A stretch of 64,000 nucleotides of DNA, from NCBI GenBank assembly GCA_033442325.1, contig JAWQFM010000019.1:200398-264397 (forward strand). The letters are read 5' to 3'. The DNA comes from Salpingoeca rosetta (taxonomy: Eukaryota > Protista > Choanoflagellata). Within the stretch, counting starts at the first letter, position 1. The number at the start of each line of letters is the position of its first letter. The translations under genes and the position numbers were made by a program. The notes beneath the pieces were generated by a model. That model was given only the letters and a program-made list of their open reading frames with translations, was not told the DNA's origin and ran no database searches. Positions 1 through 64,000 of the stretch are shown here, piece after piece.

Positions 1-22
1 CGTGATGTGCTTGTGTGTGCAG

Positions 23-1306
23 CTGGCCGGTGAAAGAGAACATCGAACGCATCATTCAATCTGTCCAGTACGGCGCCACTACGTGAGTTGGATGTTGTCG
101 CATGGGATATGATGGACTGTGCGTTGGTGGGTTGTCTGGTTGTGGCTGTTTAGCATTTGATGGTGCTGCAAGCAATGGTGTCATGTCAGCAGCAATCTTG
201 CCTGTGCTCCTCCCCCCCCCCATCCCATCCTCTTGACGTGTGCTCTTGCATGTCAGGGTGAAGCTGGACCCTGAACAACACCTCCCATATGTCACTGGTG
301 GCCTCGGTACATTGCCTTCAGGGTTTGAGGTTGGTACACGTAGGTGCGTGTGGGTTGTGGTGTTTGGTACTGGCACCGAGCTGGTTTGACGACTCGATGA
401 CCACCACTCTACAACCCCCCCCGCACACACACACACATGCACACGCACATGGCGTTTGCGCAGACGTTGGATGCAAGTCGGCCCTGGCTCGTGTACTGGA
501 GCCTGAATGCGCTGGTGATTCTCGGTGGCACAATCTCGCCAGAGCTGAAAAGAAGGTATTTTCCGTTGACACACCTGATCTGGTACAATACAGGCCATGC
601 GCCATAGCGCCTGCGCTCACGATGTTGAAGGGTCCCTTGCTTTGTCTGTTTTTTGTTTGTTTTTGTTTTTCTGGGAAACCACGCGTCTCAAATTCACACC
701 CGCGCGTGTGTGCTGCACCACTCACACCTGCACCCGACATCACCCCGCCTGCTCAGGGTAATCAACACGCTTCGCATGTGTCAGGCAGAAACAGGTGCGT
801 GCGTGTCGAGTTGTCTCGCTTATGTCCCCATCGCCACTAATGTTGCAGCCGTGCTACCGCACACCCCGCCACCAACACCGCTCAACAACAGCGCCCTCCT
901 CCCTTCCCCTCCCACCTATTACCTCGCTCTTGCTCCACATCAGGCGGGTTTGGCGGTGGTGTTGGTCAGGTCGCACACGCCGCGCCAACATACGCCGCCG
1001 TCAACGCCCTCGCCATTATCGGCACAGAAGAGGCATGGAGCATCATCAACAGGTGTGTGCTTTGGGGAGAGCGGCTTGTATGTGTGTATGTGTGTGTGTT
1101 ATGTGTGTGTTGTATGTGTGTGTGTTATATACGCACACGTCCGCGTACCCGCCAACCTTGTGTCTCTAACGCACTCACATACGCGTGTCATACGTGTCCA
1201 TCTGCAGGGAGAAGCTTGCGTCATGGCTCTCGTCGCTGATTGAGGATGACGGCTCAATGCACATGCACGACGATGGCGAGATTGATGTCAGGTACAGCCC
1301 GTACGC

Positions 1307-1346
<40 letters not shown>

Positions 1347-3422
1347 GTGTGTGTGTGTGTGTGGGTGTGTGTGTGTGTGTGCGTGTGTGTGTTTTAGTCT
1401 TGTCTCTGTTCCATCTGTTTTATGCACGTGTGTGCTTCCCCCTCATGGTGCACTTGTCATGGCGCACTTGTCTCTCCATGTGACATGACCCAAGACGCAC
1501 GCTCACACACTCACACACACTCACACACACTCACACACACCCACTCACAACACACACACACACAACACAAACCACCACCACCACAAACCACCACGTGGTC
1601 CTTGGCTTGCCTTGGCTTGCGCTAGGGCGGTGTATTGCGGCGCATCTGCTGCCCGTCTGTGCGGTCTCGACGTCGACACCATCTTCGCAAAGTGCCCGCA
1701 GTGGGTGGCAAGGTGCGGTGACTGACTTGGGTAGCGTGTCGCTGCCCTTGTTTGGGGTTGGTGTTGGTGCTGGTCGAGACACTTGTTGGTGCTTGACTCG
1801 AACAGCTTTGTGAAACTTCAGCACATCACACCACACGTCACACCTCACACCTTACACCTCACACACACACACATCCATCCACTCCACACTCGTCCACTGC
1901 AGGTGCCAGACATATGAGGGCGGGTTTGCTGCCATTCCGGGCCTGGAGGCACACGGCGGGTACACGTTTTGTGGTTTTGCAGCCATGTCCATCCTCTGCA
2001 GCACACACCTCATCGACATCCCCCGCCTCACAGTCAGTGCATACGCATGTGTGCGTGTGTGTGTGTGTGCGTCTGTGTGTGTGTCTGTGTCTGGAGCACA
2101 TGACCTTCTCTTGCCCTATCGCTCTCTTTTCCCTCCACTCACGTGCCACACGTCCTCCTTTCGCCACCACCAACAACTGCACCGCTGCAGGAGTGGCTGG
2201 CGAACCGGCAGATGCCCATGTCGGGCGGATTCCAGGGACGACCCAACAAACTCGTCGACGGCTGCTACTCGTTCTGGGTTGGCGGATGCTTTCCCATCCT
2301 CGCTGACCTCCTTGAAGGTTTGTGTGTGTGTGCGCGTGTGTGCCTCTGTGTGCATGTATGTATGTATGCATGCATGTATGTTTGTTTGTATGTATGTATA
2401 TATATATATATGTATGTCTCTATGTATGCATGTATGTATGTATGTATGTATGTATCTGTGTCTCTGTTTCTCTGTGTCTCTGTGTCTGTGTTTGGGTGCC
2501 TGTTTGTTTTTGTCTGCTTGGTTTGTGCTGGTCACCTTTCACTTCACGTCACGGATACCACACTCACGCGTACACACATGTGCACCCCGCCACCTTGCCG
2601 CAGCCCAAGGACTGCCGGGTGATGTTGTGAACGCAGAAGCGTTGATTGACTATGTCGTGTGCGTGTGCCAGTGCCCAAGCGGCTTCAGGGACAAGCCTGG
2701 AAAGTGCGTGTACAACCCATACACGCACATGTCCACACACCATGCACGTGCATGCTCACACATTATACTTGCGCGCGCCCACAGCCCATTAACACGAGCG
2801 CCTCCTCTTGACGACGGCCTGCTTCTTGCGCCACACCACACAATGCGCTTGTCCTTCGCCCGCTCACCATCTCACTAATCACCACCAACGCCCCTTTTCA
2901 GGCGGCAAGACTACTACCACACGAGCTACTGCCTGAGCGGCCTGGCGTCCATGAAGCGGTTTGCACCCAACGTGAGTCACATCGCTCGCTTCCATTGTGG
3001 GTGTGCCTGTTTCGCGTATGCTGTGTTTGGGTGACATTAAGGCCCCCAATGCACAGTCGCGCACCTGCACCCATTGCCCACAACCTCGTTCACTCACTGG
3101 TTTCCGCTGCTCTGTTGGTGACAGCATCCAATCCTTTCACAGCTGAACGCAACACACCCCATCCACAACGTCCCACCAGCGAACGTGAGCTTATCGTGCT
3201 GATGGCTTGCTGTAAAACATACACACACCTGCACATACCTGCACTCACTTGCACTCACGCACGCACTCACTCACCTGCACTCACTTGCACTCACACACGC
3301 ACACACACACGCACACACACACGCGCACACCTGCACTCACCCACTAACGCATGCACACCTTTCGTGCGCAGGCTGAACGCATGATCCAGGCCATGTCCAG
3401 CCAGACCACCACAAGGCACTGA
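23..3422 (+). CDS. FNTB: Protein farnesyltransferase beta subunit (about 13 exons in window, 5' end outside window)
   Basis: Spliced exons give TLDASRPWLVYW (464), GGFGGGVGQVAHAAPTYAAV (943), DGEIDVR/AVYC, CQTYEGGFAAIPGLEAHGGYTFCG (1902), GGFQGRPNKLVDGCYSFWVG (Zn-ligand DGC), GFRDKPGK and DYYHTSYCLSGL (2901). Last exon is AERMIQAMSSQTTTRH* with TGA at 3420-3422. Confidence 0.96.
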
Positions 3423-3629
3423 AACCCCTACCCCCCCCCCACCCCACACACACACATTCCCTCCCCATAACTGTATCCACCTCCATTGAAAACCACACAC
3501 CCTTTCACCACAACAAATAATACAATTTCAAAGTTGCATCATCTTCACGCACATTCTCCCCTCGATGTAAACCCCTGTATGAAAATTTGCCGCACACCAC
3601 CCCCGCGTGTGCACGTGCAGCTGGTTACG

Positions 3630-4718
3630 ATGCCACCACCACCACCACCACCTGTGTTGGAGACCTGGGCACCGCTCGCTTGGGAGAGTTCCGCAATTGT
3701 CCTTTGGGTTCAGCTGGAAGAAGGCCTGCGCAGGTCCAATGACAACAGTGCCATGCAGGTGGAAGAGCATGGTGATGTGGGAGTTGTGCACAGCCCCTTC
3801 CCTTGCTTACCTGCAATCATTGACTTTGTCTTCCACTCGAACGCTGTCGAGGGCGTCCCCGTGGACCTGGACACCACGCAGCGACTGATAAAAGAGCATG
3901 TACAAAGCACAAATCATGGTCCGCAAGTCGACGAGCACAACGTGCCCACTCTCGGCGCTGATGCCCTTGCTGGCGATGATGATGACGATGATGATGATGA
4001 TGACGACGACGACGTTCATGTTGTTGCCGACATTGGTGATGAAAAGGGCGGCACGGACACACATCTCGGTACACGAACAACACACGCACTTGACAAGACC
4101 ACAACTTCAGCACCCAAGATGACAACCAAGAACGACAGCGCTCGCCGCTTTGTTCTTCAGCATCTAACTTCGATGGTGTGGATCCAACAACAGCCACTGC
4201 ACGAGCTCTCGACAGAAACCATCCGCCACTTGCATCTCATCCTCATGGAGGGTCTGGAGGGTGCGGAGGACGGTGTTGACATGCAGCCAGGCGTGTACCG
4301 CACAACCCCATGCGGAGCGCACGGCGTGGGTGGCCGGCCAGTGCAGTATGCGGACCATACCACCATTCCCCGCCGCATGGAGCAGCTCGTCACCAGCACA
4401 TGCGAACAACTGCAAGCACTTCATCCTCGCGAGCTCACTCCGGACGTCTTCTACGTTGCTGGCAAGTTTCTTGTCGAGTTTCTAGCCATCCACCCTTTTG
4501 GCGATGGCAATGGGCGCTTGGCCCGGCTGCTTGTGCATTGGATCCTGTACAAGCACGGCTTCTTGCTGCCACTCTCCTTGGTCAAAGGCAAGCACAAGCG
4601 GGCGCGCCGACACTACTTGCAAGTTCTCGATCGCACGCAGCACCGTAACACAGACGTCTCCCTGGCTGCAACCTACATCCTCAGCCACGCCGTGCATGCA
4701 CTCGACGAGTACCGGTAG
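3630..4718 (+). CDS. Fic/DOC-family protein (putative AMPylase), single exon
   Basis: Complete Fic motif HPFGDGNGRLAR at about 4491, PGVYRT flap region, and an N-terminal autoinhibitory (S/T)xxxE(G/N) motif SNAVEG at about 3837. The start codon is uncertain (3630 chosen). Confidence 0.92.
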   Translation: MPPPPPPPVLETWAPLAWESSAIVLWVQLEEGLRRSNDNSAMQVEEHGDVGVVHSPFPCLPAIIDFVFHSNAVEGVPVDLDTTQRLIKEHVQSTNHGPQVDEHNVPTLGADALAGDDDDDDDDDDDDDVHVVADIGDEKGGTDTHLGTRTTHALDKTTTSAPKMTTKNDSARRFVLQHLTSMVWIQQQPLHELSTETIRHLHLILMEGLEGAEDGVDMQPGVYRTTPCGAHGVGGRPVQYADHTTIPRRMEQLVTSTCEQLQALHPRELTPDVFYVAGKFLVEFLAIHPFGDGNGRLARLLVHWILYKHGFLLPLSLVKGKHKRARRHYLQVLDRTQHRNTDVSLAATYILSHAVHALDEYR

Positions 4719-5319
4719 TAGTAGTATGCCACGAGACGAACAACAGCACTTGCTTTGGTTTGGTGGTTTCACAGCATAACGCTATAACGGCCACTCGCTT
4801 ACAATTACAATACTTGAACAATGGAGAAACTGGCACCCCATACGAGACCCTCACAGCCTCATGTACATACATATAGTCGACGTGCTTGCTTCTTCCAACT
4901 TTCTGAACCCGCTTTCTCGATCATCTAGCACTTCCCAATCCACTTGCGCCTTCCCTACCCAACCGCACGACCCCCCCCCCCCTGTTTCTGTTTCAACCCC
5001 ATCTCCGAAGCCAATACACTGCCGCCACACAATTGGTATTCTCGCATTCTAATCATCTTTGTCCTCGGTTGTATGAACAGCCAACGAAAACATCAATTGA
5101 CAGTCGCAGACCTTAACCTACCCTTTCTTTCACACAATGCTCCATCACAGTCCCCAGCGCACAAGTGCAAGTACATACAAGCAAGAGAGCAACACAACAG
5201 CAACCACCACAGACGTGCACATGACACACGCACACACATACATGCACACACACACACACATACACACACACACACACACACACCAACAAACTCTTGCCCA
5301 CCATCACAGACAGTTCCCA

Positions 5320-7917
5320 TCAGACGTTGAACTGCACGCGATTGCGTCCTCTGTGCACGCGCGACCGATGACGACGGTTTCTGCACACAAACACACACAC
5401 ACATATGTGCATGAGTACAAGGTGACATTGCGTGCGGCACACAAGCGCGAGAAGCACGAGAAAAAACCCAGATGGCGTGGACACAACCAGCACAAATACA
5501 GCAGCCGGCACACCTCGTAGCTTTGTCGATGAAGCTCTGCTGCTTCTCGACAATCCCGCGCCACGCAGGCGACGTCTCCAACAGTGCTGTCACAGCATTG
5601 CGCTGCTCCCGCGAGCACATGCCCAGGATTCGATCGAGCGCCTTTGAAGGGAAACAGGTGGCGTGATTGCATAGCAGGTGTGACGTTAGAAGGAGTCTGG
5701 ATGTTCAACTCAAAGATGCGCACATGGGTGCGCATGGCTGCGCATGCACGCACGCAGACAACAAACATAAGCACACACATAAGCACACACAAGCGCGCGT
5801 ACACACACACATAAGCACACACAAGCACATGTTCATTGACGGGTTTCTGCCACTCGACCAACCTGGTGCACGCAGAGCGGGAGGGGAAGACCAACAGCAT
5901 CAAGGACGTTCAGCTGCGCCACAACCTCAAACGCAGTCCTGGCATTGGGTCAAAAGCGGCAACAAACCATCAGGCTTCTTGAGATGATGAATGATACAAG
6001 GAAAGCAAATCGCAAGCCACACACACACACACACAGACACAGAAACAAAGTCACACACACACAGAGACACACACAGGCACACACACAGGCACACACACAC
6101 ACACGACACAGGCACACACACACAAGCACACACGACACAGGCACACACACACAGGCACACACGACACAGACAGCCACACAAACCTCTGCGGCCGCTGCTC
6201 TGCGAGTTGCGGGATGAGACGCAGCAGGATGGCCACGCGAATGCGCGCCCACTCGTGCGCGTGTGTGTCGTAGCGCCGCATCACCACTTCCCGCATTCCC
6301 GGATGCCGGAACCGCGGGCACAGCCCGTCCGTCAACACAAGGTGGCGGCACTCAAACGCAGCCAGGTTGTACCAAAACGCAGAGGGCATGTCCGCTGCGG
6401 CCGGCATCAGCCGCTGAAGGTCAAGCACAGTCAGATTGCCTTCGCTGGCAGCAACAAACTGGAGGTACAAGCGCACGGGGTGGTAGTCCTCAAGATGGTC
6501 GAAGATGGCGCTGTCATCGTCAGCGGTGAAATCCTCCAGTGTTCCACGCTGCCCGACACCAGCTGCATCCGTCCGGGTGGTGCTCGCATCCCCACCTCCG
6601 TTACCCGTGCCACCCCCCTCACCCTCACCGTCATCACCATCATCGCCACCACCCTCCCCATCCCCTTCCTCCTCGTCCTCCTCGTCCTCCTCGTCCTCCT
6701 CGTCCTCCTCGTCCTCCTCGTCCTCCTCGTCCTCCTCGCGTGTGCCGTCAAGGCGATCAAGGATACACGTCAGCACTTCATCACAGAACTGCTCACAGTC
6801 CATGGTTACGCCTCCACTGCCGCCACAAGCGTCACCAGCGTCACTGCCATCATCGTTACCACCACCATCATCAGCGGCACCACCGTCGCTTGCCTGCCGC
6901 AGCACGTTCAGGACGTGGCCGTCTGTGGAGAAGGCGAGGGCCTCGTTGGCCACCAGCACAGCAAGGTACGGTGCTTCCGTCTGGCGACACAGCGCCTGCA
7001 GCCGTCTCACATCATCCTCGCTCAGGGCTCCACGCTGCACCACCGCATTCTGCCGCGCCAATGCAGACACAAATGCCAACCAGCCAATTGATGTCGATGA
7101 CGCTGACGGCGACGTTGTTGATGAAGACGAGGCCGACGTGGCAGGCGTGGTGCTCGTGGTGGAGGCGGTGGTGGACGGTAGTGATGGTGCTGGCTGCGGG
7201 ACGGGTGCGATTGCTGATGGGCCCACAACGTCCCACACGCTGGTCTGTGAGCTTGCAGGCATCGCCGTAGCCTCACCATCCCCATTACCATCATCGTCAC
7301 CGGCTGCAGCCGTGTAGCAGTGCGCCACGCGCACCGGGTGCCAGTTGTACTCGCCAGCCCGTGCCCTGGCCTGCTTGGTCGCTGACGTGATTGCATGCGT
7401 GAGTTGCGCAGGGTCTTCTTGCTTCACAGGGGTTCGCGACGTCACAATAAACACCACATTGTCTGGCACCGCTGGCGGAATGACGTCATCCTGGCAACAG
7501 CGTTGGTGATCATGGTCATGGTTGGGTGATGGCGATCGGGTGTGTTTGAAGGTGAGTGGAAGCAGGCTGCCTGCTGTGTGTGTGTGTATGTGTGTGTGTG
7601 TGTGTGCGTGTGTGCGTGCGTGTGTGTGTGCATGTGTGTGCGTGTGTGTATTGTATGCGTGTTCGCCTTGTGTGCGTGTGTGTGCGTTGTGCGCCAGTCT
7701 TCACGTTGGTGGAGTCTTTCGTTACAACAGTGACTGCGTGCATGCACAGGCAAAGAGCAACCGTGGTCAGTGCTTACCAGCGTGGCATCTTCGCCGAGTG
7801 CATGAAAGTCGTCGATAATGACAAACACGGGGTCCTGTCATGTGTGGCGCGGAGATGATTGAGTGTCCAAAACGGAAACGAAAGGAAGGCACAGCGGGGC
7901 ACGCGACAGCACGCAGG

Positions 7918-7950
<33 letters not shown>

Positions 7951-10900
7951 CCACACCCACACCCCCACCCCCACGCACACCCACACACACACAACCTTGG
8001 CGTCGTGAGCTGCAGCGGTGAGGGCCTCTGTGAGCGCCGTTGTCCGTGCCACAGCGAGGTTTGAGGGGATGGTACGGGAACCAGCACGAAGCGGCTCAAG
8101 GGCCCGCGGTGACACATATCCACGACGCAGCGTCTCCAGAGACTCAACCTCGACTGGTGGGGACGGCACGGGGGTGTGAGGACAATTACACAAGGGATTG
8201 CAGGGTACAAGTCTTCACACGTGCGCACACGCACGCAAGAGGCACAACGTTCGCAAGACACGCACAACACACATCGTAACGAATACCCACACCCACACCC
8301 ACACCCACACCCACACCCACACCCACCCACACACCCACCCACACACCCACCCACACACACCCATACACACACATACACACACACACCCACAGTCCACGCA
8401 CCGAATTCCTCGTGATTCTCGTCCAGGAGCTCAAGAATGTCGTGTGGGCGGATGCGCATGGCATACTTGCCGGCGCGGCTGGCGTGGGTGATGGCAACAT
8501 CGACGGTGCTCAGACGAAGTGGCGAGCCGCGTGCAAGCGAGCCATCCACGTGGGCAGGCAGCGTCGAGCACGACCGCAGGCGCGCTGGCGACGTTGACTG
8601 CGGCGGTGGCGGCGAGATGAGCCGGGAGTGCAGCTCGTGTGGGTGAGGGGCACTCAACCCTTGCCCTGTGGACACACCACCCCGAGTGGCGCCTGACGTG
8701 TCATCACCGTCTTCATTGCCATCGCCATCACCACGGTCTTCATCACTCCACGTCACCCCGCGCTTCTGCCGGCGCGTTCGAGTTGCTTTCATCTCATCAC
8801 CGCTCGCCGCCTCCGCCTGTGCAGCGGGGGCGCACAGCACGCCTGTCGCCGGAAGCGGTGGCCGTGATGATGATGGTGATGAAAGTGATGAGAACGATGA
8901 CGACGATGCTGCCTCCTGTGTCCCTCCCATCGATGACAGTGATGGCGGTGGTCGCGGTGGGGATGATGATGATGATGATGGTGGGTGATCGACAACGACG
9001 GTTGGGAGCGGCGGGGGTGCGCTCGAATCATCACCGCGTCCACGCGTCCGGCCCCTGCGCCGCCTGCCATCCACAGACGATGACGACGATGTTGGCACTG
9101 TTGTTGCTGTTGCTGTTGCTGTTACTGTTGTTGTGGTGGTGGCTGTGGTTGTGGTTGTGGTGGTTGGTGCTGCAGCGTGCGGTGTGCTGCTTGCATGCGC
9201 GGGTGCATGGTCACCGCCCTGGCTTTCGTCGTCATCAGCATCAACCGCCATGGCCGTTGCAACGTCAAAGCTTGGCGCTGGTGGGCCTGCTGCTGTTGCT
9301 GTTGGTGGTGGTGAACGTGAGGTGGCGGCGGTGGGCGTGGAAGCAGAAGTCGTGGTCAGCTGCGGTGGAGGCGGAGGTCCCGCATTGCCGCCACGACCAC
9401 GCTGTCGCTGCCGCCGCACAGCGCCACCACTGCTGTGCTCATCATCGGTCTTTGCTTGCTTTCTCGGACGTCGCCCGTCCCTGTCGTCGTTCAAGCGTGC
9501 ACAGTGACCGTTGTCACCATCACCACCACCGCCACCGCCATCGTCGGCGTGGCTGCTCTTGAAGCGGCCACTCTGCCCCTCAGGTGTCAACACGTCACGA
9601 CGACCACCACCATCACCAGCACTCGTACGGTCGTCACCATCGTCACGCCCGCCAACAGCGTCGCTAGCGTCACCATCACTGGTGCCGGGTGCAACTTCGC
9701 CCCTGTCCATGGAGCTGAGCATGTCTGCCGCCTCCTCCAGCGCCACAAGTCGTTCACGGCGACACTTGTCAAGGTATGCTGTCGGGATCTCACAGCACAT
9801 GCTGCGCTTCCACAGCCGTTCTCCCTGCCACCCGCCCTTGAACGCCAGGCAGTCGTGAACGCAAATTGGCCGCGTTGCATTCGGGTTTCGCCGGACGCAG
9901 TGTTGTTGTTGTTGCTGCTGCTGCTGCTGCTGCCGCACATCGCTCGGAGCACCGGCACCGATACCAACGCCGGCTCCTGGCTGCTGCTGCTGCTGCTGCT
10001 GCTGTTGTTGCTGTTGCTGTTGTGACGCGTCACCGGTTGTAGGTGGAGTGGCGGGGGCAAGGGTCGCCGGCGCCTTCATCTCCGTCAGCTTGCCAACCAG
10101 TGAGACGGGGAGGCGGCCAGGCAGCAGTCGCACCTGCTCCCCAGGCTTCAGCTCAAAGCTCTCACACAGATACCGCCCAGCAGTAAACTTGACGTAACAT
10201 TCTGGGGCAATGATGGTGCCGACAGCCCACAGCCCGCACGGCGTACTTGACGCGCGGCGGCGGCGACCACGACCGCGGTACGAGCCAGCACGACTCCCTG
10301 GTCGACTCCCAGCCCGCGAGCCAGGGCGGCTGGCGTTGTGGCTGCCGGGGCGACTGCTGCTGCGGCTGCGGACACGGCGCAGCGTTGGCGGTGGACTTGC
10401 GCTCAAGCCGGGACTGCTGGCTCGCCGGCCCCGCCTCGACCTGTCATCGCTGTCATCGTCACCATCACCGCCATCACCGCCATCACCACTCGTGCCGTTG
10501 CCGCTGCGATCCGCAAGCAGCGCAAGACGAGGCGTGGCCAGCGGGTGTGGCCTGCCTTCATCGTGCTCGCCGTGGTTGGTGGTGGCAATGGTGGCGGCGC
10601 TGCCAGTGAGGAGGTGAGGCAGCGGCGGCGGTGCGTCTGGATTGGTGTTCTTGCGCCGACGCGTCCGCCCGCGCGTTCTGTGTGACAACGATGTTGGTGC
10701 CTGTTCTGCAGTTGCTGCTGCTGCTGCTGTTGTTGAGGCGGTTGGTGACATGGCGTTTGAAGGCACGCTCTTGCCGCTCTGCCACTGGCGGCGGTGGGTG
10801 TCACTGCCACCGATGTCGCCATCATCGCTGTGTTCACGCGCTGCGGGGATTCGTCCAGCGCTCCGGCCTGTGCTCGCCCGCGCGTGTCCTGGTGACAGGT

Positions 10901-11938
10901 CGCTAGCAGAGTGGCCGTGGCCAGGGGTACGAACATCGTGTGCGTGCGGTTGGTGTGGTTGCGACGGCGATAGCGCCTGTGACTGGGACTGCGTGTGCGA
11001 CATGTGGTGTGCGTGCGAGGTCGTGCTAGCGCTGGCGCTGTCAGCGCCCAGCTGCGACGACGACAGGCGATGCGTAGACGGGGAGCGACTGAGGTATTCT
11101 GTGGACATGCTGGGCACGTTGAACATGGGGGCAACGTGGTCGCCGTCAAACACGCTGCGGCTGCGCGGGCGAGCAGGGAGCAGCCGCACGCCGAGCTGGT
11201 TCGAGGTGCCGCCACTTGACCTGCCCTTGCGTTGCTCACCGCCTCGGGTCATCGCACCAGCAGCATCCGTGGCCGCATTCGCCGTCCCTCCTATTGTTGT
11301 TGCTGTTGTTGTTGTTTTTGACGTCGGACGTGGCGGAGAGTTGCCAGGCGACGACGCTGCAGTTGTCCCCGGTGTTGTCGCTGTTGATGACATTGCTGTT
11401 GTGCTCGGTACAACGCGCGTGCCCAGGTCGATGCCGGGGGCGGCGCGTGGTGACAGCGACAGCCGCATGTGCGCACCTCGGGCCGTGCTGCCGGAATTGC
11501 GTGCTGTGGCCATGGTGCGGAGGGAGGACCCAACGGCCGGCGGGGCATGCGCAACGCCCCCATACGTGTTGGAGCGCGGACGCCGCTTCCGACGTCGCCC
11601 GGAATTGGACACCGTACGGGACGGCCCGTTGTTTGCCGCATATCCATCATCAGCATCATCATCATCACCATCGCCACCATCACCACCACGGTTACTGTCT
11701 TCGGTGCTGCTGCCCATTGAAGAGAAGGGGCTGGCATGGTCTGCGTTGGTATGCGTTGCCGCCTGCGCCGATGGTGATGGTGATGGCGGTGGTGAGGACT
11801 GTGACAGCGACGATGGAAGCACGATGGCTGGTGGCTGCTGCGACATGGCTGCTTCCTCTGCTGTCATTGCCACCGCCTCCTTCAGCGGTGCCAGCGAGCC
11901 TTCACGCGAGGCTGCGTGGCGACCACTGCTCATCGATC

Positions 11939-11972
<34 letters not shown>

Positions 11973-13223
11973 CGGCTGCTGCTGCTGTTGTTGATGGAAT
12001 GGGGTGTGCAGAGGGCGCGGCTGCTGCTGTTGGCGCTCGAGTGCGTTGCCGAGCGTTTGAGTGGTTGCTGTTCGTGTGTCTGTGCCATCTGCGGTATTGC
12101 TCGCGGTCGACGCATCATCAAAGCTGCGGCGCTCGGGAAGTTTTCTGTGTGGCCGCCGCTGCTGCTGCTGCTGCTGCTGCTGTTGTTGTTGAGCATCGTC
12201 TCCGGGCGGCTGGCCCATGGTGGCTTCAAAGGAGGGCAGGTGTGGCCGTGCCGTCAAGCTCTTGGCTCGGGATTTCGGGCCCAACAATGACGCCTCCTTC
12301 GCTTCACCACCACGAACAACACCATTACCACCACCACCGCCGCCGCCGCCGCCGCCGCTGTTGTCGTCGTCCCCATTCTGCCACGTGCCTGCACGTGTGT
12401 CTGTGGAGAGCTGGTCCTCTGTGAAGTGTCTGAACACATGTACAGGGTGCATGCCAGGAAACACCCCAAACCGCTTGGAGCGGAGCGACTTGACGACATA
12501 GGCCGGCACGTTGTGTTTGAGCGCGCGCACGTTGACCAAATCGCCAGCACGGAGCTTGCAGGCAAGCGTTGTCTCTTCGGTCTCGCACTGGTAGTCGCAA
12601 ACCAGCTTGAACGTGTTCCCTTCCACCCGCTTCAGGTACCTGTTGGGTGGTTTGTGTGTGTGTGTGTGTGTTGTGTGTATGTGTGTGTGCGTGCCCTGTT
12701 GGGTGGTTTGTGTGTGTGTGTGTGTGTGTTGTGTGTGTTGTGTGAGGACATTCAGTGCGCATGCTTCGGTGGACAACGAACAAATGTTGAGCAAAACAAA
12801 GTTGGCGACGCGCTAACCCAACACACACACATACACATGCTGCTGATCTCACTGGAATGGGATGTAGATTGGGCGGCGGAAGCAAAAGTTGCGGTGGGCC
12901 GAGGATGAGCCGCGGGTGCGATACGTTGATGATGATGATGATGATGACGACGACGATGATGATGCATGTTTTGCTGTGGCTGACGTTGCATTGCCCCTCG
13001 CTTTTGCCTTTGACGATGATGTGACGACGGCGGGGAAGCGGATCTGTGCGTATGTCATGTAGAAGCGCGTGCACACCTCCAAGTGCTCGCCTTTGCTGAA
13101 CACATGCTGCGAATAAACATGCTGTAACACCACACAAACACACACACATGCACATGTATACAGGCGAAATTGGCAAACTCGTGAGCTGGTGTGTGTGTGT
13201 ATGATATCACACGTGCTTGACAC

Positions 13224-13263
<40 letters not shown>

Positions 13264-13271
13264 CACCAATC

Positions 13272-13327
<56 letters not shown>

Positions 13328-13935
13328 GACCACCACCAATCACCACCAATCACCACCAATCACCACTACTACTACTCCTACAATCACCACCGTCGCCAAC
13401 GTCATCATCACTAGCCGTTGCTGACGTACAAAGGCCTGGTGTCGGGCTGTGCCGACGGATGCGGCGAGGTCAGCGGTGCGGTCGCGCAGCCCAAGTTGCG
13501 TGCAGATGCTTGACACGACGTCGTGCGCACGCTTCGACGTGCTCGTCGCAGCGCACATGTGCCTGTCCGCCATTTGCAGCGCAGGTGTGTGTGCGTGTGA
13601 GTTGTGTTTGGTGTCGAAGGGCTACGATGAGAAAATAATGTTCCAACGATACTTGGTTGGCGTATACGAACGAACACAGACGCACATGCCACACACATAC
13701 ACACGCACACATACACACACAGGCACACAAGCAGACAGGGCTTACGTGACGAGGTTGGCGTTTGGGTAGCGCTGAAGAAGGTTGAGGGCAATCTGGGCCA
13801 CATGGAGGGATTTTCCGCCACCAAAAGGTCCATGAACATTCACCACGCGGGCGCCGCTGTCAATGGACTTCAAGAGTTCAGTCTCGCAAATGGTCGACTT
13901 TGGGCGAAGCGGACTTTCACCTCTGGCAGGACCCC

Positions 13936-13976
<41 letters not shown>

Positions 13977-13984
13977 CACCAATC

Positions 13985-14040
<56 letters not shown>

Positions 14041-15119
14041 GACCACCACCAATCACCACCAATCACCACCAATCACCACTACTACTACTCCTACAATCAC
14101 CACCGTCGCCAACGTCATCATCACTAGCCGTTGCTGACGTACAAAGGCCTGGTGTCGGGCTGTGCCGACGGATGCGGCGAGGTCAGCGGTGCGGTCGCGC
14201 AGCCCAAGTTGCGTGCAGATGCTTGACACGACGTCGTGCGCACGCTTCGACGTGCTCGTCGCAGCGCACATGTGCCTGTCCGCCATTTGCAGCGCAGGTG
14301 TGTGTGCGTGTGAGTTGTGTTTGGTGTCGAAGGGCTACGATGAGAAAATAATGTTCCAACGATACTTGGTTGGCGTATACGAACGAACACAGACGCACAT
14401 GCCACACACATACACACGCACACATACACACACAGGCACACAAGCAGACAGGGCTTACGTGACGAGGTTGGCGTTTGGGTAGCGCTGAAGAAGGTTGAGG
14501 GCAATCTGGGCCACATGGAGGGATTTTCCGCCACCAAAAGGTCCATGAACATTCACCACGCGGGCGCCGCTGTCAATGGACTTCAAGAGTTCAGTCTCGC
14601 AAATGGTCGACTTTGGGCGAAGCGGCTGTGACGACAGACCGGCCGTGATCATCCTGCATATGGCGTGTGTTAGGATTACATGAAGGAACACCACAAAGCA
14701 AGAAGGTCAACAAAAGCACCGCAGCAAGCAAAATACACACACACACACACTCCCTCCGTCTGTCTCGTGTACTCTCTCACTCACAACACACAACACAACA
14801 CAACACACAACACAACACAACACAACACAGCACAACACAACACAACACACAACACAACACATCCCTCCTTCGCACACACACACCTGTGAAAGCTGTATGG
14901 GTGCGTTGGCAGCGTGTATTTGGCCAGCATGGTTGCGGCCAAGGATTCGAGCACACGTGTAAGATGCAGCAGCAGCGCTTGTGACGGCGTTGCAAACGAG
15001 GCTGCTGTAGCAGTCGTCGCAAAGACGTCACTTCTGTCACTTGCATGTGGTGATGATGGTGATGGCGATGCGGGCGGCGTGACCTCCTCAAGCCAGCAGC
15101 ACGGCGACGACGACGACGA

Positions 15120-15152
<33 letters not shown>

Positions 15153-16452
15153 TGATGTGGATGTGGACGATGTGGATGACGATATGGACAAAGGTGCTGG
15201 TGTTGGTATTGGCTTCGCTGTTGCACAGGCGTCGCGAATCTGCTTGATCAGCTGCGAGTAGGCTGAAGAGGCACTGCTACCGTTGTTGCTGCTGGTGTTG
15301 TTGTTGTTACTGCTGGTGTTGCTACCGCTGTACCCGCGGCCACCGCTGCCGTCAGAGCTGCCAGGTGGCAGGGCAACAACCACCAGCGGCGTGCCAACCT
15401 GAAACAACAGCAACCCGTGTGTGCGATGTGCATGACGTGTGTCATGAGTGAGGTGCATGTGAGGGGAGGGGGACGAAAGGGGCAAATGTCTAACGCAACA
15501 TCCGCACATGGTGAACGCATGCAGCTGCCGAGAAGCATCGCGTTCATAATAACCACAGTAATACCACCACACACGTCGACAAACGCACACGCACACGCAC
15601 ACGCACACGCACACGCACGCACGCACGTCGATGGTGTACAGGAGGTATTCCTCGGCATATGTGCGGTGCCGTGGGTTGAGATTTGGCATGGCAGCGCGGA
15701 TATCAAGCAGCTCGCCTTGGATATCGGGAATGCTCGCTCTACCGTGTTGTAGTGAGAGCGCGTGTGTGAGAGGGTGCAAGCGTGTGCAAGCGTGTGCATG
15801 TGTGTGTGTGTGTGCGTGTGTGCTGTTTAAGGGTGAGCAGGTGGTGACATGATGACAAGCAGGCCCTTGCAGTGAACAAGTCCGCGTACAGCTGTGCTTC
15901 GATGTCCTTTTGAGACACAAATGCCACGATGAGATCATGCCTATGTTGCACAACAATGCACATCACACGACATGGTGGTGAGCACAAGAGGCCATCGACA
16001 TGGTGGCTGACGTGCACGCTGCGCGCTGCAGGCAAAACGAAGCACAGATAGACAGGGAAACACACACACACACACACTCACTCTCTCACTCACACACTCA
16101 CTCACACACACATTGACGGATAAATACAGGCAGATACAAACGCACCTACGTGCACACACACCCGTCACGCACGCACGCATATACACACACGCACAAAGAC
16201 AGGCACACACACACAATCAAGAACAGCACGCGCACATTCAGGTTACCGCTTGATGAGGTCAAATGTGAGGAAGAGCGGGAGATCATCAGCTGGGAGCTGC
16301 GCCTCCCAGTCGTCGAGATGCAGCAGTTCCAGGGCACCCATGTTGACCAGATCGGCCTCCAGGCGCCTGAGATGTGACTCGATTGCGGCTTGCACTGGCT
16401 TGTGGCGCTCGTCCACAGAGGGCCGGATACACACCCGAATTGCGGCCGCCAT
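5320..16452 (-). CDS. Large multi-exon STAND-class NTPase: degenerate DUF4062-like N-terminus plus NACHT-like domain interrupted by SH3-like modules and low-complexity sequence
   Basis: Exon 1 MAAAIRVCIRPS...DLIKR/HDLIVAFVSQK. Walker A VVNVHGPFGGGKS (about 14521-14560), then THMCAATSTS...DVVSSICTQLG. Walker B DPVFVIIDDFHAL (about 7797-7836), then IPPAVPDNVVFIVTSR (about 7435-7490). Large exon about 8402-12638. Last exon NRRHRSRVHRGRNRVQFNV* ends at 5320. Splice phases are compatible at the junctions checked. Confidence 0.75.
13224..14625. repeat. Tandem duplication with 713-bp period (13224-13912 and 13937-14625) and a 24-nt unique spacer
   Basis: Identical ORF translations offset by 713 (13411..13839 vs 14124..14552). 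Both copies start in a (CCACGA)n microsatellite. Confidence 0.95.
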
Positions 16453-17317
16453 CTTGCCTGTTGGCGTGCTGCTGGCGTGCTATTGGGGGGCGCTGGTGCT
16501 TCACTTGCCGCCGTCGACGCTTCCAGGCGCCGAATGGGTGCTGTCAAACACCCTGGGCAGGCTCGCTGGTGCTGTAGTTTTGTGTGTGCGCGCGTGTGCG
16601 CGTGTGTATATATCTATTTGCGCGTGCTCGCTGTGGTACGGGGTTGGTCCAGCGCAATGTGAGCTGCACAGGTTGTGTTGTTGCTGCTGCAATGTAGTGG
16701 CTTGCTTGCTTCGTTGTTGTCTTGCTTGTGTGTTGCTTGCGGTGGGCTCCGTGTGCTTGTTCTGCTGCTTGAGGCTGTTGCGTTTGCTGCTGCGCTTGCT
16801 GCGTCCGCTGCTGTTGTTGCCTGTCTCCTTCCCTCCTTCCTCACACCTTCACCTACTCCTTCCCCTCGCCTTCACCTTCTCTCTCCTTTGCAGTGGTTCT
16901 TCTTCTTGTTCTTCTTCCCCTACTCTTTGTCTCCAGCCCTACCCGCAAACACTTGCACGAGCGCCCGAGCCTCACCCGAGCTGCTCCGTGCCAGCAGTCA
17001 CCAGTCCCTCAAGGCACACCCGACCAGGCCGAGCCTTGCAATGCACGTGGGACCTGCTCTTTGTCGTACCGCGGTACGAGGAGCGTGATGTGTGATGAAA
17101 AGTCGTGCCTGTGTGCTGCTTCACTTCTGTTTTGCTTTTCTTGTTGTCTTGAGCTTTGTTCTTTCTGCTCTTCACTCCTGCTGGTGCTGGTGCTGCCGCT
17201 GTTGATGCTGTTGATGCTATTTGATATGATGATGATGCTTCCGCTTGATTTCCCGCACGCACAACAGCCAGGTTGCTAGCCCGCCAGCCCACCGCACACG
17301 CACGCTGTCTGAATAAC

Positions 17318-17353
<36 letters not shown>

Positions 17354-18003
17354 CGATGTGCAGGCGGCTCTGCTGCAATCCCCCACCAATCAATCAAAAA
17401 GGTCCGGCCTGCCAACCAACCAATCCAAATCCCACAATCCAACCCCAAAATCGCTTCTTGCTTTTGTTCTTGCTTGCTTGCTTGCTGCTTCGACTTGTTG
17501 CTTGCTAAACGCCACCACACTTCGCTGCCCAAAAGGACAAAATTTACCTTCAAGGCATCAAAAAGCAAATTTGCCTTTCAAAGTCGTCGTTACCTGCTAC
17601 GCTTTGTGGTGTTGCATTACTTTCCCCGCTGCGGCGCACATTGTGCGCATGACCAATCAAGTTGATGGTGAAGACATTCGCCAAATTTAGTCGCACCACA
17701 TCAAAAAAGCGACCTGAGACAGTTTGCAATGCCAACCACCAAACCTCAACAGGCGTGATAGATCACCTGACACACCACACCACCCGCCACGCTGGTTTTT
17801 TTGTTGTGGCTCAAAAAGCATCCATCGCTCAGCTGCTGCCACCACCGCTGCTGTTGTGCCCGTGCGTGGGTGATTTGTTGGACCATTCTTCTTCTCACCC
17901 TCCCAACAACACCCTCCCAACAACACCCTTCCTTACCCATTCATCCATCCATCCATCCAACCTGACCCCATCCCCACCTTCACACACAAGGAAAAGCAAA
18001 GCA

Positions 18004-19776
18004 ATGGCAGCCCTGTTCGTTCGTTCTGCGCTCTGCGCCCAGCGCCAGCAGGCACACCTGCCTGTGGTTGCGCGCCTGCTCACCTCCACCACGGCTGCGC
18101 GCCGCGCCACCAAGACACCAAAGGGCTCGTCCGCGGCCCCGCTCGCCGCCAGTGCCACCACCAACACCGCCCGCATGCACCTGCCATCCTTCTCCAACGA
18201 GGAGCTGGCCGAGATGGTGGAGAACCGCAAGGTCTCCGTGCACAAGCTGGAGACGCTGCTGGAGGACACGCAGCGCGCCGTCGACGTGCGCCGCATGGTC
18301 ACCCAGCGCGCCCTCGCCAAGGACGGCAACATCAAGAACGCAGACACGGCCATGGACGACCTCCCGCACGGCGAGTTTGACTACCGCGGCTTCTACGACA
18401 GCATCCACGGCACCAACTGCGAGGCCGTCATCGGCTACATGCCGGTCCCCGTCGGCGTCGTCGGGCCCCTCGTCGTCAACGGCCAGACCTTCCGCGTGCC
18501 CATGGCCACCACGGAGGGCGCCCTCCTCGCCTCCACCAACCGCGGCTGCCGCGCCATCACCATGTCCGACGGCGCCACCTCGGTCATCCTGAAGAACGGC
18601 ATGACCCGCGCCCCGCTCGTCCGCGTGCCCTCTGTCGCCTACGCCGCGGAGATGAAGGCCTGGATCGAGTCACCGGAGAACAAGCAGGCCCTCACCAACG
18701 CCTTCAACTCCACCACCCGCTTTGGCCGTCTGCAGGACATTGACGTCCGCATTGCCGGCCGCAACGTCTACGTCCGCTTTGCCTGCCACTGTGGCGACGC
18801 CATGGGCATGAACATGGTCACCAAGGGCACCGTCGAGGCCCTCGCCCTCCTCAACGAGCACTTCCCCGAGGCGCAGATGATCGCCCTCTCCGGCAACGTC
18901 TGCTCCGACAAGAAGGCCGCTGCCATCAACTGGGTGGAGGGCCGCGGCCGCTCCGTCGTCTGCGAGACCATCCTCAAGAAGAACGTTGTCGAGAACCTTC
19001 TCCACACGACCGTCGACGACATGATCTTTGTCAACCAGAACAAGAACCTCATTGGCTCTGCCGTTGCGGGCTCCCTCGGCGGCTTCAACGCCCACGCCGC
19101 CAACATTGTCGCCGCCCTCTTCATCGCCACGGGCAACGACCCGGCCCAGGTGATTGAGAGCTCCCAGTGCATCACCGTCCTGGAGAAGGAAGGCGAGGAC
19201 CTGCACATGTCCGTCTCCATGCCCTCAATTGAGATTGGCACCGTCGGTGGCGGCACCTCCCTCCCCGCACAGGCCGCCGCCCTGAAGATGCTCGGCTGCC
19301 AGGGTGCCAACCGCGAGGCCACCGGCGCCAACGCCGACACGCTGGCCCACGTTGTGGCCAGCTCCGTCCTTGCCGGCGAGATTTCCCTCATTGCCGCCCT
19401 GGCCACCAACGACCTCCTCAAGGCCCACATTGACCTCAACCGCAAGACCTCCTCCCCAGCCGAACAGGCGCAGGAGGCCGTCGCCAGCAACACATCCTCC
19501 GCCGCTGCAACCGGCCACCCCAGCGCCACGACCACCCGCGGCATGCACACGAGCAGCGTTGTGGGGCACGCCATCACTTTCGGGCACCCCTCCACGGGCG
19601 GCCCCCTCAACGCCCGCGCCGCGTCAAGCAGTGCTGAGCAGGCCATCTACTACGCGCCAGGCACTCGCCTCTCCACCTTTGCTGCCTCTGGCCCCGCCCT
19701 TCCCCACTCTGTTTCCTCATCCGCCGCGTCTGCGGACGAGTACGGCTCCGACGGCCCCATGCTCCCCGTCCCCTGA
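18004..19776 (+). CDS. HMGCR: Class I HMG-CoA reductase, soluble (no membrane domain), intronless
   Basis: Motifs NCEAVIGYMPVPVG, VPMATTEGALLASTNRG, GDAMGMNM, SGNVCSDKK, GGFNAH, EIGTVGGGT and catalytic His in AHIDLNR. Strong C-ending codon bias begins at ATG 18004. Confidence 0.98.
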   Translation: MAALFVRSALCAQRQQAHLPVVARLLTSTTAARRATKTPKGSSAAPLAASATTNTARMHLPSFSNEELAEMVENRKVSVHKLETLLEDTQRAVDVRRMVTQRALAKDGNIKNADTAMDDLPHGEFDYRGFYDSIHGTNCEAVIGYMPVPVGVVGPLVVNGQTFRVPMATTEGALLASTNRGCRAITMSDGATSVILKNGMTRAPLVRVPSVAYAAEMKAWIESPENKQALTNAFNSTTRFGRLQDIDVRIAGRNVYVRFACHCGDAMGMNMVTKGTVEALALLNEHFPEAQMIALSGNVCSDKKAAAINWVEGRGRSVVCETILKKNVVENLLHTTVDDMIFVNQNKNLIGSAVAGSLGGFNAHAANIVAALFIATGNDPAQVIESSQCITVLEKEGEDLHMSVSMPSIEIGTVGGGTSLPAQAAALKMLGCQGANREATGANADTLAHVVASSVLAGEISLIAALATNDLLKAHIDLNRKTSSPAEQAQEAVASNTSSAAATGHPSATTTRGMHTSSVVGHAITFGHPSTGGPLNARAASSSAEQAIYYAPGTRLSTFAASGPALPHSVSSSAASADEYGSDGPMLPVP

Positions 19777-20761
19777 GCACAGCTCCGGCAGCTCCTCGTC
19801 AACATGACTACTAGCTCTAGCGCAGCAGCCAACGAACAACATCGATAACAACTTCTACACCTGTATGGCTACAAAGGCGTGGGCGTTCGTTCCATCACGG
19901 CACCACGTTTGCTGCCCCCCCCCCTTTTGCCTTGTGTCTCTCACACACTCTCCCTTTCCCTCTTTTTTCGCTGTGTTTCACCTCGTCCCTTTTCTTGTTT
20001 CCTTACTTCCTTTTGACATTCGCGTGTATGCATTCCCGCTGTTTCTTCTCTTGTAAGCAGCGTTATGTTGCTTGTGTGTACACTGACAGTGATGTTCTCT
20101 TTGGTGTTTGTGTTGTTCGCCGCATGTACATATTATTGCTGCGGTTTGATGACTTGACTTGACCGACTAAGATGTGATGTGATGTGGTGTGCCACATCTT
20201 GTTGTCCCCTCCCGCTGCTGCCGCTGCGTCGTTTAGCCAACACTGCTGGCTGTTCATGGGCACAGAGGCCCGCCGTTGCTCCTCTTTGTGTCTTCTTTCC
20301 TGCCTCGTTTCTGCACGCGGTTGGCGCTTGTGGTGTGACGACGCCCCCCTCCCCCTTTGGTTATTGGGAGGGTGTGCGCAACACTGTGGGTGTTCATTAG
20401 CGTGCTTCCCCGCAATCGCTTGTAGCTTTGCGATTCTTTCGCGCGGTGGTGACAATGATGATGTGGTGGTGTTGCTGTTTGTTGCTGCTGTCCTTGTCGC
20501 GGACATGTTCATGTGTCTGCATAGCCAGCCAGCCAGCGAGCAAGCCACTGTTTGCTGTGGATATAAATCGACCCCCTCCTCTCCTCAAGCCAGCATCATC
20601 AATGGAATTGCAGTGGGCGTGTTGTCGTGTAGAGAGGAAGGGCATGTATTGGTTGGTTGGTACTGTCATCATCATGTGTGCGAGAATCAGAGGAGTGCGC
20701 CGCATTTTTCAACTTCCACTGGCAGCAAACACAAAAACAACAAACAAAGGAGGAAAGGAAG

Positions 20762-25646
<4,885 letters not shown>

Positions 25647-26089
25647 CGCCATGCACACACACACACGCACACGTTCATGTTATTTGTTTTCTATTGTTCC
25701 GCTGCTCTGCTTGCCGCTGTGTACCCCTATATTTGCTGCTGTGTACTCACACAGCACAGAGTTTTGAATTTGGTTGCATGTTTAAACGCTGGGCGCAAGC
25801 TGGCCGGGATCAGTGCACAAGCAAGAACACACCACACCTCAACAACAACACTGATAACGAGGGGATCGACTTAAGTTGCACAGTTACACAGTTGTACAAT
25901 GCATCCAAGACACAATCTGCAGTGCAAACGCGAACGCAGCAACCTGCCTGCTTGCTATCAACACTTTACAAACACACCAAACACAATAATGAGAAAAACA
26001 GCCCATTGAAACCAAGAAAGAACCATGGAAAGTCGTGTGTAACCGCTTCACACAAGCGCGTCTCGAGTTCCTGCTTGCGTGGTGTCGTG

Positions 26090-26621
26090 TCACGCAGCTG
26101 CTGGAGGCGGTGTGGCAACGAGTGCTTTGTAACCAGGCACGCGCTGCCGCCGCTGGTGCTGCTCTGCATCCTCAATGGCCGTGTGTGTGTTTGAGGTGAA
26201 GTGCCCAAACAACACGGACGCGTGTGCCAGGCAGCACAGCTGCTGATCGTGACGCTGAAACCCAGCACCCTGAGAGTGGTGGTGGTGGGGATAATGTGAT
26301 GAGGTGTGGGGGATGCATTTGGAAGAGAGAGCGTGCAGGCGACGAGGCAAAGCAGGCGTGCTGCTTCTGGAAGCGTGCGCACAAGTGCACTCAAACGAAA
26401 CCACTGCGCTGAACCAAAACAAACCCCAATCACAGCACAAGGCGCAATAAGCACATCAACCGACTCACTTGCACTTGCTGAATGTTGAAGGCGTTCTGCG
26501 CGTTGCCAAAGGGGGCGTGTTCGTTGGCAAACACGTTGATGCTAAACTTGCCCGGCTTGAAAATGTCGAGGACCTTGAGAATCATGGGCGTGTAGTCCTC
26601 CTGGTCATGCCAATGGTGGTG

Positions 26622-26717
<96 letters not shown>

Positions 26718-28624
26718 TGTGGTGTGGTGTGTGTGTGTGTGTGTGTATGTGTGTGTGTGTGTTGGAGGGGGCGGGAGGGAGGTGAGGTAATTTAGCAGCT
26801 GGCGATGAAGAATGGCGCAAGGCTCGAATGCGCAACATTCAACCACAAACAGAGACACAGAGACACAGAGACACAGACACACACGCGCACACACACATGC
26901 ACAGACATACACACAGATACACAGACACACGTGCGCGCACGCACACACACACACGCACACACACAACACCTTGAGCACGTCGGTTTCGAAGCTGACGTAT
27001 GAAAATTCCTCTTGCGGGGTCACGTGGATGGTAAAGTAGAATTCGCCAAACACAGCATTGCAGGAGTACCCGCAGGGGTCGAAGAGAAACTCGTGGATGT
27101 GTGCGCCGGGCACAATGTCCGCAATACCGGACTGCTGTGTCACCTCGCGCGCTGTCAACGTCGACTTGTAGAACGCGTTCATGGCCGTTCTGTCCAGTGA
27201 CGTCATCATGATTTCGACTGTGACGTCAGGGCAGGTGATGTGGAGCTGGTTGTTGAGCGTGTAGAGATACCAGCGGTCCCCGTTGAGCCGCCCAAGCGGA
27301 TACGCAACCCCGTCAAAGTACTGGTCAAGGTACGCAACCTATCGTGTGTGTTTGAGCGTGTTTGAGCGTGTGCGTGTGCGTTGGTGTGTGTGGGGTCGTT
27401 GGCGGGTGGCGGATGGTTTGTGTTATTTTTGTTCGTATGAATGTGTGCGAGACACAGATGAGCAATGGCTACACAGCAAAACCACAAAACACACACCAAA
27501 GGCCAAAGTGCAATCCCGCCGCCACCACCACCTCCACCACTACAGCACTGCACCTCTTCGCGAAAGTCCCTGTGCGGGAACTCCTGCGTGTGCGGGGCGA
27601 TGAATTCGCGGCGGCTGAAGAACATATCGTCAATCTCCGTCAGGCCGACGTCCGCGGCCGCCTGCACGATCAGCGGCAGCGCAGGCAGCAGCCGCGTCGT
27701 GCCACATGTCTGAACGCGGTCATGGCATTGGGGAGAAGGGGGTTGAGGTGAGGTTGGGGAAAGGGGATGGCGTCAGCGAAGTGAAGCAAGGTGAGAGCAT
27801 TGAGGCAAGGTGTGCGGTTCAGCAAACACACACACACACACGCACATGCACACACATACACAGACACACGTGCACACACAGACACACGTGCACACACACA
27901 CACGTGCACACCTTGAGGATGATGCGATAGGCGGTGATGAAGAGGCTGCTTTCGCTGAGGACGTAGCTGTCCATGAAGTCGCCGTGGAACGCGTCGAGAA
28001 TGCAGCACTTGGCTTCATCAAGAATGCCCTCAACGCGCGCCCTACACACAAGCAATAGCCAATGCAAACGCGCGTGCATGGCGGGTCCGTGAGTGAAGAG
28101 AGTGTGAAGTTGGTGAAGAAAAAGCGTGGGGCACAGAAGGTGGGTTGGCAAAGGGGGGGGGGGGAGATTGGGAGAAAGCCAACAGGGCGAAGGAAAAAAA
28201 AAAAAACTCCAACCCACGAATGGTGTGTGTGTGCGAAAGGCAAGCGCTGCACCTTGGAATGGCGCGAAGGCCTTGGGCGTCATCACGATGTGGGTGCTTG
28301 CCTGAGAAAAATGCCAAGGGCACAAGCAAGCATGCAAGCAAGCAGCGCGATGGTCAAAGCGTGGAGAGCTGCACAAACCCGGCAAAGAAGACACATACAC
28401 ACACGCACATACACGCACGCACACACATACACGCACGTACACACATGCATACACACATACATACACGCATGTACACACTGCATACACACATACATACACG
28501 CATACACATGCACACTCACACACACACACATACACACTCTACCTGGAGTGATGGTGGAGTTTGGCGGCTTGAACCAAACCTCCAAGAGCTTCTCCTGGCC
28601 CTCAAAGAAGTCGTTGTTGTCCAT
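26090..28624 (-). CDS. AMD1: S-adenosylmethionine decarboxylase proenzyme, multi-exon
   Basis: [25 protein letters not shown] (E-S autocleavage site), [42 protein letters not shown]. Last exon ends ...ATPPPAAA* at 26090. Confidence 0.97.
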
Positions 28625-28892
28625 GTTGAGCTCTGGGGTCGACGAAGGAGGACAAGTCAGGCGTGCTTTCTATCTTGCGCGGTCACTTGACTCTTCGCGT
28701 CGGGAGTGCGGCGAAAGAGGACGGCAGTGAAGGAAGGGAGCGAAAACGGGAATTTGTGTGCACGTATGCGTGCGAGCGCGAGTGCGGGTGCGAGAGCGAG
28801 GGTGTGTGGAGCAAGAGAATGCCGAGGCTGCTGGGCGTTCACGCGTGGTCGGCGTGGTCGGCGTGCTCGGCGTCGTTGGCTGTTGGGGTGGT

Positions 28893-28925
28893 TTAGGCAG
28901 GTCCTATCGAGGCACTTTCCAGCAT
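28893..28925 (-). promoter_or_regulatory. Candidate uORF MLESASIGPA* in the AdoMetDC 5' leader
   Basis: ATG at 28925 and TAA at 28893, about 270 nt upstream of the main ATG and directly after a good 3' splice site (ttcctgcttgcag). No other ATG was seen between it and the main ORF. Confidence 0.45.
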
Positions 28926-29395
28926 GAACTGCAAGCAGGAAGGCCACTCCCACGAGGATGCATCAAAGCGAGGAGGTGTTCCACAAAGGGAAGCACACAA
29001 GAGGGGATGGATCGAAAATGACCACAGGCCAGCGAAGCGTGGGAGGGTGGTGGCACAATGGCGCTACCGCTCGTGTTACAATGTACTGTCACAACGTACA
29101 ACAAGCAAGAAGGAAGTGTGTGCGCGTGTCGTATGTGTGTGCGTGTGTGACGGTATGTGCGTGTGCGTGTGTGCGTGTGCGTGTGTGTGCTCTTTTGTGG
29201 CTTGTCGACAAGCAAGAAGCGAGACAGTCTCCACTCGAGTGCTGGCTCCCTACGTTCAAATGTGTGCGTGGTGCGTTGCGGAAAGTGTGGGAGCGTATGG
29301 GCTGTCTTGTGCACTGGCCGCCAGGCACAACGTGAAGCACAAAAAAACGAAGCCGCGATGGTGGCTTCGGGAAGGAATCTGAATTCAGTTTGGCA

Positions 29396-30232
29396 ATGGA
29401 AGAAACGAAGCAGACTGAAGTCAGTTTCAGAACTGAAACCAGTCGCGCAATGACGACGACGACTGTTGTTGTTGGTGGTGGATTGGAGCAGCATCGTCGG
29501 GTGCCTGGCTTGGATGAGGTCTTCTACATCCCAAACTTCATCTCCGACGAGGATGCCCAACGCGTGCTGGACAACATCTATGCCGCTCCAAAGGTACTCT
29601 TGCGCATGTGCTGACATATGTGTGTGTGTTTGCACCTGTGTGTTGCATGTGTGTGTTGCATATGTGTGCGTTTGCATGTGTGCGTTTGCATGTGTGTGTG
29701 GCTGGTTTATTGGGGAATGACAAGTTCCACTCACCTCGTTGACCGGCTTCGTTCTTCTTCCGACCAACCAACCCTCTCCTCCGCATCGTTCACTCGTCTC
29801 CCCCGCTGGTTGCGTCTTTCCCTCGTCAGCCAAAGTGGGTGCACCTGAAGAACCGGCGACTTCAGAACTGGGGTGCACCTGAAGAACCGGCGACTTCAGA
29901 ACTGGGGCGGTCTTCCGTCGCCAAAAGGTCAGACAAATGTTGAGACGCGTTGAGTCTGCAAAGGCCAGTTCAATGTGAACTTGCCACCCGCGTGCCGATG
30001 CGTGTGCCCTGCCGTGAACCAGTGGCTCACAACAATCTTATGCTGTGCATGCAGGCATGCTGGAGCAACCGCTGCCCTCTTGGCTGTCCCCATGGACGAA
30101 AACAGTGAGTGATCTGGGTATCTTTGGGGAGGATCGTCTCCAAGCCAACCATGTGCTCATCAACGAGTACGAACCAGGACAAGGTGAGCTTGAGCGTGTG
30201 TATGCGTGTACGTGTGTGTGCTTGTGAGCTTG

Positions 30233-30318
<86 letters not shown>

Positions 30319-30962
30319 TGTGTGCTTGCCCGTGTGTGTGCATGAGTCTGCCTGTGTGCATGCCCCTGTGTGAGTGTGCGTGCTTGCCCCTGAGTGCATG
30401 TGTGTGTGTGTGTTCTTTGGTGTTGTGCTTGTTGTGTACTCTTCTTGCGTGCCCGCCGCATGCCAATGCCATTTGCTTCACACGCATTCACAACGTCACG
30501 CTATCGCCACAGGGATCATGCCGCATGAAGACGGCCCCCTCTATGTACCGACCATCGCCACCATCAGTCTCGGTTCCCACACCGTCCTAAACTTCTACGA
30601 CAAACAGCAGCGAAGCGACACGAAGACCGCCAACTACGACGGCAACAATGCAAGCGAGCCCGGTAATGATGACAGCTTGCCGCAGCGCACCGCATCGGAC
30701 CCTGCTCTTGCTGCGGGAGAGGGCGACCACGACGCACACGATACCCCAAACCACACAACAACGCCTATTGCGCGGCTGCTGCTTGAGCGGAACAGTCTGG
30801 TGATCACGCGGGGGCACTTGTACACGGTGCTGCACGGCATTGATGAGGTGGACCACGATGTCATCCCGATGCCACACGCACGTGACGCTGCTGACGCGCC
30901 CCTGGCCATGGACTGCGGGGCCACACACGCTGGCTGTGGCTTTGCAAACCTGCAGCTGGCAG

Positions 30963-30970
<8 letters not shown>
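29396..30970 (+). pseudogene. ALKBH6: ALKBH6-like 2OG-Fe(II) dioxygenase, apparently disrupted (frameshift plus missing C-terminus), or mis-assembled
   Basis: FYIPNFISDED, PKWVHLKNRRLQNWG, ANHVLINEYEPGQ/GIMPHEDGP (HxD), TISLGSH, LLLERNSL, LHGI. A 34-bp duplication lies in exon 2, and no terminal RxSLTxR motif was found. Confidence 0.8.
29839..29906. repeat. Exact 34-bp tandem duplication inside ALKBH6 exon 2
   Basis: gtgcacctgaagaaccggcgacttcagaactggg occurs at 29839 and 29873. Confidence 0.95.
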
Positions 30971-32681
<1,711 letters not shown>

Positions 32682-33133
32682 CCCGATGCAAAGAAACACA
32701 GAGCGCCAATCCAAGATCCAAGACACAGCAGTAGACCGTGTTTGTGGCCCCGTTTTGTTCTCTATAATGATGAGATGACCCCTGTGTCGTTGCCGCGGCT
32801 GCTCGTTGCTGTTGCTGCGTTCTAGAAGAACTGCCTTGTTTTGCTTTGTTTTTTGCCTTGCCTTGTTACCACCGCGTTACATTCGCAGCACCCGTTAATT
32901 GCGAGTAAATGAACAGTGAAGGAACCGCCAGCAACAACTCACAGCATGCGCAGACACAATGCAGAATGCCAACGTCGCCTTCGTTGTGTGCAAGAGACAG
33001 AGAGAGAGAGAGAGTGCGTGTGTGTGTGTGTGCGTGTGTGGAGAGAGCGCAAAGGGGCGAGAGGCAGCGCGCAAAGGGGCGACAAAGAGAGAGACAGAGA
33101 GAGGGAGACAGACAGACAGACAGACAGACAGGC

Positions 33134-33170
<37 letters not shown>

Positions 33171-33210
33171 GGCAGACAGACAGACAGAGACACACACCAC
33201 CACCGTGTTC

Positions 33211-33936
33211 TCAGCCGAAGATGTAGAACTGGTACGAGCCCCCAGTCGGGTCGAGCGTCACGTGGTGTCGGTAAATACTCAGCTCCGCCTCCAACGTCGC
33301 ATTTGCAAACGACTGGTTGCTGACGGGGGTACGCAGTGCGTATGTGCGCGTGTGTTTGTGCGCGCGTGTGTTTGTGTGTGTGCGTGTGAACGATAATGAT
33401 GAACAAAACAAACGATTACTATGACTGAGTCTCGTATGCCACACGCAACACCACACAGTAATTTCCACTTGTCTCTTCCTCATCCCATCATCACGCCTAC
33501 CTCTGGTGCACGAGCGACGAGAAGTAGCGCCCCATCCACTGCATCGCTTCAAACGTCTCCATCGTGTGCGAAAACCCTTCATCTACACGATGTGCGTGTG
33601 TATGTGTGTGGGGGGGGGTGGTTGAAAGATTACTAGGAGCCGCAACAAACAACAATAGCAACAGCGGCACCAACGCTCACGGCGACAGCCAGCATACACA
33701 CACACACATACACAAAGAGTGCAGTGCAATGTACTGTGGTGATGGCAGTCACGTACGCAGGCGCCATTCGAACTGCGGTCGCTCTGGATGCCACTGCTCA
33801 CGTGCACAGATGCAGCAGCAGCACATGACGTGGAACGAGGCAGACGTTATTGTGTGACCATTCAGACATCGCACACCAACTGTAGGGGGAAGGAGAGTGC
33901 GTGCAAGCACACAAACACACAGACACACGCACGTAC

Positions 33937-33967
<31 letters not shown>

Positions 33968-34996
33968 CGCACACACACACACACGCACACACACACACAC
34001 CTGCGTGGCGGTGATGGGGTAGTTGCGGGCCTCGAGGGTGCTGCCAAACGGGTTTCCTTTGCGGTCGACGCTGGTGGAGATGAGGCGGTAAAATGCCTTT
34101 AGGCGCCCATTTGTCGCATATGTCTCTGTGTATGACGGCAGCGTATGACACGTACACCACGTGCAACACGTGCAACACAAACAATATCACCCCACAAGCA
34201 ACATCACAGCCAAGCAGAAATTCAGTGAATGCTTAATCGTGAAGCACGCTGAGATTCCGAATGTGTCCATGCTTTCCTGTTGCCTGCAAGCACACTCGCC
34301 CACCTGGCTTGACACCGTCGTGGTGGAGATTGCTGGTGACGTTGCGCTGCAAAATGGAGTGGATGTGTGATGGCATGGCCTGCACCAGCCGCGAATCTGC
34401 AGCCTCGCTCGAGAACAGCAGCGGCAGCGAAATGTCCTGCATGACACATGCGAAGTAGCAGGTGTGGCAAACAAAATTGCGGGTGTCGGGTGTGTGCGTG
34501 TGAAAGGTTGGGGGGGGGGGCAAAGAGGCATGATTGTGAGCTTCATGGCCTGGAGGCACACGTATCGTTGTGCGGTCAATGCAGCTGCACATCACCTGTA
34601 AAGAAGCACTCATAGAGACAAGCCGACACTGAGACGCACGCACAGAAACACACGTACACACACACACCTCGCTGTCAAAGGCGTGGTGCTCCAGGACAGA
34701 CTGGTTGTTTGCTGCGAGGATGGTGAGCAGTTGGAATCCCATGCAGGTCCTGCGGCATACATGCGTGTGGTGAGATGTCACGCAGGAACGCAAAGCATAA
34801 CAAACGCAGGACACGATACAACTCTACACAGAGGTGTGTAAATCACGTGATGTAACAGATCCTGGTGTGTGTGTGCGATTGTGTGCGCCATTGTGTGTGT
34901 GTGTGTGCGCGCGCGCGTGTGTGTGCGTGCGTGTGCGTGCGTGCGTGTGTGTGCGTGCGTGTGCGTGTGTATGTGGCGCGTCTCTCGCTTCGTGTT

Positions 34997-35055
<59 letters not shown>

Positions 35056-35847
35056 CACCGACCAAAGACAGCGACGTACCCCCAGAGAGGAAGGAAGGTG
35101 CCCTGGTCATTAATGTCCAGGACTTGTTTGAAGATACGGTTGGCAGCTTCGTAGTAGGGCGTGTTGGGCTTCAGAGATTCACCGCCGCCAGTAAACAGCA
35201 CGCCATTGACACCACGGATGGCCTCCGCCATCACATCAGGATCGAGATCGTATCGCAGCACGGCCACGCGCACCCCAGACGATTCTGTATTCAGCAGCGG
35301 GGTTTGAGAACGTGGGTGACTGTTGGTAATCAGTGTTGGACACGTCTGCTCACCCACCCACACACACACACACACACACAAGTGCGTGCGAGTGTGTGTT
35401 TGTTGTGTACACCAGTTTGTGCTTGTGTGGGCTTGTGTTTGCTTGTTTGTGTGACTTTGGGACGAAAAAACGTGAGGCGTTGGATCAGGTGACACAGGTG
35501 AGCAGCAGGGTTTCATGAGGTAGTGTGCACGACGGACCAAGCCACTTGACGTAGAAGGCAGCGAAGCAGCTCGTCGCGCTACCATCCACCATGCGTGCAT
35601 ATGTGCCACACTCTGCTTCAGACTGAGAAGCAGGGAAGAAGGAAGGCAGTGAGTGTGATTGTCACATCGTCAGCTCACCACCAAGTGAACAGCGTGAGCA
35701 GAGTGAGCAGAGTGAGCAGAGTGAGCAGAGTGAGCAGAGTGAGCAGAGTGAGCAGAGTGAGCAGCGTGAGCAGAGTGAGCAGAGTGAGCAGTGTGAGCAG
35801 AGTGAGCAGTGTGAACTTCAACGCACACACACACACACACACACAAG

Positions 35848-35878
<31 letters not shown>

Positions 35879-36034
35879 ACAAGCACACAAGCACACAAGC
35901 ACACACAAGCACAGACAAGTGCTTCCGGAGGTGGGCACGGTCAGGACGCCGACCACGGGCCTGCTTGCCGAGTTGGCTGCCACAACCGTGGCACAAGCCA
36001 CCACCACCACCACCACAGCCAAGCACAACTTCAT
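33211..36034 (-). CDS. GGH: Gamma-glutamyl hydrolase (peptidase C26), secreted/lysosomal, multi-exon
   Basis: Signal peptide plus [40 protein letters not shown] (catalytic Cys), YPITATQ/WHPER (His-Pro-Glu). Ends YQFYIFG*. Confidence 0.96.
35693..35812. repeat. 9-bp minisatellite (GTGAGCAGA)n in GGH intron 1
   Basis: About 13 near-perfect copies. Confidence 0.95.
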
Positions 36035-36321
36035 TGTTGTTGTTGGTTTGGCTTGAAAATCTACAACGATACCTGCACAATTTCTACAACGGCGCGCTGA
36101 GGAAGGACCACAATCCCACCACACACTGCACGACCACCCACCTTGCATGGTGTTGCTGCTCACTCACACCACAACAACAGCAACAACAGCAACAACAGCA
36201 ACAACAAGCGGTTTCCCTTTTCCTTGTCTCGTGGTGTACGCATTTCACCCGATTCAACCCCACTGTGTTTGTTACTCACCAACGCAAGTGTCCATTGTGT
36301 GATTCGCTGTTGTTGAGCGCT

Positions 36322-37497
36322 ATGAGCAGCGCGGTGGCGTTCGCCGCTGTGCGCGGGCGATTGTGTCGCTGCGCCTGCTGGCGTGGCAGCCGATTCGCCT
36401 CCGCAGCGCGTGATTCTGGCCGCCTTGTCGCCACGCAGGCAAGGCAGCAAGCAGCGCCAAAGCAGAGGTGGTCCCGCTTCGCCTCATCCTCTTCATCGTC
36501 GTCATCCTCGACGGCTTCATCGTCCGCAACCACGGGGCCGGGTGCTGTTCCGCCGCCTCCACCGCGAACCGGCAACTTCTTCATGGACATCCTGCACGAG
36601 ATTCTCTTCTATAGCCCGGTATCTGCAATGGTTGGTTTCACCATTGGCGGCCTCGGCGCTACCTTTTTCGGAGCCCTCTACTTCCTCCACAAAACCGAAT
36701 ACCTGGACGTGGTAGGCACTTGCAAATGTTTGCTTGTGTGTGTATGTGTATGTTTGCTTTTGTGTGTATGTTTGCTTGTGTGTATGTGCGTGCGTGCGTG
36801 CGTTTGGTGTGCCTGTGTACGTGTGTCTGTTGTGTTGTGTTTGGTGCGTCTGTGTGTATGGTCCGCTTGTGTTTGCGGTTTGCAATGTATGTGCGGTCAC
36901 AATGCATTTGCAACTGGTTTTACTCACCTTCTCACATGGTTGTGCATCGCGTTGGGTGTTGGTTGCCACATCTCAACACCACCAACTCCCATTCCGTCCT
37001 CCCCAAACACGTGCTGTGTGTGCTGTCACTACAAGGGGCGGCTGCTGCAAGGCGCGGATCGGATTGAGTTCCGGGTGCGCCGGGCACACGAGCGAGACGC
37101 CAGTCCCGACGGCGATGGTGCGTCCGATGACGCATGCTGCGATGTGGATGCGGAGGTGATTGCCATCAAGGAGCCTGCCAGCGGTGAAGATGGCGATGTT
37201 GCTGGTAGTGGGGCAGGTGCAACAAAGTCATCAACGGCCACGACGACGAAGAAGGCGGCCGGACTGCCTTCCCTCTTTGACGTCCCACTGCCCCTGATCA
37301 CGCTTGGTGGCTGGTGCATTGCGTTTGTGGCCACAGCCGCCGTCGCGTACACGCGCGCACGCCTTCGTCTCCAATTCAGGTGTGCTTTTGTGTGTGTGTG
37401 TGTGTATGTGTGTGTGCGTGTATGCGTGTATGTGTGTGTGCGTGTATGTGTGTGTATGTGTGTGTATGTGTGTGCGTGTATGTGTGTGTATGTATGT

Positions 37498-37536
<39 letters not shown>

Positions 37537-38012
37537 TGTGTGTGGTAGCCTTGATATACTCGTGTTTGCGATGGTTTTGCTTCTGTACCTACGCTAACGC
37601 ACCAACGCGCACTTGCACAACCCCCATCCATCCATCCATCCATCCATCCATCCTTCCTTCCTTCCTTCCTTCATTGCTTTTGCGCAGGGAGTTTGTGCGT
37701 CAAGTCAACTTCAGCCTGACATCTGTGGACAAGAACAACGTGCTGCGTCTCAGAACCATCAAGGAGTGCACCCTCAACGAGATTCTTCCCGACAACCCAG
37801 GTGGGGGGGGGGGAATGGAATCTATGCAACGACAAACACATTCGCAAAGACATTCGCAAAGACATTCGCAAAGACATTCGCAAAGACATTCGCAAAGACA
37901 TTCGCAAAGACATTGCTCTCTGTTCACATCAACTCGTTGATCATGTGCGAAGAGCCAGATGGTTTGCCTAGCACCCCCCTCCTCGTGTTTGCACTCATCA
38001 CGCACGTTCATC

Positions 38013-38069
<57 letters not shown>

Positions 38070-38309
38070 CTGTATTACTAGCCGGCGTGAACATGGTTGT
38101 GAATGGTGCGCGTGGCGTGCAGCGAGACAATCCCTTTATCGCCCTTCCCGCTTCTCAATATGATCTCATCATGAACCAGGTATGAAACGATGCACAGGTG
38201 TGATTGCTATCATGTGTGGATTGCAATCAAGCTGGCAGTGGCGTAACAGCGCTTTCGGTGTTTATCACCAGTTCAATACTTGTGTCATGTGCTCATGTCA
38301 CGCGGTCCC

Positions 38310-38357
<48 letters not shown>

Positions 38358-38443
38358 CACATTCGTTCGCATAGATCCTCAACGCCATCTCTCCGTTGTT
38401 TGCACATGGATTCCTTGCAGAGGATCAGTGAGTGTCGCGATGG

Positions 38444-38508
<65 letters not shown>

Positions 38509-38776
38509 ATACATATTTGTGCTTGCGTTGAGGTACATTTTGCGTGAGCGTGTGTTGGGGGACAAGTGTGCACATGTGTCTGCGGATGAATGGCTTGACG
38601 TTGACGTGTGACCATTCCACCATGCACCGCGCGTGCAGGGGCTTGCCTGTGACCCATGACTGGTATTACTTTGGCATCACCTTCCGCAAGGAGACCATCA
38701 AAGTACGCTTTTCGTTTGAATGGCATTGTGTCTGTGCGTCCGTGAACGCGTAAAGGCTTGCTGCTCCCACCATCAA

Positions 38777-38840
<64 letters not shown>

Positions 38841-39303
38841 ATAATATACACATAGATGCGCAAGCTGCGCGTGGTGCTGGCGAAGGAATCCCTGTTGAAG
38901 CGGCTGGCTGAGGATCCATCCTATGTGCCGCACTTTGAGTCGCCAGAACACCACGTGCGCCTCGACACCCTTCGCCTCATGACCAAGATGTACCTTGAAC
39001 GTAAGCGGTGCCTGCGACTCTTTCCACTGCTGCCCTTGCGACGCACTTTGAGCAATATGCATGACATGCTTTACACACAAAACGCATACGCACACCCATC
39101 AACACTCGTGCATGCACACACACACACGCACGCACACACACACACACACACACACAACCACATACACAGAGGACCCCAACGGTCCTGCCGTGTACAAGAA
39201 CCCAACGGACAACGGCGAGGTCATGCGTCTGTGCAAGCTGAAGATTGCCCTTCCCGTCTGCTCCTCGTCCTCCCCACCAACCTCGTCCACCCCCACACCT
39301 TAG
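36322..39303 (+). CDS. Uncharacterised protein with mitochondrial-type presequence, two TM segments and a conserved-looking soluble C-terminal domain (8 exons)
   Basis: Arg/Ser/Ala-rich N-terminus and hydrophobic segments [21 protein letters not shown] and [19 protein letters not shown]. Exons: [66 protein letters not shown], ...STPTP*. Confidence 0.8.
37838..37913. repeat. 12-bp minisatellite (ACATTCGCAAAG)n, intronic
   Basis: About 6 copies. Confidence 0.9.
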
Positions 39304-39605
39304 TCCCCTTCTTCCGTTCTTCCTTCGTCGTCATCACCATCATGTCACAACACACGACACGCTCCTCTCCCTGCTCCTCTCCCCTTCCCTCCTTCGCACT
39401 TCGCATCCTTGCTCCTCTTCCCCTTCCTCTGCTCGCTTCTTGGCTCCAAACCAAAACAAACCAGCCTCAGTGCGCACTTGATCAGGAGGAAAATGTGTGC
39501 AAAGCGTATATCAATTTTTGTCTATCCACCGGTGACACCAAACGTCGACACAAAAAACAACAACGACAGCACGAGCCAACAACACGAACGAAGCAAGCAA
39601 CAAGC

Positions 39606-40998
39606 ATGGCCAGCCCGCTGACAGCGCTGGCGCACGGCATGGACATGGAGGAGGAAGGAGGGGAGGACGAGGAGGACGAGGCACCAGGCACTCATGTTGA
39701 CCAAGTCGCAAGAGAAGCAGAAGTAGAAGCAGCAGAAGCAACCCAGAGAAGAGGAGAAGGAGGAGGAGGAAGAAGAAGAAGCAGCAGCAGCGGTGGTGAT
39801 TCCCAGAACGACCGCTCAGCACATGTGGCGGCGGACACCCAATCCCAGAACGACGACGACGACAACGCCAACGCCAACAGCATGCAACAGCCGCAAGAAC
39901 TGCCGCCTGTGCTTCTGCCCAGCGAAGCCAGCACAGTCGCTGGCGCAGAGGGCGGCGAGGAAAGCATGGTGGTGAACAACTTCTTTGGGGATGACTTGCG
40001 CTTGCTTCGGGATGGGGTCCAGGGTGGCAGCATCAGCAGCAGCAGAGACGCAGGCGACATGGCCGACTGGACAGACATGTGGCTCTCCGATACGATGGGC
40101 CTCCACCACGATGACCTGGTTCACGATGTCAGCTTTGCCACGGCGTTGCCGCCGCGCCAGCCACGCTCGAGGCTAGGCAGCAGGAGCCTTGACCAAGGCT
40201 CCCCACATCACCAGCAACAGCAAGGACGTCGCCACCGCGTGTCCTCAGACCCGTCCTTCTTAAGCCTCATGCGGACAATCATTCACGAACACGGCGCTCG
40301 CGGTGATCACGATGACGACAGTTCACAACACCCGGTGGATGCCACAGTCGCCACGGCAGGTGGTGCCCTCGGATCGTTCGCCCTGTCTGAAGCAGTGCGC
40401 AGCCTTGACCGTGCGACGCCAGCACGAGCACGGCGCAGTGCGACCCCAGTTCGCGACCAGCACACCCCTTCTCGACCCCGCCCTGCCCGCCACCACACCC
40501 CCGACACCACCGACGCCAACGAGGCCGGCAGCCACGACGGGGATGAGGGCGGGGATGATGGTGGCGACGTGTTTGCTTCGACCGACAGTACAGCTACACC
40601 CCGTTCCATTCGCTGGTGTCAACGGGGACAGATGCGCGAGCGGCAGCGGCTGCAACGGCGACGACCACGACAACGGCAACGACAACAACGGGGCCGGCTC
40701 CACTCGCAAAGCACACCGCGGCGTCCCCTCCCGGGCCTTGAGGTGGACAGCGACAGCGGCGGCGACGCGACGGGCGCCCCCTTACAGCAGCAGCAGCAGC
40801 AGCAGCAGCAGCATCAGCAGCAGCAAGAACAAGAAGGTGGCACAAGGGGACGAAAGCAGAGCAGTGGCAGCTCTGTGTTTGACTCGCCCTCCCTGGGCAG
40901 GTTTCCAGTTGCTGATGGTGATGCATCCATGCTTCTGCCGCCACCATTCTGGACTATCCAGCCACAGCTGGATGTTCTGACCCCACAACGTATATGCG

Positions 40999-41092
<94 letters not shown>

Positions 41093-42139
41093 AGGGGTGT
41101 CGGTGTCGGTGTCAGTGTCAGTGTCGGTGTGTGTGTGCGTATGTGTGTGTGTTGGGTGGTTGCTTGGTGCCATTGGTTATCCTGTTCATCTGCTCATGTC
41201 GCAAGTCGCAACTCACTCTCTGCACTGCCACACTCGCAACACCCACACCAGCTGCTTCCCTGTCCGGTCGTGGTCGCAATCGCCACAGCAGCAGCAGCAG
41301 CAGCAACCGCTTACCGTCAGCACCTTCCACGCCACCAACGCTCCTGCCTTCGTTCGCAACATTCACATCCACACCACCGCCCTTCCTGGCTGATGCTGAT
41401 GGGATTGTGCACGATAATGCAGGGCGTGCAGCCAACACGCAAGCGCCCAATGGTGCTGCTGTTGACGACAGCAGCAGCGCTCTTCGCGGTGCACTGCAGG
41501 CCCAATCGTCAGCTGCCGACCACCACCACGCCCACTTCCAGCGTGATGTAACCTCGCTCATCCTATCACGCATTGGTGCATTGTCACCACCACCACCACC
41601 ACTACCACCACCCCAGCAGCGGCATCAACAACAGCAACAGCAGCGACCTGAGGCCGGTCATCCTGTCACAGCGGCTTCCTCACTCTCCACACAGCTGCAC
41701 AACAGCGCACACAGCAGCCAACACGCCCCTGGCAATACCCGCACACGCTCCCAAAACCGCAAGCGACGCAGTGGCCGCAGCAGTGGCAGCCGAGCTGGGC
41801 GCGACATCAGCAACAACAACAACCACACCACCACCACGCGTGATGGTGTGAGTGATGATGATGTTGTGAGGCTTGATGGCGATGGTGGCGATGGTGATGA
41901 CGTACAAGAAGCACAGCCACGCAAGCGCGCACTCACACTCTCTGCGCAGTTGAAAGCACGCCTTAGTGGCCAACGCGAGCAGCAACAGCAGCAGCAGGGG
42001 TTGGCAGGCCGCAAACGGCCACTAGCACAACAGCACGGTAGCACTGGCGGTGACGGCGACTGTGTGCAGCCCGACGCTGGGTCTGCGTCTGCAGGTGTTC
42101 CGCGCCCACCCACCTTGCCACACAACACTCAACAACAGC

Positions 42140-42215
<76 letters not shown>

Positions 42216-44072
42216 CGACTCGGAGGTGCGTATGCGGCTGCCAACCTTGTGGTGGTCATCGTCGTCCTCCATGCCACAGGCGCTGCAGCGGAGGAAGCTG
42301 TCATCTAGTGGCTCCGACAGCAGGTGGTCGCCATTCTCCTTCGCCGTCTGCACAGACTCGTCATCATCCGCGCTCGCTGCGCTCCTTCATCCATCCCTGT
42401 CCGATTTGTCTGCACTGCCACCGTCACTCGCAGACGCGCCCGTTGGTCGTGGTGCTCGCGATGATGATGATGCGGGTGATGATGACGCCGGCGATGAGGA
42501 AGGTGATGGTGGTCGACGTCGTCGTGGCCGTGGCTGTGATAGTGACGATGGTGTGGATGCTGCTGATGATGATGGTGATGTATTTCTTGTCCCCTCGGAG
42601 AATGCGCTCGATGCGCTTGTCGACTTGGGTGCCGCTGATGACGATGACGATGGTGATGATGGGGATGATGATGATGGTGGTGGTGATGGTGATGCAACCA
42701 TGAAGCATGCTGATCGCGCAGTTGCTGACGCGCAAGGGAGCGCACGAGGCACCGCCACGCGTGCTGCCGATGCACGCGTAGACAACCGCAAGTGCCCGAG
42801 CAACGCGCACATTCTGGTGGACAAGAACCAACGATCAGGTGCCATGCGACAGCAACAACAACAGCAGCAAGACCAACAGCACCAACAACAACCGCAGCAA
42901 CAAAGGATTCGGCCGCGACGCGCAGGCAAGGGGCGCAAGAAGCAAGGACAGCACGATGAACGCGTAACCAACAAGGCGGATGCATCCCGAGGAGAACCTG
43001 TGCCAGCATCGGCTGGTGCTGCGGCCAAGGAAGGCTCGCACATGCTTGTGGGCCGTGTGTATGACCAACACTCACACGGTCCCCGCCAGCACGGCCACCA
43101 ACCACCTGCACCGTCACAGCAGCTACTCTTGCATCAGCTGCACATGCAACACAACCACCGACTCTCCGTCATGCTGCCGCTCACACCCGTACCCATGATG
43201 ACAACAGCAGCCGGCGATGGCACCACGGCCACGGTCAACAGCGTTGCCGCCACAACGTCAGCATCCACCACCACAACGACGGCAGCTGGTGCAAGCAGCG
43301 TGTATGCCCCAGCCGTGGCTGCTGCACCGAATGTAACTGCACCATCAGCCAACATGCAGGGCACAGGCACTGCAGCAACACCATCGCTGGAGCACCCGCT
43401 TCCTCCACCTGTTCCTGTTGTGCCACCTGCTGCCGCGCATGCATCGCCACACCCACGAACCGATCCCACGGCAGCAACGACAACGAGACCAGCCACGTCA
43501 GCGCCTGTGTCCACGTCGCCTCGCTCCAGGGAACCAGCCCGCACATCGCCGGGGGCGGCAAAGCCTCCGGCTCCAAAGGCAAGGCGCTCGTCGAAGAAGT
43601 TTGTGTGCACGCGTGAGGGATGTGGGATGGAGTTTGTGAGCCGAAACAGCCTGCGCTATCACGAGATGGGCCACACGGGTGAGACGCCGTTTGCCTGCAA
43701 GCAATGTGCGCGGGCGTTTCGGGACAAGGCGAGCCTGAAACGCCACGAGATGACGCATGCTGGTGTCAGGCCGTTTGCATGCCCGGAGCCAGGGTGCAAC
43801 AAGGCGTTTGGGCGGAAGGAGCACCTGCGTCGCCACGCCAAGATACACAAACCACGCCCCTACGCATGCCCGTTTGCTGGAACCTGCACGTGCACCTTCA
43901 CCACCTTTGGCGCGTACGAGAAGCACGTGAAGCGACACATGCGCGATGCGAAGGAAGAGACGCTCCGCTGTGTGTGCGAGTACGACGGGTGCGAGCTGAT
44001 ATTCCCGACCCAGCAGGCCCTCAACACGCACCACTCGCACCATGCCATTGCTCAGGGCATCTTGCAGCCCCC

Positions 44073-44165
<93 letters not shown>

Positions 44166-44703
44166 CAGCCATGAACGCTCCTATGAACCGAGTACCACAA
44201 CAGCAAGCGTGACGTCCACAGCTGGATTGGGCGATGGATTTGGCGGAGGTAGTCTGTTTGCCCTCACCTCCCCTCCTGCCCCGCCCTTGTCCGAACAGCA
44301 AGTTGACACCACCCAACCGTGGCTCCCGCCACCCGCAACACCAGCGCTGTCTGCACCTGAGCAATCGTTTGCACTGACGCCGCCGCTACCAATGTCTATC
44401 TTGGGCACCGAAGCGCCCCCTGTAGTGGGTGATTCATTTGTGCACGCGAGCGATGGCGAACATATTGGCACGGTGGTCACGAGCACAGGACCCCTGACAG
44501 CGACAATTGCAACGCACTCAAGCGCCGCCTCTGACGCCTCCTCATCCTCTTCGTCGTCATCTTCAGCACACTCATCTGCGTCTGGGCCCACGTCCTCCTC
44601 TGCCGCCACAACACAACTGCAACCCTCAACCAAGGCAAACGCCACTCTGCGACTCCAACTCCAACAGCAGCAGCAGCAACAACAACGGCAGCAACAGCAG
44701 TAA
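39606..44703 (+). CDS. C2H2 zinc-finger transcription factor (5 fingers, long polyQ/disordered regions), probably one intron at about 40990-41251
   Basis: Fingers at about 43600-44043 with linkers TGETP and AGVRP. Two long ORFs are joined across a (GT)n intron in compatible phase. Confidence 0.88.
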
Positions 44704-44863
44704 CGCCAATAGGCAACAGCGTGCGCCTTACCCAGCAACCTTAACCGAACTACTGGCTCTAGTGAACACTTACCTGCTCTTCTGCCGCACTCAAATTAAA
44801 TCACCACCCGCTGCACGCAGAGATGGAGAGAATCAGGATAAAGAGTTGGGGAAGATGGCGCAT

Positions 44864-44951
<88 letters not shown>

Positions 44952-45505
44952 ACTGTGGTGTCGTGTCACACCCAAACACGTTCGCGCGAGTCAAGGCTGT
45001 TGTTTCGTTGTAATTGTGGGGAGCGTTCACCAGCAACGAAACGAGGGTCAAAGAAAAGGTAGCAAAAGTCTCAGTCACATGTCACAAAAGATGAAAGAAG
45101 AATGCCACGCAAGCAACAAGAGGCAGCAAACCGCATGGCGGGACAGGGGAAGAGTTTCGTAACAGCAAATCGCTTTGGAATCAAGTGCAGCTCAACTACG
45201 TCACGCAATACACAGAAAGGGGAAGACAGAGACACAAGGGGCGTGCAAACACGTACAGGATGACAAACGCACTCTATCCCACACGCATCCACAAAAACTC
45301 AACAAACACACTCAACAAACACATTCACACACTCAACAAACACATTCACACTCAACAAACACATTCACACACTCAACAAACGCATTTACACTCAACAAAC
45401 ACATTCACACGCACATTCACACACACACAAACTTTCACACACGTTCACACCCATGTCATCCGAGTACATAAACATCATGGATTCATGCCATATGCGTGAG
45501 ACACC

Positions 45506-55405
<9,900 letters not shown>

Positions 55406-55826
55406 CCTGGCGCGTGTGCGTGTCCGGTTCATGCGACGACCAGCGTTTTGGAACACGCTGCTGATGATAAAACCCCAGCCAGGACCAACGCCTGTGCTTG
55501 CTCACACTTGTTGGGCTGGAAGACTGTCTTCAGCGCGCAGGTGGGCCTAGTCTTGAATCGGCTGCTGCCTTCACTCTACCACCTTTCTTGCTTTCCTCCG
55601 TCGTCTCAAGCAAGCAACGTCTCACGTGCGAGCATCGGCACCACCCACCCACTGAGCGACTTCGTGGATGTGTGAGGCAAAGAAGTGCAGCAAGCAAGCA
55701 AGCAAGGAGAGGGGAACAATCGCACCAACAACAACAAACAACGAGATGATTGGATTCTACTTTTATGCTGTCTCAAACCGCCAACATGGGCAATAAGGAA
55801 AATTAACGAATATCATCAGCCAATAA

Positions 55827-57476
55827 TCACACCTCCACATCGTCTGTGTGGAACGCGCCAGGCAGCGATGGGCTGTCATCGTCGTTCATGTCGTTGTCGT
55901 TGTGGTTGTTGTTGTGGTTGATGTTGTGCGCTGGGTGATGCGAGTAGAGTTGTCGCGGCGTGATGATGGAAGGCACGCCACCGTCGTTATCGTCATCTTC
56001 ATCAGTGGTGGTGTGGTTGCCAGCATTGGTATCGATGACACGGTAATCGCGATGAGGATGCTGGTGTGGTGGGCGTTGGTGTTGCTGCTGCTGTTGCTGT
56101 CGTGGTGCACTTGTTGCCGTGTTGGAATTGGCGAGCGGGTGTCGCTGTTGTTGCTGTTGTTGCTGGGTCTGGCGTGTCTGCCTTGGGAGTGGCGATGGAT
56201 TTGCTGGGCTCACTTTGCTGCTGGGTTGCTGCAGCTGATACGGCCGCCATCGCTTCGCTGTCTCACCCTGTTGTTGCTGTTGTTGCTGTTGTTGCTTGTT
56301 GTGGTGTCGGCGATGTTGCTGTGGCGTTGAATCCCCTGCATCACCACCACTGGCATCCATGCCAGCGTCACGGCCATCCATGCCCGTCATGTACACGGTG
56401 CGATCGCCGTCTCCGCCACTGCCGCGTGCGCCCGGCAGGCTGGCCAGCGTCAGCTGCGTGTCGTTGTGCCCGCCATCACTCGCGCGCACAGCAAAGAGCG
56501 ACACATCCAGCCCTGGTTGCAGCGTGGTGGTCGTCGCGTGTTGTGTGGCGCGTGGTTTTGTGTGTTGCATTGTGGTGTGCGATGTGGTGTGGGTGTTGTG
56601 TGTGTGTGTGTGTGAGAGAGAGCTTGTGTGAGTACGGCATGGGAGACAAGTGGAGAGAAGGCGGCAAAGCGAGTAATAACACAATTGTTCGCAAAGCAGT
56701 CGGCACATCTCACAGGGACGCGCGCGCATGTGTAGAAAAAGCACTCCGCCATGTACTCACCACGCGGGTCCTGGAGGTGGGGTTTTGCAAAAGAAAGGGC
56801 ATTGAAGGCTTGCAGGAAGAGGCAGATAAGCGCGGTGAGGCAGCTGCACCATGCAATGATGCACACCATGGCCAGAATGTTCCAGCCAAGCCCATCCCAC
56901 TCTCCCTGCAGTGTGCATATGAATGTGTGTATGTATACACGTAAGAGTGTGTGTGTATGCATGTGAGAGAGTGTGTGTATGTATGTATGCATGTGTGTAT
57001 GCATGTGAGAGAGTGTGTGTATGTATGTATGTATGTATGTATGCATGTATGTATGTATGTATGTGTGTGTGTGGTAATGAGGTGTTGTTGGCTGGCAAAC
57101 ATGCGCAGGCGAGGTGCACGTGTGTGTGCCATTAAGCGCTCAATCCAATCACGCTTGTCATCACCACCCCGCCCCTGCCCTCGCATCACAATTTATTCAA
57201 CACGGGCAGCGCCAGCGTGTCGCACCACGTGGTAGAAGATGCCGTCTGCTTCGTCCCAGAAGGGCGCAGTGATGAGCCCAAGCAGCCCGCCCACCAGGTA
57301 GACTGGCAGGGTGGTTGCGAAGCGTGGCGTGCGAACGTTGCGTGGATGGTGGGTGGAAAGCAACGAGCGAGTGGTGAGATGGCGGGGAGGATAATGCTGT
57401 GCAGACAGTGCTGACGTGGCACGCACACAAAGCGACCGGGACAAGGAGCCGGGCAGGCAGAAACGCAGCTGCCATC

Positions 57477-57520
<44 letters not shown>

Positions 57521-58133
57521 TTTGGGTTTCCGCTCCTCTCCCTCCCCCAAGGTGCACGTACTTGGGATGGCATCTGTTGCGTCGTCAATGTTTGCCCTGA
57601 GCAGCGCGAGCATGACGCTGCGGCTGACGGCGCCAGCGGCGATGGCAACCGGTATCACCACCTCGGGGAAGGTCACCCCTGCAAACCCGCTCACAGCAAC
57701 CTGGGTCATGGTTGGAGTGAGGATCGGGGGAGGGGGTGTTAGATGGAGACAACGGAGGGAGGTGCGTCAGGTCAGGATGCACGCAGACACACGACACAGA
57801 CACAGGCACAGGGGCGATATCAGCTCAAACGCAGCACAACAATCATGACACGCACGCGCGCACACACACACACACATACACACAAGAAACAACAACCACG
57901 CACACACGCACACAGACAACAAAACAAAGCATAAGCACGATGATTGCGTTCTGGACCATGGCAGAGATGGCGCCGGCCGTTGCGAGGCGGACGGTGAAGG
58001 ACGGCGGAAGATGGGACCACCGATCCGCAAACAGCTGATGCAACGTGATGGCAGTCACGCCACCAAGCCCAAGTGACACCACAAGGTTCACCGCAGCCTG
58101 ACAGACGCACGCGCACGAGTGTATGTGTGTGTT

Positions 58134-58207
<74 letters not shown>

Positions 58208-59559
58208 GTGTGTGTGTGGGGGGGGGGGGGGCGTTGATAGAGAGATTAGACGCAAGACAACCAGCTCTTCCAGAGGACAACCACACACACACACACACGC
58301 ACGCACGCACAAGCACGACGACACGCACCAATATGGAGCGGGGCGCCGGGTTGTCTTCGACGGGGATGACGTCGCCTGTCTGATTAGCGCGGCGCAGGGA
58401 GGAAAAGCCAAGCAGAAACACGCCTCCAATGGCCTGGAGGCCCGTGGACGAGACAAGCGAGGTTGGCTGGTTCATCACGGCAGTGGTACCACCTGGTGAA
58501 CAAGAAGGGGAGAGGCAGAGAGGCAGAGAGAGGCAGAGCGAGGCAGAGAGTGAGAGAACAGGAGAACGAGCATGTGTATGTGTGTGTGTGTGCGCGCAGT
58601 GAGCTTGCGTGCAGGTGTCACAAGTGGGCAAACTCAACAGTGACAAAATAGCACCGTCCTCGCAGCATGCAACGCCAGCTGCAACTGCGTAACATATTGC
58701 CACATACCGGCGGAGGCGATGCGAGCGCCAGTGAACTTGAGCACAACCGCGGCCATAACGCCAGCCATCACAAACATGCTGGCGTTCCCGCTCGTGTCCT
58801 GTTCAAAGGGTGGCAGGACAATGTGTAAGCCGAGTAAAAGGGCGAGCCGAACATCGCTGACTGAAGCAAGGGCAGCACGCACACACGGATGTACAGGCAC
58901 AGACACACACACACACAGGTGTGATACACACGCACAGGTGTGATACACACGCAAGGTGCGATACACACGCACAAGCAGACAGGCGCAGATGCACACACAC
59001 ACGTGCACGCGCAGTCAAATGCATCAACTTGCACATCTCTTCCTGTGTGCCCAGCTTCCCTTCCAAACAAACAGGCACACACCTGGAGGTGCGCGTTGCC
59101 GGTGACGAGCCAGGAGTTGTCGCCAGCAGTCCAGTAGCGGGGAACAGCGTAGATAAAGGCCGAGACGATACCTGCGAGGAATCCGACGGCGTGTGTGTGT
59201 ATTCGCTCGGTGACTGCGCCCACGATGATGAAGACCACCGTCAGTGCGCGTGCCAGCTCCGACAGCACGTCCATGAACGCGCACGGGTCGCGGTTGATGA
59301 GGAAGAAGTAGCGCTCGCCAATAAACTGCTGCTGATTGCGGTTGGCCTCAAAGCCATTGGAGAACCCGTAGCCGACGAAGAAGAAGGCGACCACTGTCAC
59401 GCTTGCAGCCAGGACGGCGTTGGTCATGGTGGTGACGGCGTTACCACGGTGGATGATGGCCAGCTCGCGCTGCAGGATGCCAAAGGGCAAGGCAAACGAG
59501 GCCAAGGCCACAATCCCCGACACGACAGGGTCCGTCCCCAAAGCACATGGAGACGCCAT
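55827..59559 (-). CDS. Divergent ammonium transporter (Amt family) homologue with long cytosolic tail, multi-exon
   Basis: NAV...FFFVGYGFSNG, FIG..YFFL, IVGAVTER, FIYAVPRYW, IDDATDA, GGLLGLITAP, LGWNILA, EL..GLDVS-like PGLDVS. Multiple TM exons. Confidence 0.88.
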
Positions 59560-59824
59560 CTCGCCAGGACAGCAGCAAGACCAGGAACAGGACGTGGGTG
59601 GCGTGTGCGAAGCAGGTGTGGCGTGTGCGAAGCAGGTGGGGTCAGCTGTGTCATCAAACCAGCCAGCCGCGAAGTTTGTGAGGTTCGTCTTTGGCGGCGG
59701 TTACTGTACTGAAATTCATGGATGTGGAGGCCATTTTTCCACCGTCAAAGATAGCGGCCAGTCAGCAAGGACCACCCATCAGCAAGGCAAGTGAGCAAGG
59801 CACACGATAACGCAAACAGGCAGC

Positions 59825-60795
59825 ATGTCTGGGTATGGATATGGGGGACCCCCTCAGGCACCACAGCAGGAGCTGATCAACTGCCCGACTTGTGGGACAG
59901 CGCTTGTGTGCCCGCCTGGCGCACCCGTCATCTCCTGTGGCATCTGCAAGTGCGTGTCGTGCTCTGTGTGTGTGTGTGTGTGTGCGTGCGTGTTTGTATC
60001 TTGTGTGTGTGTGTGTTTGTATCTTGTGTGTGTGTTTGTATCTTGTGCGTGTGTGTGTGTGTGTGTGTCTGTCTGTCTGTGTGTGTGTGTGTGTCTGTCT
60101 GTCTGTTTACCTGCTTGCCTGTGTGTGTGTGTGTGTGTGTTCGGGAAGCCTGGCGTATGGTTCTTGCTGCCTTTTATCACAGCTCACACCACAGTCCTTC
60201 CTCCCCAACACGCGAACGCATGCACTCCACACGCACTCGCACATGAACGCGTACGCCCATGCAAGAAACCCAATTCGTGTGGCACGGCAACCACAGGCCG
60301 GGCCACCACCGGCTTATGGAGGCCCGCCTCCTCCACAAGCTCCGCCCCAGTCACGTCAACCGTCGCACCCTCCAATCACACACCAAGGAGGATGGGCGCC
60401 TGGGCCTGTCGTCCCTGGACCACGTGAGCAGCATTGTGTGTGTGTGTGTGCTGTGTGTGTTGTGTGCTGTGTGTGTTGTGTGCTGTCTGCGTTGTGTGCT
60501 GTCTGCTGTGTGTGTGTGCTGTGTGCTGTGTGCTGTGCTGTGACTTGGCACGCTGGAAGATGAGGTCAGCTCACGTGTCATGAATTTGTCTCGGGATTGT
60601 TTTGTTCCCGCAGAGTCTGGCCCACCCCCTGGGCCGTTTCACGTGCGACGAAGACGCGCCCTCATCATCGGCATCAACTACATGGGTGCGTGTGCGCTCG
60701 TGCTCTGCTGTGTACATGTATGCGTGCGGTTTTTCATCCGATTTTGCATGCACATGCGCATGTGCTTGTGCACATGTACAGCCCTGTGCCTCACA

Positions 60796-60855
<60 letters not shown>

Positions 60856-61589
60856 TGTGTGTGTTGTCTGGTGTTGCCAGGAACGAGCGCTGAGCTGGGT
60901 GGCTGCATCAACGACGCTCGCGTAAGCACGTCGATGGTGACGTCTGATCTGCTGTGTGCTGTGCGGTGCGTGTGCTTCGTGCATGCATTTAACTACGTCG
61001 TGCATGGCTGTAAACAACAACAACCCCCCACACACACATCATCATAACATCACCTTGCTCATTCCCACGTGCAACACCCGCGTACATCCCCTCTCCACAT
61101 GTGTCATGCATGGCAGTGCATGCACTATCTGCTCAAGACCAAGTTTGGGTTCCAGGACGCTGACATTCTTCTCCTCACCGAAGACAACCCAAACCCCATC
61201 ATGCACCCGACCCGCCAGAACATCATCAACGTACGTGGACGTGTGCGTGTGCGTGTATGCGTGCGTGTGTGTGTCTGTGTGTGTGTGTGTGTGTGTGTGT
61301 TTGTGCGTGAGAGATGGGAGTGCAACCTCCTGAGTTACGTTTCCGGTCTGTTGTTCCTCATGCGTATCACGTGTGTGACGACAGGGCATGCGGTGGTTGG
61401 CGGGAAGCGCGCAGCCTGGTGACTCGCTCTTCTTCCATTTCAGGTACGATGACGATGATGATGATGATGATGATGATATTCGTGGTGGTGTTGGTGGTGG
61501 TGTCAACACATCCCGCAAACATTCCTCGACTGCACCATTGAACAACAGCACCATCTCACATTCAACATCACCATCACCACCACCACCAC

Positions 61590-61636
<47 letters not shown>

Positions 61637-62002
61637 CATCATCACCACCATCACCACCACCATCATCACCACCACCATCACCAGCGGGCATGGCAGCCAG
61701 CGGCGGGACCGCGATGGCGACGAGATTGACGGTTTGGACGAGACAATATTGCCCCTAGACCACCGGCGTGCCGGGCAGATTGTGGATGACCAGATCAACG
61801 ACCTCATCGTGCGCCCCCTGCCCCAGGGATGCCGCCTCCACGCCGTCGTCGACGCCTGCCACAGCGGATCAGGTGCAGTGGTGTGGTTGTGGTTGTGGTA
61901 TGTCTGTGTGTGTTTGCATTGTTTGTGTTTTGCTTTGTGTGTGTGTGTGTGTCTGTGTGTGTGTGTGTGTGTGTCTGTGTGTGTTTGTTGTGTGTGTGTC
62001 TG

Positions 62003-62071
<69 letters not shown>

Positions 62072-63256
62072 GTAGATCCTTTTTAGCATTTACAACCTGT
62101 GCTGTCTTCTCTTCAGCTCATTGCTCCATCTCAACTCCCACCCCTTCTCACACCACCACCACCACAACCACCCTAATCCCAACCCCCTGCAGTGATGGAT
62201 CTGCCGTACATGCTGCGCGGAACAGACGGGTACGGCCGCGCCAACTGGCTGCACGAGGCTGCTTTTGCCCGGAAATTCAAGGGCACCAGCGGGGGAGAGG
62301 CGGTGTGTTTCTCCGCCTGCGATGATTCACAGACATCTGCAGACACAACTGCGTTCTCAAAAGTCACGCGCACGGGCGCCATGACCTTCCTCTTCATCGA
62401 GGCCATCGAAAGTACGGCGTGGAGTGGAGTGTGTGTGATTGTGTGTCTGTGTGTGCCTGTGTGTGTGTGTGTGTGTGTGTGTCTATGTCTGTGTCTGTCT
62501 GTCTGTGTGTGTGCTTGTGTGTATCTGTGTGCGTGTGTGTGTGTGTGTGTCTCCGTCCCTGTGCGAGCGTTGTGCAAGTTGCTTCTCACCCCTGTTTTCT
62601 CCCCCGCCTGCCTCCGCCATCCGGCCACCAGATGGGCACGGCTCCACATACGCGTCGGTCCTCGCCCAGATGAAGGCTCGCCTCCGCGCCGCCCGCGTAC
62701 GTAATTTGCTGCCATTGAGAGAGGGTGGATGCAGTGACGCTGGGCAGTGCGATGGATGGATGTTGCTTGCGTGATGTTATGGACTGGAGCACATTGGGGT
62801 GTCGCTCACATGGAAGTGTCGTTCACGCTCACACACACGCACACACACATGCACACACACACACACAATCACACACACACGCACACAATCACACGCACAC
62901 CTTGCATGATCGTATGCAGGCGTCAACGTCCAGTGCAGATCCGTTTGGATTTGGTGGGGGCAGCATGTTGACGGGCGTCCTTGGTATGCTCGTGTCTGGT
63001 GGCAGCTATCGCCCCAGTGCACGCGGCCTCTCCCAGATTCCACAGCTCTCCTCCAGCCAGCCCTTTGACATCAACAGGTCAGGCATGTGTGTGCGTGTGT
63101 GTGTGTGTGTGTATGTGCGTGTGTGCGTGTGTGCGTGCGTGATACATGTTGATGCCGTGTTGTATCAACTCCTGAATGCCCATCGCTTCCACCTCACGTC
63201 ACCGCATCAACACACACAACCATGTGGTGCATTCCGACAGGCCGTTTGTCCTGTGA
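59825..63256 (+). CDS. Type I metacaspase with LSD1-type zinc finger and Pro/Gln-rich prodomain, multi-exon
   Basis: [60 protein letters not shown] (catalytic His), [19 protein letters not shown] (catalytic Cys), [25 protein letters not shown]. Confidence 0.97.
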
Positions 63257-63869
63257 TGTTGATTCTTGCCCTCAAGGCAGCTATGGTGATGCGTTACGTT
63301 GCCACAAGCTTGTGCCGTAACGTAAAACGTTGTTGTCAGTCAGAACTCTGTCCGTGTATTGTAGCTGAACCGCGTGCCCTCGTGAAGCATCACACGTGCA
63401 CGTCAATGTAACGAATCAAAATCAGCGAAAACACAGTGGAACAGACGCAGTCGTGGAAGAAAAGCGGAGAGGGGCCGGCAACGTCATGAGAAAGCGAGCA
63501 AGGAGGCGATATGGGAGGTGGTCAAAATGGGCTGTTGAGTAAAAAAGATGCAACAAGACAAACAAACAAAGAGCACAAACAAAGAGCTGTCCTAATGCAA
63601 GCTCACATCAGGAAAAGCACGACAGTTCAACGACACGTTGAAAGGGGCTTTGAGAAGCTAGCGCGGGAAAGGAAGGATCAAAAGGAAACAGAACGCAGGC
63701 GGAGACAGAAAGCATTCGACAAGTGTACACAGGACTTGTGGAAGGCGGAAACGAGACAAACTGCGCCGTCACATTCAACGCTTTTGACAACGACACACTC
63801 CCTTAAAAAAACAAGAAGAGCAATACACAGAGGCAGACACACACATACACAAAAGCACATGCACGCGCA

Positions 63870-64000
63870 TTAAGACTGCTGTTGTGTGGAGGAGGACGAG
63901 GATGATGCTGTGGCTGGCTGCTGGTTCTGGTGGTAGATGTCTGGAAGGCCGCTGGGCGGCGGTGGAAGGCCACTTCGCGTGGCTTCGGCGCTCGAGTCGA
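63870..64000 (-). CDS. 3' end of an unidentified gene (partial)
   Basis: Open frame DSSAEATRSGLPPPPSGLPDIYHQNQQPATASSSSSSTQQQS* followed by UTR-like sequence. Confidence 0.5.
   Translation of the reverse strand, partial: DSSAEATRSGLPPPPSGLPDIYHQNQQPATASSSSSSTQQQS

Follow-up and report, generated by a model that had tools for sequence, protein, structure and literature searches.

A STAND-type P-loop NTPase of Salpingoeca rosetta whose Walker A and Walker B motifs probably lie on either side of a long loop with SH3-like modules

We identified in a 64,000-nucleotide stretch of the choanoflagellate Salpingoeca rosetta genome (contig JAWQFM010000019.1, positions 200,398 to 264,397; hereafter the window, numbered from its first base) a single gene whose probable product is a divergent P-loop NTPase of the STAND class (NWD1/NPHP3/TANC type), with its nucleotide-binding domain interrupted by a loop of ~1,550 residues bearing SH3-like modules. 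STAND NTPases (NLRs, APAF-1, NWD1, TANC) are central switches in innate immunity, cell death and scaffolding, and they usually have a compact nucleotide-binding fold, to whose ends sensors are joined. The placement of SH3-like modules inside this domain is an unusual layout. The gene occupies the minus strand from 16452 to 5320, where a manually built model of 14 exons reads as one uninterrupted frame of 2,501 amino acids with GT-AG borders and a conserved frame at 13 of 13 introns. All of the motif strings quoted in the preliminary description were recovered on the minus strand, each where it had been placed. Walker A falls at residue 332 of the model and Walker B at residue 1960, a distance of 6.0-6.7 kb in the DNA and 1,628 residues in the spliced product rather than the usual spacing of no more than about 100 residues. 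The size proposed earlier for the insertion (roughly 1,500 residues, ~6 kb of DNA) thus held up in the model, which places ~1,550 residues within one minus-strand gene. Such a split layout is not attributable to chance, because the central exon stays open for 1,412 codons in DNA of ~63% G+C, the 13 GT-AG introns are all in frame, and exon 11 has a homologue at E = 5e-45. The gene is single-copy, and searches of the genome, including one with a 111-residue piece of exon 11, found no paralogue of it.

The protein starts with an alpha/beta-looking region encoded by exon 1 (16247 to 16452, with the start codon), exon 2 (15890-15940) and exon 3 (15627-15738), followed in exon 4 (14884 to 15398) by a low-complexity linker and a helical lead-in to the NTPase. 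A DUF4062 domain had been considered for this N-terminus and was rejected: PF13271 had no match at E <= 10 in the spliced first 100 residues, and the locus is absent among the 43 DUF4062 matches in the genome. Exon 1 also had no Pfam match and no usable match in an Atlas search. At the opposite end, past the putative winged-helix region, exons 12-14 with the stop codon (5863-5938, 5514-5641 and 5320-5380; span 5320 to 5938) encode a short, repeat-free tail of ~88 residues that had no match in Pfam, neither to LRRs nor to any other repeat sensor, in agreement with the earlier remark that a C-terminal WD40, LRR or TPR sensor is lacking.

The first half of the NTPase domain is contributed by exons 5 and 6. 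Exon 5 (14459 to 14653) carries the Walker A motif GPFGGGKS (model residues 332-339), which fits the pattern GxxxxGK[ST] and falls on the P-loop in alignments with NPHP3_N, NACHT, NB-ARC and AAA_16; in Pfam, the exon matched nSTAND_NTPase5, AAA_16, NPHP3_N, NACHT and NB-ARC, all below the cut-offs. Exon 6 (14143 to 14275; HMCAAT...VVSSICTQLGL...ARHQAF) supplies the NTPase elements beta2 and alpha2, and its end is in phase 0. The second half begins in exon 9 (7996 to 8153), a single exon that joins half of an SH3-like module (VEVESLETLRRGYVSPRALEP) to the NTPase helix that precedes Walker B (LAVARTTALTEALTAAAHDAK). It continues in a mini-exon with phase 0 at both ends (exon 10, 7778 to 7834; DPVFVIIDDFHALGEDATL), which encodes Walker B (PVFVIIDDF, 7805-7831), and in exon 11 (6184 to 7490), where the sensor-1 strand VFIVTSR (in PDNVVFIVTSR, 7434-7466) is followed by putative helical and winged-helix regions (PYLAVLVANEALAF, FRHPGMREVV).

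The two halves correspond to consecutive parts of P-loop/STAND profiles. Exons 5 and 6 matched AAA_22 3-64, NPHP3_N 19-84 (E = 0.0015), NACHT 1-62 and NB-ARC 11-81, and the tail of exon 9, exon 10 and the head of exon 11 matched AAA_22 67-100 and AAA_16 118-147. Neither half reached any Pfam cut-off (for the first half, NPHP3_N 19.1 vs 24.8, NACHT 14.7 vs 26.7 and NB-ARC 13.3 vs 23.5), and the locus was not among the matches of a genome-wide NPHP3_N scan; the only family to pass was the generic AAA_22, by a rough sum of the separately scored halves (20.5 + 13.8 vs a cut-off of 27). Of the split STAND/NACHT domain announced in the preliminary description, we retain a STAND-type P-loop domain with the interruption lying between its Walker A and Walker B motifs; strict NACHT membership is unsupported, because each half scored under the Pfam cut-off. 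Six NPHP3_N-type paralogues of the S. rosetta genome, whose nucleotide-binding domain is contiguous, were combined into a profile. It recognised the first half weakly, at positions 41-94 (6.3 bits), and gave 13.4 bits to the second half (148-206). The scores added up once the halves were rejoined (18.1 bits) and fell to 4.5-6.2 bits when the second half was shuffled or reversed. In this profile 'viillDaldeL ... rivvtsr' is the counterpart of VFVIIDD and VFIVTSR, in keeping with a Walker B of the form hhhhD[DE] and a sensor-1 strand that ends in Arg (TSR/TTR); the last helix of exon 9 matches the one that precedes Walker B in the paralogues and is part of the NTPase fold.

Walker A (GxxGxGKS), Walker B (hhhhDD) and TSR (sensor-1) are all intact and come in the same order as in STAND NTPases of the NWD1/NPHP3/TANC type (NPHP3_N, WHD_NWD1, WHD_TANC1), with which the protein also shares a PLAL-like motif in a putative helical region and F-R-H-x3-R-E in a putative winged helix; the same type was the source of the best sub-threshold Pfam matches and of the Atlas look-alikes. 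Unlike these proteins, the one described here has a split domain (1,628 residues between the motifs), no WD40, TPR or ANK repeats, no detectable DUF4062 and scores below the cut-offs. The helical and winged-helix region had no Pfam or PDB sequence match, and a profile of exon 11 found only chance matches among PDB sequences. Word-index protein searches with the big exon, its 3' third and the Walker A exon returned nothing, the first two being swamped by low-complexity words. An AF2 model of the C-terminal half (P0001, two-row alignment) reached a pLDDT of 35 and was discarded.

An exhaustive HMMER search with exon 11 identified one true relative (P0001), encoded on a genomic contig of another organism (L003), which is the only detectable relative of the gene. 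Identity is 38-40% over exon 11, and the relative keeps the Walker B mini-exon, exons 11-13 and sensor-1. Its Atlas look-alikes were WHD_NWD1 (0.91), NPHP3_N and WHD_TANC1. Upstream of the Walker B mini-exon in this relative, the contig runs on for 85 nt and ends, and a cluster mate (P0006/L006) begins at the same base as L003. The other three HMMER matches were acidic low-complexity sequences and were rejected. Exon 11 of the S. rosetta gene has lineage-specific Ser/Thr-rich and acidic expansions.

The insert is mostly disordered, with four small ordered islands and three PPLP motifs. It starts in exon 7 (12853 to 13121), which encodes the first island (module 1, HVFSKGEHLEV ... IYIPFQ) and a poly-Ser loop, and extends through exon 8 (8402 to 12639), whose 4,238 nt encode Ser/Ala/Gly/Arg/Thr/Pro-rich low complexity together with modules 2 and 3; module 4 is divided between this exon (first half, MRIRPHDILELLDE, 8402-8474) and exon 9 (second half). 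Candidate SH3/WW ligand motifs on the same strand are APPPLP at 10617 to 10634 and 9003-9020 and RPPLP at 8850-8864. Inside the insert, a 9-nt in-frame indel is present in one DNA run and one RNA run.

The four islands had been described as SH3-like from strings at 13074-13106, 12453-12605, 9768-10157 and 8092-8459 (minus strand, modules 1-4), a designation that our analyses support for two of them: the predicted fold speaks for module 2 and weak HMM scores for module 4. The AF2 model of module 2 (NTFKLVCDYQ...LRAGDLVNV...KRFGVFPG, 12440 to 12620) is an SH3 fold of low confidence (pLDDT 61.6). Its best 50 Foldseek matches were all SH3 domains (E about 0.02, TM by target about 0.6), nearly all VIA matches were SH3 as well (Z up to 5.1, rmsd 2.8 A over 51-52 residues), and weak PDB matches pointed to the SH3 domains of sorbin and vinexin. 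Module 4 scored against SH3_2 with E = 0.014 (15.5 bits vs a Pfam cut-off of 21.8). In the SH3 HMM search of each module that the preliminary description had proposed, modules 2 (5.0 bits) and 4 each outscored 300 of 300 shuffles on a local SH3 profile, and modules 1 and 3 did not rise above theirs (p about 0.09 and 0.16); all remained below Pfam cut-offs. Modules 1-3 had no Pfam SH3 match, nor did modules 1 and 3 with their loops deleted or the big exon as a whole. Modules 1 and 3 (FELKPGEQVRLL ... polyQ loop ... WQGERL...EIPTAYLD, 9708 to 10238) are thus best viewed as ordered islands lacking a detectable SH3 signal. The four modules are not recent duplicates of each other, because their pairwise similarity was insignificant (best z = 2.4).

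Stranded RNA (X21, X22) maps to the minus strand across exons 6-10, with similar depth over exons 7-10 and depleted intron bins, and it covers exon 8 as unspliced sequence. Splicing was read from bin depths and contig geometry because masking of the microsatellite-rich introns hid the true joints. A transcript contig from 2011 (X12, record 9; 1,372 nt) is collinear exactly from the exon 8 donor at 8402 and has 402 further letters, and bin depths of 4.92, 2.64, 5.07 and 2.98 equal 99, 53, 102 and 60 exonic bases at the contig depth of 9.94; the end of exon 8, exon 9 and exon 10 are therefore joined with no intron between them. Among the reads and contigs listed, none crosses the joints between exons 6, 7 and 8, which are those suggested by depth, strand and frame. 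These data bear on the idea that exons 7-9 (4,665 nt, or 1,555 codons, with phase-0 flanks) are an optional or nested cassette and that the working NTPase derives from an exon 6-exon 10 splice. Because exon 6 ends and exon 10 starts in phase 0, skipping the cassette would keep the frame, and it would give a normal Walker A-B spacing of ~66 residues; moreover, junction reads were listed for neither form. Yet the X12 contig joins exons 8, 9 and 10, the exonic depth of exon 10 (~13x in X22) is no higher than that of exons 8 and 9 (~15-24x), and the skipped form, deprived of the exon 9 helix that aligns before Walker B in the paralogues, scored 11.2 bits on their profile vs 18.1 bits for the rejoined halves. 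We consider the cassette quite improbable.

The region around the Walker A exon also contains a perfect 689-bp direct repeat (13224-13912 = 13937-14625) with (GGTCGT)n arrays at its borders. The Walker A exon (for the most part) and the entire next exon consequently occur twice, with GPFGGGKS at 14521-14544 and 13808-13831 on the minus strand and HMCAAT and VVSSICTQL found two times each, 713 bases apart. The second copy (13224 to 13912, minus strand) includes most of exon 5, intron 5, exon 6 and the microsatellite, and falls within the intron between exons 6 and 7 of the model. This tandem duplicate may be an assembly artefact; none of the four words sampled at its junction (13885-13965) was listed in any run, at a place where short unitigs readily drop out because of the neighbouring microsatellites. 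Extending such doubts to the whole locus, as a mis-assembly at microsatellites or as at least two separate genes stitched together on paper, is very improbable, however: DNA and RNA contigs from several independent studies are collinear with the window between the repeats, the frame and splice signals agree across 14 exons, and the duplicate, whose downstream copy of the Walker A exon has no in-frame acceptor, leaves the predicted protein unchanged. The insert could also have abolished P-loop function and left a protein that now serves only as a disordered SH3/proline-rich scaffold. Halves that score below Pfam cut-offs, the lack of a paralogue and low-complexity expansion rampant all through the protein would all fit a relic, which we nevertheless judge unlikely given the intact Walker A, Walker B and sensor-1 TSR and the retention of the exons for Walker B and sensor-1 in a relative whose overall identity is just 38-40%. 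The reading that we favour, a divergent STAND-class NTPase interrupted by a long loop, draws on direct observations of the reading frame, the splice grammar, the transcription of the insert as an exon, the splicing of exons 8, 9 and 10 and the agreement of both halves with a single profile.

In an interrupted STAND domain of this kind, the insertion would occupy a stretch that varies naturally, bounded by helix alpha2 and by the helix leading into the Walker B strand, and the two halves would fold back into a single NTPase core from which the insert loops out. Because the protein has no C-terminal repeats, the SH3/proline-rich loop would be its regulatory or partner-binding part, perhaps gating nucleotide-dependent oligomerisation. 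A more specific proposal, which we offer tentatively and regard as unlikely, is a STAND/NLR-like switch with the multivalent SH3/PPLP disordered loop as a sensor inside the nucleotide-binding fold, so that proline-motif binding or condensates would directly control core closure and oligomerisation. A coupling to tyrosine-kinase signalling and a function as decoy, both raised in the preliminary description, are pure speculation. A transcribed, frame-preserving insert of ~1,550 residues with peptide-binding modules would mean that large insertions within the domain are compatible with the fold, and it would be a natural test case for loop-borne interaction modules that gate a P-loop switch. If the loop does act as a sensor, it would represent a previously undescribed STAND wiring in a close unicellular relative of animals, from a lineage that serves to reconstruct the pre-animal signalling toolkit; if it is merely one among the genome's many low-complexity expansions, it would be a curiosity.

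SMC/Rad50-type ABC ATPases also have Walker A and Walker B halves that are distant in sequence and are reunited by fold-back. They belong to another P-loop class, share no homology with the protein described here and have an ordered antiparallel coiled coil as their insert, in contrast to a disordered loop with SH3-like modules. Plant NLR-IDs (e.g., PMC10934728) similarly combine a STAND switch with additional, non-canonical interaction domains as possible sensors or decoys, yet these are integrated at the termini or between domains and not, as here, inside the nucleotide-binding fold, where a decoy role is speculative. Multi-SH3 adaptors (sorbin/vinexin, POSH, Nck) also carry small SH3-type modules on disordered proline-rich linkers. 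Unlike them, the S. rosetta protein has two supported modules only, with sub-Pfam scores and an apparent replacement of the conserved ligand-binding Trp, and embeds them in an NTPase. The model of module 2 superposes on the SH3 domains of these adaptors with 17-30% identity.

String searches placed every motif quoted in the preliminary description on the minus strand, where it had been reported: Walker A (GPFGGGKS) twice, at 14521-14544 and at 13808-13831; HMCAAT and VVSSICTQL, likewise twice each, after Walker A; Walker B (PVFVIIDDF) at 7805-7831; and PDNVVFIVTSR at 7434-7466. An open frame of 1,675 codons (7767-12794) separates the Walker A and Walker B groups, and the four "SH3-like" strings also occur between these groups. 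Reading the minus strand by hand and setting splice sites via string search, we obtained a gene model of 14 exons: E1 (16452-16247), E2 (15940-15890), E3 (15738-15627), E4 (15398-14884), E5 (14653-14459), E6 (14275-14143), E7 (13121-12853), E8 (12639-8402), E9 (8153-7996), E10 (7834-7778), E11 (7490-6184), E12 (5938-5863), E13 (5641-5514) and E14 (5380-5320). Each of the 13 introns has GT-AG ends. The spliced model (7,506 nt) has its sole stop at the end and encodes 2,501 aa, in which Walker A and Walker B are at residues 332 and 1960, respectively. Exons E7-E9, which add up to 4,665 nt (1,555 codons), have phase-0 junctions on both sides. A search of the species' own genome (55.4 Mb, 68 contigs) found no paralogue of the split gene.

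The proposal that a STAND-type domain is split between Walker A and Walker B held up. The 95 aa encoded by E5 and E6 matched the Pfam profiles AAA_22 (3-64), NPHP3_N (19-84; E = 0.0015), nSTAND_NTPase5, AAA_16 (14-90), NACHT (1-62) and NB-ARC (11-81), and the product of the E9 tail, E10 and the head of E11 matched AAA_22 (67-100) and AAA_16 (118-147). Thus, the two halves cover consecutive parts of the same profiles. Either half alone scores under all curated Pfam cut-offs, and the locus was not among the matches listed in genome-wide NPHP3_N and DUF4062 scans, which recovered many canonical, contiguous members. Using a profile of six NPHP3_N-type paralogues from the same genome, we scored constructs from the gene model: 6.3 bits for the first half (profile positions 41-94), 13.4 bits for the second (148-206) and 18.1 bits for the rejoined halves, which span both regions. 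Constructs with the second half shuffled or reversed scored 4.5-6.2 bits. In the paralogue alignment, LAVARTTALTEALTAAAHDAK in the E9 tail corresponds to the helix preceding Walker B, VFVIIDD to the Walker B strand and VFIVTSR to the sensor-1 strand, which locates the insert in the paralogues' variable stretch (profile positions ~94-137). Within one exon, E9 carries an integral helix of the NTPase together with part of an SH3-like module. The N-terminal DUF4062 claimed for the protein had been overstated, as it found no support in Pfam, language-model or genome-wide searches.

The insert (residues 405-1959) is rich in Ser, Ala, Gly, Arg, Thr and Pro, and a hydrophobicity scan revealed ordered islands only at the four proposed modules (module 1 in E7, modules 2 and 3 in E8, module 4 across E8/E9) and in one very short stretch. 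Modelled alone, module 2 was all-beta at low confidence (pLDDT 61.6), and its best 50 PDB matches in Foldseek were without exception canonical SH3 domains (among them Src, Fyn, vinexin, MAP3K10 and POSH; E ~0.02, TM by target ~0.6, 17-30% identity). An independent all-against-representatives structure alignment also returned nearly all SH3 (Z up to 5.1, rmsd 2.8 A over 51-52 residues), and weak sequence matches to the sorbin and vinexin SH3 domains and SH3-annotated Atlas clusters concur. Spliced over the E8/E9 intron, module 4 matched SH3_2 at E = 0.014 (15.5 bits; cut-off, 21.8). Against a local profile of 20 bona fide SH3 domains of the genome, with 300 shuffles per module, modules 4 and 2 scored 9.5 and 5.0 bits, values reached by 0/300 shuffles each, whereas modules 1 (-0.1 bits; 28/300) and 3 (-0.8 bits; 47/300) did not stand out and had no Pfam match, even with long loops deleted. 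Pairwise comparison showed no significant similarity among the four. Thus, two SH3-like modules are supported, not the four originally counted. The insert also contains the proline motifs APPPLP (twice) and RPPLP (once); the link to kinase signalling drawn earlier went too far.

In the stranded RNA runs X21 and X22, first mates fall nearly all on the plus strand, indicating that the RNA is made from the minus strand. Coverage of E8 is unbroken in both runs and mostly intronic bins lose depth in proportion to their exonic share; depth is 2.55 in bin 12701-12900 versus ~10 in flanking bins (X22), and 5.7 in bin 8101-8300 versus 10-15. The exonic depths in X22 (E6, ~7x; E7, 10x; E8 5' end, 10x; E8 3' end and E9, 15-24x; E10, 13x) are compatible with a single 3'-biased transcript. 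The 2011 run X12, which behaves as RNA, contains a contig (record 9; 1,372 nt, depth 9.94) that is genome-collinear from exactly 8402, the predicted E8 donor, and has 402 letters beyond it. The next-bin depths of 4.92, 2.64, 5.07 and 2.98 convert at depth 9.94 to 99, 53, 102 and 60 bases, matching the E8 end, E9 in two parts (three bases repeat-masked) and E10 (57 nt, the other 3 bases being fortuitous). As 158 + 57 + 187 = 402, the contig ends within E11. X12 shows no intron sequence; the DNA run X1 covers the intron at 8154-8275. The E8-E9-E10(-E11) splice is backed by this transcript contig, and we infer the E6-E7 and E7-E8 link from strand, depth and frame, microsatellite-adjacent joints being masked in the read display. 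Relative to the window, contigs of X1 (DNA-like) and X12 both have 9 extra nucleotides (GGCGTGTGG) after 10595, an in-frame insertion that fits coding constraint on the insert. At 10557 (T>C) and 11716 (A>G) every aligned read and contig differs from the window, and all covering runs disagree with it at these two positions and at 10595; these are either strain differences or assembly errors.

Absent from the preliminary description is a perfect 689-bp direct repeat (13224-13912 identical to 13937-14625; offset 713 bases), each copy of which terminates in a (GGTCGT)n array. Because of this repeat, the window contains two copies of E6, of intron 5 and of the greater part of the Walker A exon. 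We looked for an acceptor that would keep the downstream Walker A exon copy in frame and found none; the choice of E6 copy leaves the predicted protein unchanged. For words at the junction of the duplicate, whose site is flanked by the (GGTCGT)n microsatellite, the search listed no sequencing run. The duplicate arose either by a recent microsatellite-mediated duplication or as an artefact of assembly.

E11 carries PLAL-like and F-R-H-x3-R-E motifs and has a sole true relative among 1.84 billion representatives, the protein P0001 (E = 5e-45, 38-40% identity), whose language-model look-alikes are WHD_NWD1 (0.91), NPHP3_N and WHD_TANC1 clusters. P0001 derives from the AT-rich genomic sequence of another organism, represented by contigs from two sibling public runs (L003, 1-3125; L006, 1-6679). 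The relative keeps the phase-0/phase-0 Walker B mini-exon (VILVIDDFHDLPKETRL), which in both contigs is kept in position together with the counterparts of exons 11-13; both stop at a shared poly-T tract that lies 85 nt upstream of this mini-exon. Compared to P0001, E11 (6184-7490) has a lineage-specific Ser/Thr-rich stretch, a Gly/Asp stretch and a long acidic run, so loop expansion is protein-wide and extends beyond the big insert.

These results show a single reading frame, an exonic, expressed insert and two halves that complement each other as a STAND-type core. In ~63% G+C DNA, chance cannot produce an open frame of 1,412 codons, and an assembly or model artefact appears very improbable. 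If the insert were an optional cassette, an isoform joining E6 to E10 would be expected; the direct joint also spans both profile regions, but it scored 11.2 bits against 18.1 for the rejoined halves and the X22 depths give no sign of an E10 excess over the insert exons, making this reading quite improbable. The protein could also be a scaffold that harbors a relic NTPase, which we consider unlikely; the Walker A, Walker B and sensor-1 motifs are intact. The split-domain reading stands, and the observation behind it is real. The two halves would fold back into one core, with the disordered loop projecting out of the variable alpha2-alpha3 region. Since the protein lacks a terminal repeat sensor, partner binding or self-association, which may gate nucleotide exchange and oligomerisation, would most likely occur at the SH3/PPLP loop.

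Among known families, the NWD1/NPHP3/TANC-type STAND NTPases come closest. The protein shares their motif order but is sub-cut-off, has a non-contiguous domain and lacks repeats and DUF4062, which places it outside strict membership. SMC and Rad50 also have a P-loop domain with Walker A and B halves far apart, although the P-loop class and the kind of insert differ from those described here. In a NACHT survey, the proteins of Salpingoeca rosetta and Monosiga brevicollis occurred only with ANK, TPR or WD40 repeats (PMC3879445), and we found no description in the literature of an SH3-bearing insert within a STAND domain. The value of the finding hinges on full-length cDNA and on whether the insert is present in the relative as well.

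Elsewhere in the genome, at least 17 places exceed the NPHP3_N cut-off, at least 12 exceed that of DUF4062 and at least 53 match SH3_1, none of them at the NTPase-gene locus; two contigs (C15 and C4) carry one family of near-identical NPHP3_N genes. The window has 165 N in a row at 21500-21664, outside the split-NTPase gene; these mark either a gap in the assembly or withheld sequence. Convergent with the 3' end of this gene is a 410-codon ORF on the plus strand (3486-4718) that encodes a Fic/DOC domain (Pfam Fic, E = 5.7e-13; motif HPFGDGNGR).
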